Shown here one piece after another: positions 1-64,000 of a stretch of DNA of 64,000 nt. The notes beneath the pieces were generated by a model. That model searched no databases and was not told the origin of the DNA. It saw only the letters and a program-made list of their open reading frames with translations. The first letter of the stretch is position 1. The number at the start of each line of letters is the position of its first letter. A program made the position numbers and the translations under genes. The stretch spans positions 15,048 through 79,047 of the forward strand of contig JASEJN010000003.1 of NCBI GenBank assembly GCA_030016385.1. Reading direction: 5' to 3'. Source of the stretch: Clostridiales bacterium (GTDB lineage Bacteria > Bacillota > Clostridia > Clostridiales > Oxobacteraceae).

Positions 1-505
1 TTCTTAAGAACCACGTATAATTCACAATAGGAATTCCATTTGCCTTAAATATATCCTTCATTATAATCTTATCCATTCCGACTGCCGAGCCTGTAACCGC
101 ACTACCTACATAGGGAATATTCGCAAGCTCGAAGAGTCCTTGCATTGTCCCATCTTCGCCGTGCATGCCATGAAGTGCAGGAAAGGCAACATCCACCTTG
201 ATCGATTCAGCTTCCTTTTTGAAAAGCCCCGCTTTAAACGGATAAAAGTACAGACATTTCATGGATGGCACAGGCGGCAGGAACACCTTTTTTACACTGC
301 TTAATAGTCTTTTGATATCTTTATAATTCTTAATATTTAAAAGCTCTTCACCTGTATACCAATCTCCATCTTTGCTCACATAAACAGGCACCACATTATA
401 TTTTGACCTGTCTATATTGTCCATCACCTGAAGTCCTGTAATAATTGATACCTCATGTTCTACAGAACGTCCGCCAAACATAACGGCAACATTTAGTTTA
501 GGCAT
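1..505 (-). CDS. ddl: D-alanine--D-alanine ligase, N-terminal ~168 codons (3' end runs off the window)
   Basis: Not in the ORF track because there is no stop in the window. Reverse-strand translation from ATG (503-505) reads [50 protein letters not shown]...[47 protein letters not shown]. This is the typical Ddl N-terminal domain and the start of the ATP-grasp domain. A GGGAGAG Shine-Dalgarno lies upstream. The gene is adjacent to murF. Confidence 0.85.
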
Positions 506-542
506 TTTTTAATACTCTCCCTTAAATATAAATTTACTTCGA

Positions 543-2192
543 TTACTTTTCATTATAATTATCCGGAAGATCATTTTCAAATAAAACAACATCATTTACC
601 TTTACTATCTGCCCTATCTTCTTTTGAGCCTCATTCAAATCAGGCACGACTATTATCTTATCTTCCGGGAAATTCCCCATTTTGAGCCCTTCTATGATGG
701 GTTTCGATCTTTTTATTCCAACAAGTATAGCAAGATCACAACACTTAGACATTACCTTGCCAAACTTTTTATTTTCCTCATATTCAATGGAGCCAAGCTC
801 CACCATGCCCGGCGTCACGACTATCCTGCTGCCGTCGGTAAATTCCTTTATAGCTTCCAGCGCTTCTCTTGAACCAACAGGATTTGAATTGAATGCATCG
901 TCTATTACAGTAACACCGTTATTTGTCTTGAGTATTTCCAATCTGTGAGGGACAGGTTCTATTTTCGATATTCCCCTCTTTATCTCATCTGGTGTAAGAC
1001 CGAGTTTGAGGGCTGCACAAATTGCTGCCAGCAAGTTGCTTACATTATGCTTCCCCAGAAGCCTCGTCTGACATTCAAACTCTATTCCATCCTGGCTCTT
1101 AACCTTGAATCTCAATCCTTCCTTTGAAATTTTTATACCCTCGGCAGTTAAAAATATATCGCTGTCGCCGCCTTTTATGCTGTATATAAGCGTTTCAATG
1201 CCTGTTTTCCTCGCAAGGTTCAAGCAGTATGAATTATCTCCGTTAAATATGGCCGTTCCATAATAAGGCAAGGCCTGTATAAGTTCGTACTTTGTCTTAA
1301 CGATATTTGCAAGAGATTTAAATGTTTCAAGATGCTGCGGCCCTATGGATGTTAAAATGCCGACAGTAGGATTTACCAATTTACATAGCGTTTTTATATC
1401 TCCAACATTCCTTGCGCCCATCTCACAGACAAATACTTCATGATTATCTTTCAACTGTTCTCTTATTACCCTTGTTATACCCATCGGAGTATTGTAACTT
1501 TCCGGAGTCATAAGCGTATTGTATTTTTCAGACAGTATTGTCTTCAAAAAATACTTCGTACTTGTCTTCCCATAACTTCCGGTAATACCTATAACCTTTA
1601 GGTTTTTCATTCCTGCGATTTTAAGCTGGGCTATCCTGTAATATCTATAATGCACCAGCATTTCAAATGGGTATATTAAAAAAGTCGATAGAGCCATATT
1701 CAAAGGATGAAGAAATTTTATTAAAGACAGATACAGTATAAAAAATATTATATTCTTGGCTAAAAAGCAAGCCGCACCCGTCCATAACAATAAAAGCAGC
1801 AGGTTAGTTATAAAAAGCCTTATGGCTCTGGGTGTGAACCTTAAAGGTTTTTTAGCCTTTCTTTTAACGGACATGTTTTTATAAATCATATAGACGTTTA
1901 CAAAAGCCCATACGATAAAAGCGCTGTAGCCCAATAAAACTTCGTTCTTGGTTACATAATACAAAGCCAGAAAAAGTCCGGCAACAGCAAGCACAATAAG
2001 CTCCTTTAAAAACAAAGAACATATATTGTTGGTTATCCACCGTAAATACTGGGTAGGTTTGTATCCTTCAAGCTGTGCCATATGCAGCTGCCTGATACTC
2101 AGAAGGTATACAGCCCAAGCGAATATTGAAGCGGATAAAATATATAATATTACAGTCATTCTATTCATTCCCTTCAAAATATTTGGAAACAA
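543..2192 (-). CDS. murF: UDP-N-acetylmuramoyl-tripeptide--D-alanyl-D-alanine ligase (MurF-like Mur ligase) with a ~190-aa N-terminal multi-pass membrane domain
   Basis: Mur ligase P-loop GITGSYGKTSTK. C-terminal motifs DDAFNSNP and PHRLE are typical of MurF. Adjacent to ddl. Residues ~10-190 are 5-6 hydrophobic helices instead of the usual soluble domain 1. The true start may be an internal Met (2168 or 2159), because the 2192 start overlaps the upstream gene by 32 nt. Confidence 0.75.
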   Translation of the reverse strand: MFPNILKGMNRMTVILYILSASIFAWAVYLLSIRQLHMAQLEGYKPTQYLRWITNNICSLFLKELIVLAVAGLFLALYYVTKNEVLLGYSAFIVWAFVNVYMIYKNMSVKRKAKKPLRFTPRAIRLFITNLLLLLLWTGAACFLAKNIIFFILYLSLIKFLHPLNMALSTFLIYPFEMLVHYRYYRIAQLKIAGMKNLKVIGITGSYGKTSTKYFLKTILSEKYNTLMTPESYNTPMGITRVIREQLKDNHEVFVCEMGARNVGDIKTLCKLVNPTVGILTSIGPQHLETFKSLANIVKTKYELIQALPYYGTAIFNGDNSYCLNLARKTGIETLIYSIKGGDSDIFLTAEGIKISKEGLRFKVKSQDGIEFECQTRLLGKHNVSNLLAAICAALKLGLTPDEIKRGISKIEPVPHRLEILKTNNGVTVIDDAFNSNPVGSREALEAIKEFTDGSRIVVTPGMVELGSIEYEENKKFGKVMSKCCDLAILVGIKRSKPIIEGLKMGNFPEDKIIVVPDLNEAQKKIGQIVKVNDVVLFENDLPDNYNEK

Positions 2193-2925
2193 TTATATTG
2201 AAATCATTTATCTTATCCAGATATGAAAAATGTCCGGCTCCTTTGAATACTACAAGCCCTGCATCAGGTATTTCCCTTTCCATTATCTTTGCGTTATTAA
2301 GCGGTGTATCCTTATCGTTTTCACCCCATATCAGAAGAACAGGGGCTTTGATATTCTTAAGATACCCTTTTAAATCCTGGTTTACCACTTTTACAAAGGT
2401 TCCTCGCAGATTCGCCGATTCTCTATAATCTTTTGAACCATACTTTTTATAAAATTTTTCTAATTTGGCATTTTTATCTCTTTCAGGCGTAAACATAATA
2501 TATAACTTTTTCATAATCTTAAATCTATAAACCCTAAAATAATATTTTATAGTCCTCTTCGGAAGTATTCCCGCACTGTCCACCAGGACCACCTTATCCA
2601 CTTTTTGCGGATACAGTGCCGCAAACATTATGGATACCCTTCCTCCAAAGGAGTGCCCTATGATATTTGCTTTTTCGATTTTAAGTTCCTCAAAAAATCT
2701 AACGAGCATTCTGGTATAATCGTCCACACCCCACGGTCTGTCTGGCAATGTCGATTGTCCAAACCCTGGAAAATCCAGAGCGTAAACTTTGAACTTTTGC
2801 GACAGATAGTTAAAAACAGGCAAAAAACTATCCGCTCTGCCCCCCCAGCCATGAAGAAGCACAACATTCTGACCATGGCCAGCCTCTTTATAATATATAT
2901 CCATATTATCTATTTTTAAATACAT
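2161..2925 (-). CDS. alpha/beta-fold hydrolase
   Basis: HGWGG oxyanion motif and GHSFGG nucleophile elbow; C-terminal GAGHF. Start placed at MYLKIDNMDIYY (2925) rather than at the ORF-track Met at 2973. Confidence 0.8.
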   Translation of the reverse strand: MYLKIDNMDIYYKEAGHGQNVVLLHGWGGRADSFLPVFNYLSQKFKVYALDFPGFGQSTLPDRPWGVDDYTRMLVRFFEELKIEKANIIGHSFGGRVSIMFAALYPQKVDKVVLVDSAGILPKRTIKYYFRVYRFKIMKKLYIMFTPERDKNAKLEKFYKKYGSKDYRESANLRGTFVKVVNQDLKGYLKNIKAPVLLIWGENDKDTPLNNAKIMEREIPDAGLVVFKGAGHFSYLDKINDFNIIVSKYFEGNE

Positions 2926-3041
2926 CAAACTCGACCTTTCAAGCAGCCGCGCTTTAAACGCACAGCCCACCATAATATGATATGTATGAATACTACTCTA
3001 TATTATATATAAAGACAGGTTAAATTGAAAGAGAATTAGAA

Positions 3042-3083
3042 AAAGGTGCATGTTTTATATTCGAATATAAAACATGCACCTTT
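3042..3083 (-). terminator. Rho-independent terminator ending the upstream glycan-catabolism transcription unit
   Basis: Near-perfect palindrome AAAGGTGCATGTTTTATATTCGAATATAAAACATGCACCTTT (about a 19-20 bp stem), followed on the minus strand by TTTTTCT. It lies 13 nt after the stop of the 3096-4250 gene. Confidence 0.75.
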
Positions 3084-3095
3084 CCATATGGATAT

Positions 3096-4250
3096 TCAAG
3101 ATTCAGCATGATCGGAGGCTATGTCTTCCCCGCTCCATATTTTCTGCTGGGTCCATTTTTCATCCTCATCTGTCCAGAATTCATCTTTATAAGAAAGGCC
3201 CAGCGGGAGGAACACTGTTGAGCATAAATAAAGGCTTCCTGTTGAGATATATCCCTCTCCCAATCCGGGCTGTCTCCCATACAACCCTATTTTAAGCCAG
3301 CCATTTTCATCAAACGTGCCAGGCGCTTCAAAACACTTTTTTATAACTGCCTGCAGTGCACATCTGACCTGCGCAGGCAGCAATCCATCAGGCAATTCCC
3401 TTTTTAATGCCATTTGCGCAAGAAGCTGAAAAGCACCGCACCTGTATGTAATCGATCTTCCTAGAGGTGGAAAAGTACCATCTGGGGAAATCAGCCTTTC
3501 CAGTACAGCAGAGTATCTTCTTGCCCTGTTTAGAATTTTTTTCTTTAATTCATCTGGAAAATTCATCTCTTTGTACATATTCGCTTTTATCAGAATAATA
3601 TCCACAAGCATCGGCTGTATGACATAACTATTATAATAATTCCAGACGAATTTCGGCCCATCGCCATATACTCCATCGCCCTTATACCATTGCTCATGCT
3701 CTTTTATTGCATAATCTATCCTGACCTCATCACATTCGCCTGTCATTATATAAAGGGCAGTTTCGACCATCGCTGAAAAAAGCAGCCAGTTGCAGTAAGG
3801 CGGACGTATTTTCCGTGTCGATTTAAGAGCCCGCACAAGATTGTCCTTAACCCTACCTTCAAGTTTTTCCCACAGTTCCCGGGGAGCCCTTACAATAGCA
3901 TTTGAAAGGAACCCGGTATCAACTAAATATTGTGAAAATACCCTTTCGTTCCCGTCAAAGGTGCAAAAGTCGGATGAAGATGGATCCGTTGCCGCATCGA
4001 TAGCTTCTCTCGCAAGTTGGGCATATTTTGACCTTAACTCTTCCTCTTCCCCCTCGCATAGATCCGATTCAAGCCAGGGTGCAATTCCTGTCAATGTGCG
4101 TCCCAATGCCTCGAGATATGTATATTTTTCTCTGCCATCTACCTTCATCTCGACGGGCATCCGAGCCTTAAGATTCCTCCTTGACATATTCTCAAGTACA
4201 GGATCAATAATTTTTATCATCATATCTAGCCAGTATTTCCTATTGTCCAT
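3096..4250 (-). CDS. cytoplasmic helical glycan-active protein, tentatively DUF2264 (GH154-related) family
   Basis: The N-terminus NRKYWLDMMIKIIDPVLENMSRRNLKARMPVE...YLEALGRTLTGIAPWLE matches my recollection of DUF2264 N-termini. No signal peptide. Last gene of a glycoside hydrolase operon. The family call was not verifiable here. Confidence 0.45.
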   Translation of the reverse strand: MDNRKYWLDMMIKIIDPVLENMSRRNLKARMPVEMKVDGREKYTYLEALGRTLTGIAPWLESDLCEGEEEELRSKYAQLAREAIDAATDPSSSDFCTFDGNERVFSQYLVDTGFLSNAIVRAPRELWEKLEGRVKDNLVRALKSTRKIRPPYCNWLLFSAMVETALYIMTGECDEVRIDYAIKEHEQWYKGDGVYGDGPKFVWNYYNSYVIQPMLVDIILIKANMYKEMNFPDELKKKILNRARRYSAVLERLISPDGTFPPLGRSITYRCGAFQLLAQMALKRELPDGLLPAQVRCALQAVIKKCFEAPGTFDENGWLKIGLYGRQPGLGEGYISTGSLYLCSTVFLPLGLSYKDEFWTDEDEKWTQQKIWSGEDIASDHAES

Positions 4251-4305
4251 TTATTGCTTCCTCCCCTTATAACAATTTGTAAGGAATTCATTTAAACTTT
4301 AGATG

Positions 4306-6273
4306 TCATTTTTCATTTACCCAGACAGTCATTTCCCCTGTTCCACGATTGGCCCAGGCGAAATATGGAATAAATTTAATATTTTCCTTATAGACCTCAG
4401 CCGAAGTATTTGCTTTATACAATTGGTCACCCCAGTTATTGTTTACCCGTTCAGCTTCAGCGGCAATAACAGGGATCCCGCCTAAAAGGTCATTATCAAA
4501 TTCAACTCTTAATTGAGATTCTTTAGGGAGTATGATTTCATGTAAGTTTGCCCCATTATCCGCCTCTTCAAGGCAATACACAACAGGTCCTCTTTGTACG
4601 GCAACCTTCCCCATATCTTCCCTGACTTTAGGATTTGCCCTAACGCGAAGTGCAGGCATTGTAAATAGCAACTCTATAGTATCTCCATCTTTCCACGTCC
4701 TGCTTATTGTTGCATAACCGTCTACGATTTTACTATAAAGCTGTATATTTTTTCCGTTTACATTTACCGACGCATTACTGCACCATCCCGGAACGCGCAA
4801 TGCTAAATCAAAGTCCTTTTCTTCCTTTAGCGAAATTTTCATGATAATCTTACCATCCCACGGATATTGAGTATCTTCAGATATTTTTATTTTACTTCCA
4901 TTTAATTCAGTTTCCACTTCCCCGCCCACATATAAATTTATGTAAATAGTTGAATCATTTTTGCTGTAAATATAATATCCAAGAGATGTAAGAAGCCTTG
5001 CTATATTAGGGGGACAGCAAGCGCAGCCGAACCACTTTTGCCTTTCGGGCTTAACATGGAATTTTGTCTGATTTTTTTTACAGGCCTCAGGTACTACTTC
5101 CAGCGGATTTACATAAAAAAATCTTTTCCCATCCCTGGACATTGCACTTATTATTATGTTGTATAAAGCCCTTTCCATAACATCTGCGTAAATGCCCTTG
5201 GGTTCTATATGCATCATCCTATTGGCAAAAAACATTAAACCGACAGATGCGCAGGTTTCAGCATATACTGTATCGTTAGGAAGATCATAATCAAAGGAGA
5301 AAGCCTCGCCATACGCCTGCGAACCTATACCCCCGGTTATGTACATTCTCTTTGACACTATATTGTTCCATAGTCTCCTGCAAGCATTTAAAAGCTCTGC
5401 ATCCCCTGTTTCAGCCGCCACATCGGCCATTCCCGAGTACATATATACCGCTCTAACTGCATGTCCGACTGCGGCAGATTGCTCTCTTACGGGCAAATGC
5501 GTTTGATTGTACTCGCTATTCTTGCTCGGCCTATTGGAAATCCTGCCGGTCCAGTTAGATATCCTCCCGCGCTTTTCCCACTCGATATCAAAATAATATG
5601 GCTTGTTTCCACGTTCATCAATAAAATATTTGCCGAGTTTAAGATATTTTTCTTCATCTGTAGCATGATATAATTTTACCAGCGCAAGTTCAATCTCTTG
5701 ATGTCCTGGGTACCCTCTTTTCTTCCCAATTTCAGGCCCGAAAACCGAATCTATATGATCTGCAAGTTTACATGCCACATTAAGCAGCTTTTTTTTGCCT
5801 GTCGCCTCATAATATGCCACGGCGGCTTCAATCATATGGCCGGCACAATATAGCTCATGGCATTCGCAAAGGTTAGTCCATCTATTCTCCGGCTCTTTGA
5901 TAATGAAATATGTATCGAGGTATCCGTCTTTTTGTTGGGCTTTCTCGATTATATCTATCACCCCATCGGCTGTTTTTTCAAGCTCGCTATCCGGATGCGT
6001 CTCAAGACTGTAAGCAACAGCTTCCAACCATTTTGCCACATCGCTGTCTTGAAAAACCATACCATAAAATTCGCCTTGTTCCATTCCTGCTGCGATTTTG
6101 AAATTTTTTATGGCATGGCTGGGGTCTGCACCGGGTATTCTATCGTTGAGCGCATCCCACTGATAAGGCAATACCACATCACGAACCAAATCGATATACT
6201 TCGACCAAAAACCATCATTGATCTTTACATTTTTTAGAGGTAGCGATACCGAGTTCTTAAATTTCGCCTGCAT
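4306..6273 (-). CDS. glycoside hydrolase family 127 beta-L-arabinofuranosidase (DUF1680)
   Basis: N-terminus VKINDGFWSKYIDLVRDVVLPYQWDALND. The Zn/catalytic cysteine motifs of HypBA1-type enzymes are present (AETCAS and FGCACCPPNIARL). 655 aa, no signal peptide. Confidence 0.85.
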   Translation of the reverse strand: MQAKFKNSVSLPLKNVKINDGFWSKYIDLVRDVVLPYQWDALNDRIPGADPSHAIKNFKIAAGMEQGEFYGMVFQDSDVAKWLEAVAYSLETHPDSELEKTADGVIDIIEKAQQKDGYLDTYFIIKEPENRWTNLCECHELYCAGHMIEAAVAYYEATGKKKLLNVACKLADHIDSVFGPEIGKKRGYPGHQEIELALVKLYHATDEEKYLKLGKYFIDERGNKPYYFDIEWEKRGRISNWTGRISNRPSKNSEYNQTHLPVREQSAAVGHAVRAVYMYSGMADVAAETGDAELLNACRRLWNNIVSKRMYITGGIGSQAYGEAFSFDYDLPNDTVYAETCASVGLMFFANRMMHIEPKGIYADVMERALYNIIISAMSRDGKRFFYVNPLEVVPEACKKNQTKFHVKPERQKWFGCACCPPNIARLLTSLGYYIYSKNDSTIYINLYVGGEVETELNGSKIKISEDTQYPWDGKIIMKISLKEEKDFDLALRVPGWCSNASVNVNGKNIQLYSKIVDGYATISRTWKDGDTIELLFTMPALRVRANPKVREDMGKVAVQRGPVVYCLEEADNGANLHEIILPKESQLRVEFDNDLLGGIPVIAAEAERVNNNWGDQLYKANTSAEVYKENIKFIPYFAWANRGTGEMTVWVNEK

Positions 6274-6358
6274 CTTTATTTTCCCCTTTCCATAGGTTCA
6301 TTTTTTATATTGAAAATATTATAAAAAGCCCTTAGAGTCTGCATGCACCTATTTTCCA

Positions 6359-7633
6359 TTATTTGATTTTCGTCAGTTTAAATAATTTCGAACTATGAGG
6401 TTTGAATTCAAATCTTACATCTGAATTAACCATGCCTGAATTTTGATGACTCCAGAGATTTCTAAGCATATATTCCCCATGTAGCCCAAGATCGGAAAAT
6501 TTAATACTTATATCCTGAACCGATTCGTTTAAATTAAACAAAGCAACATAAATTTCGTCATTATCGCCTGCAGCCGTCCATACAACTTTATCATCTTTTC
6601 TATATAGTTGCCTGTTTGAATTGGAATTTTTCAGTATAGATAATACTTCCTCATTTGTTATAAGATCCAGTGTCCACTTATCATTATGAGTCATCTCTCC
6701 TCCGAACATTAGAGGTGAACGAGCAATGCACCACAGGGACATCAATGTTACCTGCTCATCCTTGGTAAAGCCGCTCCATTTTCCCTTGCCGCCAAAAGAA
6801 GCTTCTCTCAAGCAAATATGTCCGAGGGGAAGCATATCTGCATCCGGCCAGCGGCCTGGTCCCATATGTTCATTCCAGTCAGCCAAAAGTTTAAACTGCT
6901 TATAGAGCTGTTCCCAGTTATCCCAGAAGTCTCCTGAAATACGCCACATGTTTGCATGTGCTTTCAAATGCTCGGCAAATTCCAACGGAGCAGGCCCCGG
7001 TGAAAGGCTGAGTACTATATCTCTGCTGCAATTCGATATCGCATTCTGAACTAGCTCGACTTCTCCAGCGGAATATGGGGAACAGATATCATCGACTTTA
7101 ATAAAATCGATTCCCCACCCGGCGTACATGTTGATTATAGAATTATAATATTCCTGTGCGCCTTCTTTAGACGCATCTATTCCGTACATATCGGTATTCC
7201 ATGAACATACAGAGTTGATATTTGCAATGTCTGCTGCATGTTTATCCGAGCCTAATACAGGCGTATTGGCCTTAACCGCTTGCCTGGGTATGCCTCTTAA
7301 TATATGTATCCCAAACTTAAGCCCCAATGAGTGTACATAATCGGCCAGTTTTGCAAAACCCTTTCCATCCTTTGCACAGGGAAATCTATTTGCTGAAGGA
7401 ATCAATCTGCCATACCCATCCATATCAAGATGAGCATATGGATGGTACTGAGTCGAGTCTGCCGTAGGCTCATACCATTGTATATCCACAACTATATATT
7501 CCCAGCCAAACTTTTTGAGCTTCTCCGCCATATAACCAGCATTTCCACGCACTTCCCTCTCGCAGACACTTGCTCCATAGCAATCCCAACTGTTCCACCC
7601 CATCGGTGGGGTTAGTGCTAAATTTTTATTCAT
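6359..7633 (-). CDS. glycoside hydrolase family 27 (alpha-galactosidase or beta-L-arabinopyranosidase)
   Basis: LALTPPMGWNSWDCYG N-terminal signature and the GIDFIKVDD catalytic-region motif. 424 aa, no signal peptide. Confidence 0.85.
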   Translation of the reverse strand: MNKNLALTPPMGWNSWDCYGASVCEREVRGNAGYMAEKLKKFGWEYIVVDIQWYEPTADSTQYHPYAHLDMDGYGRLIPSANRFPCAKDGKGFAKLADYVHSLGLKFGIHILRGIPRQAVKANTPVLGSDKHAADIANINSVCSWNTDMYGIDASKEGAQEYYNSIINMYAGWGIDFIKVDDICSPYSAGEVELVQNAISNCSRDIVLSLSPGPAPLEFAEHLKAHANMWRISGDFWDNWEQLYKQFKLLADWNEHMGPGRWPDADMLPLGHICLREASFGGKGKWSGFTKDEQVTLMSLWCIARSPLMFGGEMTHNDKWTLDLITNEEVLSILKNSNSNRQLYRKDDKVVWTAAGDNDEIYVALFNLNESVQDISIKFSDLGLHGEYMLRNLWSHQNSGMVNSDVRFEFKPHSSKLFKLTKIK

Positions 7634-7705
7634 TTATTTTCGCCTCTATATATTTAATATTATATCTAGATAAAAAGTATTTTCCTCTATTCAGCTTTTT
7701 TATTA

Positions 7706-9613
7706 CTATATGCGCTTTAAACATAAAAAGCTCAATGGAGGTATACTGATTTTCGTATCTTCCAGCTTAACCATGCATTTTGTTATACAGCTTGTTTCGC
7801 TTGTTTCATGCACCATGCGCCCTTTTCCTCTTAAACCATCCTCACAGATCCAATCTTTAGAAGGAAGAAGTGCTTCAAATTCTTTACCTGAATGATTAAT
7901 GATAAATAATTGCTCTTTTCCCATTATAGTTTTGGTCGCCAGAGCAAATACTCTGCTATCCCCTGTATCTACCTTTGCTGAAAAGCAAGGTTCAAACACT
8001 CTTGCAAACATGGCAAAAATCTGTCCCATACAGGATAGATAACAAGTTTCCTTTGTAGCTTCAATAATATTCTGTCCCCATGTATTGCACATATTATTGA
8101 AATTCGCCAGTGCAAATTCCCCGCCATAACTCATATAATCCAAAAGTCTGTGGGCTCCGTTCAATGCATAATTCCAGCTTATCTGCTGTGTGGAAAAAAT
8201 ATTAGCATAATCGTTGGTAATCTTGCCACTCCATACAAAATCCAAAGGCATATGTGGATCCTCAAAAGGCTCTATGCTATGACAAGACGGCAACCATTCC
8301 GTATTAACAAGTTTTAAGTTTGTCTTGTTTTTTAGGTTATATTCTCTTATTACCGGAAGTATCTTTTCTACAAATTCCGGATTGCCATTCCTATAAATCA
8401 CATAATTGATGTCTCTGCCAGCAATCTCAAGCATTTTGGGAAGCAACTCAGGGGCATATGAATATGCCGCCATCATTAATTCAATAGAACAATCTGCCAA
8501 GCGCATTTCTCTGGCAAATCTGACACATTCTTTTGCATACTGTTCTGCCGTCCATTTTCTTCCAGGTTCATTATCCATTTCAAACAGTTTAACACCATAA
8601 GGCTCTAAATGCTCATTCAGCATACGGAGACGTCCCATACCCATATCAGCATCAGCATTTAGATATTCCACCATCTGTCTTGCCTTAAAAGGTATAGATG
8701 TCATCATATTAAAACATATCTGCGGTTCAAAACCAACCAGTTGCGACAGGTGTAAAAATTCATCCAACCCTACATCGTTTTCTTCCAGTCCTCCCCAATA
8801 AAAACTCGGCTGTGATTCACGGACATTCCTATCACCCACAGAACTCTCCCAATTATAAAAGCTTGTGAAACATCCTCCTGGAAAACGTACCACACTTGGT
8901 GCCGCTTTCTTTAACTTTTCCACTACATCCTTTCTCCATCCATCCATATTATCTGCAGGCATTAAAGAAGCGAAAGAAAGTATCATGGTCCCCTTAAACG
9001 AAAATGTAATGCGGATATCAGCTATCATGCTCTCTTTTACTTTAAATATCCAATCATAATTCCTTGAAACAGTAGTTAGCCCAAATACAATTTCCTGGCT
9101 ACCTATCTGCACCCTCACTTCATGTTTCTGAGTGCTATGTATTGTATCACCGAATCCATTCAGTCCGGCCGCAGCAATATCTCCCTGTACCCCTGCAAAT
9201 AATTTAAAGCAGTATTCTCTCCCCTTCTGCAGATGAATCTCCTTTTGGACCAATCCGCAAAGCTTACCCTCTACCTCATTCATTAAGGTACAAGCAGTTA
9301 TCCCTTTGTATGTGTGAGTACCGCATGTATGTCCTATTTTAGGCTTTCCAAAGGGTTCCCAGTCAAACTCCTCATAACCGCTGTGCCAAAATGGCGCTCT
9401 GCTATCATAATGTTCTTTATCCAGTCCCAGCCATTCCCATGTTGGGCTCTTGTATTCCGGCACAATGCGGAAAGAACGATTATAGAGCATTTCGCTCCAC
9501 ATGCCGTTTACCTGTCTGCCAAAACCGGACTCTATAAAATTACCGAAAATCCTTCTATCAACAGGAGTCTTGGTCCATTCTGACAAAATCTTCAACTGAA
9601 TCATCCCATTCAA
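7706..9613 (-). CDS. divergent GH51-like clan GH-A glycoside hydrolase (putative arabinofuranosidase-like)
   Basis: VVRFPGGCFTSFYNWESSVG parallels the GH51 motif [13 protein letters not shown] seen in abfA at 23114-24598. FEMDNEP is the likely acid/base strand. Otherwise only weakly similar to the abfA paralog. No signal peptide. Confidence 0.5.
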   Translation of the reverse strand: MNGMIQLKILSEWTKTPVDRRIFGNFIESGFGRQVNGMWSEMLYNRSFRIVPEYKSPTWEWLGLDKEHYDSRAPFWHSGYEEFDWEPFGKPKIGHTCGTHTYKGITACTLMNEVEGKLCGLVQKEIHLQKGREYCFKLFAGVQGDIAAAGLNGFGDTIHSTQKHEVRVQIGSQEIVFGLTTVSRNYDWIFKVKESMIADIRITFSFKGTMILSFASLMPADNMDGWRKDVVEKLKKAAPSVVRFPGGCFTSFYNWESSVGDRNVRESQPSFYWGGLEENDVGLDEFLHLSQLVGFEPQICFNMMTSIPFKARQMVEYLNADADMGMGRLRMLNEHLEPYGVKLFEMDNEPGRKWTAEQYAKECVRFAREMRLADCSIELMMAAYSYAPELLPKMLEIAGRDINYVIYRNGNPEFVEKILPVIREYNLKNKTNLKLVNTEWLPSCHSIEPFEDPHMPLDFVWSGKITNDYANIFSTQQISWNYALNGAHRLLDYMSYGGEFALANFNNMCNTWGQNIIEATKETCYLSCMGQIFAMFARVFEPCFSAKVDTGDSRVFALATKTIMGKEQLFIINHSGKEFEALLPSKDWICEDGLRGKGRMVHETSETSCITKCMVKLEDTKISIPPLSFLCLKRI

Positions 9614-9767
9614 CCTTCCATTTCAATTTTTTTATTTCTTTTATTCCACTAATGAAAACCTTAAGCAAGAATTTTTACATTTTATATTTTTAAACTTTTT
9701 AATCAAAAAATAGCCACAAAAAGACATTAATATAAAAAGTTATCATCCCTAGAATAACTTTCTATAT

Positions 9768-12700
9768 TTAATACATTCCACTTACTATAATTTTAGGCCA
9801 TGGCAGTTCATCAGTAATCTCCAATAATTTATTATACTTCTCCGTAACTTTATTCTTATTGCCAAGTCCTACATAACCATATAATGCACCAACAGTATAT
9901 TTTATTTGATTTAATCGTCGCATATCCTGTTCAAAGGGTAAACCTACTGGAAAAGCTTCAAAATATTTATAACGGCAACTACTCCTAAGTTCATTCTCAC
10001 AAATATCAATCATTTTCATATAGACTTTCTGTGCTTCTGTTTCCTCTCCTAACTTCCGATATGCCAGACCTTTAAAATATTCTGCTTCATCAATATCAGA
10101 TGTCTCATTTATTATTTTTTGCAAACATGCTTTATAGTTATCAATATCGCCTATCGATTCATATACAGATGCAATATAATAGTACACATGGCCTTCACGA
10201 GCATGATATTTACGACCTTCATTGTAATTTGATGGATAATCTAGGGCCTTTTTAAATATAGATAATGCTTCCTTATATCTATTGCATCTAAAAGCTTTAT
10301 ATCCAAGAATAACATAAGAAAGAATATGCAGTTTGGGTAGTATTCCCTCTCCACCTTCATACGGATGAAATATATGGTTTTTTAGCTTTTCTACCGCACC
10401 TTGCACATTGCCCGTAGATATTAAAAGTGTAATATATTGAGTATACAAATCATCTCTTTCATCCACCAGGTTTATATTATCCTCAAGCAATTTCAATCTG
10501 GTTTCAAAAGAACATTTTGCAACTTTATAAACTTGCAGAAGTTCTAAAAGAAATCTTGAATTGCAACCATCCAATTTAAAAGCTTTTTCCATCTCTGAAA
10601 CTGCACCTATTACATCATTTCTTTTTTCAAAATAAGCAATAGCTAAATTTCTATGAACTATAGCGATTTTACAATCAATTTTTTTCGCATTTTCCCAGCA
10701 TTTAATTCCTTTGTCAACGTTGCCACGAGCATAATACATATTTCCAAGATAATAATACGCTCTTGAACTTTCAGGCGCAAATTTTATTGCACTTCTCAGT
10801 ATAGTAAATTCTATGATTTTATTTGGGAAGCAATAGTCCATACAAAGTCTATCTGCTATTTCAAATTCATTTAAAGATTTTTCAATAGAATTTTGTATCC
10901 TATAAATATAACCTAAATAATAATGCTTCATCGGGAAATCATTATTACATTTTTCAAGTACACTCTGGGCTTCACTGTAAAAACCTGCGTTTATATAATC
11001 TGCTGCTAACCCGATATATGAAGAAATCTTCCCGTTTAAAATGAACTTTAAATTTTCAAGAGTATCCTCAGCCTTTTTTGTTTCATTTAATGCACATTGT
11101 ATTAAATACAGTTCATATCTTGAGCCATAATCCAATTTATCATATGAATTTGTTTCCTTACATAATTCTAATGCCTCCGAAAATCTGCCTAGTCTTCTAA
11201 GCACCGCTGATTTTAGATCCCTTGACTTAACGCTCCATATATTAGTATTCAAACAAATCTCTATATAATTCAATGCTAAATTATAGTTGCCATATCTCGC
11301 CTCAATCTCTGCCGACTGATGCATAGCAGCTGACCGCCAGCAATAATTCCATGAAGCTTTTTGAAACGCATTAAGCGCGGCATTATCCTCTCCTAACTGT
11401 CTTAACGTTATGCCTAAATTGTAATATGGTTCCCCATCATATGGATTATAATTCCTCATAATTAATCGATTTATAGACTTTTGAAAATATTCTTTTGCAA
11501 GATAAAAATTTGCTCTTTTATATTCCCTAATACCCATAGCATTATTACAGCGATAATCACCAGGATCACGTTTTAATCCCTCAAGATAATATGGATCTGG
11601 ATCATAAGTAGGATGCTTATACTGTTCAATATGTAGACCATTTAAATATAGTTCATCTACTGTTTTAATTTGTTCTGGATCTTTTGCTGCTTCAGTAGCT
11701 TTAGGAGGTTGCTTATCTTCGAAGAATTTCGGTAATTTCTTATACGAAATAATTTCTTTACCTGAACTGTTATATAATCCGATAAATAAATCATCCCATG
11801 ATATCTCTTTATGTAAATCTATATCATATTTGAATGGCATCTCAGGGGATATGTCAAATGTTCCTTCTCTAATAACATGATCTTTATTTTTTAAGACAAA
11901 ATGAACATCTTTTCTTTCACATGTGGAATTAAATGCTAATTTTACTATAGTTCCATCAATATCAATACTTACAGCACCTTCTATATTAGCATTCTTAAGA
12001 TAAGGCATATCTTTTAATGGATACCAATAGTCATTAAATGTCTTTGTTTCATATGGTTGTAACCATGAAAAATCAGGCTGATTATCTGTATATTGACCAG
12101 TCATTATCTCTATATATGGACCATCTTTATCTGTAAGGTTTTTCTGCCAGACATCGCCAAACTCACCATTACCCCATGTAAAAAACTTTTTTCCTGGTGA
12201 TGTGTTTCTATCAGCAATGTGTACAGTACCAGAATTTTTTGAGTAATCATATCCCGCCATAAAATCATAATTGGAGTTAAAAATAAAAAACGAAGCAGGA
12301 GCGTGAATATTTTTATACCAGGTAATATCAGTGCCACTACCAAAATCAATCCCTGCGAATATACCTTTTACCTCTGGGAACTCTGACACGTTAAGCTTGT
12401 TATGATAAGTTATATAATCTATATCAGAAGGAAAGATAACTCTATAGTCATCATTCACATGTACTGCAAGATTTGACCACCAATGAAAGGTCTGTACATA
12501 AGGAGTTCTATTATAAATTTTAATTTTTGCCTGTAAATAGGATCTATCTGGATATATTGTAATACCTGCCATACCCTTTGTCCCATATAATGGTTCTATT
12601 TCGCCAACCCAAACTGTTTTACTTCCATCAGGGTTTTGCTCTATTGTCGAATCTACAGGCATAAACGTTGTAGGCCTATGATGCTGAGGCCAATTAAATT

Positions 12701-13085
12701 CAATTCCACCCGAAATCCATGGACCACATAGCCCTATTAATTGTGGTTTTATCACATTATTATGATATACAAAATTATAATTATTTACTTTATCAAATCC
12801 CTCATAAATTCTTCCTCCAAGTTCTGGGAGCACTATAGTTTTTATATATTTATTCTCAATTTTAATTGCATCATAAGTTTTAACAACTTTTTCATCTGTT
12901 ATTTTATCGGTCATTGGAAGTGGATAAATATTTCCTCTAGTTCCTTGATTATTTCTTAACTCAAAAAACATCGGCATCTTTTCGGGTTTATCTACTAAAT
13001 ATGTTGGTATTTTAAGTTGTTCCCTATATGCATCAACACAATTTTTACTTCTCATATCTGACAACCCATATTCCCTCCAATACAA
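9768..13085 (-). CDS. 1105-aa cytoplasmic protein: N-terminal beta-rich domain (DUF5107-like) fused to ~600 aa of TPR repeats
   Basis: The C-terminal half is full of TPR-like A/Y/L-periodic repeats (for example YYNLGITLRQLGEDNAALNAFQKA, YYYLGNMYYARGNVDKGIKCWENA). The N-terminal half (GGIEFNWPQHHRPTTF, FHWWSNLAVH) resembles the mutarotase-like DUF5107 as I recall it. No signal peptide. Confidence 0.55.
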   Translation of the reverse strand: MYWREYGLSDMRSKNCVDAYREQLKIPTYLVDKPEKMPMFFELRNNQGTRGNIYPLPMTDKITDEKVVKTYDAIKIENKYIKTIVLPELGGRIYEGFDKVNNYNFVYHNNVIKPQLIGLCGPWISGGIEFNWPQHHRPTTFMPVDSTIEQNPDGSKTVWVGEIEPLYGTKGMAGITIYPDRSYLQAKIKIYNRTPYVQTFHWWSNLAVHVNDDYRVIFPSDIDYITYHNKLNVSEFPEVKGIFAGIDFGSGTDITWYKNIHAPASFFIFNSNYDFMAGYDYSKNSGTVHIADRNTSPGKKFFTWGNGEFGDVWQKNLTDKDGPYIEIMTGQYTDNQPDFSWLQPYETKTFNDYWYPLKDMPYLKNANIEGAVSIDIDGTIVKLAFNSTCERKDVHFVLKNKDHVIREGTFDISPEMPFKYDIDLHKEISWDDLFIGLYNSSGKEIISYKKLPKFFEDKQPPKATEAAKDPEQIKTVDELYLNGLHIEQYKHPTYDPDPYYLEGLKRDPGDYRCNNAMGIREYKRANFYLAKEYFQKSINRLIMRNYNPYDGEPYYNLGITLRQLGEDNAALNAFQKASWNYCWRSAAMHQSAEIEARYGNYNLALNYIEICLNTNIWSVKSRDLKSAVLRRLGRFSEALELCKETNSYDKLDYGSRYELYLIQCALNETKKAEDTLENLKFILNGKISSYIGLAADYINAGFYSEAQSVLEKCNNDFPMKHYYLGYIYRIQNSIEKSLNEFEIADRLCMDYCFPNKIIEFTILRSAIKFAPESSRAYYYLGNMYYARGNVDKGIKCWENAKKIDCKIAIVHRNLAIAYFEKRNDVIGAVSEMEKAFKLDGCNSRFLLELLQVYKVAKCSFETRLKLLEDNINLVDERDDLYTQYITLLISTGNVQGAVEKLKNHIFHPYEGGEGILPKLHILSYVILGYKAFRCNRYKEALSIFKKALDYPSNYNEGRKYHAREGHVYYYIASVYESIGDIDNYKACLQKIINETSDIDEAEYFKGLAYRKLGEETEAQKVYMKMIDICENELRSSCRYKYFEAFPVGLPFEQDMRRLNQIKYTVGALYGYVGLGNKNKVTEKYNKLLEITDELPWPKIIVSGMY

Positions 13086-13259
13086 TTGACATATATTAAA
13101 TTTTAGAAAATCTCCTGAAGAGCCATGTAAATCTGCTCTTTTATATCATAAACACAGTAAAGCTCAACTTTGTTGCATATTTTAAAATATAAAAGCCGAA
13201 TTTTATCATTTTTATTTGATGAAAGCAATAAATAAATATATATTTAGCCACTTAAACAG

Positions 13260-14639
13260 TCATATAGTCCTTTGGCTATTTTGTACCGGTTTTGTCAAAT
13301 TACACAGTTTACCCCATACAGACCCACACCATTCCATTCCATCTTTTGGACTGACATCTTCTATGGAAAACGGCAACTTTCTTATGGCTAACGGATCGTA
13401 AGGCAAGTTTTTCATATTTCCGTACCAATTCCCATTAAAATGCGAACTCTGCCATCCTTTTACCGGACTTTCCTTAAATGCAAAAATATTTTCATGAAAA
13501 TAATGGGACTCTCCATCTTTATGGCAACATATTTGAAGAGCACTTTTATTATTTACAAAAAGATTTCCATAGAATTCGGCGACAATTTTTTGATCATCCT
13601 GTACTAAGCACCTTTTATCATCGATACTAATATTATAACGCAGAATTGTTGAACTACAATTTTTGTTATAATTAAGTCCCATACAATCAAGCCAGAAACC
13701 TCCTTGATTATCATGGCTATAATTATACTGAAAGATAGTATCCCCACTAGTTCCCCAATCGGTATCAAATGCCGTTCCATCATTTTCAAATAGCCTTGTT
13801 CTAGCTACTTCATTATACTGAATCAAAGCATTTTCAGTGGCACATACCCAAATACCCGCAATAAGGTGCGTATCTTCCAAAGTGCCCAAAGCACCTGCAT
13901 CAAGGCAACGGTTCCCATCAATTAACGGGGAAATAGAATTAGCCACGATTATTCCATCACTTCCAGTTCTTTCAATCAGGTTATTCCGTATTACCACATG
14001 CGTATGATGTATATCATTTATGAAGTCCTCCTGCTGGTTTACCCTAATTCCACTAGTTAGCACATCATGTACATAATTATTGCTTATGATAATATCATGC
14101 AAATGGTTTGTACTTGAAGACCTTCCATCCATTGTTATATAGATCCCCGAATTCCAATACATATTCCTATATACTCCCAGGTTTCTCCTATTTTCTCCTG
14201 TTACATTACTTATTTCACAGCTTTCGATCAAAATTCCCTGAGTAATTCCAGTAGCACTACCGCATATGCAGATACCCTGACGAATAGTACGCTCATTACT
14301 GTGATTTGTAAAGGATAATCCCTGGACGATCCAGTAACTTATTCCCTTTAAAAGAAGTGCAGCATATGTACCTTCTCCATTTATTACCGGCTTATTCCCA
14401 TCTCCATAGGACTCCATAATTATTGGATTATATTTTTCTCCCGAACCTTTAGGAGCTAACATCCCATACCATGCTCCGCCAGATCGAAATCTTATTATGT
14501 CTCCAGGCAAAAATGTATAACTATTTACGTTATTTAGGCTTTTCCATGCTTGTTCTTTAGAAAGTCCTATATTGAAATCATTTCCATTCCTATCATCTAT
14601 ATAGAAGCATCTTCCCTTATCATATCCCATCATAGCCAT
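13260..14639 (-). CDS. right-handed parallel beta-helix repeat protein (pectin-lyase fold), cytoplasmic
   Basis: Repeating ~22-25 aa turns with I/V-x-N-N motifs (IISNNYVHD, VIRNNLIERTGSDGIIV, IDGNRCLD, IQYNEVAR, FQYNYSHDN). No signal peptide. Confidence 0.55.
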   Translation of the reverse strand: MAMMGYDKGRCFYIDDRNGNDFNIGLSKEQAWKSLNNVNSYTFLPGDIIRFRSGGAWYGMLAPKGSGEKYNPIIMESYGDGNKPVINGEGTYAALLLKGISYWIVQGLSFTNHSNERTIRQGICICGSATGITQGILIESCEISNVTGENRRNLGVYRNMYWNSGIYITMDGRSSSTNHLHDIIISNNYVHDVLTSGIRVNQQEDFINDIHHTHVVIRNNLIERTGSDGIIVANSISPLIDGNRCLDAGALGTLEDTHLIAGIWVCATENALIQYNEVARTRLFENDGTAFDTDWGTSGDTIFQYNYSHDNQGGFWLDCMGLNYNKNCSSTILRYNISIDDKRCLVQDDQKIVAEFYGNLFVNNKSALQICCHKDGESHYFHENIFAFKESPVKGWQSSHFNGNWYGNMKNLPYDPLAIRKLPFSIEDVSPKDGMEWCGSVWGKLCNLTKPVQNSQRTI

Positions 14640-14799
14640 TCTCCCTTTGAGACAGATTTTATACTATTCACTTTTATAACCATTCTCTCTTAACATCAAA
14701 TTCAGATGTTTATTTTTTCTCTCAGATTTCCAGATTGTTTTTTCCATTCGGTCTTATGTGTCTTTTCTTCATCTTTTAAATAAAATCCTAGGTTTCCTT

Positions 14800-15705
14800 T
14801 CACCCTTTTATAGAACCGATCATAACACCTTTTTCAAAAAATTTTTGCGCAAACGGATATGCCACGATCAAGGGAATGGCCGAAAGTACCATGCATGCAA
14901 GCTCAATAGTTTTGTAGTTAGCAGCACTATTAGAAAGCGTTGTCAATATAGAAGATGTCCCACTTGACAGAGTACTGCCCAGCTTTGCAGCAAATTCGCT
15001 TGATTTTGTAATTGAAAGCGTATAATAAGATAACGTCTGTATTGCCGTCGACTTAGTATAATATAAGGTCTGCGTATAATCATTCCACATAAATACTGCC
15101 GTAAAGATTCCAAGAGCACTGATTACGGGTTTGGAAAGAGGGATCACTATTTTAAAGAATATAAAATATTCTCCTGCCCCATCCATCTTCGCAGATTCGA
15201 ATAAGGCATTGGGTATCGTCTTGAAATTAGCATTAAAGATAATGACATTATAAAATCCTCCGAATAGGCAGGGAATGATATAAACCCAAAAAGAATTATA
15301 AATATGCAGCGCATTAAACAGGATAAAATAAGCAATCACTCCTCCATTTAGATACATGCTGATAAATCCAATTATGGTATAAAATTTTTTGCCTACCAAA
15401 TTACTCCTTGAAAATCCATAGGCAAACATGGCCGTAATCAATGTCTGCATAACCGTAACAATGACAGTCCTTGCACAAGTAATTCCAAAAGCTTTTATAA
15501 TATCAGCATTATTTAAGACTGCCTTCCAGCTTTCCAGAGAAAAGTCATGTATCCAAATGAGTGCATATCCATTCTTAGAGATATCCTGTGCGCTATTGAG
15601 TGAATTAATAACCGAATACCATACCGGATAGACTGTAATAACCATAATAAATATCATCAAAATCGTTAAAAATATATCGAACCTGTTTCTACGTCTCGAT
15701 CTCAT
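14800..15705 (-). CDS. carbohydrate ABC transporter permease (LplC/AraQ-like)
   Basis: Six predicted TM helices. The EAA-loop region reads FESAKMDGAGEYFIFFKIVIPLSKP. Confidence 0.85.
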   Translation of the reverse strand: MRSRRRNRFDIFLTILMIFIMVITVYPVWYSVINSLNSAQDISKNGYALIWIHDFSLESWKAVLNNADIIKAFGITCARTVIVTVMQTLITAMFAYGFSRSNLVGKKFYTIIGFISMYLNGGVIAYFILFNALHIYNSFWVYIIPCLFGGFYNVIIFNANFKTIPNALFESAKMDGAGEYFIFFKIVIPLSKPVISALGIFTAVFMWNDYTQTLYYTKSTAIQTLSYYTLSITKSSEFAAKLGSTLSSGTSSILTTLSNSAANYKTIELACMVLSAIPLIVAYPFAQKFFEKGVMIGSIKG

Positions 15706-15731
15706 TCTATCTCGAGTCGCCTCCTCACATT

Positions 15732-16679
15732 CTAAAGCAGCCCGTTATCTGTCAGTTTCTTAGATAATTTATTTGCCAGCAAGAGCAAACCTATCGCTAA
15801 GACGGACTTGAATATATTGACTGCTGCTGCCATGCCAAACTGTAGTTGTGTCAAACCTACTTTATAAATATAGGTATCAATGACTTCACTGCGCTCCAGA
15901 TTAAAAGGATTCTGAAAAACATAAATTTGATCAAAATTATTGTTCATGATGCCGGCTACAGCAAAAATAACCATAATTACAATTGTTGCCTTAATACTTG
16001 GCAAAGTAATATACCACATTTTTCGGAAACGTCCGGCGCCATCCAAATCAGCCGCTTCATAAAGTTCCTGGTCAACTCCTGCAATGGCTGCTGTATAAAG
16101 GATAGTACTCCACCCCAGCTCCTTCAACAAGTTTGAAAAAATTGCGATCCACCAGAAATATTTGGGGTCTGCCATAAAGACAATCGGTTTATCGATTATT
16201 CCCAGTTTCATCAGAATTTGATTAGCGAAACCCCCATCTCCACTTAACAGTGTCATTATAATTCCTCCGAAAACAACCCATGAAATGAAGTGAGGCATAT
16301 AAGTTACCGTCTGAACGAAGCTTTTGAATTTTTGACTTTTAATTTCATTAATCAATAATGCGAAAAAGATCGCCAATGGTATGGTGATCAGATTACCAAT
16401 CAAGTTAATACCAAGTGTATTTACCAGCATTCTTCGAAAATCATGATTTCCAAAGATAATCTTAAAATTCTGCAATCCATAAAATGGGCTAGTAAATACA
16501 CCCTTGAATCCCTCTGTCACATCATAATTTTTAAAAGCTAGAATCAGGCCAAATAGCGGAACAATATTAAACAAGATCAACAAGACAGTTCCCGGAAGCA
16601 TCAGGGAATGCAATTGAAATTGTGTGTGTTTATCATAGCCCAGTCGATAACTTTGAATTGTCCTTTCATCCTTTTTCAT
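15732..16679 (-). CDS. sugar ABC transporter permease (LplB-like)
   Basis: The EAA-loop reads YEAADLDGAGRFRKMWYITLPSIK. Multi-pass membrane protein. Lies between the SBP and the second permease. Confidence 0.85.
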   Translation of the reverse strand: MKKDERTIQSYRLGYDKHTQFQLHSLMLPGTVLLILFNIVPLFGLILAFKNYDVTEGFKGVFTSPFYGLQNFKIIFGNHDFRRMLVNTLGINLIGNLITIPLAIFFALLINEIKSQKFKSFVQTVTYMPHFISWVVFGGIIMTLLSGDGGFANQILMKLGIIDKPIVFMADPKYFWWIAIFSNLLKELGWSTILYTAAIAGVDQELYEAADLDGAGRFRKMWYITLPSIKATIVIMVIFAVAGIMNNNFDQIYVFQNPFNLERSEVIDTYIYKVGLTQLQFGMAAAVNIFKSVLAIGLLLLANKLSKKLTDNGLL

Positions 16680-16773
16680 TGAAAAACACCTCTATTCAAA
16701 TGACGCTCGAAAACTGCCTCATCCGCAGCAGCACTCATGTTTTTTGCATTAAAATAGTCAGCAATTATCAGTA

Positions 16774-18447
16774 TTATTTATACAAAGATGCATTTACATC
16801 CTCAATTTTTTCTCCTGTCTTTTCACAGTTTTCTTTGAAAGCTTTATTGTATTCTTTATCAACCGCATTTATATTATAGGTTTGCAAAGTATTTATCATA
16901 TTAGCGTATTCTTTTTCAAATGCACTATCAGACTTGGCCGTAACTACTTTTGCTTTCTGCTGTTCTAAATATGTCTTGATCTGCGACAGCTTTACACCTA
17001 AATCGCTGGAAGGCTCAATGACATTACTGTTCAAAAAGCCCAATAAGGATTGATCATACATATATGTTTTCTCATATTTGCCCAGCGCTGGCATCAAAGC
17101 AACTTCAACTCCACGATTAGTTTTCGGGTCAGGAACCGGTTCCGTATTTCTTTCAAAAGATGTATTGGCAAAGGGCCATAAAAGTACATTATTTTTATAA
17201 TCATCATTAAATTTCTTTGTCTGGGATTCCGTTTTCGTAACAATTCCTTTTTTGTCAATCGTATAATCCTTGTTTTCTTCTCCATAATAATTGATCAAAA
17301 GCCCTTCGCGGCTGGAAGCCCAGCTTATCAATTTGGCAAGCTTCTCAGGATTTTTGCAATCTTTAGAAATCAAAGTCTGAATCCAGCCTGTTCCTGCAGA
17401 TTTATTAACTGGCATAGCAGGACGTGCATTATTATCTGCTACAATTGGTCCATAAGATACCCACGGCATATTATCTTTTGCCTCATTAGCCTGATTTCCG
17501 ATCCAGCAAAATACCCGTTTAGCATCCAAATAAGTCTTTACCGCCGTCGAATCGATGGTAAGAGAGTTTACATCCAGATATCCCTTTTGGATACATCTAT
17601 TTATGAACTGTAGTGCATTTTTATAACCGGGGCTCAATTCAAGATGCCGATAATTCCCATCAGCATCAACAGGAACAGCTCCGAAATTCCACGCTATTAT
17701 ACTATCCAGGCTAGCATCTATCCACATATTACCATCGAATATCAATGGAATTACTGCTTGACCATTCACTTTATGACCTGAATTCTTCACCTTTTCACAA
17801 GCATTCAAAAAACCTTGTTCTGTGCTTACATCTGCTTGTGTTATACCAAGAGCATCCATAATCTCTTTATTAAACATGATACATGAATTGCTTCCCTTTT
17901 GAGCTACATCAACCCATACCTGATCATCCGGTGGAAAAATTTTTCTGTTATCTGTTGATTCCATATGGCTTGGATAAGAATACCAACCTCCATAGCTATC
18001 GGTTAAAGCTTTCTTAACATCCTCGGGAAAATCCTTTAGTAAATGAGAATCAGGGTCATATTTTGTAAAAAAGCTTTTCATATCCCACACCTTGTTTGAT
18101 TTTATCAGTTTCTTAATCGTATCCTGATCCGTTACAGATATCATATCAGGAAGCTGATTGGAAGCAATCATCAACCCAAGTTTTGTATCTGCATCTGTAG
18201 GAGGCTGTTCAAGATTGAATGTAATGCCAATCTTATTTTTAATATAATCCAGCGCAGGAGAACTATCAGTGTTCCACGCACTTGGTCCATATCCTGTTAC
18301 ATCTGAAAACCAGTAAATCTTATCTTCCTGACCTACTTCCTTTTTACTATTTTTCGATATCCCTTTATTGCTGCCACAGCCAACCATGCTTATCACCATA
18401 ACTATTGTAATGACTGTCGTCAAGCCTTTCATCAATTTCCCTTTCAT
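16774..18447 (-). CDS. extracellular solute-binding lipoprotein (LplA-like, large family-1 SBP)
   Basis: Signal peptide with lipobox VISMVGC. 557 aa. First gene of an SBP-permease-permease unit. Confidence 0.85.
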   Translation of the reverse strand: MKGKLMKGLTTVITIVMVISMVGCGSNKGISKNSKKEVGQEDKIYWFSDVTGYGPSAWNTDSSPALDYIKNKIGITFNLEQPPTDADTKLGLMIASNQLPDMISVTDQDTIKKLIKSNKVWDMKSFFTKYDPDSHLLKDFPEDVKKALTDSYGGWYSYPSHMESTDNRKIFPPDDQVWVDVAQKGSNSCIMFNKEIMDALGITQADVSTEQGFLNACEKVKNSGHKVNGQAVIPLIFDGNMWIDASLDSIIAWNFGAVPVDADGNYRHLELSPGYKNALQFINRCIQKGYLDVNSLTIDSTAVKTYLDAKRVFCWIGNQANEAKDNMPWVSYGPIVADNNARPAMPVNKSAGTGWIQTLISKDCKNPEKLAKLISWASSREGLLINYYGEENKDYTIDKKGIVTKTESQTKKFNDDYKNNVLLWPFANTSFERNTEPVPDPKTNRGVEVALMPALGKYEKTYMYDQSLLGFLNSNVIEPSSDLGVKLSQIKTYLEQQKAKVVTAKSDSAFEKEYANMINTLQTYNINAVDKEYNKAFKENCEKTGEKIEDVNASLYK

Positions 18448-18622
18448 GATTTTTTATTCCCTCCCATTAGAATTTTAAAAACAGGTTTAAACATATTATT
18501 ACTGAATCTTTTTATTTTTCTTTATATATCTATTTAACTATACATATTGTATATATAAATTGACATGTACTTATTTTTTTATTTTGGTATTTATTTAATA
18601 TCTGTCTAAAATAATTGCAGAG

Positions 18623-18669
18623 GAAAAAGAAAAAAGCTGAATGTCCGATCTCCTTATTCATATCCAGCT
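18623..18669 (-). terminator. Rho-independent terminator after the response regulator gene
   Basis: Imperfect stem AGCTGAAT...ATTCATATCCAGCT, followed on the minus strand by a long T-run (plus-strand AAAAAGAAAAAA at 18623-18634). Confidence 0.6.
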
Positions 18670-18735
18670 TTCTTCATAAAATCTATGTGCTTGGAAATTT
18701 AGGTACGGAACTCATATTGGCGTCATAGAAATTAT

Positions 18736-19464
18736 CTAAAATTGTTTTCGATAGGCAGCTGGGGTTAATCCAGTCACTTTTTTGTATACCTTTATAAAAT
18801 AAAAATAGTCAGAATATCCGACATCTGAAGCAATCTCAGCAATGCTCTCATTCGTTGTCCGAAGTAGCTCCTGTGCTTTTTGAATTCTGCATTCCATTAT
18901 GTGTTCACTAAAGCTTTTCCCAGTTTTCTTCTTAATCAATGAACTAAGATAGCATTCACTCAACCTGTATTTTTCAGAGAGTTCTGATAAAGAAATAGGA
19001 TTTCGGTAATTATTTTGTATAAAAGAAACACTATCCTTAGCAATTACATTATCAGAAATATACCCGTTTTTTTCACTGCCGCCTTTACTCAAATCGAATC
19101 CATCTTTTATTTTATCTAATGCCTTTTTTAGTTCCTCCGCTTCAATAGGTTTAAGTAAATAATCTGAACAACCAAGCCGTATTGCTGCCCTTGCATATTC
19201 AAAATCTGAATATGCACTGATAAATATCACTTTTGTCTGTAGCTTCTTATTTCGGATTTTTTCAAGCAATTTAAGGCCATTAAAACCTGGCATACGTATG
19301 TCTGATAAAATCAAGTCCGGACCAATGTGTAAAATCCTTTCCCATGCGCTTTTCCCACTATCTGCCTCTCCACAAATTGTATAGCCGCATCCATTCCAGT
19401 CAATCAGATTTTGCAAGCTAATCAAAACCCATGGTTCATCATCCGCCAAAAAAACCCGATACAT
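18736..19464 (-). CDS. response regulator with AraC-type HTH output (short YesN-like)
   Basis: REC domain (FLADDEPWV...LILSDIRMPGFNGL...ISAY) plus a C-terminal AraC HTH (IAEIASDVGYSDYFYFIKVYKKVTGLTPAAYR). Confidence 0.85.
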   Translation of the reverse strand: MYRVFLADDEPWVLISLQNLIDWNGCGYTICGEADSGKSAWERILHIGPDLILSDIRMPGFNGLKLLEKIRNKKLQTKVIFISAYSDFEYARAAIRLGCSDYLLKPIEAEELKKALDKIKDGFDLSKGGSEKNGYISDNVIAKDSVSFIQNNYRNPISLSELSEKYRLSECYLSSLIKKKTGKSFSEHIMECRIQKAQELLRTTNESIAEIASDVGYSDYFYFIKVYKKVTGLTPAAYRKQF

Positions 19465-19486
19465 ACAATTTTCCTCCTTGTCTCCA

Positions 19487-21208
19487 TTAGTTTATAGGGA
19501 TCACAAGTTCAATAATCGTTCCTATATTGGCCTCGCTTTTCACTCTGAAATCTGCTTTCTCTCCATAATACAAATGGAGTCTATGATACACGTTCAAAAT
19601 TCCGATACCATGTTTCTTCGATGATAGGGGCTGATTTACACTATCTCCTTCTAATGTTTTACGAAGCGATTGCAAAGAAGCATCAGACATCCCGCATCCA
19701 TTGTCAGTAACGGTAATGACAATACTCCCAGCCTTTTTCTCTACGCGAACCTCTACAGCTCCCTTGCCAGGTTTAAGCTTAAGCCCATGAAATACAGCGT
19801 TTTCCACCAATGGCTGTATAAGCATCTTGGGAATTTTTACAGATAACACTTCTCTCCCTGCAGTAACATTCAATTGATACCTCCCCATAAACTGAAATTC
19901 TATAATCCGTGCATATTCCCTAAGATTTTTCAAAACTTCTTCGACAGTTACCCACTCCCCGCCTTTTACATTATAACGGAAAAGATGAGAAAGCAACTGA
20001 GTAAAATCAGCTATTTCCTTTTGCCCATGGTATAATGCCATACCACGAAGGCATTCAAACATGTTATATAAAAAATGCGGATTAATCTGACTCTTATAAG
20101 CAATCAATTCTGACTGTTTCTTTGCATACTCCAATTGCAGATACTTTTTTTGTGATTCCATAATTTTGGCATTAAGCCGCTCAATATCATCCAACATCTG
20201 GTTCATCTTTTCCGCCATTTCGCCAATTTCATTGTGCTCTAAAACGTTAATACGCTGGTTGGTATCTTTTGTATATCTTGCCATAAAAGCTGCCTGCAGT
20301 CTGATTGGCCGAATGATTCGCTTATATACCATAAAACACATAAAAATAGATATGATAATAACAGCCATGTAAGTCATATAGTTCAATCTCTTCATTTGAC
20401 TTATCCCATGTATTAAAGATTTTCTGGGAATCACATTCACTAAATTCCATTGACATTTTTCCAATCGCTTATTGTAAACAATTTCATCAGCTTTCTGCTT
20501 TTCACGTTCTGTTATAGAACAATATTCCTTTTTCCATGCTCCTGCCTTAACTAGCACATTCCCGTTTTGATCCAAAATCGCTATAGTTGCTTCTTTATTA
20601 ATCAAGGATTTGTCTAAAATCTCCTGTAAATTTTTAACATCAAACAATAAAACGACTGTTCCAATATAGTCACAACTTTCTTTTTTATATTCATATACCA
20701 GCATTTCTGTTATAAAATAGTTTACGCCTTGATCATTTATCCTCCCGGAGTAACTAACTAATTTCTGATGTTTAAGGAATTCAGGTTTTGGGATAAATAT
20801 ATCTCCTTTGGATGCAATAAGGTTATCATCTGTGTCATACAATGCAACATTAACTAGATCCTTATTTATCCTACGGTTACTTCCAACCATCAGGTAAAAA
20901 TTATCTAAATATTCAGCTCTAGTAGGATAATCAGACGCTTTCAAAAACGATATCACTGATTCATTATATATAATATTGCTATACATATTATTAATATCTT
21001 CTTCATAAAGTGCCGCCTGATCCTCTGCTTGTCGAAAAATAACTTTACTGGATTCTCTTGACTCTTTCATACTCGAATAGTCTGCAACATCATTTGTAAT
21101 AATAAATGAAACAATTAAAACAAAGAATATTATTAATACAAGTAAAACATACTGTTTCATAAGACTATTCTGTTTTTTCCCAAAAAGCCTATCCATTTCC
21201 CTTAACAT
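19487..21208 (-). CDS. sensor histidine kinase (YesM/LytS-type)
   Basis: N-terminal TM, extracytoplasmic domain, second TM and a HAMP-like segment. His_kinase motif INPHFLYNMFECL. HATPase motifs (ENAVFHG, DNGCGM, GIGILNV). Confidence 0.85.
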   Translation of the reverse strand: MLREMDRLFGKKQNSLMKQYVLLVLIIFFVLIVSFIITNDVADYSSMKESRESSKVIFRQAEDQAALYEEDINNMYSNIIYNESVISFLKASDYPTRAEYLDNFYLMVGSNRRINKDLVNVALYDTDDNLIASKGDIFIPKPEFLKHQKLVSYSGRINDQGVNYFITEMLVYEYKKESCDYIGTVVLLFDVKNLQEILDKSLINKEATIAILDQNGNVLVKAGAWKKEYCSITEREKQKADEIVYNKRLEKCQWNLVNVIPRKSLIHGISQMKRLNYMTYMAVIIISIFMCFMVYKRIIRPIRLQAAFMARYTKDTNQRINVLEHNEIGEMAEKMNQMLDDIERLNAKIMESQKKYLQLEYAKKQSELIAYKSQINPHFLYNMFECLRGMALYHGQKEIADFTQLLSHLFRYNVKGGEWVTVEEVLKNLREYARIIEFQFMGRYQLNVTAGREVLSVKIPKMLIQPLVENAVFHGLKLKPGKGAVEVRVEKKAGSIVITVTDNGCGMSDASLQSLRKTLEGDSVNQPLSSKKHGIGILNVYHRLHLYYGEKADFRVKSEANIGTIIELVIPIN

Positions 21209-21293
21209 ATGGTTTTTGCCTCCCTATGTAGTAAAATGATCGTGGCAGAGCAGATAACGAAATATTATATAAAAAATATTTTCCCCATCGGAC

Positions 21294-22658
21294 CTAATCA
21301 TAATACTTGTCAGCAATAATCCCAGCGGCTTCTTCTATCTTCCCAATGTCCTCCAAAAGCTGCAAAATACCATAGCGTTTTCTTATATCTTTGGCTGCGA
21401 TAAAACTTTTTTTAAAAAGTTCCTTATCGAGGCCTAATTCCGAGGGTTTGTAAACAGCGCCCACATCTTTCAATACATTTCTTACATAATCAGCATCCGG
21501 CAAATTTGAGTCACAAAGTTTCTTTACTTTATCCCATTTATTCACTATATTTTTAACGTTTTCTTCTCTTTCGGTCTCATCAAAACAAATATAGCCTTCC
21601 TTTTCTTTGATGATTTTTGGTGCCGTCCTGCCATAAACTTCGTTAAGATTTTTAATCCATTTATCCCTGCTGAAATGCCTGTATTCTCCCTGTGAATATA
21701 TTTTTTGTATATCAAGACCGCCCGCATATTTATAAGCCTCAATAATAATCCCGACGCCTACTCCTACATTGTTCCCATGCAAATACTCGGGAATTTTGCC
21801 TTCATTCATAAAGATGTTCTCCCAGCAATGGGACAGATGATGCTCTCCTCCCGATGCCGGCCTTGAAGTTTTACACATTCCAATAGCTATTCCGGAAAGA
21901 ATCAATGCTTCTGTTATGCTTTCAATGGCTTTGCTGTCCCTTTCGGGTATTCCCTTTGAATACTTTATGCAATTTCGTAAAGCCTTCATCGTCACTTGCG
22001 CTATTGTATCGCAGAAATACTCACCATTTAAAATCCTGGACAAGTTCCAGTCAGCTAAGGCTGTATATTTGCCCAGAATATCCCCTAATCCGGACTGAAG
22101 CATCTTCATCGGTGCTTCCCTTAAAATATCGATATCGGCTATGATCGCTTGCGGATATACTGCATCCAATGTCGTTTTGACTCCATTTATTATCAATGGG
22201 GACACTACGGAAGCATACCCGTCCATGGAAGGAGCCGTACATACGATTGCATACGGAATACCTGTTTTATAGCTTAAAAACCTGCACAGATCATTTATGG
22301 TTCCGGAACCTATGGCCAGAATAAGCTCAGCATCGTGCGGAATCCCGATAATCATTCTCCCAAGCGCTTTCTCATCCGGCACAAGGCGCTCATCTTCAAA
22401 TACCAATTTAGTTATGCCAAATTTCTTGTTTAACTTCTCCTCGACGATTTTACCGGCTGCTTTATATGTGTTTCTATCTTCGACAATGAAGATGCGCTTA
22501 ACATCAAATTTACTCAGGATATGTTCAATTTCATTTATTACTCCGCTTCCAATTTTTATGTCCTTAATCTCCACACTATGGCTGCGGCCGCACGAGCAGT
22601 CAAAATGTATGCCTGCCATATCTTCCACTTTCAAAGACAATAAATCCACTGTAATCAC
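21294..22658 (-). CDS. iron-containing alcohol dehydrogenase family protein, sn-glycerol-1-phosphate dehydrogenase (AraM)-like
   Basis: GSGTINDL nucleotide-binding motif and the metal-ligand region GGEHHLSHCWE. B. subtilis AraM of the same family is encoded in the ara operon. 454 aa. Confidence 0.65.
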   Translation of the reverse strand: MITVDLLSLKVEDMAGIHFDCSCGRSHSVEIKDIKIGSGVINEIEHILSKFDVKRIFIVEDRNTYKAAGKIVEEKLNKKFGITKLVFEDERLVPDEKALGRMIIGIPHDAELILAIGSGTINDLCRFLSYKTGIPYAIVCTAPSMDGYASVVSPLIINGVKTTLDAVYPQAIIADIDILREAPMKMLQSGLGDILGKYTALADWNLSRILNGEYFCDTIAQVTMKALRNCIKYSKGIPERDSKAIESITEALILSGIAIGMCKTSRPASGGEHHLSHCWENIFMNEGKIPEYLHGNNVGVGVGIIIEAYKYAGGLDIQKIYSQGEYRHFSRDKWIKNLNEVYGRTAPKIIKEKEGYICFDETEREENVKNIVNKWDKVKKLCDSNLPDADYVRNVLKDVGAVYKPSELGLDKELFKKSFIAAKDIRKRYGILQLLEDIGKIEEAAGIIADKYYD

Positions 22659-22713
22659 CTCCCTAAAATAATAAAGTCCAAGCCATCATGTAAGTATATT
22701 TTATTTGTGTTAT

Positions 22714-22812
22714 CTTCGATTCGTAATATGAGCTTATGTTATTTTGAGCACTCATTCGTTGCTCAAAATAACATAAGCCTATTTATACCTGATTTCATAT
22801 TGCGAATCGAAG
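22714..22812. repeat. compound ~100-nt inverted repeat (perfect 19-bp inner stem nested in an 18-bp outer stem)
   Basis: Inner stem: GCTTATGTTATTTTGAGCA (22732-22750), 9-nt loop, TGCTCAAAATAACATAAGC (22760-22778). Outer stem: CTTCGATTCGTAATATGA (22714-22731) pairs with TCATATTGCGAATCGAAG (22795-22812) with one mismatch. It is intercistronic within a co-directional operon and has no adjoining T-run. Confidence 0.8.
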
Positions 22813-22844
22813 TTGTGCCATGAAGCTTCAGTATTTTTATATAT

Positions 22845-23111
22845 TTACCGCCATCTGGATGTTGAAGGATAAGGACAATCCTTATCCTTCAACAATGCCC
22901 TGATCTGTACAATGCATCCGCATTGGCTGCAAGTCGTATCATATTCCATGTACTTACAGCATTTGCACTGCTCAAGCCTTTTTGTATATTCCTCCCCGGA
23001 TATTATATTGAAATTTTTGCTGCTTATAATTTCATCGACCATTTTTTCTATATCCTCTGGAGAAACTCTGACGCTTAAGTTGCAACCTCTGCAATCCCTT
23101 AAATGTTCCAT
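22845..23111 (-). CDS. 88-aa cysteine-rich protein (9 Cys; CxxC, CxCC, CxxCxC motifs), function unknown
   Basis: Cys at 7, 10, 49, 51, 52, 61, 64, 66 and 79. The start lies 2 nt after the abfA ORF end (tight coupling). Possibly the small Cys-rich DUF6171-type family; unverified. Confidence 0.5.
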   Translation of the reverse strand: MEHLRDCRGCNLSVRVSPEDIEKMVDEIISSKNFNIISGEEYTKRLEQCKCCKYMEYDTTCSQCGCIVQIRALLKDKDCPYPSTSRWR

Positions 23112-23113
23112 GA

Positions 23114-24598
23114 TTATTTTATTTCAAGTGTGACAATCGACATAGCAGGGATCGATAACCTCAGCGTGTTATTTTCTACGCTTACATCGTTAAATGATGC
23201 CGGCACGACTTTATCCGGATTTTCAAATGTATTGTGGGCATTCATGCTGTCTGCAGTCAAAATTGTTCCATTTACCGACGCTTCAGTTTTTGCTTTTCCC
23301 CTTAATTCACACTCAACAGGAGCCGCTTTTTCCGGATTCAAATTGCATATCGAAATATGAATCTTTCCATCCTCATCGGAAGAAGCCGTTGCGGAGAGCT
23401 GCGGTATGCTGTCATTTCCATATTCATATTCGGGAGACTGCATATATAACGAAAGCAATTCAGCATCCTGATGAACTTTATACATATCAAATACATGATA
23501 TGTCGGCGTAAGTACTATCTTATCCCCTTCCGTAAGTATTACAGACTGAAGTACGTTTATCGTCTGGGCAATATTGGCCATTCTTACTCTATCACAATGT
23601 TTATTGAATATATTAAAATGTATTCCGGCAACTAAAGCATCTCTCATGGTATTCTGCTGGTACAAAAATCCCGGATTGGTTCCAGGCTCGACATCAAACC
23701 ATGTCCCCCATTCGTCTACAACCAGCGCTACTCTCTTTTGAGGATCATATACATCCATGATAGTGGAATGCCTTGTTATAAGTTCATCCATCTTGTAAGC
23801 TTTTTTCATCGTAACAAACCAATCATTTTCATTGAACTTTGTAGCCGATCCCTTATGGCCCCATGAATCTCCAGGTACAGTATAGTAATGCAAACTTAAT
23901 CCATCCATGAATCTGCCTGCCTGTTTCATAAGGACCTGCGTCCAGTTATAGTCATCAGCGCTTGGACCGCACGCTATCTTGAATATTTTATTTGAGCCGA
24001 AGTTTCTTACATATGACGAATACCTGCGGAAAAGGTCTGCATAATACTCCGGGCGCATATTGCCGCCACAACCCCAGTTTTCATTGCCTACTCCGAAATA
24101 TTTAAGCTTCCACGGCTTACCCCTTCCGTTTTTTGCCCTTAAGTCGGCCAATGGAGATTTACCATCGAATGTCATGTATTCAATCCACTCTCTCATTTCC
24201 CGAACTGTTCCGCTTCCAACATTCCCGCATATATATGGCTCCGCGCCTAAAAGCTCGCATAATTCAAGAAATTCATGAGTTCCAAAATGATTGTTCTCCG
24301 TTACTCCGCCCCAGTGAACATTTACCATTTCAGGTCTGGTTTTATAATCACCTATCCCATTTTTCCAGTGATATTCATCTGCAAAGCATCCTCCCGGCCA
24401 TCTTAAAACCGGAATATTGATCTTCCTCAGAGCCTCGACTACATCCTTTCTTATTCCGTCTATATTTGGTATGTCCGAGTCTTTGCCTACCCAGAAGCCT
24501 CCATAAATGCACCTTCCCAAGTGTTCAGAAAAATTACCGTAAATGTTTTTGTTTATTTTTCCCTTTTTGATATCGGTATTGATGATTATTTTCGGCAT
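23114..24598 (-). CDS. abfA: GH51 intracellular alpha-L-arabinofuranosidase
   Basis: [42 protein letters not shown] (acid/base) and VDEWGTW (nucleophile). 494 aa. GGAGG Shine-Dalgarno upstream. An AraR-type operator sits in the leader. Confidence 0.9.
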
Positions 24599-24622
24599 GC
24601 TAATTCCTCCCCATCAAAATAA

Positions 24623-24640
24623 ATAATGTACGTACAAGTG
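24623..24640. promoter_or_regulatory. AraR-type operator (box 1) in the abfA leader
   Basis: Perfect palindromic core TGTACGTACA at 24627-24636, the core of the GntR-family AraR operator known from Bacillus and Clostridium. It lies just upstream of the abfA Shine-Dalgarno. Confidence 0.7.
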
Positions 24641-24667
24641 TGATAATAGATATGCAGTTTATAATAT

Positions 24668-24683
24668 ATTGTCCATACATTAC
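24668..24683. promoter_or_regulatory. degenerate AraR-type operator (box 2)
   Basis: ATTGTCCATACATTAC; TTGTCCATACAT resembles TTGTACGTACAA with substitutions. Confidence 0.4.
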
Positions 24684-24761
24684 AGCCCTATTTTAATCTT
24701 TTTTATATGATATTTCAATAAAATTATAAATATTTATAAATGAAAATGTTTTCTCAAATAT

Positions 24762-24777
24762 ACTTGTTCATACAATT
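24762..24777. promoter_or_regulatory. AraR-type operator (box 3) overlapping the araR -35
   Basis: TTGTTCATACAA (24764-24775) is an imperfect version of TTGTACGTACAA and overlaps the predicted araR promoter. Confidence 0.5.
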
Positions 24778-24792
24778 TTATGATGCTATAAT
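24764..24792 (+). promoter_or_regulatory. putative sigma-A promoter of araR-araB-araD
   Basis: TTGTTC (24764-24769), 17-nt spacer, TATAAT (24787-24792), about 50 nt upstream of the araR ATG. Confidence 0.5.
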
Positions 24793-24844
24793 TATTATAA
24801 ATGTTAATCTATCCATATTTAATGCATAAGCAGGTGTAACATAC

Positions 24845-25939
24845 ATGGCAAAGATTGAAAAACCAAAATATCAAAAATTGATTGATTATGTTATTGAAAC
24901 AATAAAATCCGGTAAAATTGATGCCGACGAAAAGTTATATTCTGAAAATGAGCTGGCAAAAACATTCGGCATCAGCAGAAACACTGTAAGGCAAGCCCTT
25001 GGTGACCTTGCAAACGAAGGCTGGCTTTATAGAGTCCAGGGGAAAGGCACATTTGTGAGCGGTCGTACGACGTCGGATAAAGATCGTGAAAAATCCAGGA
25101 CAATAGCGGTAGTAACTACTTATATCAACGACTATATTTTTCCTTCAATAATTAGAGGAATAGATAGCATTCTCTCTGTAAACGGATATAATATGATTTT
25201 AAATTGCACTTATAACCAGCATCAGAAAGAGGGCTTATGCCTTGAAAACCTTCTGAATCAAAATATATGCGGCATTATTGTCGAACCCACCAAGAGCGCA
25301 CTGCCAAATCCTAATATCGGCCTGTATAAAAAATTTACCGAACTTCATATACCGATACTGTTTATCCACGGCTGCTATAGGGAGCTTAACTACTCCTATA
25401 TTGTCGAAGACGATGTTGAAGCCGGCTATATAGCTACAAAACATTTGATTGGACTCGACCATAAGAGGATCGCCGGCATTTTTAAAATGGATGATATACA
25501 AGGCCATTTCAGATTTTCCGGATTCCAGAAGGCTCATGCAGAAGCCGGACTTCCAATTTCAGATTCCAGAATAATGTGGTTCGAGACTGATAATCTGGAG
25601 ACAAAATTCAGGAGCAATAACGTTCAACTGGAAAATTTGCTGTCGCAGTGTACGGCTCTTGTCTGCTATAATGATCAAATAGCACTAAAAATTATTGATC
25701 TCTTAAGGGAAAAAGATTTAAAAGTCCCTGAAAATATATCTTTAGTAAGCTTTGATGATTCGGAGCTTGCTTTAGCTTCTGAACCAAAGCTTACGACTGT
25801 TGCTCATCCAAAGGAGGCTTTAGGTAGGGAAGCAGCAAAAGCAATAATCAATATGATTGAGGGTAAAAAAGATTATTATGACCTGAAAATTAAACCTAAA
25901 TTAATTGTACGAAACAGTACGCAAAAATGGGGTGAATAA
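24845..25939 (+). CDS. araR: arabinose-responsive transcriptional repressor AraR (GntR N-terminal wHTH plus LacI/PBP-type sugar-binding domain)
   Basis: The N-terminus LYSENELAKTFGISRNTVRQALGDLANEGWLYRVQGKGTFV is a GntR HTH. The C-terminal ~270 aa are periplasmic-binding-protein-like (IAVVTTY..., VCYNDQIA, SFDD). Divergent from abfA and followed by araB and araD. Confidence 0.85.
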   Translation: MAKIEKPKYQKLIDYVIETIKSGKIDADEKLYSENELAKTFGISRNTVRQALGDLANEGWLYRVQGKGTFVSGRTTSDKDREKSRTIAVVTTYINDYIFPSIIRGIDSILSVNGYNMILNCTYNQHQKEGLCLENLLNQNICGIIVEPTKSALPNPNIGLYKKFTELHIPILFIHGCYRELNYSYIVEDDVEAGYIATKHLIGLDHKRIAGIFKMDDIQGHFRFSGFQKAHAEAGLPISDSRIMWFETDNLETKFRSNNVQLENLLSQCTALVCYNDQIALKIIDLLREKDLKVPENISLVSFDDSELALASEPKLTTVAHPKEALGREAAKAIINMIEGKKDYYDLKIKPKLIVRNSTQKWGE

Positions 25940-25942
25940 AAA

Positions 25943-27622
25943 ATGGATAAAAAGTATACTATTGGAGTCGATTTTGGCACTCAATCCGGAAGAGCGGTAC
26001 TCGTTGACATAGCAACGGGTGAGGAAGTCGCATCTGCTGTAAAAGTATATCCTCACGGAGTCATTGATAAGTACCTTCCTGATGGGCATACTAAACTTCC
26101 TCCCGATTGGGCTCTGCAGCATCCGCAGGATTATCTGGACGTTTTAAGCGAAACTATTCCATCCGTTTTAAAGGAATCCGGCGTTAGGCCGGAGGATGTC
26201 ATCGGCATCGGCATCGATTTCACTGCATGTACAATTCTTCCTACGGATAAAGAAGGAACTCCCCTTTGCTTCTATGAAGAATTTAAATCAAACCCGCATT
26301 CCTATGTAAAACTATGGAAGCATCATGCTGCCCAAGGGGAAGCAAACAGGCTCAACAAAATTGCCGAAGAAAGAGGAGAAGATTTTCTGAAACGTTATGG
26401 CGGAAAAATTTCATCTGAATGGATGATTCCGAAGGTATGGCAGGTCTTGGACGAAGCTCCGGAGATCTATGAAAATGCTGATAAATTTATGGAGGCTGCA
26501 GATTGGATTGTAATGCAACTTACCGGAGTTGAGGCAAGAAACAGCTGTACCGCAGGGTATAAAGCGATCTGGAACAAGCATGAAGGGTATCCTTCAAAAG
26601 AATTTTTCAAGGCTCTCGATCCGCGGCTCGAAAATATTGTAGAGGAAAAGCTGAGTTCAGATATCCACCCAATCGGCTCAAAAGCCGGGGAAATAACCGC
26701 AAAAGCAGCCAGACTTACAGGCTTAAAAGAAGGCACAGCCGTAGCTGTAGCTAATGTTGACGCTCATGTTACGATACCGGCCGTGGGAATAACCGATGAG
26801 GGCAAAATGCTGATGATTATGGGAACTTCAACCTGCCATATACTTCTCGGTACCGAAGAAAAAATGGTGCCCGGCATGTGCGGCGTCGTTGAAGATGGAG
26901 TTATCCCCGGATATTTTGGCTATGAAGCCGGTCAATCCTGTGTAGGCGACCATTTTGAATGGTTCGTTAAAAACTGCGTTCCGGCAAGCTACACAGAAGA
27001 AGCAAGAATAAGGAAAATCGATATACATACGCTTCTTACTGAAAAAGCCTCAAAGCTTAAAGTTGGAGAAAGCGGACTGGTTGCCCTCGACTGGTGGAAC
27101 GGCAACCGCTCAGTGCTTGTTGACGCGGACCTTACAGGAATGATTTTAGGATGCACGCTGCTTACAAAACCTGAAGAAATATATAGGGCTTTGATCGAAG
27201 CTACCGCTTACGGCACAAGGTTGATTGTCGAAACATTTAGAGAAAGCGGAGTCCCCATAAAAGAACTTTATGCCGCCGGCGGAATAGCTGAAAAGAACAA
27301 ACTTATGATGCAAATATATGCCGATGTAACCAACATGGAAATCAGGATTGCAGGCTCAACTCAGGCTCCTGCCTTGGGCTCGGCAATGTTCGGCGCATTG
27401 GCTGCCGGAAGGAACAGAAGCGGTTATGACTCGATAGTTGAAACTGCAAAGCATATGTCCAAGGTAAAGAAAGAATACTTTAAACCAATCCCTGAAAATG
27501 TAAAAATATACGATAAGCTATATGCTGAATACAAAATCCTCCATGATTACTTTGGCAGAGGAGCCAACGATGTCATGAAAAGGCTCAAAAAGATCAAAGC
27601 TGAAGTAACGCAAATCCGATGA
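25943..27622 (+). CDS. araB: ribulokinase
   Basis: FGGY kinase N-terminus [13 protein letters not shown]. 559 aa, similar in size to E. coli AraB. Lies between araR and araD. Confidence 0.9.
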
Positions 27623-27644
27623 AGGATGAAAGGAGCTCTTTATA

Positions 27645-28337
27645 ATGCTGGAACAATTAAAGCAGGAGGTTCTTAAAGCCAATCTGGAGCTTCCCAAAAA
27701 AGGTCTTGTCACCTACACATGGGGCAATGTCAGCGGTATAGATAGAGAATCCGGTTTAATAGTTATAAAACCAAGCGGAGTGCCTTATAATGAACTTAAA
27801 TTAGAATATATGGTTGTTTTAGACCTTGACGGCAATAAAGTTGAGGGAAAGCTCAATCCTTCTTCCGATACCCCGACACATCTTGTTATTTATAGAAACT
27901 TTAAGAGAATCGGAGGAATCGTACACACACATTCAAGATGGGCTACCATTTGGGCTCAGGCCGGAAAGAGCATCCCGGCACTCGGGACCACACATGCGGA
28001 CTCCTTTTATGGTGAAATCCCATGCACAAGAAAAATGACTGCTGAGGAAATAACAGGCGAATACGAAAGAGAAACCGGGAATGTCATTGTTGAAACATTT
28101 AATGGCAAAAATCCCATGTATATTCCAGGAGTCCTTATAAATAGCCATGGGCCCTTCACCTGGGGCAAGAATGCACGCGAAGCGGTTTACAATGCAGTCG
28201 TCTTAGAAGAAGTTGCTATGATGGCTTACCATACCCTTTCTTTGGCACCCGGCACAGGCGGCATCGACCAGTCCCTCCTTGACAAACACTTTTTAAGGAA
28301 ACATGGACCCAATGCTTACTATGGACAGGGAAAGTGA
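27645..28337 (+). CDS. araD: L-ribulose-5-phosphate 4-epimerase
   Basis: Class II aldolase/epimerase motifs ([25 protein letters not shown]). 230 aa. Confidence 0.9.
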
Positions 28338-28376
28338 TAACCTCTGCCTCCAAGCATCTGGCCAATAACCATAAAG

Positions 28377-28415
28377 GCGATAGATGCCGTTTTGCATCTA
28401 TCGCTAATTAATTTT
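28377..28415 (+). terminator. Rho-independent terminator of araR-araB-araD
   Basis: GCGATAGATGC, loop CGTTTT, GCATCTATCGC (perfect 11-bp stem), followed by TAATTAATTTT. It sits between convergent genes. Confidence 0.8.
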
Positions 28416-28447
28416 GTCCGTTTATGGATATTTTTATTAAAAAATTG

Positions 28448-30334
28448 CTATTTATCAAAACAGCATATGCTCGTCTGCTGTGAAAATTGGGTATCTTTGC
28501 CATAACGTCGCAGCATTATAAACGATAATATATCAGTCTTATCGGCCCCATAGCACTTGCCAATTATAACTCTAGTATTTTCTTCTCCTTCAAAATGAAT
28601 GTTAAGCTTCTGCCTTTCATTTATAAAAGATATGTTGAATTCCTTATCATAAACAGTTTGCCTCAAATCAAATAATTGGTCATATCCATTATCTTCCGTA
28701 AAGGGTTTGCATATCTTTAGCGGCAGCCGAGTCTCTATTCTCCCCCTGCAATGGAAAATCCAATCGATCTGTGAATTCACCCTGCAGTTGACTGCATAAA
28801 TATCAATGAATCCATCATCTTTCAAAGATATTTTCCGTTTGAGGGAAACTCCCCTATAAGCGTCTTGGGCTTGCACACAAACACTTTGGTCATTATAGTC
28901 CAGCACAGTTGCGCGTGAATTCTTCTGCAGCAGATTGTTTATGCAAACCATGTTATGAGAAATAGAAGTACGGCTCCATTCCCTGGTAAATGAAATCCCA
29001 TAACCGGATGTCCCCGGATCATAACTTAAAAGTTCATCATTTGCATATACTTCGATGGAATTTTTATCATTATGGTCATGTCCTCCTCCATTGCCTGTGA
29101 ATTTAAGAGATACCCTTATTTTATCATTTTGTAAAACTGCGATACCCGTATCCTCATAAATAAAACTTTTTCGTACCGGTTCCTCAGGCTCCGGCAGGCT
29201 TACAGGCCCATATATAAGCGCCGGTATTGAAGCGCGTGCATAACCCGTTTCTTTTGTAGCATTATTGAATAATGAATGTAAATATGAGTACGGTCGTGGG
29301 CTTGCATTTTTATATATCCATGATAGTAAGGACCCGAAGGAATGATCAAACCTCGATAATTCTTCATAAACGGTACACGAACCGAAAATGTTCGATTCAA
29401 ACCAACCATCATTGTAAGATGGAAACTTCCCGTTTGGATAAACTAACGGCACATAATTCGATGCCATCTTTTTCAAGGTGGGATTCTCGAACAAATCAAT
29501 ATCATTTTCAAGAGCAATCCATGCCAGGCTTAATAACGCATTTAAGGTATAGTAATGATAAGTCGGAGATATTTCATACCAGATCCCCTCCTTGAATGTC
29601 CCCTTTTCTAATTGATTCAGCCATCCATATCTGCCATAAATAGTATCCTTCAAAATATCCCGGTCATCTAAAAAGTTGGCGCAAGCAGCTATTGAAGCCT
29701 GCATCCATGCATGAATATTGTTGATTTGATTAATCTGGGGTTTAATCAAATGCAAAGCCGGAGTAAAGAATAATTTACCGATTGCATCATATTCCGACTC
29801 GTTAAAGATGTTTAAATCGGCACTCATGCGCAAAATACGCTCAATTGCTATGACAAATATCGCTTCGCTGAGCGCTTGTGGATAAACTTTGCCTATACCT
29901 GCATATTTTCCGTGTTCAGGATACTTGTCATAATTATTCGCATAAAAAAGTATGGTATCATGGATATAGTTTTTATATCTATTATCAGCCTGTGGAATAT
30001 GGGCCAGAACTGCAGCTCGCTCCATGTTGCTTACAATAACCGAATGCATGATCTTGCGCCACGCACCATCATACGGCCATCCTGAATAATCCTTATGGCA
30101 TTTCGGGCATGTATGAATATGAGGCTTGGTAATATTAAAATCCAATCTGATTCCACATGTTTTACAAAAATAATGATGCCCCCATTCGGACTCTTCCAAT
30201 GGCGGATCCTTGGGTCCCCTATGGATCTGGTCTTCAAAATCCTGTCTCATTACATTGACCAACGATGATGCCCATGGCTGTGTTTTAATCTTCTCCAGTA
30301 TTTGATCCCAGTAAATTGTTTTACTTCTTCTCAT
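28448..30334 (-). CDS. heparinase II/III-like family protein (polysaccharide-lyase fold) with a Cys4 zinc-ribbon insert
   Basis: C-terminal motifs GGGHDHNDKNSIEVYANDELLSYDPGTSGY and SISHNMVCIN are typical of the heparinase II/III C-domain. CKTC...CPKC occurs near the N-terminus. Start placed at MRRSKTIYWDQ (30334), not at the ORF-track Met at 30406. No signal peptide. Confidence 0.7.
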   Translation of the reverse strand: MRRSKTIYWDQILEKIKTQPWASSLVNVMRQDFEDQIHRGPKDPPLEESEWGHHYFCKTCGIRLDFNITKPHIHTCPKCHKDYSGWPYDGAWRKIMHSVIVSNMERAAVLAHIPQADNRYKNYIHDTILFYANNYDKYPEHGKYAGIGKVYPQALSEAIFVIAIERILRMSADLNIFNESEYDAIGKLFFTPALHLIKPQINQINNIHAWMQASIAACANFLDDRDILKDTIYGRYGWLNQLEKGTFKEGIWYEISPTYHYYTLNALLSLAWIALENDIDLFENPTLKKMASNYVPLVYPNGKFPSYNDGWFESNIFGSCTVYEELSRFDHSFGSLLSWIYKNASPRPYSYLHSLFNNATKETGYARASIPALIYGPVSLPEPEEPVRKSFIYEDTGIAVLQNDKIRVSLKFTGNGGGHDHNDKNSIEVYANDELLSYDPGTSGYGISFTREWSRTSISHNMVCINNLLQKNSRATVLDYNDQSVCVQAQDAYRGVSLKRKISLKDDGFIDIYAVNCRVNSQIDWIFHCRGRIETRLPLKICKPFTEDNGYDQLFDLRQTVYDKEFNISFINERQKLNIHFEGEENTRVIIGKCYGADKTDILSFIMLRRYGKDTQFSQQTSICCFDK

Positions 30335-30429
30335 AATATAAAATGCTCCTTTAATATGGTATATATACCCAAAATTGGCGTGCTTCAGATTATTATACCA
30401 AAGCACGCCTAAAGTTTACAGCAGGCGCT

Positions 30430-31992
30430 TTATTTCTTTTTATTTATGCCTGACTTGCTGACAATATCCATATAGCCCTTATATGCCGGGACATATTCTT
30501 TTTGAATAAAATCTACAAATTGCTGACGCGTAATCTTGCCGCAAATATACTTTGTCACATACTCGGTATATTTAGCTGGAATCCCTGAATTACTAATATT
30601 AAAATTTTCATCATTGATACCTGCCAGTGAACCTTCAGGCAAATAGGTAATTCTGTTAGTTTGTTTCCCTATTTCATCAAATGCTTTTGTGAATATATCC
30701 TGTTCATCAGCAGTAGAACCTGTGGCCATCAACAACCCTTTATCCTGACGCTGATAATTGATGGTTGCATATGTGGCGCAATATTTATCAGCCGCCGTTT
30801 TTTGATCGGCTGTCTTTATAGCAAATCTTGTCGTTTTATCAAAGCTCGTATAAGTTACGCCTTGAATTCCTGCCGCCAGCAATTCGTTGCATTCATCCGT
30901 ATACCCATAGTCGAGGAATGCTACAGCCTGATCCTTATTCTTGGTGCTTGCGCTGATTCCATAGTTGCCCCAAATCTGCGGAGCATAGTACACATCGGAA
31001 ACTGTTTTCCCTTCCTGCCTTAGCGGGGGCCCTGCGACCAATTCAGCCTTTGGGGCGACTTTCCTGACATCATTGGTTTTAGTTGCAGTCATATGTTCCG
31101 TAACCTTATTATCATATATGGCGCCGGTTAAACCTGCGGCCCATTTATCATCATCCTCGTACATTTTAGTATTATACCATTCAGAATCAAGAGATCCATT
31201 AGCATACATATCATGCAGCCAGTCCATATATTTCATGTATCCGTCCTGGGCCTGCATTAACTGGTAATTTCCATTTTCATCAGGAACTGAGGTGGGCCTG
31301 ATTCCAAAACCGTTAATTAAGTTACGGTCCATCGGACCCATAACTATATTATATGAAAATCCAAATGTATCATTTTTACCATTTCCATCCGGGTCATCCT
31401 TGGCAAAAGCCAGCATTACCTGTTTAAATTCTTCCGGTGTCGTCGGTACTTTCAGGCCGACTTTATCAAGCCAGTCTTTGCGGTATACAATGTTATCCCA
31501 AGGTTTTGTCTGGACGCGGGGCAATGAATATAATTCATTGTTCATGTTTGCGACTCTTGTGAAAGACAATTCTTCATCTGTCAAAACTTTCTTGGCATTA
31601 GGCATCTTTCCATTGTTGAAATAGTCATCTAATTTTAGCAAAAGCCCGTCTTTTGCCCACTGCTGGTATGTTGTACCCGTGCCGCCCAGCATTATAATAT
31701 CGGGTAAATCCCCCGATGCCATCACAATATTCAGGCGATCATTATAGTTGTTGATAGGCGGAGCCTCAATGTCCAAAATAGTATTGGTTCGTTTTTCCCA
31801 CTCCTTTATTACCGGGTTGTCCTGTACAACATATGTGGCAGGCAAACGTTGAATCATCCTCAGTGTTATCGGTTTGCCCTCCTGGTTTACATCTCCCTTT
31901 GCCTCTTTTGATTTATTGCAGCCCATCAATGAAATGGACATCACAAAAACAAGTATTGCCGCTAACAAACTTTTGACACTTTTTCCTTTCAT
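30430..31992 (-). CDS. extracellular solute-binding lipoprotein (LplA-like)
   Basis: Signal peptide with lipobox SISLMGC. 520 aa. Downstream of two permease genes. Confidence 0.85.
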   Translation of the reverse strand: MKGKSVKSLLAAILVFVMSISLMGCNKSKEAKGDVNQEGKPITLRMIQRLPATYVVQDNPVIKEWEKRTNTILDIEAPPINNYNDRLNIVMASGDLPDIIMLGGTGTTYQQWAKDGLLLKLDDYFNNGKMPNAKKVLTDEELSFTRVANMNNELYSLPRVQTKPWDNIVYRKDWLDKVGLKVPTTPEEFKQVMLAFAKDDPDGNGKNDTFGFSYNIVMGPMDRNLINGFGIRPTSVPDENGNYQLMQAQDGYMKYMDWLHDMYANGSLDSEWYNTKMYEDDDKWAAGLTGAIYDNKVTEHMTATKTNDVRKVAPKAELVAGPPLRQEGKTVSDVYYAPQIWGNYGISASTKNKDQAVAFLDYGYTDECNELLAAGIQGVTYTSFDKTTRFAIKTADQKTAADKYCATYATINYQRQDKGLLMATGSTADEQDIFTKAFDEIGKQTNRITYLPEGSLAGINDENFNISNSGIPAKYTEYVTKYICGKITRQQFVDFIQKEYVPAYKGYMDIVSKSGINKKK

Positions 31993-32066
31993 CCTGAGTC
32001 CCCCCTCTTATTAAAATGATTTATCACACATAAAATAGGCAAGGCGCCTAATATATATGATCATCC

Positions 32067-33035
32067 TTAAAATAATGAAGTCCCACGGAGTTTATTGGCT
32101 ATGCGGTTGGTAAAGAGCAGCAGCACTGCAGCTATAACTGATTTAAAAAGTTCTACTGCCGTTGAATAGGAGTACCTGCCTCCCACAATACCTATATGAT
32201 ATATATATGTTTCAAATACCTGCGATACAGATATATTTAAACCATTCTGGAAAAGATATATCTGTTCAAAACCGTTATTCATAATACCTCCTACCGACAG
32301 GATAAGCATAATTACTATGGTATTTGCCAGGCTTGGCAGCGTAATATACCATAACTTTTGAAACCTATTGGCCCCGTCGACAGTGGCCGCCTCATAATAT
32401 TCCGGATTAATAGCCGATAATCCGGCAAGATAAATAATCGTCCCCCATCCTGCTTCCTTCCAGATACTGCTGCCTATGATTACAGTCCTGAACCATTTTG
32501 CGGAACCCAAAAAGTTGATTTTGGTACCGTCCAGTTTTACGATAAACGCATTAATAAGCCCATCATTCATCGAAAGGAAATTTGTAAGAATACCTCCTAG
32601 TACAACCCAGGAGATGAAATGTGGCAAGTACATCAATGTCTGTGATGTTTTCTTAAACTTCAGCGACTTTATCTCGTTCAATAGCAGGGCTAATATAATA
32701 GGTACCGGAAAAGAGACAACCAATCTTGATATGCTTAACAGTATGGAGTTTGAAAAAACGGTATAAAATTGTTCGCTTCCAAATAACTGTTTAAAATTTG
32801 CAAAATTGTTAAACTTGCTTCCAAAAATGCCTAATCTAAAACTGAAGTCCTGAAATGCCATTATGATACCATACATCGGTATATATCTGAAAATAATGAT
32901 ATATGCAAGTCCCGGTATGCTCATATAATATAGATATCGTCTTTTAATCATATAATGCTTAGCATCATTTAACTTTTCACGAAAACAATTCTTTTTTGGC
33001 TTCACTAGCGATGTTTCCACTGCTTTTCCCCCCAT
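32067..33035 (-). CDS. sugar ABC transporter permease (LplB-like)
   Basis: The EAA loop reads YEAATVDGANRFQKLWYITLPSL. Paralog of 15732-16679. The start is uncertain: a GTG at 33020 preceded by GGGGGGAA is a plausible alternative. Confidence 0.8.
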   Translation of the reverse strand: MGGKAVETSLVKPKKNCFREKLNDAKHYMIKRRYLYYMSIPGLAYIIIFRYIPMYGIIMAFQDFSFRLGIFGSKFNNFANFKQLFGSEQFYTVFSNSILLSISRLVVSFPVPIILALLLNEIKSLKFKKTSQTLMYLPHFISWVVLGGILTNFLSMNDGLINAFIVKLDGTKINFLGSAKWFRTVIIGSSIWKEAGWGTIIYLAGLSAINPEYYEAATVDGANRFQKLWYITLPSLANTIVIMLILSVGGIMNNGFEQIYLFQNGLNISVSQVFETYIYHIGIVGGRYSYSTAVELFKSVIAAVLLLFTNRIANKLRGTSLF

Positions 33036-33060
33036 TATATCGATTTTTTAAAACTTATAT

Positions 33061-33963
33061 TTATTCCTTAACTCCTCCCAAAACCAGTCCTGTCATAAAA
33101 TACTTCTGCAGGAACGGATAAACACACATAATTGGCAAAGTAGCTATAACTATGGAAGCCATTTTTAATATGAACGGCTGTGTTATGCGTTCCTCGGCCT
33201 CCATTCCCTGCTGCATCTCATTTGCCCCTGATTCAAAGACAATCTCTCTCAAAACTAACTGTAACGGCCACATTTGCCGTTTTGTCAGATAAATAATTGC
33301 ACTAAAGTAAGTATTCCAGAAACCGACTATTGTAAATAGCCCCAGTGTGGCTAAAATAGGCAGGCACAGCGGCAAAACCACACGGATAAGTACTTGCATA
33401 TCATTCGCCCCGTCAATCAATGCCGCTTCTTCTATGGATGTCGGAAGATCTTTTATGTAATTTATCATCAAAATTAGATTAAATGCTCCCAAAAGGCCAG
33501 GCAGAATCATAGCCCAGAGATTGTTAAGGAGTCCCAAACTGCGAATTAAGAAATAATTTGGTATCGTCCCGCCGTTGAAAAACATCGTAATAACCCAGAG
33601 AGTCATTATAAATCTGCGTCCTTTAAAATCATTTTTAGAAAGTGGGTATGCCGTTAATACCAATAATATCATGGCACAGGCGGTGCCGACAAAAGAAATA
33701 AATAATGTATTTTTATAGCCCGACCAGATATACTGATAACCCAGTGCCATTTTATATGCAGCAGTTGTTAATCGGTCAGGTATCAGGCTGAACGGGTTTT
33801 TAAGATATGACTCATAAGGAGATAAAGAATATTTTATTACATACAAAAACGGAATAAAACAAATAATAGCGAAAAAGCCTGATATGCCATACGCTATGCA
33901 GGATAATGTTATATCGTCCCACCCTGCCTTAATAGAAGCTTTCCTTTTCAATTTTTGCTCCAT
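33061..33963 (-). CDS. carbohydrate ABC transporter permease (LplC-like)
   Basis: The EAA loop reads EEAALIDGANDMQVLIRVVLPL. Start placed at MEQKLKRK (33963), which has a GGAGAG Shine-Dalgarno 7 nt upstream. The ORF-track start at 34062 lacks one. Confidence 0.8.
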   Translation of the reverse strand: MEQKLKRKASIKAGWDDITLSCIAYGISGFFAIICFIPFLYVIKYSLSPYESYLKNPFSLIPDRLTTAAYKMALGYQYIWSGYKNTLFISFVGTACAMILLVLTAYPLSKNDFKGRRFIMTLWVITMFFNGGTIPNYFLIRSLGLLNNLWAMILPGLLGAFNLILMINYIKDLPTSIEEAALIDGANDMQVLIRVVLPLCLPILATLGLFTIVGFWNTYFSAIIYLTKRQMWPLQLVLREIVFESGANEMQQGMEAEERITQPFILKMASIVIATLPIMCVYPFLQKYFMTGLVLGGVKE

Positions 33964-34311
33964 GAGCACTCTCTCCATTCTTTTTATTTTTTTATCCCAA
34001 AATCTACTTTGATATGCTAATATCTCCCTCATTGGATTATTCAGATCTGTTTTTATAGTCAAATATAAATTATATTTCCTAAAACATTGTATTCGAATGG
34101 AAATAGTTTCATGAGTAACGATTAAGATATTTTATCCTCCTTGTACAATTAATATTGTAACAATCAGTGAATTAAATCACTGTTTTACCTGCAAATTTCA
34201 TAGTTAACCATGATAAATAAAATTCAACTCTTTTCTAAACATCAAGCACATCTTTTAGCTTCTTACCTCAGCTAATTCACCAGCACATGTTGGCCTGAAC
34301 CTTGACAAGCA

Positions 34312-34530
34312 TGTATAATATAATCCGGACTTGGAGAGTAAATGAGACTCCTCCTGGGACGGACCTAAAGGGCCGATTACCCGTAGGAAAGAGTATTTAT
34401 CCATTCCGGTAAGTCTACATGTTTTGGCTGGTTGAGGCCAGCTTTTTAGCTGGTTTCTCGTGTCACATGCAAGGTTGTTTGCTTACATGGAAAGGATGGA
34501 GGCTTTAAGTCCAATTAATCTTTAAAGGAG
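34312..34530 (+). ncRNA. candidate IS110-family bridge (guide) RNA in the 5' non-coding end
   Basis: TATAAT boxes at 34314-34324. Closing stem GGACTT (34327-34332) with AAGTCC (34507-34512). Internal hairpins CCAGCT-TTTT-AGCTGG (34438-34453) and CATGCAAG/CTTACATG (34466-34489). The position upstream of the recombinase gene matches the IS110-group arrangement. Confidence 0.35.
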
Positions 34531-34539
34531 GCATTTTTT

Positions 34540-35828
34540 ATGAATTATAGACCCATTGCAGGAATTGATGTGGGCAAGTACTTCAGTGAAATAGCTATTC
34601 TCTCACCATCTAATGAAGTTGTTGCTCGCATGAGGATTAACCATGATTTCTACGCTGACGTAAAAAGGGCCGTTGAACTGCTTAATAAAACGGAAAAGGA
34701 CTTTGCTTCAAGGCCTTTTATCGTCATGGAATCCACCGGGCACTATCACAAAATCCTTTTCCATTCACTTTGCAAAAATGGATTTGAGGTTTCTATCATA
34801 AACCCCATCCAAACTGATTCTATCAAAAATATTGGAATCAGGAAAGTGAAAAATGATAAGGTAGATGCCCGAAAGATTGCCCTGCTCTATAGATTTCAGG
34901 AGCTCAAAGCTACCAATATACCAAATGAAGATATTGAGTGTCTAAGGAACCTTTGTCGCCAGTACTACAAGCTAAATGATAAAGTCCTACCTACAAAAAC
35001 AGGCTTACCGGTACCATTGACCAGCTTATGCTCAACTTTAAAGATGTTTTTCCAAACGCCTGCTCCAAGACTGCTATGGCTGTCCTGAAGGAATACCCTA
35101 CTCCTGCCCTGATAGTTAAGGCTGACAAGAATAGACTTGTCTCTCTGATCCAGAAGGACTCTCGAAAAAACCTTAAGTGAGCAGTTGCAAAGTATGAATT
35201 GTTAATCTTAAAAGCAAGAGAGTTTGAGCCTTTAAGTATTAATAATCCTGCTAATATTGCAATGTTGGGTATATACATATCCATGGTCAAAAATCTACAG
35301 GAGAATCTGGGCAAAGTGCTCAAAGCTATACATCAGTTAATTGTTGATAATATGTCAAAGGATATACCAATGATGTCATTAACACTTGAACTGCTCAAGA
35401 TTATCCCTGGTATTGGCCTTCTGACAGCCGCTACAATTATTGCTGAAATTAGTGACTTCTCAGCTTTTTCAAAACCAAGTAAGCTAGTTGCCTATTTTGG
35501 CATTGACCCTTCGGTCAAGCAATCTGGAAAATTTACCGGTACCCAAAACAAGATGTCTAAAAGAGGGTCAGGGCTACTTAGAAGGGTACTATTCACAATT
35601 GCACTTGCCAATATACGCACAAAACGGAATAAAGAAGCTTGTAATCCCGTATTATTGAAGCTCTACAAACAGAAGTACCAGAGCAAACCTAAAAAAGTAG
35701 CTTTAGGAGCTGTTATGCATAAGCTCATTTATATCATCTTTGCCGTTCTAAGGGATAGAAAACCTTATCAGTTGCGTACTCCTGAAGAACACGCCAGGAT
35801 GCTTGCAGCAAAGCATACTGCAGCTTAA
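34540..35828 (+). pseudogene. IS110-family transposase, inactivated by one frameshift and one in-frame TGA
   Basis: The N-terminus MNYRPIAGIDVGKYFSEIAIL...VMESTGHYH is the DEDD RuvC-like domain. The C-terminus IPGIGLLTAATIIAEISDFSAFSKPSKLVAYFGIDPSVKQSGKF is the Transposase_20 domain. The reading frame shifts near the A-run at 34979-34983 (...QYYKLND then YKNRLTGTIDQLMLNF in another frame). TGA at 35178-35180 interrupts ...SRKNLK*AVAKYELL. Confidence 0.85.
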
Positions 35829-36144
35829 TAGTATATGTACTTGATGCTCAGTTTTCAAGGTTCAAACTACTAACTGTGGCCAGCTATTTTATGCCTACTT
35901 AATTTAGATGGTCTTGTTGCTATACATTTTTTTGATTTTGTCATACAAAATAATTTTTAAAACTTTTAAAACAATCTCCCAAAAGTCACTTGACTTTAAT
36001 TAGCTGGTCTTAATATATGGAAAAACATGAAAATGAATTTCAATTGGGTTACAAAATGCACTATATTATTTTTGTTTTAAGCTAATTGTATGATTTTATC
36101 ATTATTAAAAAATTTCGTTATTTCCAATACTTTCAACAGATATT

Positions 36145-36811
36145 TCAACAAATCGGAAACCATCTATATAACTCTTGTGCAACTAATTCATGGTCTTTCT
36201 TGTTGGGATGATTGCACTGTGCTAATAGATCGGTTAAATCTCCGCCATCTTTGACATAACTTTTAAAAATCTTGAAACTATCTACCAGACCGACCCCATA
36301 TTTATCAGCAATTTTTCTTATTTACTCAGCATGTTGTTCCAATTCAACTCAATTCTTCGAAAGTTCATTATTTATTCCACTATAATCGGCTGTAGGAGTC
36401 AGTAGTATTACTTTTATACTATGTCTAAGCGCCTTTTCAACCATAGAGCACCAGGAATATTCCGCCCTTTTAAGACCTATTTACCTGTCATTCAATCCAT
36501 AATCTATAGTCAAAATATCAGGTCGGTGGCATAAAACTTCCGAATCAAATCACTTCTCACCTTGCTCAGAATTTTCGCCACCGATGATAGTTATTATAAT
36601 ATTAATAACTGAAAAGGGAAATCTTTCTTTTAGTTTTTTGAGCAGCAAATATGGATATGAACTAAAAGTATTAACAGTAGGTGTGAGAGAATGCCCCCGA
36701 CGGTACGCTATGACCATGGAAAACTATATTTATTGTACGGTTTTCCGGCCATTGTTTATTCAATTCTTTTATGATGCTTGATAAATAAATCCTCTTATTT
36801 GCTATACTCAT
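36145..36811 (-). pseudogene. SGNH/GDSL-family hydrolase pseudogene
   Basis: Reverse-strand reading gives MSIANKRIYLSSIIKELNKQWPENRTINIVFHGHSVPSG, then a frameshift, then TPTVNTFSSYPYLLLKKLKERFPFSVINIIITIIGGENSEQGEK*FDSEVLCHRPDILTIDYGLNDR*IGL...IKVILLTPTADYSG...KN*VELEQHAE*IRKIADKYGVGLVDSF...NHPNKKDHELVAQELYRWF. SGNH blocks I, II, III and V are recognisable. By my reading there are at least four in-frame stops and at least one frameshift. Confidence 0.7.
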
Positions 36812-36922
36812 AACATTCTTCCTCTCCCAAAAATCATTTGCTAAATACGGGCAAGTATAACTAAATTTAAGATGCCTTTACCAAAAAATTACATACCTAT
36901 TTATTAAAATAATATATACTAA

Positions 36923-36990
36923 CTGTTGTGAAAATTGGCTCTCTTTTCCATGACACCACAGCATTATAAAGGATATCGAAAAATCTATTG
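36923..36990 (-). pseudogene. 3'-terminal relic of a second heparinase II/III-like gene
   Basis: 36923-36976 aligns without gaps to 28475-28528 (the 3' end of the intact gene), with 44 of 54 positions identical by hand count. The encoded SFIMLWCHGKESQFSQQ compares with SFIMLRRYGKDTQFSQQ in the intact protein. Confidence 0.55.
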
Positions 36991-37377
36991 ATATAATATT
37001 CCTTATACCAGTAATTTATTAGATATCACAATGAATTAAATTAAACTTGGATTCGGCAAGTAAATATACCGAATCTCATAGGTACTGACCTTGCTCAATA
37101 TATTTAGTGCAAATTATTTTGCAAATAAAATAGGGATTCTCCCACTGTTTTCTGATAAAATAGTTTTGACAAATACCTAAATTCAGAAAGAAAGGAAAAT
37201 CCCTTACATGATTTTATCACAAAACAGAAAAAACAAAAATAGTAAGTTTTTAAAATTAAATATTCCTGCAACCTTTGATAATAAGACAGTTTCCGATAAT
37301 GTTGCTTTTACATATATTGAGGCATTCAAAACACTGATAGGTATTAAATCATTGATAAAAGATACAATTACCTAATA

Positions 37378-38373
37378 TCACCCGACAATACCTGATTGTT
37401 CGAAATTCTCGATAATATGTCTTTGTATTATAAAGTATACAACAAGAAGCGGTATCAAGTATAATAACGCTGCAGCCTGTTTAACAGCATCATATGCTAA
37501 CATTCCGGCTCCTGGTACATCATACCATGTCCTTATCGCATATAAGATGTTACTGCTGTTTGCAGGAATAAACGTTTTCGATAGTGTATTGCTCAAATAT
37601 GGTCCGTTGGGATTAAAATAGCCTGTATAATATGTATCTCCATAATTCCATACAAAGCCTAATATGCCAACAGTCATTATAGCAGGTACGGCATTCGGTA
37701 ATGCTACTTTTAAAAATGTTTTATAAAAACCACACCCATCTATAAGAGCTGCTTCTTCCAACTCATTTGGCAGTCCTTTGAAAAACTGGCGGAAAATAAA
37801 TATAAACAGGTTCTGCTTAACTCCAAAACCTAGTAATGCTATAATATACAACGTGTATGGCTTATTTATTATATCAATAGTACTGCCATTTATTAATGTA
37901 ACTAAACCGAAAACATCAAAATGTTTAAAACTCAGATACTGCGATATTAGAAGCGACTGGGGAGGCACTACAAATGTAAGTATTACTAGAAAAAATATAA
38001 AATTTCTACCCCAAAATTTTACCCGCCCAAGGGCATACCCTGCCATAGCACTTATGAAGATTTGTATTATACTGATAGTTATGGCATATCCTAAAGATTC
38101 CAGCATTGTTATTCCATTTCCAAATGCCAGCCTTATAGCTGCTTTAAAACTGACAAGTGAAAATTTTATCGGTATCCATATCACATCAGGATTCCCGAGA
38201 TCCTCTACATTATTAAATACTACTGGCAGTAATTTTAACAAAGGATACAATATGGCAAAACATAGACCTATTACTAAAGAATAAAATATAATCCTGTATA
38301 GAATTTTTTTAACCATCGCAATTACCCTGTAACCGCCTAATGTACTACCGATCTTTCTCCTATTATCAGGCAT
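37378..38373 (-). CDS. carbohydrate ABC transporter permease (MalG-like), second pair
   Basis: The EAA loop reads EEAALIDGCGFYKTFLKVALPNA. 8-nt overlap with the upstream permease gene. The true start may be the internal MVKKILY. Confidence 0.8.
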   Translation of the reverse strand: MPDNRRKIGSTLGGYRVIAMVKKILYRIIFYSLVIGLCFAILYPLLKLLPVVFNNVEDLGNPDVIWIPIKFSLVSFKAAIRLAFGNGITMLESLGYAITISIIQIFISAMAGYALGRVKFWGRNFIFFLVILTFVVPPQSLLISQYLSFKHFDVFGLVTLINGSTIDIINKPYTLYIIALLGFGVKQNLFIFIFRQFFKGLPNELEEAALIDGCGFYKTFLKVALPNAVPAIMTVGILGFVWNYGDTYYTGYFNPNGPYLSNTLSKTFIPANSSNILYAIRTWYDVPGAGMLAYDAVKQAAALLYLIPLLVVYFIIQRHIIENFEQSGIVG

Positions 38374-39286
38374 GATTAAACTTCACCACCTTATTAAGTA
38401 TAAACATCATTATAAGTAGATCGAACAGAACATTAATCAAATATACTAATGATAGTGCAGAACCTACTCCAATGTTATTTTTATTAAATGCAAAATTATA
38501 TATTTCAGTCGTAATAGGCGATCTTAAAAACATATCAACAAAAGTATAAACCAAAGCAAAGAGAAAAATATTTGACAACAAAGGCAGCGTGATTTTCCAG
38601 AACACTTCATAAGTAGTGGCCCCCTCTATTTTCGCCACTTCGTATAGCGACTGATTTATTGATTGCAGTCCTGCGAGGAATATAAGCGTTTGTACCCCTG
38701 TCTGAGATATAAGGCTAAAAACATTGCTGGCTAAACTGAAAATAAATGTTGTAACAGGCTTGGGAAGAAAAGTATAACTATGCAAAAAAGTCATTAATAA
38801 CCCGTTATCAAGCTTATTGCTTACTGCCATATCAATTACATCATTACCGGTAGTTGCCGTAATCAGATTTATAACAACATCCAGTCCTAATATTATCGGT
38901 AAGAAAAATATTACTCTTGCGATTCCTCTTCCCTTAAATTTGGAATTAACAAGTATTGCACAAAACAGACTAAAGACTACTATAACAGGTGTATTAATAA
39001 ATATTTTCGCATTTTCATCCAAAAACACTCTTAAAAATTGCCTCTTACTGGTTGATACTTCAACACTAAAAAGATTCAAGAAATTTTTCATACCGGCAAA
39101 TTTAAGCTCCATACCTCCTGTCTCCCCTACACTTACATTATTAAAAGAATAAATTATAGTATTTATCAAAGGTACGATAAAAAATAATATAAAACCAATT
39201 ATCCATGGCAACATGAATATAATGCCATTTATTTTTCTTATGTTCTGATATGAGATATGTTTATTCTTTACCATTGTAGTCTGCAT
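38366..39286 (-). CDS. sugar ABC transporter permease (MalF-like), second pair
   Basis: The EAA-like loop reads YEVAKIEGATTYEVFWKITLPLL. Six TM helices. Confidence 0.8.
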   Translation of the reverse strand: MQTTMVKNKHISYQNIRKINGIIFMLPWIIGFILFFIVPLINTIIYSFNNVSVGETGGMELKFAGMKNFLNLFSVEVSTSKRQFLRVFLDENAKIFINTPVIVVFSLFCAILVNSKFKGRGIARVIFFLPIILGLDVVINLITATTGNDVIDMAVSNKLDNGLLMTFLHSYTFLPKPVTTFIFSLASNVFSLISQTGVQTLIFLAGLQSINQSLYEVAKIEGATTYEVFWKITLPLLSNIFLFALVYTFVDMFLRSPITTEIYNFAFNKNNIGVGSALSLVYLINVLFDLLIMMFILNKVVKFNHA

Positions 39287-39299
39287 TTCACCACCCCCA

Positions 39300-41927
39300 T
39301 TATTGCCTTGCAGTAATCATATAGCCTAAGGCATCTATATGATATTCCTTCGTCGTTACCGGGAACTTATTGTAATTTACGATTACAGATTTACCGGATG
39401 CATATGTTGTTTCAAAAACATCTTTCTCCAGCATTTTATGATCAGTTATTTCTCTAGAACCTATCTTCTCAAATCCTTGTGAATACTCATTGTACAGAGA
39501 CTTTATTTTATCTTTAAGCATAGAATATTGCATGGAGAAGTAATCGCTGTATTCAGAGTTTTTAAGTATATCTACATTTTGTGAGCATATCGTAAACTTA
39601 GGAATACTTCCAAGTTCAAATGCCTGCAACAAAAAGTAATTGCTTCTATCTGGGGACATATTTACATCAAGAGTCGTATAATCTGTAAGTCCATTCATAA
39701 CAAGCTGTCTAAACGGAATTGAGCAGTACATGGTGCCATAGTTACTGCTCTCTCTGGATATATTTGTTGAGTACCTTGCATAACCTATTCTATTAATATT
39801 AGGATTGTCAAGAGCAATAGTTTTATTCTGTACCAATTTTTTAAGATTTTCGTCAACTATTGATGCAGCCTCGATTGGATTCACTATATCACGGCGATTA
39901 TAGTTTGCATAATATGTAGAACCCATATCCTCTATAAAAATATTTTTATATTCTTTCGAATTCTTTATAAAATTATCTACAGTATCGCTTAAATATAACG
40001 GGTTCAAAAGATATTGCGTGCTTGTTTGAAAATTATACATGCCTGTAGCGTAATTATACTTCTTAAATTCAATTGGTTTTGCGTCATATCCATATAATGC
40101 ATATGTTTTAGGTTTGAACCCCCCTCCCGTATCTATAATCCTCATCAAACTTGCATCAAAAAACAATTCATTTTTTCCATTATTAAAATATTCTATTAAA
40201 TTACTTAAATCATTTTTATTCCCATTCTTAGCTATGGTGGCAACTTTGTTGAATACAGAATTGTTCATTCCGCCATTGAAAGCACCCTTATAATTAACTA
40301 TGACACTGCTTATATCCTTTAAATCCTTAATTATATTTATAAGCTCATTGTACGTCGTCATCGAAACAAGTTTTTTATATGGAATACCTAGGAATCTGTT
40401 TTCAAGTGTCACTGTTCCAATTACATCCATAAAAATCTTCGGCGATGCACTATAGGATACCTTTAAATTATTATTTTCTATAAGATAGTTCCTGTATTCC
40501 TCAGCCATATCAAAATATGTCACATTTCCAGTAAATAATTTGTACCTTACAGTATAATCAACATCAATAAGTCCTGTAGATGCAAGATAGCGTGCATCAT
40601 TATCACTATATGGGCCAAAAATTTTCACGCGTGAATACTGCATAGAATCGAAGGTGCTGCAGACTTTATTGTATATCGTACCTCCCTCTGAATTATCTTT
40701 AGTTCCAAGCTGTACTTTAATATATCCAAGCTCAGCCCCTTTTTCAATTATTCCCATATAGCCCTTGCTTTTTCCCTTACTGTTTTCATAGTACATCCCA
40801 AATACAGGCATGTTTAAATCTTCTGGAAATTCTGGCATGTCATAAAGTGTACTATAATAATTGTTATTATAGACAGGTCTTTCATAAACCGGATATCTTT
40901 TATTAAAAGTATTAAGTTTAAATAAAGCGCCTGAGCCATCCGGTACTAATATATATCCATTATTTACTTCATCTGCCGATGCATCTCCAAAGGAAGGCAG
41001 TACCTGGATATTTTGCATCGTATAGTAACCATTTCCGCTTTTAATTTCATAGGTCGGTATTCTTACTACCAAATCGCCTTTTTCTAAAGTAGCTTCCATA
41101 GTTACAATAAACCTTGCTGGTTTTGCAATAGCTACTTGAATTCCAAATTGTGAACTATCAGCAACTAGCATATCGGTTGTATATCCAACTGCTTTCGACA
41201 ATTCAATAAGCTGTTTTACTAGGGTTAAAGGTGGCAATCCTGAAAATCTCATATAATAACAGTTGTTCTCTCTATCTTCTTGATACGTCATTTCCAATGC
41301 ATCCTTATATTTCTGCGCTTTTACCATACTTAATTTACCCTTACTAACTTCTTGGTCCAATTTATCAATAAATTCTGTTTGATAATTTTTTATTGATATC
41401 TTGGATGGCATATATTCATTCAAACGATATGACTCAGTCTCAAAAAAGTCGAATATAATTTGCACTCCATTTTTAATTTTATTTATTGTATATCTGTTAT
41501 TTTGAATACTGTATTTGTATGCATCCCATTCATATGAAGTGCTGTCCTTACCCATATATTTTATAATAATTGGAGATTTATCATCATCTTGGCTCTTCTC
41601 ATTATTATAAATACTATTCCATTCCATACCTGTTTTTGTATCAACTATTCTAAAGTTCAATGTTTTAGTATCAATATATAATTGTCTACCTTCACTATCA
41701 CTTACAAGAGCAGTTCCTGAATTTTTTTGTATCTGGCCTATAACCGATGACAACCCGACCTTTTTGTATTCAGGCAGCGGCTGCTTTTTAATATTCAGAT
41801 TTGTAAACAATAAATAGATACAACAAAATGCAATAATTATTAGAATAGTGACAATTAATCTCTTTGTATTGATCTTTTTCAATGTTTTGTTTATTTTGGT
41901 TACTGCCATATCTATACCTCTTACCAT
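39300..41927 (-). CDS. 875-aa N-terminally membrane-anchored extracytoplasmic protein of unknown function (possibly DUF5696 family)
   Basis: A single N-terminal TM (LIVTILIIIAFCCIYLLF) followed by ~830 aa with no motif I can assign. The DUF5696 call rests on my memory of similar Yip1-adjacent genes in Firmicutes and is unverified. Confidence 0.4.
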   Translation of the reverse strand: MVRGIDMAVTKINKTLKKINTKRLIVTILIIIAFCCIYLLFTNLNIKKQPLPEYKKVGLSSVIGQIQKNSGTALVSDSEGRQLYIDTKTLNFRIVDTKTGMEWNSIYNNEKSQDDDKSPIIIKYMGKDSTSYEWDAYKYSIQNNRYTINKIKNGVQIIFDFFETESYRLNEYMPSKISIKNYQTEFIDKLDQEVSKGKLSMVKAQKYKDALEMTYQEDRENNCYYMRFSGLPPLTLVKQLIELSKAVGYTTDMLVADSSQFGIQVAIAKPARFIVTMEATLEKGDLVVRIPTYEIKSGNGYYTMQNIQVLPSFGDASADEVNNGYILVPDGSGALFKLNTFNKRYPVYERPVYNNNYYSTLYDMPEFPEDLNMPVFGMYYENSKGKSKGYMGIIEKGAELGYIKVQLGTKDNSEGGTIYNKVCSTFDSMQYSRVKIFGPYSDNDARYLASTGLIDVDYTVRYKLFTGNVTYFDMAEEYRNYLIENNNLKVSYSASPKIFMDVIGTVTLENRFLGIPYKKLVSMTTYNELINIIKDLKDISSVIVNYKGAFNGGMNNSVFNKVATIAKNGNKNDLSNLIEYFNNGKNELFFDASLMRIIDTGGGFKPKTYALYGYDAKPIEFKKYNYATGMYNFQTSTQYLLNPLYLSDTVDNFIKNSKEYKNIFIEDMGSTYYANYNRRDIVNPIEAASIVDENLKKLVQNKTIALDNPNINRIGYARYSTNISRESSNYGTMYCSIPFRQLVMNGLTDYTTLDVNMSPDRSNYFLLQAFELGSIPKFTICSQNVDILKNSEYSDYFSMQYSMLKDKIKSLYNEYSQGFEKIGSREITDHKMLEKDVFETTYASGKSVIVNYNKFPVTTKEYHIDALGYMITARQ

Positions 41928-41931
41928 CTTT

Positions 41932-42612
41932 TCACCACCTTTTTATCAATTCATTGAATGCTGTCGCAAAAAATCCGAATAACCTACCCATTAACGTAAT
42001 GTACAGCATACATAGAAAAACTATAATTATAGCTGAAATAAATGAAGCAAGCAATGTAAGTATATTAGTCGATGCAGAATATTCATGAATAACACACAGT
42101 CCACAAAATACGAGAAAGCAAAACCATATAGTTCCGATAGCAGTAAAAGAATACAATAATGAGGCTTCCTCTTTAATAATAACATTACTGAAAATTATTC
42201 CTATGATATCAAATATAATTTTAGGGACAAGAGAATAGCAAATAACTATATAAATATCACTCATTGACCCGCTTCCATCAAAAAGCGTCGTTATACTCCA
42301 ATTGCTTATCAAAAACAATAGTAATGGGAACAAAGTTGTAAAAAATACCTTTATACTGTTCATATGCTGCAAAGGATTATCATTAAAAATGAATCCGGTG
42401 TATTGATAATCTAGTATACCTATTATACCAAACAATACCAATACAACCGTAGCTATTATATAATTCTTTTTCCCACGGAATTTAACCTCATAAAATCCAT
42501 CAAATGGATGCAAAAGAACATAAAACATATATTTTGTATCTTCCATAATATTGCTCATATACAAACCATACCCTTTCTCATGTATCATTATATAGAGCTG
42601 TTTATATTCCAT
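41932..42612 (-). CDS. Yip1-domain-like integral membrane protein (5 TM)
   Basis: 226 aa. N-terminal soluble segment ending in LLHPFDGFYEVKF, then five hydrophobic helices, the typical bacterial Yip1-family layout. Confidence 0.55.
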   Translation of the reverse strand: MEYKQLYIMIHEKGYGLYMSNIMEDTKYMFYVLLHPFDGFYEVKFRGKKNYIIATVVLVLFGIIGILDYQYTGFIFNDNPLQHMNSIKVFFTTLFPLLLFLISNWSITTLFDGSGSMSDIYIVICYSLVPKIIFDIIGIIFSNVIIKEEASLLYSFTAIGTIWFCFLVFCGLCVIHEYSASTNILTLLASFISAIIIVFLCMLYITLMGRLFGFFATAFNELIKRW

Positions 42613-42632
42613 ATAATATTTGCCGACATTTT

Positions 42633-44120
42633 CTACCCATTTTTTTTATTATATTTATATTCCGAATAAAACAGGGTAAAAGTTATTAATAAAAATAAAG
42701 CCGCAAACCAGCCTATATATTTCTGAATAGCCAGGCTTCTGTAACCATTATATGCTTTTGAATAATAGCTCTTGCTGTTGCCAAGTTTTAAATAATACAT
42801 TGCCTTTTCATACTGATCCTGCATCAGATAATTTCTTCCAACTCCGGTATAACCTACATCGTAATTAGCATTCAATTTTACAGTTTCATCAAAGAGTTTC
42901 CCTGCATTATTCCAGTTGCCCTTGTAATATTGTTCTGCAGCATTCAAAACTGTCTCACCAAATTCCGTTGGTTCATAAAGATAACAAACGCCTAAGTCTT
43001 TGTCAGATATAAGTAATTTTTTGCCAAGCCATGCAATACCTGTTGGATTCTTTACATTCCCTTTCAAATCTCCGGATGAACCAAATATATTCAGCAGATC
43101 GCCCTCAAAATCGTAAATAAAAACTCTCCCTTTAGTTTTATCAAGAAGTGCATATACTCCAAAATCGGAAACTGCTATATCAACAAACTTGGATTTCTGT
43201 GCAATCTGATTGCTATTACTTGAGTCATTACTGGATTCAATATTTTGAACCAAATCTCCAGTCACCGGCAAATATCCATTTTCCATAAGAACATTTTCCC
43301 CTTTTGAATCAAAGCGAAATACCATATTCTGTGCCGATGCATCATATGTAGTAGCATAAATAAGCCCATCCTGGTCAATAGTCAGGTTGTTGAATGACGG
43401 GGCGAATACTTTCTTCATTTTTTCTTTCTGTTTTCTTGTAGCTATGGATTCCCATAGTTGATCTATCATATTTACCTTAGGTTTGTTTAATCCAAAATAT
43501 CTGGAAAACGTGCCATCATTATTTAATTGTATTATGCCTTCGTAACTTCCCTGCACAACAATACTTATTACCCCATCTTTCCCGACTACAAGCTTTGATG
43601 GCTTAAATTGTGTAACACCAACCATATTGTCGGGTTTCTCTATTATACGACTGAAACTATATGTTTTCCCATCTAGCACTACAATTCTTTCAGCCGCTGT
43701 ATCTGCAATATATAATAATCCTGTATTATCATCCATGAATACACCTTCCGGATTTGTAAGCATCAACTGCTCATTGGTTTGAGGATTGACTACAATTCTT
43801 CCATTTGCATCCCTTATCAACTTAATGGATACAAGAAAATTAAAATTAGTATCAAATACATTAACGCGGCTTTCCATTGTATCTACCAGAAATATTCTGT
43901 CTTTGCTTACAAACACATCGTCGACTTCCGAAAACTTTATATCTTTCATAACGCTGCCATCTATAACATTAACAAATTCAAAGGCCGGAAGGCTTTTATT
44001 GGCCTCTCCCCAGTAATTATAGATATAATTGTGTTCAAATGTATTGGCAGCATATACTTTTGTACATGGAAGCATCAGAAAAATCAAGCAAATTATAATA
44101 ACCGAATATTTAAATTTCAT
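42633..44120 (-). CDS. secreted NHL-repeat beta-propeller plus TPR protein with a C-terminal membrane anchor
   Basis: Signal peptide MKFKYSVIIICLIFLMLPCTKVYA. NHL-like blades (PEGVFMDDNTGLLYIADTAAERIVVLD, PTGIAWLGKKLLISDKDLGVCYLYE). TPR-like segment (YYKGNWNNAGKLFDETVKLNANY..., YEKAMYYLKLGN). C-terminal TM IGWFAALFLLITFTLFY followed by a KYNKKNG tail. Confidence 0.6.
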   Translation of the reverse strand: MKFKYSVIIICLIFLMLPCTKVYAANTFEHNYIYNYWGEANKSLPAFEFVNVIDGSVMKDIKFSEVDDVFVSKDRIFLVDTMESRVNVFDTNFNFLVSIKLIRDANGRIVVNPQTNEQLMLTNPEGVFMDDNTGLLYIADTAAERIVVLDGKTYSFSRIIEKPDNMVGVTQFKPSKLVVGKDGVISIVVQGSYEGIIQLNNDGTFSRYFGLNKPKVNMIDQLWESIATRKQKEKMKKVFAPSFNNLTIDQDGLIYATTYDASAQNMVFRFDSKGENVLMENGYLPVTGDLVQNIESSNDSSNSNQIAQKSKFVDIAVSDFGVYALLDKTKGRVFIYDFEGDLLNIFGSSGDLKGNVKNPTGIAWLGKKLLISDKDLGVCYLYEPTEFGETVLNAAEQYYKGNWNNAGKLFDETVKLNANYDVGYTGVGRNYLMQDQYEKAMYYLKLGNSKSYYSKAYNGYRSLAIQKYIGWFAALFLLITFTLFYSEYKYNKKNG

Positions 44121-44163
44121 AGCTTGTACATCTTCCTCTCTTCTAGAAAAATATAAAATACAC

Positions 44164-45063
44164 TTATTCTTTAATTCCAGATGTCGCCATTGTTTGAATT
44201 ACATTGCTCTGGAAAATAACAAATACAACTACCGGTACAATAAGCATTATTAGGGTTACTGCTGAAGCAACTCCTATTCTGGCAATACCTGAATTAACTA
44301 TTTGTGATAATGCATAGCTTACGGGTTTCAATTTTTCAGTATATAAAAATGAACCTCCCGTCGTACCCCACAAAGTCTGGAAAGATAATATTACCAGTGT
44401 TATCCAAGCTGATTTTGAAAGAGGCATCATTATCTTCCAGAATATCGTAAATTCACTTGCTCCATCTATCTTTGCAGCTTCAAGAAGCGAGTCAGGTACT
44501 TGTACCATAAAATTCTTCATTAGGAATAATCCCAACGTAGATCCTATAGCTGGAAGAATAACGGACAAATAAGTATCAACCATTCCTAACCTTGACATTA
44601 TTATGTAATTAGGCAAAGCAGTAACAGTACCATTAAACATAAGTGAATAGACAATCAAGTTAGACATAAATTTCGAACCTGGAAATTTATATTTTGCAAG
44701 AGGGAAAGCAGCCATAGAACTTATTATTACAGTTCCAATAGTTCCTAGCACGGTTATAAGTATAGTATTAAAAATATACCTTGATATGGGTATCCACGAA
44801 TTTCCCACAATAATTGATAAATCAGCAAAATTAGACAAAGTAGGCTTTTGCACAAACAATCTTGGCGGGAATAAAAATATTTCATTAAGCGGTTTAAAAG
44901 CATTACTTATGGCAAATATCAAAGGCCAAACACTAAATAATCCAAATATACCAAGAAAAATGGTTAACAATATATCAACAGCTAAGCTTCTGTTTCTGCG
45001 GGAAAATTTTCTGGAAGCATAGGATTTCTTTATTTTGCTTAAAATATTAACCAAGTTAAGCAC
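44164..45063 (-). CDS. carbohydrate ABC transporter permease (MalG-like), first pair
   Basis: The EAA loop reads LEAAKIDGASEFTIFWKIMMPLSK. 8-nt overlap with the upstream permease. Confidence 0.85.
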   Translation of the reverse strand: MLNLVNILSKIKKSYASRKFSRRNRSLAVDILLTIFLGIFGLFSVWPLIFAISNAFKPLNEIFLFPPRLFVQKPTLSNFADLSIIVGNSWIPISRYIFNTILITVLGTIGTVIISSMAAFPLAKYKFPGSKFMSNLIVYSLMFNGTVTALPNYIIMSRLGMVDTYLSVILPAIGSTLGLFLMKNFMVQVPDSLLEAAKIDGASEFTIFWKIMMPLSKSAWITLVILSFQTLWGTTGGSFLYTEKLKPVSYALSQIVNSGIARIGVASAVTLIMLIVPVVVFVIFQSNVIQTMATSGIKE

Positions 45064-45994
45064 CTACCCTTCTTAACGCCTTCTGTACAATAATATTAGT
45101 AAATATCATTATAAAAAATAATATTGTAGCTATTGCCGATGCATATCCCATCTCATATCTTATAGTTCCATAATCATATAAATGAGTCAAAATAGTCTGA
45201 CCGGAATATTCTACCGAAGGGTAGCCTGCAAGTTCAATTGATATTTGAGATACAGATAAAGAACTCGTTATCTGCATAACTGCTCCAAATAAAAGCTGGG
45301 GTTTCATGTTTGGCAAAGTTATATACCAGAGTTCCTGCCAGCGATTCTTTATCCCATCTATTTCTCCTGCTTCATACTGTGTTTTGTCTACATTCTGCAA
45401 ACCTGCAATAAATGATAGAAAACTTACTCCAAGGCTCAACCACAATTGAACTATTATAAGTATAGGTAAAACATACTCTTTTTTATTAAAAAATAAAATA
45501 GGTTCATTCACTATTCCTAGCTTCAACAGCCATGAGTTTGCATATCCATACATATCAGAAGAAAAAATCAATTTCCATATAAGATAAGCATTGCCTGATA
45601 TAGATGGTGCATAGAAGACTAGCGTCATAATTGCACGAACTTTTGGAGGCAGCTCATTTATTAACCATGAAAATACAAAACACATAAGATAGCTAATCGG
45701 TCCGGTTATTAATGCAAATAGTATAGTATTTTTTACTGCGATTAAGAATACATCATCATTTATTAAAAGGTTAATATAATTACTAAGTCCTACAAATACC
45801 GGTGCCTCAAGCATGTTAAAAGAGGTAAAACTTATTACAATAGAAGTTATTACAGGTATAACAGTAAACACAATAAATATAATAGAGAATGGCAGTATCA
45901 GCAGATATTTCTCTTTATGATATTTCCATATTTCCTTTAATGACATTGACATTTTATAATTATTTTTTGTTGTTTTCTTTTTAATCATCAACAT
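45056..45994 (-). CDS. sugar ABC transporter permease (MalF-like), first pair
   Basis: The EAA loop reads YEAGEIDGIKNRWQELWYITLPNMK. Six TM helices. Confidence 0.85.
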   Translation of the reverse strand: MLMIKKKTTKNNYKMSMSLKEIWKYHKEKYLLILPFSIIFIVFTVIPVITSIVISFTSFNMLEAPVFVGLSNYINLLINDDVFLIAVKNTILFALITGPISYLMCFVFSWLINELPPKVRAIMTLVFYAPSISGNAYLIWKLIFSSDMYGYANSWLLKLGIVNEPILFFNKKEYVLPILIIVQLWLSLGVSFLSFIAGLQNVDKTQYEAGEIDGIKNRWQELWYITLPNMKPQLLFGAVMQITSSLSVSQISIELAGYPSVEYSGQTILTHLYDYGTIRYEMGYASAIATILFFIMIFTNIIVQKALRRVGA

Positions 45995-46041
45995 ACTACC
46001 AGCACCTCTTTCAATCCATTCAAATACATACGTTGAATATC

Positions 46042-48900
46042 CTAATTTTCATCTTTATAGGACAGATGAAATTCTTTCCGCATTCTTGTAAGCTCCTTAT
46101 TCACCTGTTTGGTATTTAGATATAGCGCTTCTCTCGGATTTTCACTTGCGCCTCCATTTGTTGTCGCAACTGAACGAAATGCATAATCGGCAGCTCTCAT
46201 TGTCATATATCCGCCTGGTACTTCAGGCATTCCTACTGTATTTTTAAATTGTTCTTCCAGTTGCTTAGAATACTTTAAGGGCCATGGAAGCTGTTTCATT
46301 ACATCTATATTGGCTGTCGGATATCTCGCAGCAGCGCCCATAACGGACTCAAGTGAGTTTGCATATCTTGTCTGAGTATTGGTATCAATCCACCAATTCA
46401 TAAATTTCCATGATTTGTCCTTATCTTTTGCAGATTTTAGCAAAATACAATCGACAGTCTGAGATACTGCTGTATTATTTATTGTCCCATCCGCCTTATT
46501 TAATCCTGGCAAAGTAACCATTGACCACATTCCTTTTATTTCCGGTGCAAAAACTTCAAGTTGGTTATATGTAGTATAAGGTGCAATACCTATAGGAATT
46601 TCACCCGTCCTGAATCTGTTTGAAAAATCGGCGGATACAGGCAGCTTGTAACTTGTATAAAATTTTGTCAGCTCATTGAATGCCACCATGGCATTATCAT
46701 CTGTCAATCCGCTCTCTATTCCATAATCACCGCCTGTACCTTTATATAAGTCTCCACCATACTGATATATTAATGAAGAATAAAATTCCACGCCCGGCAA
46801 GTAAAAATCATAGTTGTTTGTATGCAAGACAGATATATCATATTTGACTTCATCCCATGTTTTTGGTGGTTTTAATCCCAGCTGGTTCATGATATCTTCA
46901 CGATAAAACATCATCATGAATGTCTGTTGCTCCGGTAAACCATAAATACCATTTTTGAAGGTCACAGTTCTTATCGCACTATCAAAAAACATTCTTCTTA
47001 TATCGTCAAAACCATCAAGTTTTGAAAGATCAATAAGTGCATTTCGCATTGCAAAATTAATTACTGTCGCTTGTGGAATATTTAATGCCACATCAGGCCC
47101 ATTACCTGCTAATGTCGCCGGAAGAATTACATCTGCAGGGATAAGTTGAAGATTCACTGCTATACCGGTTTTTGGCGTGAAGTCCTGGTCGATTAAGTTT
47201 TTTATTATCTGAGCCTGGTCACGTCCGGCAGATGTCCATACTTTTACAGCATTTTTAGTCGATATATCTGATATTTTCGTTTCATCTATAAAAAATGTAG
47301 AGAGAAATCTTATTGTATTATAATAGAAACGAACAAATATATTAGGTTCAGCTCTGACAAGTTTTGCATTCGGCGCAGATAATGTAAAGCTGTCAAGTTC
47401 GAGAGGCATTTTTGATATAGACGTAATCCATGTGCCCAATCCCGCAATATTGCTTTCAAAAGTATTTATCTCATTTACTACATTCTCTGGCTTTGAAGAT
47501 AGCTCCTCTGCCTGCAATTGCATTTTTTCAATAATGGCAGTATTCTCGCCTTTATCTCCTGTAATACGTATCAATTCATCAACAACATTTTTCAGGCGGG
47601 TGCTCTCAGTTTTGAATGTTTCAGCAAATCCTGGAATTTTTTTTGTTATTTCATAATCTATGTTTTTATCGGGTACAACACCTGTTATCTGAGTAGTTTT
47701 ACGATAAATATCATTCAAAATAGAAACACTTTTTTCCACCTGTGAAAGTGGCAAAGCTAAATCTCCAAGAACCACCTCAAGTGAAATAGTGTTCTTTCCT
47801 TTTTTAAAGTGAAATAGAAAATCTTCTTGTCCCTTTCCCATGATATAATTAGCAAAACCCGTATTAAAATCAAATCCTATTGCTAATGCCTCGCTAAATG
47901 GTACTTCACCATTAATCCTTAGCCGTCTGTACGAAGTTACGCCTCTGTTAATATTTTGTTTGCCTCTAAAGGAAATTCTATATAAACCTTCCTCTGGTAC
48001 ATTGATTTCCCATTCAATAGTATCTCCTGGCATACTCCAGCTAGTACCACCAATAGTATTCAATCTAATCTTATATGGACTGTATGGTACAGTATTAGAA
48101 CTGCTGTAATCGGTTGAAAGAATAATATCAGGAGAGGATTTTTTAATATCTAAAGTATTCTTATCTATCCTTTCAGCCTGATATAAGATATTAGTCCCAT
48201 TATACACATTATATTTTTGCTTCCATTCCTTTAATACATCTACATAAGGTTTTATCTCTGGAGCTGTTTTAAGAGTTATATCAGCAATCTTAAGCGGTTC
48301 TTTAACTGATTCAAAAGTTAATGTATGCAAACCTTTGCTAAAATAAAATTTATAAGGTTCAAAATCTCTTCTTTGAGAATCATTTATATAGATAGTTGTC
48401 AGCTCAGGTTTTTCTATTGCCACAGGAAGAATCTCGTTACCATTTTTTTTCGCAATTTGCTTGCCATCACTATTATCCCATACTCTGTTAAAGATTATCT
48501 GGTTCATCCCATCAAAGAAAATTTTATCATCAATATACATTTTTCTCTCAATTTGAGAATTGGTCCCTTTTACCGGAATATAAGCAACTACAATATTATA
48601 AAAACCATCCTCTTTTACTTGAAAACTCCATTCGATCTTACCATTGTCGTCGGTAAATACTCCATCATTCCCTGTGCTTGCTTTCATGCCATCCGTTGTT
48701 TTGTATGACGATATATCTACTTTTATTTCATCGGATGCGGTTTTACCAGAATAGTTCTGACTATCGAGATATTTTATATAGGACTCATCATAATAGACCT
48801 GCTTATCAGCCGATTTTGCAGTATCTATTGCTTTGCAATCTGTATTAAATAGAAATAAAATAAAAATCATTATAATACTTGAAAATAATACTCTCTTCAT
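46042..48900 (-). CDS. 952-aa secreted protein: ~550-aa N-terminal beta-rich (CBM-like) region fused to a C-terminal family-1 solute-binding domain
   Basis: Signal peptide MKRVLFSSIIMIFILFLFNTDCKA. From about residue 550 (KVWTSAGRDQAQIIKNLIDQDFTPKTGIAVNLQLIP...GPDVAL) the sequence looks like a sugar SBP. The N-terminal part has two similar segments (KIEWSFQVKEDGFYNIVVAY and TIEWEINVPEEGLYRISFRG), consistent with tandem carbohydrate-binding-type modules. Confidence 0.6.
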   Translation of the reverse strand: MKRVLFSSIIMIFILFLFNTDCKAIDTAKSADKQVYYDESYIKYLDSQNYSGKTASDEIKVDISSYKTTDGMKASTGNDGVFTDDNGKIEWSFQVKEDGFYNIVVAYIPVKGTNSQIERKMYIDDKIFFDGMNQIIFNRVWDNSDGKQIAKKNGNEILPVAIEKPELTTIYINDSQRRDFEPYKFYFSKGLHTLTFESVKEPLKIADITLKTAPEIKPYVDVLKEWKQKYNVYNGTNILYQAERIDKNTLDIKKSSPDIILSTDYSSSNTVPYSPYKIRLNTIGGTSWSMPGDTIEWEINVPEEGLYRISFRGKQNINRGVTSYRRLRINGEVPFSEALAIGFDFNTGFANYIMGKGQEDFLFHFKKGKNTISLEVVLGDLALPLSQVEKSVSILNDIYRKTTQITGVVPDKNIDYEITKKIPGFAETFKTESTRLKNVVDELIRITGDKGENTAIIEKMQLQAEELSSKPENVVNEINTFESNIAGLGTWITSISKMPLELDSFTLSAPNAKLVRAEPNIFVRFYYNTIRFLSTFFIDETKISDISTKNAVKVWTSAGRDQAQIIKNLIDQDFTPKTGIAVNLQLIPADVILPATLAGNGPDVALNIPQATVINFAMRNALIDLSKLDGFDDIRRMFFDSAIRTVTFKNGIYGLPEQQTFMMMFYREDIMNQLGLKPPKTWDEVKYDISVLHTNNYDFYLPGVEFYSSLIYQYGGDLYKGTGGDYGIESGLTDDNAMVAFNELTKFYTSYKLPVSADFSNRFRTGEIPIGIAPYTTYNQLEVFAPEIKGMWSMVTLPGLNKADGTINNTAVSQTVDCILLKSAKDKDKSWKFMNWWIDTNTQTRYANSLESVMGAAARYPTANIDVMKQLPWPLKYSKQLEEQFKNTVGMPEVPGGYMTMRAADYAFRSVATTNGGASENPREALYLNTKQVNKELTRMRKEFHLSYKDEN

Positions 48901-48934
48901 ATGATCAGTCCCCCATTTGAATCACTTTTATCAA

Positions 48935-48974
48935 GTTCTTTGATGCTGTGGAATTTATCACAGCATCAAAGAAC
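48935..48974 (-). promoter_or_regulatory. intercistronic stem-loop after the first SBP gene (mRNA-stabilising element or partial terminator)
   Basis: Perfect 16-bp stem GTTCTTTGATGCTGTG / CACAGCATCAAAGAAC with an 8-nt loop. There is no strong T-run after it on the minus strand. Confidence 0.55.
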
Positions 48975-48995
48975 ATTAATATATCTTTTCTTTTA

Positions 48996-51017
48996 TTATT
49001 TGACTTCTACAGAAATCTTTAAGTCAGTCTTATTTCCGACATAATCCTTAACTGTCAAAACAACATCATATTTACCTGCAGTAGTAACATCAAGCTGGCT
49101 GATATCTGCTGTTACATATGCTTTCAAATCAAACCCATCTTTATCAACAGCTTTATCTATAAAATCATTTGCCCAGTTTATCTTAGCTGCATCTTCATTT
49201 TTTGCTATTGTCCTGTAGGTGGCTTTTGCTTTTAATGTGGGAGCCGTCTTGTTATTAGTATCATATACTATAATAGCAAAATTCCCCTTGCCCTCATTAC
49301 CTGCTTTATCCTTTGCAGATACAGCTAGGCCTTTATCATACTTACCAACCTTATCGAACTTTACAGCAGAAGAATCAAATTTAATATCTGAAACTTTTAT
49401 ATCACCGTCAACGCCATCAGTAGCTTTTACATATTTGTTCCAGTCGATTTTGGATGCATCTGTACCGGAAGGTAGAGCTATGTCTTTTCCAACTAAAGCA
49501 AATGTTGGGGGCATATTATCTGTAGGTGCCGATGAACTTAACGCTTTTTCGGTAATACTCATGGAATCATTAATCATATTTTTCATTGAATCAATCGCCG
49601 CAGAATATTTTGGCGTATTATTAAGTCCATAAATTGAATTACCTAATATTTGATCAGACCAAATACTAGACCACGGCATAATATAAGCATTCTCATTAGG
49701 TTTGTTTCCAGATATAGCGACAAAAGCCTTCATTATATCCTCACCTAATGTTTCATTAGTAACATCAAATCCCGCATTTATTGCCTCGGCTTTAGCATTT
49801 TTCTTAAAATAATCAAGAGCCTTATTGCTATTTGCCAGAGTTTTATAATATGTTGAAAAATACAACTGATAAGCTTTTAGTGCAAGCTCCGTCCTTTCTT
49901 TTGATACTCCTTTCAATATGCCCATTTGGTCACTCGGCATAACTAGTTGCTGATATTTCTGATCACCTGATGGGATATTGTCAGGCCTTGGGAAAGGTAC
50001 CACACCCATGGACTCTCCGCGCTTTGCAAGTGCCTGTCCTGAACTATTCGACATCCATGGAACCATATTGGTAAATACGGTCTCCCCATTTGCAAAATCA
50101 TTTGCATTCCAAGTCCAGCCTGGGACAGGGTTATCATCTCCGTATCTTACAGACATCATTAAATTCTTGGATTTAAGCTCGTCAATATACTGGATAGCCT
50201 GTTTAACTTCTGCAGAATCAACTGTAAGGCCATTAGCGCCATACAATGCTCCGCCATTTGCATGTATTGCTTGAAGAGCCGTATATCTATAGTCTGTCTC
50301 AAAGGCCTTAATAGGTACATCTGTTCTTACAGGTGCTTTTTTATTTGAATAATATGCATTTACCTTTGTTAAATAATCTTCAAATGCCGACCATGTCCAT
50401 TTATTCTCTTTCCATAAATCCGTAGGATATACAGTTTTTCCGTTTTGCTTTAGAGCATCAACCTTATCAAGATACTGGACATTGTATACCAAAGGCCATA
50501 CATTTATAAACGAAAGTATAAAGTTTAAAAAATATGTATGCCCAAACATTTTGTCGCCAAACATCCATGAACTGTCCGGGTCGCTGAATATGCTCTGATA
50601 ACTATCCAGAGGCTGAAGTATATTCTGACCGAGTATTGTCCCCTGAGAACCGCCCCAGAATAATGCCACGTCACAAACGGGGTCATTGGCTAATACCGAT
50701 TTCAAGAGTACTTCACGGACATCACCAGAATACTGTGTCCATTTAACCTTTACATTGAGTTGTTTAAGAACGGTATCCATAGCCTTCCTGGCTGCTTGAA
50801 GTCCCTCAGGCGACATACCCGATTTACCAGTAACGGGATCTTTCCACTCTGGATTAATTCCAGATTCCGAATGGGTGCCAAATACGATAACAGTTTGTCC
50901 CCCTTTCTTAGCAGATGTTGCTGCATTTTCCCCCCCTTTGCCACATGCGCTCATAAATGATAAAAACATAAAAAATACAATTACGAGTGAAATAACTCTT
51001 TTAGATTTGATTAACAT
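48996..51017 (-). CDS. solute-binding lipoprotein with two C-terminal Ig-like (DUF5011-type) domains
   Basis: Lipobox LSFMSAC. ~480-aa SBP-like body. The C-terminal ~180 aa contain two similar repeats (ATDGVDGDIKVSD...GKYDKGLAVSAKDKAGNEG and AVDKDGFDLKAYV...GKYDVVLTVKDYVGNKT). Confidence 0.65.
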   Translation of the reverse strand: MLIKSKRVISLVIVFFMFLSFMSACGKGGENAATSAKKGGQTVIVFGTHSESGINPEWKDPVTGKSGMSPEGLQAARKAMDTVLKQLNVKVKWTQYSGDVREVLLKSVLANDPVCDVALFWGGSQGTILGQNILQPLDSYQSIFSDPDSSWMFGDKMFGHTYFLNFILSFINVWPLVYNVQYLDKVDALKQNGKTVYPTDLWKENKWTWSAFEDYLTKVNAYYSNKKAPVRTDVPIKAFETDYRYTALQAIHANGGALYGANGLTVDSAEVKQAIQYIDELKSKNLMMSVRYGDDNPVPGWTWNANDFANGETVFTNMVPWMSNSSGQALAKRGESMGVVPFPRPDNIPSGDQKYQQLVMPSDQMGILKGVSKERTELALKAYQLYFSTYYKTLANSNKALDYFKKNAKAEAINAGFDVTNETLGEDIMKAFVAISGNKPNENAYIMPWSSIWSDQILGNSIYGLNNTPKYSAAIDSMKNMINDSMSITEKALSSSAPTDNMPPTFALVGKDIALPSGTDASKIDWNKYVKATDGVDGDIKVSDIKFDSSAVKFDKVGKYDKGLAVSAKDKAGNEGKGNFAIIVYDTNNKTAPTLKAKATYRTIAKNEDAAKINWANDFIDKAVDKDGFDLKAYVTADISQLDVTTAGKYDVVLTVKDYVGNKTDLKISVEVK

Positions 51018-51073
51018 TTTATTTCCTCCTTTTTATTTTTTTTGCAGCCTTTTATATTTCATGCTAATATACA

Positions 51074-52519
51074 CTACTTAGCCTGAATAACAAAAGTTGT
51101 AACTGATTCTGATGGCAATATATAACTCTGTAAATCAGCAATTTTTTTTACGAGACTGCAATTATAATTCACTGATGTTTCGTATACTTCACTATATTTA
51201 CCATTTAAGCCATTAAAAACTATTGACTTTTCTTCCTTTGATGGATTTACAAAAACAATAACAGTTTTATCTGACTTGGGGGAAACATATGCCGATACAA
51301 GCAAATTGTTATCTTCAATTTCTGCCTTTATACGCCTGTAACCCGGCCTGATAAACCTGGAATAATTCCCAAAACTCCATAATCTTTTGGAAGTTTCATA
51401 TTCTTCAGTTGCTGTATTAACATATACAAGGCCGTCGCGGTAATCGCCCTTTGCTACAGCTAACCAAGCCTCCCAGGTAGAAACCGATAAAATGGTCATA
51501 TCCTCATGTATCGTTTTGGCAAGGACCAATGCTGCGTCCATACCCTTGGCATTTCCATTTTTCATCTCACACCACTCTGTTTGGTGAAGAGGAAGCATGT
51601 TATTAAACTGTGAAAAATATATGGCAGCTTCTCTTTTATCATCTGCATTGGACCAGTAAGAATGAACTGCAAAATGATCAATGGCTTTTGAAAGCAGATC
51701 ATCCTGCATTACGGTCCTGTACATCGAAAGGGTATAATCACGATCATTCCACTTCCCAGATTCATCTATTGAAAGTTTTACAGGGAGCTTTCTTTTTTTA
51801 AGTTCTAAAGTTACTTTTCTTGATAAGTCCAGCACCTGTCCGGGCTCATAGTGGCAACCTTCTTGCCCACTTTTCCAATTCCACTGGGGTTCATTTATAG
51901 GGCTTAAATATTTGACAGGTATACCTTTTTCAAAGAAGAGTTGAGTTATATCGGCGAGATACTTTGCATACTCATCTTCATTTTCTTCCGAGAGATTCGA
52001 TTTTCCAGAAGCTTCTCCGGAGGAATATCCGGACTTAGTTAATCTTGCCGGTGGACTAACTGAAAATAATTCAACTGTAGCTCCATGCTTTACTGCTTCC
52101 TTCATAGCATTTATAGAATTTTTATCTCTATTCATGTCATATAATCCGGGAGAAACCTCTATAGTTTGTGTAGAACGCCAGGGATCATCTGTCAAGCAAG
52201 GATATCCGGCCCCAATATTATATCTATATATATTCAACCCTATCCCCTTTTTACTCTCATAAAGGAAATCCATAATTTCACTAATATTACTCCATCCGCC
52301 GACATCCTGAGCCCACCATGCGCCGGATGCACCAAAGCCCTCGATCTCCTGGTATTTGATATTATAGTTAAGCTTTACCTGTATCCCCATTGGATTAACC
52401 CCCTTAAAAGTTTGTTTACTATTTTTAGAAACCGTTTTCATAAAAAGCCAAAAAAACATCGAAAGTAATATTAAAAAAATCAATATTGCTAAAACATATT
52501 TTCCCCATAGGTATCTCAT
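51074..52519 (-). CDS. glycoside hydrolase family 30-like enzyme with an N-terminal membrane anchor
   Basis: N-terminal TM YVLAILIFLILLSMFFWLFM. QEIEGFGASGAWW. SPINEPQW is the putative acid/base and LHQTEWCE the putative nucleophile. C-terminal beta-sandwich-like tail. Confidence 0.65.
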   Translation of the reverse strand: MRYLWGKYVLAILIFLILLSMFFWLFMKTVSKNSKQTFKGVNPMGIQVKLNYNIKYQEIEGFGASGAWWAQDVGGWSNISEIMDFLYESKKGIGLNIYRYNIGAGYPCLTDDPWRSTQTIEVSPGLYDMNRDKNSINAMKEAVKHGATVELFSVSPPARLTKSGYSSGEASGKSNLSEENEDEYAKYLADITQLFFEKGIPVKYLSPINEPQWNWKSGQEGCHYEPGQVLDLSRKVTLELKKRKLPVKLSIDESGKWNDRDYTLSMYRTVMQDDLLSKAIDHFAVHSYWSNADDKREAAIYFSQFNNMLPLHQTEWCEMKNGNAKGMDAALVLAKTIHEDMTILSVSTWEAWLAVAKGDYRDGLVYVNTATEEYETSKRLWSFGNYSRFIRPGYRRIKAEIEDNNLLVSAYVSPKSDKTVIVFVNPSKEEKSIVFNGLNGKYSEVYETSVNYNCSLVKKIADLQSYILPSESVTTFVIQAK

Positions 52520-52820
52520 CTATATTTCTCCCTTACAGACATATATCCATTATTTTTAAAAATAATATGATTGCTATAAAAAATTTAACAAATGCCATAA
52601 AGCATTGTAATATCTTAAGAGATAAACATTCATGAACAATACCCTTCTGTTTTTAAATAAGACTTTTGATTTAAATATTGTATTAGATAGATTGATTAAT
52701 ATAATTATTTTTTGATGAATACTATATTAAAAATCAGTTTATATTATTATGTTTATATATAATATCTATTAATTATAAAAAACATTTAGAATTAATAGAT
52801 CAAATAAACATTCTATTAAC

Positions 52821-52836
52821 ATGAAATAGGTTTCAT
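52821..52836. promoter_or_regulatory. LacI-family-type palindromic operator upstream of the GH30 operon
   Basis: ATGAAATAGGTTTCAT, a perfect 6+6 palindrome (TGAAAT/ATTTCA-type arms around a central AG/G), about 300 nt upstream of the GH30 start. Similar to the site at 56767-56780. Confidence 0.45.
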
Positions 52837-52927
52837 ATAATTTACAAAACATATTATACTACATTATCCTCGAATTGTTAATATTTATTTCAAATTTTTG
52901 AAAATTTTTGTTATGAACTTAATTCAA

Positions 52928-52971
52928 AGAGTAACTTCATGTTTATACCATCAAAATGGTGGAAGTTACTC
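52928..52971 (-). terminator. candidate terminator after the LacI-family regulator gene
   Basis: AGAGTAACTTC ... GAAGTTACTC(C), a 10-11 bp stem with a ~23-nt loop containing the inner stem CCAT/ATGG, followed on the minus strand by TTTGAATT. Confidence 0.45.
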
Positions 52972-52992
52972 CTACAAAACGATATGTAAACT

Positions 52993-54012
52993 TCAATATT
53001 GTTTTGATTTCGAACATGATTGCCTGATAGTAAGGCTTGTTTCTATAACCTTTTCTCTTGATGATTTTTTGCCTGCAATCATGTCCACAGCAGTTTTGGT
53101 AAGTTTTGGTATATCATGGTTTATAGATGTTAAAGTGGGTGACACAATATCACAAAGATAAGAGTCATCAAAACCTGTTAACGAAATATCCTGTGGAATT
53201 TTGATGCCCTGTGAATAAGCATATTTCATAGCACCAATTGCCACAAAATCATTTATGGCAATAACTGCCGTAGGTATTCTGCTTAAGGAAAACAAAGTTT
53301 TCGCTGCATTAAGTCCATCATCAATAGAAAATCCGCTGAATATTACCCAGTCTTTATTATATTCAAGTCCGAAATGCTTTAATGCATACTTTAATGCCTT
53401 GTGTTTTATAGATGTTGATGTAATGCTAGATATTCCACCTATAAGGCCTATATCTTTATGCCCAAGGGAAATAAGATACTCTATAATGGAGAAAATTCCA
53501 GCTCTTTCGTCGCTCCTTACCTTAAAACAATCAACACCGCTCATCCGGCCATTGATCATTACGATTGGAACCTTATCGAGCACAGCATTCATCTCATCTG
53601 CAAGCTGCTTGTTGGTTCTTACCATATTAATTCTGCCGCCTAAAAATATTATTCCATCGACCTGCTTTTCAACTAACATTTTTAAATAAACCGACTCTAA
53701 ATCAATATTAAATGCGTTGCAGAGAATTATAGAGTAACCTTCGGCAGTTAAAAGTTTCTCTGTTTCTAAAAATATATTGGCAAAAAAAGGATTGTCAATA
53801 CTTGGCATTATTATACCTATAGTTTTTGATTCCTTTTTTAGCAGACTTCTTGCAAGAGCATTAGGTTGAAAATTGTACTTATCTATTATTTCCCTAATTT
53901 TACGGCTTTTTTCTATATTTACTCTTGCACTGCCGGTTATCACTCTCGAAACAGTCGCGGGTGAAACTTCAGCTTCTTTTGCAATATCATATATTGTTAT
54001 ATTCTTTTTCAA
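52993..54012 (-). CDS. LacI-family transcriptional regulator
   Basis: N-terminal HTH ITIYDIAKEAEVSPATVSRVITG. C-terminal PBP-type sugar-binding domain (IGIIMPS, AVIAINDFVAIGA, LTGFDD). Confidence 0.9.
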   Translation of the reverse strand: MKKNITIYDIAKEAEVSPATVSRVITGSARVNIEKSRKIREIIDKYNFQPNALARSLLKKESKTIGIIMPSIDNPFFANIFLETEKLLTAEGYSIILCNAFNIDLESVYLKMLVEKQVDGIIFLGGRINMVRTNKQLADEMNAVLDKVPIVMINGRMSGVDCFKVRSDERAGIFSIIEYLISLGHKDIGLIGGISSITSTSIKHKALKYALKHFGLEYNKDWVIFSGFSIDDGLNAAKTLFSLSRIPTAVIAINDFVAIGAMKYAYSQGIKIPQDISLTGFDDSYLCDIVSPTLTSINHDIPKLTKTAVDMIAGKKSSREKVIETSLTIRQSCSKSKQY

Positions 54013-54057
54013 TTTTTATCCCATCCTGTTTAATATACTGTAATATCAGAAATTTAT

Positions 54058-56739
54058 TTAATGCAAATATTCCAAAACAATCTTATCAAATACTGGAGAA
54101 CTTCCTATTGCCTCAACCAGCATGTACAATTTATTACCTGTCTTATTAAACCATGGCCCCGGAAGATAAAACCTTTGCGAATCTCCCCCAACCATGCACG
54201 GGCTAGTTTCACCATCTAAAAATATGCGGCCTACAATTTTGCCGTTAAAAACTGCTATAAATTTTATATCTTTACCTTCTATATGTACATATGCGCATCC
54301 ATGCTTTATACTATCTAAATCTACACACAATACAACAATCTGACCTGGTATAAACTTTAAGGGTAAATGGGTATTACAGCCTTTGGATTCTAATATATAA
54401 TGAAGAATCTTTCCCTCGTCAAAAGCTTTAAAGCAGCATTTTTTAATTTTTCTGCAATACAGAATAAAAGGCCTTCCAAAAGGCTCGCTCCAATCCTTCT
54501 TCATCACAGCAACAGATATTTTTGATTGCCTGCCCGGCGTCAAATAATTGGAAAGATCTATATATGGATCATATGGGTTTATTCGTGAAATTTTTATGCC
54601 GTCAACAAATACCTCAGAATATGCCACATTATCTTCAACCTCCAGTACAAAACTATCACAGTCATATTTTGATGGTATATAGTTTTTGCTATATAAAGCT
54701 TTCATCGGAGTCCTTGTTGAATTCCAGCTATTTATATTCATCAATGGCTGAAATATATCAACATCCTTATTTAATAAAACTCTGATATTCCCTTCAATAT
54801 AATCAAAATACCAACAATCGGATAAATCTTCTTCATGTATTATTTCATAAGCACTTTCTATTCCTTTTGAAGATTTTAACCTTAAAGATTTCAATCTTGG
54901 ATCATCAAAATTTGAGTGTCCCCATATCTCTACCCTGAAATTCCATTCTCCTGTTTTACCGGAGCTGTATCTTTGCCATTGACCTCCCGATATTCTTGTC
55001 CCTAGATACTCATCTCTATCATAAGCTGAAACAATATCTGCTGCTCCCTTAAGCAACAGAGGGAAGCCAGGATTTGCTTTTATTTTGTAAATTCCATATC
55101 CTCTCCATAGACCATAATCTTCAAAATACAAAACGGGTGATTCTTTTACATTCTCTGAACAAGAAGCAGGTTTTATACTGGCATTTATGATGCCCTTATA
55201 TTCCACAGCCTCTCTTGCAGTGGGAATCTCAGCTTTCCATACCGTTAAATCGCTTTCAATCCTTGCAGCTTCCTGCCTGCTGGTTATCATTATCTTTATA
55301 AGCTTGTTTCCTTGCCTTATTATGCGATTATCCCCTATACCGGATAGCAATATCTTATTATCTTTAATATACTCACCTTCGGCAGATACTGCATCAGGAA
55401 TATCAAATAAAGCCTGACATCTACGATCAGCGTATAAAATAAATGTGACTTTATTTCCATGCTTATATATGCCAGCAATCTCTGCAGACGAAAAGACGAG
55501 CATTCCATTCACGTCCCATTCACCCAAGGGTATATTGACAGGTAAAATTGAAGCTCTTAAAGGCTCAACATCAACATAAAAATCTACTCCATTACCTTTT
55601 ATATATGCAGTTCCATTTTTATCGCCTATATTGGGAATGCAGATAAGCATTCCACCATTTTCTAATTCAAGAACGGCATATTTATCAGGCCCTGGAAAAT
55701 TTGCGTTTATATCAAAACCATGATTTTCTTTATAGAGAGAAACTGCTATTTCTGATCCAAGCGATTTAATAAGACCTGAAAAAAGCCGGGCCTCAAGGGC
55801 TTTTTCTCTATATTCTCCTACAGGTGAAATATCTGAATTGAAACCATAATCACTTGTTATGAAAGAGAGAGGACTTTTACCTTTCCCCCAATTATTTATC
55901 CCGTTAGTAAAACCAAAATTATATCCTGCTACCTGATTATAGGGACCTATAAGTTTGGCACCGCAGCATAGTTCACGCCGCAACGTAAAATAATCTTTAT
56001 TCGTCTCCGTTATAAGAAAAGGTTTATTTAGAACTCTCATCCTTTTATATATTGCACCGCAATATTTTTCAAATGAAGCGTTTTTAATATTCATATAAAT
56101 ATTAAATGTATTTTCAACACCTTGTGCAAAGCCTGTCGCGCCCTTCATACTACCCTGCCCGGCACATCCAAATACTGGCACGCTTATTCCGTATCTCGCT
56201 GCTATACTTTTTAACTCCTCCATATACTTTCCGGGATCGGGGCAATCGAAAAAGTCAAGCTCATTATCCAGCTGCACCATTACAACTGTACCACCGTTTC
56301 CACATTGATAACGTGAAATCACCGGAATTATCTTTGAATACCAAGCATCAACTCTCTTAAGAAATTGACCATTTGCTTCCCTTATAGGATATGGAGATGC
56401 AAGACACCATGCAGGAATCCCCCCACCATCCCATTCAGAACATATATATGGTCCCGGCCTTGCAATTACAAACATCCGTTCATCCGAAAGCATTTTTAAA
56501 AATTTATCTGCATCCCTTTGACCAGAAAAATTCCATTCTTCTGGAGAAATTTCATGATAATTCCAGGGGAAATAAACATCTACACAGTTATATCCTAATT
56601 GTTTTATCTTAATGATGCGATCATGCCAGAGTTCCATAGGAATTCGAAAATAAAAAAGAGAGGCACAAAGTAAAATCTTATATTGCCCGTTTATACAGAT
56701 ACCTCTTTTATCTATGCTTATATTTTCATTAATATTCAT
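54058..56739 (-). CDS. glycoside hydrolase family 35 beta-galactosidase (large, multi-domain, cytoplasmic)
   Basis: FYFRIPMELWHDRIIKIKQLGYNCVDVYFPWNYHE, ARPGPYICSEWDGGGIPAW and VMVQLDNELD align with canonical GH35 motifs (HYFR...W, RPxPYICAEWxxGGxPxW, QVENEYG). 893 aa, no signal peptide. Confidence 0.8.
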   Translation of the reverse strand: MNINENISIDKRGICINGQYKILLCASLFYFRIPMELWHDRIIKIKQLGYNCVDVYFPWNYHEISPEEWNFSGQRDADKFLKMLSDERMFVIARPGPYICSEWDGGGIPAWCLASPYPIREANGQFLKRVDAWYSKIIPVISRYQCGNGGTVVMVQLDNELDFFDCPDPGKYMEELKSIAARYGISVPVFGCAGQGSMKGATGFAQGVENTFNIYMNIKNASFEKYCGAIYKRMRVLNKPFLITETNKDYFTLRRELCCGAKLIGPYNQVAGYNFGFTNGINNWGKGKSPLSFITSDYGFNSDISPVGEYREKALEARLFSGLIKSLGSEIAVSLYKENHGFDINANFPGPDKYAVLELENGGMLICIPNIGDKNGTAYIKGNGVDFYVDVEPLRASILPVNIPLGEWDVNGMLVFSSAEIAGIYKHGNKVTFILYADRRCQALFDIPDAVSAEGEYIKDNKILLSGIGDNRIIRQGNKLIKIMITSRQEAARIESDLTVWKAEIPTAREAVEYKGIINASIKPASCSENVKESPVLYFEDYGLWRGYGIYKIKANPGFPLLLKGAADIVSAYDRDEYLGTRISGGQWQRYSSGKTGEWNFRVEIWGHSNFDDPRLKSLRLKSSKGIESAYEIIHEEDLSDCWYFDYIEGNIRVLLNKDVDIFQPLMNINSWNSTRTPMKALYSKNYIPSKYDCDSFVLEVEDNVAYSEVFVDGIKISRINPYDPYIDLSNYLTPGRQSKISVAVMKKDWSEPFGRPFILYCRKIKKCCFKAFDEGKILHYILESKGCNTHLPLKFIPGQIVVLCVDLDSIKHGCAYVHIEGKDIKFIAVFNGKIVGRIFLDGETSPCMVGGDSQRFYLPGPWFNKTGNKLYMLVEAIGSSPVFDKIVLEYLH

Positions 56740-56766
56740 TTGATATCACCCATTTAAAATTACATA

Positions 56767-56780
56767 TGAAACCGATTTCT
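56767..56780. promoter_or_regulatory. LacI-type or cre-like operator in the GH35 leader
   Basis: TGAAACCGATTTCT lies ~25 nt upstream of the GH35 start. It matches the cre-type pattern TGNAANCGNWWNCA at all but the last position and resembles the 52821-52836 palindrome. Confidence 0.45.
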
Positions 56781-56829
56781 CAATAACTTTATTATATTAT
56801 CTGATAAAAAGTATGTCAATATAAATTAT

Positions 56830-56864
56830 TTTAAATTGATAAATGCCGGGCAAATGCCCGGCAT
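56830..56864 (-). terminator. Rho-independent terminator of the SASP gene
   Basis: GC-rich hairpin GCCGGGC-AAAT-GCCCGGC (56845-56862), followed on the minus strand by ATTTATCAATTTAAAATAATTT. Confidence 0.7.
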
Positions 56865-56878
56865 CGCACGCAATGAGC

Positions 56879-57058
56879 TTACTTTTGCTGTTCATGAAGG
56901 CTTTTTTCAGCATACCGTATCGCGGCTTTGACAAGGTTTCCACATTGTCTCGATGGAACGCCTTCCCATCCTTCCTTTGCAACAATATCATCAACACCTA
57001 ATTCCTTTGCCAATTCAAATTTTAAATCATCTGACATAAGGCCCTGGCGTCTGCTCAT
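56879..57058 (-). CDS. alpha/beta-type small acid-soluble spore protein
   Basis: The 59-aa sequence MSRRQGLMSDDLKFELAKELGVDDIVAKEGWEGVPSRQCGNLVKAAIRYAEKSL carries both conserved alpha/beta-SASP blocks. A GGGGGTG Shine-Dalgarno precedes the ATG at 57056-57058. The 104-aa ORF-track version is an upstream over-extension. Confidence 0.85.
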   Translation of the reverse strand: MSRRQGLMSDDLKFELAKELGVDDIVAKEGWEGVPSRQCGNLVKAAIRYAEKSLHEQQK

Positions 57059-57122
57059 ATTCACACCCCCAGAAAACTGGATTGTGCGTGCAATATTATT
57101 ATTCCTAAAAATATAAAATTTA

Positions 57123-58505
57123 TTACATCGCCAGTTGCCCTCCCGGAGTATCGATAATCTGAAGGATATTTTCCTCATTTCCGTTTTCAGCATTGATATA
57201 TACTATAAAAGTCGTATTATCGCTTTTACCCACAAATTCATATGTAAAAACTTCTCTCTGTGAAAGAAGAGGAATTATAGCCAATCTTACATTCGTTATC
57301 TTTAAAGTACGGCTTACTTTTTCTCTTGCTTGATCTATTGTAAGTTTTGGGGAAGGTATTTTTCTTTTACTATGGGCTATCAGATATTTTTCAGCCTCTA
57401 TACCTACTATTTCCCCATTGTCAAGTGCTACTTTAAGCTTAATCTGGTCAGGATAAATTATGACGTTAGTATCCCCTTCTGTTACCGTATTTACATAACT
57501 TATAACAATTGTATTGTCATCTTTCTGCGAAAATGTCGGTATCATGTCTTTAAAACCCATATTGTTCAAAAATTTCAAGCCAATATCGATTGCTTTTTTG
57601 TTATCGATGGTGGACGAGTTTATGTCTCTCGGATCCAGCATATAAACAAGGTGTCCGCCATGTTTGCTTATATCAACATTAACAGCACTATCTTTATTCC
57701 TTCCTTTCAATATCACATAGAAAGGATATACAGATATTTTCCCATCTCCTTTTGAACTGTAACTTCCTATTTTCTGTACCTTATCCTTTCCAAAAATATT
57801 AATAACTTTTTTCTTGGCATCGTCAAGTGTTATGGTACGCTCAGCATTAACCTTGGGAGTGATATTCAAGACATTTTCAGAAAACGGACCGTCATATATA
57901 AGCGTGGGATGGCTCTGCATCTGTTTGTCTATGCCGGTAAATTTCTGATCTACAATATTGGTTTGTGCCTTCTTTAAAATTTCATTACCCTCATATCTTA
58001 TCTCGGACCATTTGAAATTTCCATCTTCCATTTCCCTCTGCAGGGAAAAAAGTTGTTCGTGAAGATATGCCGCGTTATTTTTCAATGCAGATAAAGTCTT
58101 CCATTCTTTATCTGTTAGCTTTACTCCATCGCCTTGTCCTCTTATCAATGCATAAGAAAAGTCCGACAATTGCGATAAAAACTTGCTTGTCTGAGATATA
58201 GCCGTATGCGTTATCGGCAGTGCATTTACTCTGTCGGCTGCGGCTCCGGCCTGCCTCCATATGTCACCAAAAAGCAGCGTCATCTGCTGTGAGGATGACA
58301 CTACGGCAACCTTTGAAAGATCAGTCTCCAAGTTCTGCACATTCCCTGTCAGATCATATAATTCCCTTTGGTATTTACCCTGAAGCCTGTTTCCAAACTG
58401 CATCCTGTCTATGTAAATAAGACATGCAAACGTAGTAACGCCTACTACCAGCACAGCAACAATAACACTATAGATTCCTCTTTTCCTCATAATCGGCTGT
58501 TCCAA
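57123..58505 (-). CDS. ypeB: germination protein YpeB
   Basis: N-terminal TM. Conserved YpeB N-domain (LENQYQR-like QGKYQRELYDLTGNVQNLETDLSK, GDIWRQAGAAADRVNALP). C-terminal PepSY-like repeats. 460 aa. Confidence 0.8.
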   Translation of the reverse strand: MEQPIMRKRGIYSVIVAVLVVGVTTFACLIYIDRMQFGNRLQGKYQRELYDLTGNVQNLETDLSKVAVVSSSQQMTLLFGDIWRQAGAAADRVNALPITHTAISQTSKFLSQLSDFSYALIRGQGDGVKLTDKEWKTLSALKNNAAYLHEQLFSLQREMEDGNFKWSEIRYEGNEILKKAQTNIVDQKFTGIDKQMQSHPTLIYDGPFSENVLNITPKVNAERTITLDDAKKKVINIFGKDKVQKIGSYSSKGDGKISVYPFYVILKGRNKDSAVNVDISKHGGHLVYMLDPRDINSSTIDNKKAIDIGLKFLNNMGFKDMIPTFSQKDDNTIVISYVNTVTEGDTNVIIYPDQIKLKVALDNGEIVGIEAEKYLIAHSKRKIPSPKLTIDQAREKVSRTLKITNVRLAIIPLLSQREVFTYEFVGKSDNTTFIVYINAENGNEENILQIIDTPGGQLAM

Positions 58506-58716
58506 TCATACCACCTCTTAAAGTCCTTATTTTTTTTACTGTCTGTATTAAACTCCAATAGAGTGCATCTTTTATATTTGAAGAATATTATCCCAATAAT
58601 CTTTATACAGCCACCCCGATATTCCAGTACTTTTATTTTTTGCTAATTTCCCTTATTTATACAAATTAAATTATATTTAATGCAAAAAAGAGGAACACTT
58701 TAGATGAGGTGATTTT

Positions 58717-59853
58717 ATGAAGATCCTTATATTATCTATTTCTGCAGGGAGCGGCCACGAAATTGTGGCACAGTCTCTCAAGCATTTTATGGAATCCAGA
58801 ATAAAAAACTGCAGTGTAGAAATAATTGACGCATTAAAATATATAAATCCTATCATTGACAGGTTAATAATAGGCGGTTATTTAAAAACTATCAGAAATA
58901 CGCCGCATATATACGGCAGGTTGTACAATGCATCAAATAATGATGAATATATAGGCGCCGTATGCAACAAGTTCAACGATATGCTTATAAAAAAAGTCGA
59001 ATCTTTGATAGATGATACTAAACCGGATGTAATAGTATGTACGCATCCCTTTCATCTTAAAATGCTGGAGCCGGTAAAAAAGAAAGGTCTTTTTGAAATA
59101 CCTGTTATTGCGATAATTACTGACTTTTCGATACATAGTTTTTGGATTGCTGATTTTGTTGATGCATATGTAATACCTCAGGAGGACTTGAAAATAGAAC
59201 TTACATCAAATGGTATAAATGATGATAGAATTTACCCATATGGTATACCTGTAAACATGGACTTTTACAAAAAAATAGACAGGCAATCTTATCTTAACGA
59301 GCTAAACCTCGAAGATAAAACTACTTTTCTTCTTATGGGCGGCGGGCTCGGTTTAGGTTCGATAAAATGTTTATTCAAGATGCTTATAAAATCTAAACTC
59401 GATATACAGATAATCGCCGCTACAGGAAAAAATTCAAGGCTTAAAAAGCAATTGGAGTATGCATCTTTAAACTGTGCAAAAAAAGTTAAAATATTAGGTT
59501 TTACGGATAAAATCTATGAATATATGTCCGTTTCAGACCTCCTTATTACCAAACCTGGCGGAATTACTATAAGCGAAGCGATGGCCAAAGAGATACCTAT
59601 TGCAATAATATCTCCAATACCAGGCCAGGAAGAAGAAAACTGCAATTATTTGGTTAAAAACGGCATGGCAATTATATTAAAAGAAAAGGAAAATAATATA
59701 CAAGAGGTATATTCACTTGTGAACGATAAATTCTGGGTTGAAAATATAAAGAATAACATCAAGCAAAAGTCTAAACCCCATGCTATTTATAATATATCAA
59801 ATCTTATAGCCGGATATGCCCAAAAAACATCATATATAAGTACAAAAAGGTAG
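58717..59853 (+). CDS. GT28-family glycolipid synthase (MGDG synthase / UgtP-like diacylglycerol glycosyltransferase)
   Basis: The N-terminus KILILSISAGSGHEIVAQSL is typical of the MGDG_synth domain. The C-terminal half is GT28-like (ITKPGGITISEAMAKEIPI, PIPGQEEENCNYLV). Confidence 0.75.
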   Translation: MKILILSISAGSGHEIVAQSLKHFMESRIKNCSVEIIDALKYINPIIDRLIIGGYLKTIRNTPHIYGRLYNASNNDEYIGAVCNKFNDMLIKKVESLIDDTKPDVIVCTHPFHLKMLEPVKKKGLFEIPVIAIITDFSIHSFWIADFVDAYVIPQEDLKIELTSNGINDDRIYPYGIPVNMDFYKKIDRQSYLNELNLEDKTTFLLMGGGLGLGSIKCLFKMLIKSKLDIQIIAATGKNSRLKKQLEYASLNCAKKVKILGFTDKIYEYMSVSDLLITKPGGITISEAMAKEIPIAIISPIPGQEEENCNYLVKNGMAIILKEKENNIQEVYSLVNDKFWVENIKNNIKQKSKPHAIYNISNLIAGYAQKTSYISTKR

Positions 59854-59876
59854 GAATATTTATCCTGCCTTTTATT
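59846..59876 (+). terminator. Rho-independent terminator of the GT28 gene
   Basis: The stem AAAGGTAGGA / TCCTGCCTTT (one G-T pair) spans the stop codon and is followed by TTATT. Confidence 0.55.
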
Positions 59877-59993
59877 AAGCTTATCCTATGCTTTAAATTG
59901 AAATATAAACGAAAGACTTTCCGCCAATTGCTCCTTCCATAATATTCTTCAAATAATCTTTATAATATATCCATATAACCTTATTAATATCGA

Positions 59994-60845
59994 CTATTTA
60001 AACAGGCCTTTTATCGTAGATATAAAGGATTTTATTATTTCCACACTTTTGAATTTGATTTCAGTTTTTGAGTTATCAGCAGGTATCTTCGAATCATCAA
60101 CATCATGTTTTGTCGTGGAATCATCGGCATCTTTATCTATCGTGGAATCACCGGTATCCTGTTTTGATACAGAATCGTCAGCTTCTTGCTTTGCCGGAGG
60201 TTCAACAGGCTTTTTATCATTTACAGCGTCCTTTTGCACAGTCCCATTATTCTCACTTTTTGTAACCTCATAGCTCTCACTTTCTTCCGGCTTTGTAAGA
60301 ATGCTGTTATATTCATCATCATTTAAGACTTTTTTCAAACCGTTTTCAGTTTCTTTTGATGTTATATTATGAGTTATATCCACAAAACAGAGGGGTGGGA
60401 ACATAACGCACCACCAGTTTTTACCCACGCCTTTTCCAAGAACTATCTTTAGCGCATCATATTCGCCTGGCGGAAGTGCGATATTGCTATATACTTTTAC
60501 CGGAAACTGCGATTTGCCGAGTGTGACATCCACTCCATAACTCTTTCCATTCTTAGATAATTCACTTGACGCAATTTTTTTAATATATCCGAGATTGGAT
60601 TTTATAAACTTCTCAGAATCGGTTTTTGTCTTTAGCTTTTGCATTTTAGGGGCTATCTCCTTCAGTACCCTGTCCCTTACCTTAAGTTTAACATTCTGGT
60701 CTGAAGCAGAATCGCTATTTGCTATTACATGAAACCTTATTATCTTTTCAGAAATATCTTTAGCAGTATCTGTCGATTGTGCACATGATGACAGCATAGA
60801 TATCGATATTAGAACGGCCATTATATATGTAACTATTCTTTTCAA
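59994..60845 (-). CDS. spoIIR: stage II sporulation protein R with a ~100-aa acidic low-complexity C-terminal extension
   Basis: Conserved SpoIIR core IRFHVIANSDSASDQNVKLKVRDRVL...GKNWWCVMFPPLCF. Start placed at TTG (60845), preceded by GGGGGGAA. The ORF-track Met at 60920 abuts the upstream gene and lacks a Shine-Dalgarno. Confidence 0.8.
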   Translation of the reverse strand: MKRIVTYIMAVLISISMLSSCAQSTDTAKDISEKIIRFHVIANSDSASDQNVKLKVRDRVLKEIAPKMQKLKTKTDSEKFIKSNLGYIKKIASSELSKNGKSYGVDVTLGKSQFPVKVYSNIALPPGEYDALKIVLGKGVGKNWWCVMFPPLCFVDITHNITSKETENGLKKVLNDDEYNSILTKPEESESYEVTKSENNGTVQKDAVNDKKPVEPPAKQEADDSVSKQDTGDSTIDKDADDSTTKHDVDDSKIPADNSKTEIKFKSVEIIKSFISTIKGLFK

Positions 60846-60921
60846 AGTAAAATTCCCCCCATTATAATACTTTTTTTCTTTATGCTTTAAGTATTTCCAT
60901 AATAGGAGGAAATTAAACATA

Positions 60922-62124
60922 TCATTTTACTGTTCCTATTCTTCTGATTTTATTATCGACAGTCGGGATTATTTTTATAGTCGGATAAACTTCATTCCAT
61001 TTATCCTTTACTTTATTCCATAGCGATGGATTATGTTTTCTTAAATATTCCCCTATCAATAATGCATCATTTTTATAGTCTTTCTGGAGTTTTTTTATTA
61101 CAAAACTGCAGCTTTCCTCATCTACGTCATTTAGATCCCTTTCAACTTTCTTGATGAAGTTATCATCATATATTTCCATGCCTGCTGAAGCAGATGAAAT
61201 TACTCCCTCAGTTTCAATATTTATACCGACTTCAATATTTTCAGGATCATCATTTATAAGCTTAATGGATCTTCCGGTATTTCTGATCAAATAGTTTACC
61301 GTAAGTCCATTGGTATTTATGCTTTCAGAACCTGCTTTTCTCTTGCCGCTTAAAGCATTGAAATAAAATGAATCATATTCCGGCAAAAATCCCTGCAGTT
61401 TATAATCCTTAATAATCGCATCGCCTGCAATCTTTAGCTCGTCACCTTTTACGGTAACTTTAGGCATTACGCTATCCCCGTTGGCACTCAGCATTGTTAT
61501 AAATTCATTAAATGTTATATCCGATATTCTGCCGTTTGAAGATTCGTTTTCCAAAATTCCGCGTATATACCTGAAAAGAAGTTTTTCATTTTTAGGCTTT
61601 ATTTCGGCAACTTTGCATGCTTCTCCCTCTGCGGCAAGTACTCTCATGGATCTTCCAAACTCCGGGGCCCGTCTAAAGTAGTCCAGCACTTCCTCGAATT
61701 TATCCGGATTTTTTAAAAGTTCCTCACCGAATATTATGGTCTGCGTAAAGCCGAAAAACAGCCTTCGGCTCAGTCTTGAGTCGATGTATCTGTTTGTTTC
61801 ATCTATCGTTACGGCCACGCTTGATATGCCGCCTTTTTCCTCTTCTCCCCCTCCGCCTCCTCCGCTTCCGGTATCGTTTCCTGCAATTTCGGAAGCATTA
61901 GGGAACTCATATGTCACCTTTATCATTTTTCCTGTTTGCTTTTCGATTCCAGGTATGTTCTTTACAGACTCCTCTACTTTTTCTTCATAGCCGGGAGGCG
62001 CCATATCTACCATGATTACTCCCACAAAGGCCCTCTGATCTATCTCAACTTTATCCCAGCATCCTGAAAATAAGGATGCTGAAAATAAAATTATAGTTAT
62101 GATTAAAACCGTCTTCTTGCTCAT
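60922..62124 (-). CDS. Ger(x)C-family spore germination lipoprotein
   Basis: Lipobox LFSGCWDKVEIDQRAFV is the canonical GerAC-type N-terminus. 400 aa. Third gene of a gerA-type operon. Confidence 0.85.
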   Translation of the reverse strand: MSKKTVLIITIILFSASLFSGCWDKVEIDQRAFVGVIMVDMAPPGYEEKVEESVKNIPGIEKQTGKMIKVTYEFPNASEIAGNDTGSGGGGGGEEEKGGISSVAVTIDETNRYIDSRLSRRLFFGFTQTIIFGEELLKNPDKFEEVLDYFRRAPEFGRSMRVLAAEGEACKVAEIKPKNEKLLFRYIRGILENESSNGRISDITFNEFITMLSANGDSVMPKVTVKGDELKIAGDAIIKDYKLQGFLPEYDSFYFNALSGKRKAGSESINTNGLTVNYLIRNTGRSIKLINDDPENIEVGINIETEGVISSASAGMEIYDDNFIKKVERDLNDVDEESCSFVIKKLQKDYKNDALLIGEYLRKHNPSLWNKVKDKWNEVYPTIKIIPTVDNKIRRIGTVK

Positions 62125-63219
62125 TTATTTGTTCGCCCCCATCTTCCTTAAAACTGCCGTAATCAAAAGTAAAACCGGAATTATAAGTATTACCGGAGTT
62201 TCAAGGTATTTTGTTATCTTATCCAGGAAATCATATGCCTCAACGATATTATCCGGTATAAGGGATATTAAATATATAATCGGTATGGAGATAGATGTAA
62301 AATGTTTAAAATTTTTATGCTTGAATATCCTGGATAAAATATATGATATAGCATACGATATAGGAACTATGGTGGTAAAAGCAAGAATTATCCACTGGCT
62401 CATAACAATACCTTCCAGCCTCTCTATAAAAGATCCCGGGACTTCTATCGAACGTATCATGGTAAGCGTAGGCCATATAAGTTTTTTCGTATCTATAATG
62501 CCGAATTTCCCAATTGCCAATATCACTACGGAAATATATGTTAATATTATAACGATAAACGCTATTATCCCCGATTTGAACATTTTGCCCTTATCCTTAA
62601 CCTGGGGGGCAATTAAAAGGATCAATTCGAAGCCGGCATAACTATACGTTGCCTTATATGCACCGTCTAAAATCCGTGCTGCACTTGAGCCAAAAACAGG
62701 AAGCATATTTGAAAAATCCGTCCTTGGAATGGAAAAAAACAGTACAAAAAAAAGAGTAACCATAATCAATGGGAATACAAATTCGTCAAATCTCACTATA
62801 GGCTCTATGCCATATCTTGTAAGCCAGATAACCAGAACAAGCATAGTTATCATTATAACTTCAACAGGCGTTCTTAAAAGCAATGTCATTTTAACCACTT
62901 CACCAAAAATCCTTAGTGTTATGCCTATAATCGTGACCATATACAGCGTGAATATTAAAATGACAGGAACCGAAAGTATATTCCCAAATACCTTTCTTGA
63001 TATTTCAACTATAGTATCATCAGGGAACTTTCTGACAAGCCTGCACATTATTAGAAATAAAAAAATGCTGGCTATCCCTCCTAAGATCACCGATATCCAT
63101 CCGTCCTCATCTGCAGATTCCACAACTATCCTGGGAAGAGCGAATATCCCGACTCCAATTACTGTAAGAACTATAAATATCCATAATTGAGTATTTGTAA
63201 TTTTATCGTTTTCAATCAA
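62125..63219 (-). CDS. spore germination protein, GerAB-type (APC-superfamily membrane subunit)
   Basis: 364 aa with ~10 TM helices. The N-terminus KITNTQLWIFIVLTVIGVGIFALP is typical of GerAB/GerKB subunits. Confidence 0.85.
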   Translation of the reverse strand: MIENDKITNTQLWIFIVLTVIGVGIFALPRIVVESADEDGWISVILGGIASIFLFLIMCRLVRKFPDDTIVEISRKVFGNILSVPVILIFTLYMVTIIGITLRIFGEVVKMTLLLRTPVEVIMITMLVLVIWLTRYGIEPIVRFDEFVFPLIMVTLFFVLFFSIPRTDFSNMLPVFGSSAARILDGAYKATYSYAGFELILLIAPQVKDKGKMFKSGIIAFIVIILTYISVVILAIGKFGIIDTKKLIWPTLTMIRSIEVPGSFIERLEGIVMSQWIILAFTTIVPISYAISYILSRIFKHKNFKHFTSISIPIIYLISLIPDNIVEAYDFLDKITKYLETPVILIIPVLLLITAVLRKMGANK

Positions 63220-63246
63220 TTTTTCTTCGCCTTCCTGATTTTCAAA

Positions 63247-64000
63247 CTATCTTTTCTTCCTGAGAGCCATTCTTTTTTTATCATTTGCCTGAAGGTATTC
63301 CGGCCTGTAGATAAAGGACCTGATCGGGAATCTTACTACACTGTCTTTGAAATCCCGGGCCGACATTCCGGCAAAGGGTGCAAGATACGGCACCCCAAAA
63401 CTTTTTAGGTTTACAAGGTGAATAAGCAAGGCGATCAGCCCGAGCATTACTCCATACAGCCCTAATACCGCTGCGAGTATCATAAGCACAAACCTGACTA
63501 TCCGCATGCCTGTATTCAGACCGAAATTTGGAATCGTAAATGATGATATAGCGGTTATCGATACAATTATAACCATAATAGGGCTCACGATTTTTGCGCT
63601 TACCGCTGCCTGGCCGATTATAATACCTCCGACTATACCGATGGTTCCACCTATGGGATCCGGCAGCCTGACTCCGGCCTCCCTCAAGAGCTCAAGGGAT
63701 AATTCCATTATGATAGCTTCGATGAACGCGGGAAAAGGCACTCCTTCCCTTGAGCCTGCAATAGAAAGTGCAAATCTATAGGGAATTATGTCCGGATTGT
63801 ATGACGTTATGGCGATATAAAGTGCTGGAAGGAGCAAAGAAAATATCGCCGCAGTTATTCTGGTACCCCTTACGAATGTAGCAATTATCCATCTCTGATA
63901 GTAATCCTCTGAGGAGTGAAGCATCCCTATCAATGTGCCCGGCACAATAAGCACAAAAGGTGAATTATCGACGATTATGCCTACCCTCCCCTCCAGTATT
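63247..64000 (-). CDS. spore germination protein, GerAA-type subunit (C-terminal part; 5' end outside the window)
   Basis: The frame stays open upstream of the ORF-track start to the window edge (...ILEGRVGIIVDNSPFVLIVPGT, the conserved GerA-family motif). The C-terminal part is a multi-TM region. Confidence 0.85.
   Translation of the reverse strand, partial: ILEGRVGIIVDNSPFVLIVPGTLIGMLHSSEDYYQRWIIATFVRGTRITAAIFSLLLPALYIAITSYNPDIIPYRFALSIAGSREGVPFPAFIEAIIMELSLELLREAGVRLPDPIGGTIGIVGGIIIGQAAVSAKIVSPIMVIIVSITAISSFTIPNFGLNTGMRIVRFVLMILAAVLGLYGVMLGLIALLIHLVNLKSFGVPYLAPFAGMSARDFKDSVVRFPIRSFIYRPEYLQANDKKRMALRKKR

Follow-up and report, generated by a model that had tools for sequence, protein, structure and literature searches.

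Structure and boundaries of the element

An ISCth8-like insertion sequence of the IS110 family occupies positions 34142 to 36010 (1,869 bp, plus strand, with one CT core counted at the right end) of the 64,000-nucleotide stretch of Clostridiales bacterium DNA analysed here, hereafter called the window. On the plus strand it carries a non-coding left end that includes the gene of a structured RNA (34326 to 34513), a transposase pseudogene (34540 to 35828) and a non-coding right end (35829 to 36010). Because the left end of the element lies at 34142, the left non-coding end measures 398 nt (34142 to 34539). The original prediction of a structured leader of about 230 nt upstream of the transposase is right as to structure and too short as to length.

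The boundaries were obtained by comparing 80 loci encoding relatives with the window for the points at which similarity starts and stops. Similarity begins at 34136-34139 and stops at 36011-36014, the ends being defined on about 50 loci. The junctions, ...CCTC-CT/TGTACAAT... on the left and ...TTAGCTGGT-CT/flank on the right (the slash marking the junction), are the same in nearly all copies, and the CT core, found at 34140-34141 and 36009-36010 in the window, is present at both junctions in all relatives with readable ends. The ends of the clade (TGTACAAT ... TTAGCTGGTCT) are common to ISCth8. The right non-coding end comprises a -35 box TTGACT (35990-35995), the left donor TTAGCTGGT (36000-36008) and the CT core (36009-36010). 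One intact relative with 85% protein identity (L119, positions 2350-2375) has the right end TTAGCTTGTCT, not TTAGCTGGTCT; its proposed left donor guide is unchanged, which gives one mismatch in the donor pairing.

The flank adjoining the left end consists of the left target and the CT core (TTATCCTC-CT, 34132 to 34141, plus strand), its limit being given by the onset of homology in about 50 relatives. Within it, the run TCCTCCT matches the left target guide window of the RNA described below, contiguously and over 7 of the 10 bases compared. In the right target flank TAATATA (36011 to 36017, plus strand), taken with the CT core, only CTT fits the sequence that the right target guide predicts (CTTTCCTA). 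The window copy thus looks, from these flanks, like an insertion matched on its left half alone. Insertions of IS621 directed by its bridge RNA to imperfectly matched sites have been described as "half-match" recombination (bioRxiv 10.64898/2026.08.31.748434).

The transposase gene and the state of the copy

The transposase pseudogene (34540 to 35828, plus strand) lacks one nucleotide near 34980-34981 and contains an in-frame TGA at 35178-35180, positions at which intact relatives have an extra base and TGG, respectively. Residues encoded by 34540-35085 match PF01548 (DEDD) and those encoded by 35199-35825 match PF02371, while both halves match NCBIfam NF033542, "IS110 family RNA-guided transposase"; an intact 429-aa relative scores above the cut-off of NF033542. 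These domain matches and the two lesions confirm the earlier assignment of a broken IS110-family transposase gene. The closest named relative is ISCth8, with 78% transposase identity, and unnamed metagenome proteins reach up to 86%.

In the genome assembly (126 contigs, 97% complete), a draft in which insertion-sequence copies may be collapsed or unassembled, neither a second DNA copy of the element nor a second match to the RNA model was found. At the protein level no cognate transposase was detected in the assembly, just two matches of 27-28% identity on contig C116. The intact recombinase ORF expected of an autonomous IS110 element is lacking both in the element and elsewhere in the assembly. 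Since the recombinase gene is broken and the assembly holds no second copy or cognate enzyme, the copy is most likely a recent relic.

It had been suggested at the outset that, with its recombinase broken, the RNA might be either a relic or a guide serving intact copies in trans; the lesions were found as described, and no other copy was found in the assembly. Continued use would mean that the RNA, transcribed from the internal promoter described below, serves an intact ISCth8-like recombinase that is absent from the draft assembly or collapsed in it. Such a role would agree with the score of the window RNA, which lies inside the range of elements with intact genes (203 vs 198-244 bits), with the ability of IS621 bridge RNAs to act in trans (PMC11208160) and with the fragmentation of the assembly, but the whole assembly lacks any partner for it, and a gene with only two lesions points to a recent inactivation, which would leave an intact-looking RNA anyway. 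We therefore regard use in trans as improbable, and the RNA gene as structurally intact but most likely a recently orphaned relic.

In the family to which the window genome belongs, a further decayed copy of the element was observed (loci L003 and L014, G003:C48), with 87-90% DNA identity. Relative to the window copy, about 154 bp are missing from its transposase gene, and it breaks off past the position matching 35562. It lies at a different site, as beyond its cut-off there is no match to the window.

The 1.9-kb "intergenic" stretch between two glycan-uptake loci can now be annotated as a dead IS110 element in which the guide-RNA gene is intact.

Structure and conservation of the RNA

The RNA gene (34326 to 34513, plus strand) was delimited by a full-length match to a covariance model built from 14 sequences and the structure derived from them. 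The RNA proper would extend from about 34327 to 34512 (186 nt). The window copy scores 202.9 bits (E = 8e-45) with this clade model and 186.8 bits with a broader model. The model matches 57 loci, on the coding strand in all of them; 55 of these matches are full-length and directly 5' of a transposase, and the remaining two are cut by a contig end. Its reach includes relatives at just 40-46% protein identity. No ORF of at least 60 aa had been noticed between the TATAAT boxes and the transposase ATG, and indeed the sole ORF found is one of 49 aa on the minus strand (34255-34404).

The leaders of 34 distinct relatives could be aligned from about 34291 to the ATG. A further alignment, that of the covariance-model matches, has standard pairs in 96% of its pair cells, and both partners have changed in 35 of its 42 pairs; because this alignment was fitted to the model, the counts lean towards structure. 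None of 500 shuffles reached the observed pairing values, and slid registers gave 38-49%. All 40 consensus pairs can form in the window copy. RNAalifold recovered the hairpin between the target guides and the stems of the donor arm, and duplex folding joined the 5' end GGACUUGGAG to the 3' end CUUUAAGUCC in all relatives, compensatory changes included. An all-against-all scan of columns for covariation was discarded as too noisy owing to G-U pairs.

The closing helix P1 joins 34327-34336 (GGACUUGGAG) to 34503-34512 (CUUUAAGUCC) over 10 bp and is supported by covariation, with all 11 aligned pairs changed on both sides and 92-96% of cells paired; compensatory examples in relatives include GGAUUU/AAAUCC and GGACA/UGUCC. 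The long-range stem first proposed between GGACTT (34327-34332) and AAGTCC (34507-34512) is thus maintained in relatives by compensatory changes, and is really 10 bp long. All the other motifs first reported, among them TATAAT at 34314-34319 and at 34319-34324, were likewise located at their positions.

Inside P1, the weak stem P2 (GUAAAUG, 34338-34344, with UAUUUAU, 34394-34400) closes the target-binding loop. It involves columns that the model left unpaired, 74.9% of its cells being paired vs 34-43% in slid registers, and one of its pairs alternates between A-U (15 sequences) and G-C (14 sequences). The apical hairpin of the target-binding loop (34355-34383) was identified by RNAalifold and by pair counts, with many compensatory changes. 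A GGAG(G)/CCUCC stem masking the left target guide was also considered: its cognate energy is -7.09 vs -6.40 kcal/mol for non-cognate combinations (p about 0.002), and no claim is made for it because the competing P1 pairing has covariation support.

The outer stems of the donor domain have as 5' strands CCAUUCC and GUAAG (34401-34413), whose partners are GGAUGG (34494-34499) and CUUAC (34482-34486); one A of GGAAUGG is missing in the window copy, which leaves a 1-nt bulge in the outer donor stem. The apical hairpin of the donor-binding loop (helix 8, UGAGG-CCAGC...GCUGG-UU-UCUCG, 34433-34460) has 9 of 10 pairs changed on both sides. The CCAGCT-TTTT-AGCTGG hairpin seen initially at 34438-34453 is present, and its CCAGC/GCUGG stem covaries in relatives (e.g. 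CCAAC/GUUGG and CCAGU/ACUGG). The second internal hairpin put forward, CATGCAAG (34466-34473) with CTTACATG (34482-34489), did not hold: the letters are there, but CAUG in the 3' arm varies freely opposite an invariant 5' arm. The latter is the right donor guide, and the partner of CUUAC is GUAAG at 34409-34413. Conserved structure among homologous copies of the insertion sequence, in the form of compensatory stem changes, was supported in relatives from other genomes.

It was also observed that GGCUGG of the left donor guide can alternatively pair with CCAGCU (34426-34448), forming a terminator-like hairpin followed by UUUUU, in competition with the CCAGC/GCUGG hairpin. By analogy with CazIS110-1 (see below), such a hairpin might yield a short RNA without the donor arm.

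Guide segments and their DNA partners

Four segments of the two loops have counterparts in DNA, two matching the flanking target and two the element's own ends. Guide segments and real flanks were taken from every copy, and cognate combinations were compared with copies having a different guide by a permutation test covering 42 left-target (LT) and 39 right-target (RT) site-guide pairs, with 17 distinct guides each.

The left target guide ACUCCUCCU (34347-34355, plus strand) is identical to the top strand of the left target and CT core. Over the 8 nt before the core, the cognate match is 6.12/8 vs 4.34 for non-cognate combinations (p<=1e-4). Eleven copies match at 10 of 10 bases (e.g. L068, L076, L061 and L070); GGCCGCCCCT, TGATATTCCT and AACTCCCCCT are individual cases of a match at 10 of 10. 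In the right target guide UAGGAAAG (34384-34393, plus strand), AG at 34390-34391 reads the CT core and is followed by the handshake bases A34392 and G34393. Over the 7 nt after the core, cognate flanks match at 3.95/7 vs 2.46 for non-cognate ones (p<=1e-4). Contiguous matching from the CT core covers 7 of 9 bases in L057, L058, L059 and L076 and 8 in L060; CTTCGAC, CTACCAC and CTTAATG are cases in which 7 contiguous bases are matched. Two closer metagenome relatives, L119 and L121, have different left target guides that again match their own flanks. The comparison of predicted loop guides with the flanks of other copies, proposed as a check of the original prediction, thus came out in its favour for both target guides.

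The right donor guide UGCAAG (34468-34473, plus strand; 34468-34475 with the handshake bases G34474 and U34475 that follow it) pairs with CT-TGTA of the left end. The arm CAUGCAAG that holds it is invariant; in 6 of 6 loci, GCAAG occurs with CT-TGTACAAT (CT-T) ends and GCUAG with CT-AGTACAAT (CT-A) ends. As read from the sequence, A34392 complements the T that precedes the donor core, and the handshake bases A34392 and G34474 are each complementary to the pre-core base of the other DNA, which is what the handshake guides of IS621 call for (PMC11208158). The segment UUGGCUGGUU (34424-34433, plus strand) matches the right end TTAGCTGGTC if two wobble positions are allowed. Since UUGGCUGGUU and TTAGCTGGTC are both invariant in all relatives, they offer no covariation to score; this invariance and a position like that in IS621 suggest that UUGGCUGGUU is the left donor guide. 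Another candidate for this role, the exact 9-nt repeat TTAGCTGGT (34446-34454 and 36000-36008), was rejected, since changes in the hairpin copy go with changes in its stem partner, the right end remaining constant.

An alternative account takes the leader for a mere structured 5' untranslated region controlling translation of the transposase or stability of its mRNA, without any guide role. The RNA ends 27 nt before the transposase ATG (34540), no terminator separates it from the ORF, and the 228-nt stretch folds only modestly better than its shuffles (z = -2.8), all of which would suit an untranslated region. This explanation is nevertheless very unlikely, as the guides covary with target flanks and element ends, whereas a regulatory leader would not track flanking DNA, and as the layout agrees with that of the experimentally solved IS621 RNA.

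Promoters and the upstream module

An internal promoter-like site, TTGGCC-18 nt-TG-TATAAT with an extended -10 (34290-34319, plus strand), precedes the RNA gene. TTGGCC (34290-34295) and TATAAT together agree with the consensus at 10 of 12 positions, the best value on the plus strand and one tied overall with two minus-strand sites. TGTATAAT or ATATAAT is kept in all aligned relatives, and the predicted start near 34326 coincides with the 5' end of the closing helix. The TATAAT box is an internal promoter-like site, from which the RNA would be transcribed, and not an edge of the element.

A second promoter is predicted from the joined ends of the element: TACAAT (34144-34149, plus strand) would supply the -10 half and, after end joining, pair with TTGACT (35990-35995) over a spacing of 17 nt into a sigma-70 promoter, both hexamers of which are conserved. 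Promoters split across the circle junction have been described in IS110 elements (PMC11208160).

Between the junction promoter and the RNA's own promoter lies a conserved upstream module (34150-34289, plus strand) with hairpins at 34165-34182, 34257-34273 and about 34280-34293 and a conserved block CTTTTCTAAACATCAAGCACA. The first hairpin precedes a U run and the last overlaps the -35-like TTGGCC box. The module shows 72-80% identity in most relatives retaining the left end; in one subgroup, homology to the window begins only at 34291, most of the module being replaced. Compensatory changes were seen by eye (CAGTGA/TCACTG vs ACAGCT/AGCTGT). The loops of the module do not vary in step with the target; that of the hairpin at 34257-34273 was tried as a second target guide and rejected, as it covaries with neither the target guide nor the flanks.

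The bridge RNA and its proposed action

We consider it highly probable that 34327-34512 is the bridge RNA of the ISCth8-like IS110 element at 34142-36010, now most likely a recently orphaned relic. The original prediction that the leader is the bridge-RNA gene of the element is borne out by a covarying RNA located 5' of an IS110 transposase and by guide-DNA covariation over about 50 independent copies. It is a genuine bridge-RNA gene in a decayed element and an ordinary member of the kind described in 2024.

In an active copy, the RNA would be made from the left non-coding end by the conserved extended -10 promoter (-10 region 34312-34319) and, after excision, also from the TTGACT-17-TACAAT promoter of the joined ends. 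It would fold into a closing helix carrying a target arm and a donor arm. In the target arm, ACUCCUCCU (34347-34355) and UAGGAAAG (34384-34391) would read both strands of a CCTCCT/T-type target around CT; in the donor arm, UUGGCUGGUU (34424-34433) and UGCAAG (34468-34473) would read the joined ends TTAGCTGGT-CT-TGTACAAT. Bound by the DEDD/serine recombinase, the RNA would hold donor and target side by side, and the two would recombine at the CT core, as in IS621.

Comparison with known systems

The left guides of IS621 have the sense sequence of LT/LD and the core, its right guides are complementary to the core and RT/RD, and recombination mediated by the bridge RNA, which brings donor and target together, was shown experimentally (PMC11208160; PMC11208158). 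The genes of the IS621 RNA and of the window RNA both lie in the left non-coding end, immediately ahead of the recombinase ATG, and both systems use a CT core; the two RNAs share the order and sense of the guides, an apical hairpin between the two guides of each loop, the UGCAAG/CTTGTA pairing with its G-T wobble and a handshake base after each right guide (PMC11208158). The two elements also have in common a -35/-10 promoter split across the circle junction and a similar RNA length (186 nt in the window, 177 nt in IS621), and a UGCAAGGUUG block occurs both in the right-donor region of the window and in the validated IS621 RNA. The sequence of the latter was found at 100% identity beside an annotated IS621 transposase in E. 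coli.

Several features set the clade of the window element apart from IS621. Its 5' and 3' RNA ends meet in a closing helix of 10-13 bp, whereas IS621 has a separate 5' stem-loop, and the predicted start of the window RNA lies about 180 nt into the left end, downstream of a conserved extended -10 of its own, whereas the IS621 RNA is begun from the junction promoter. A further difference is the conserved upstream module (34150-34289) with its three hairpins, as are the size of the recombinase (429 aa vs 326 aa) and the target, Shine-Dalgarno-like CCTCCT in the clade vs ATCAGGCCT at the IS621 locus examined. A broad model (R2) gave only a 6-bit local match to the validated IS621 RNA at the donor loop, which is not significant (E = 0.85); the basis for proposing common descent with IS621 is the layout together with short shared motifs. 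A scan of 33900-36300 against Rfam 15 returned nothing relevant, and the validated IS621 RNA, taken as control, likewise had no Rfam match; because Rfam 15 holds no bridge-RNA family, this silence carries no information.

At the IS621 locus of E. coli O114:H49 strain 90-9280 (L106, positions 1770-1930), the left end of IS621 was observed to be partly duplicated. The second TGTATTATCCCTCCAGTGCAG... copy starts right after ATCGGGCCT, which encodes the left target guide of the truncated first copy. Judging from this arrangement, IS621 appears to have inserted there into its own guide-coding DNA, which mimics the target.

ISCth8 of Acetivibrio thermocellus and A. saccincola belongs to the same element clade as the window copy, with a transposase 78% identical and the same ends; the window copy differs in being a pseudogene and in its left target guide (ACUCCUCCU). 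No mention of ISCth8 was found in the literature searched. CazIS110-1 of Caloranaerobacter azorensis, likened here by description, is an IS110 element of a thermophilic member of the Clostridia (bioRxiv 10.1101/2025.10.25.684509). Its bridge RNA of about 170 nt, with loops for target and donor binding, works both in vitro and in E. coli, and an abundant RNA of about 77 nt carrying the target-binding loop alone was reported (bioRxiv 10.1101/2025.10.25.684509). The seekRNAs of IS1111/IS110 elements are the same class of guide RNA from a non-coding region, located upstream of the transposase in the IS110 type (PMC11187229); elements of the IS1111 type have the RNA on the 3' side of the gene, with its target-matching segments in reverse order (PMC11187229). 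The window element has the segment order of the IS110 type, unlike that of the IS1111 type.

Target sites, distribution and significance

Read as its reverse complement, the consensus target of the clade, TCACCTCCT/TTCA, is a strong Shine-Dalgarno sequence. At 23 of 41 distinct sites (L026-L100), an ORF of at least 60 codons starts on the opposite strand 6-19 nt from the junction, so that the element lies antisense between the promoter of the gene and its ribosome-binding site. At the junction of the window copy, no such nearby opposite-strand ORF start was found. The idea that the RNA, or its CCUCCU-containing target arm, is an anti-Shine-Dalgarno mimic, a riboregulator binding mRNA sites independently of transposition, draws on the Shine-Dalgarno nature of the targets and on the left target guide of most relatives (UCACCUCCU), which we take to resemble the anti-Shine-Dalgarno tail at the 3' end of 16S rRNA, yet it is the least probable of the explanations considered, being not required, as the likeness follows from the DNA target being a Shine-Dalgarno sequence, and being at odds with a guide that varies among copies along with the DNA flanks.

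The ribosome-binding site of the transposase itself, AAAGGAGG (34521-34536), reads TGCCTCCT/TTAAAG on the minus strand and resembles the preferred target. To judge by this resemblance, 34521-34536 on the minus strand is a possible self-insertion site.

Among 300 species sampled from the class, 21 have matches to the RNA model, as many as 8 in one genome. Whether the bridge RNA of the ISCth8 clade constitutes a distinct variant, with target guides resembling an anti-Shine-Dalgarno sequence, a helix joining its ends and an internal promoter of its own, is a question on which we are evenly divided. If it does, the target guides together (UCACCUCCU and UUCA) would home the element to strong ribosome-binding sites, in antisense orientation and just upstream of start codons, and a promoter of its own about 180 nt inside the left end, preceded by the conserved structured module, would make the RNA supply of integrated copies independent of the circle-junction promoter.

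The analysis provides a structure-annotated model of a Clostridia-wide clade of bridge RNAs and a list of natural guide variants with their matched targets. These are raw material for the engineering of bridge recombinases, enzymes of thermophiles included. Three departures from IS621 lend themselves to testing: the apparent homing to Shine-Dalgarno sequences, the internal promoter and the additional module in the left end.
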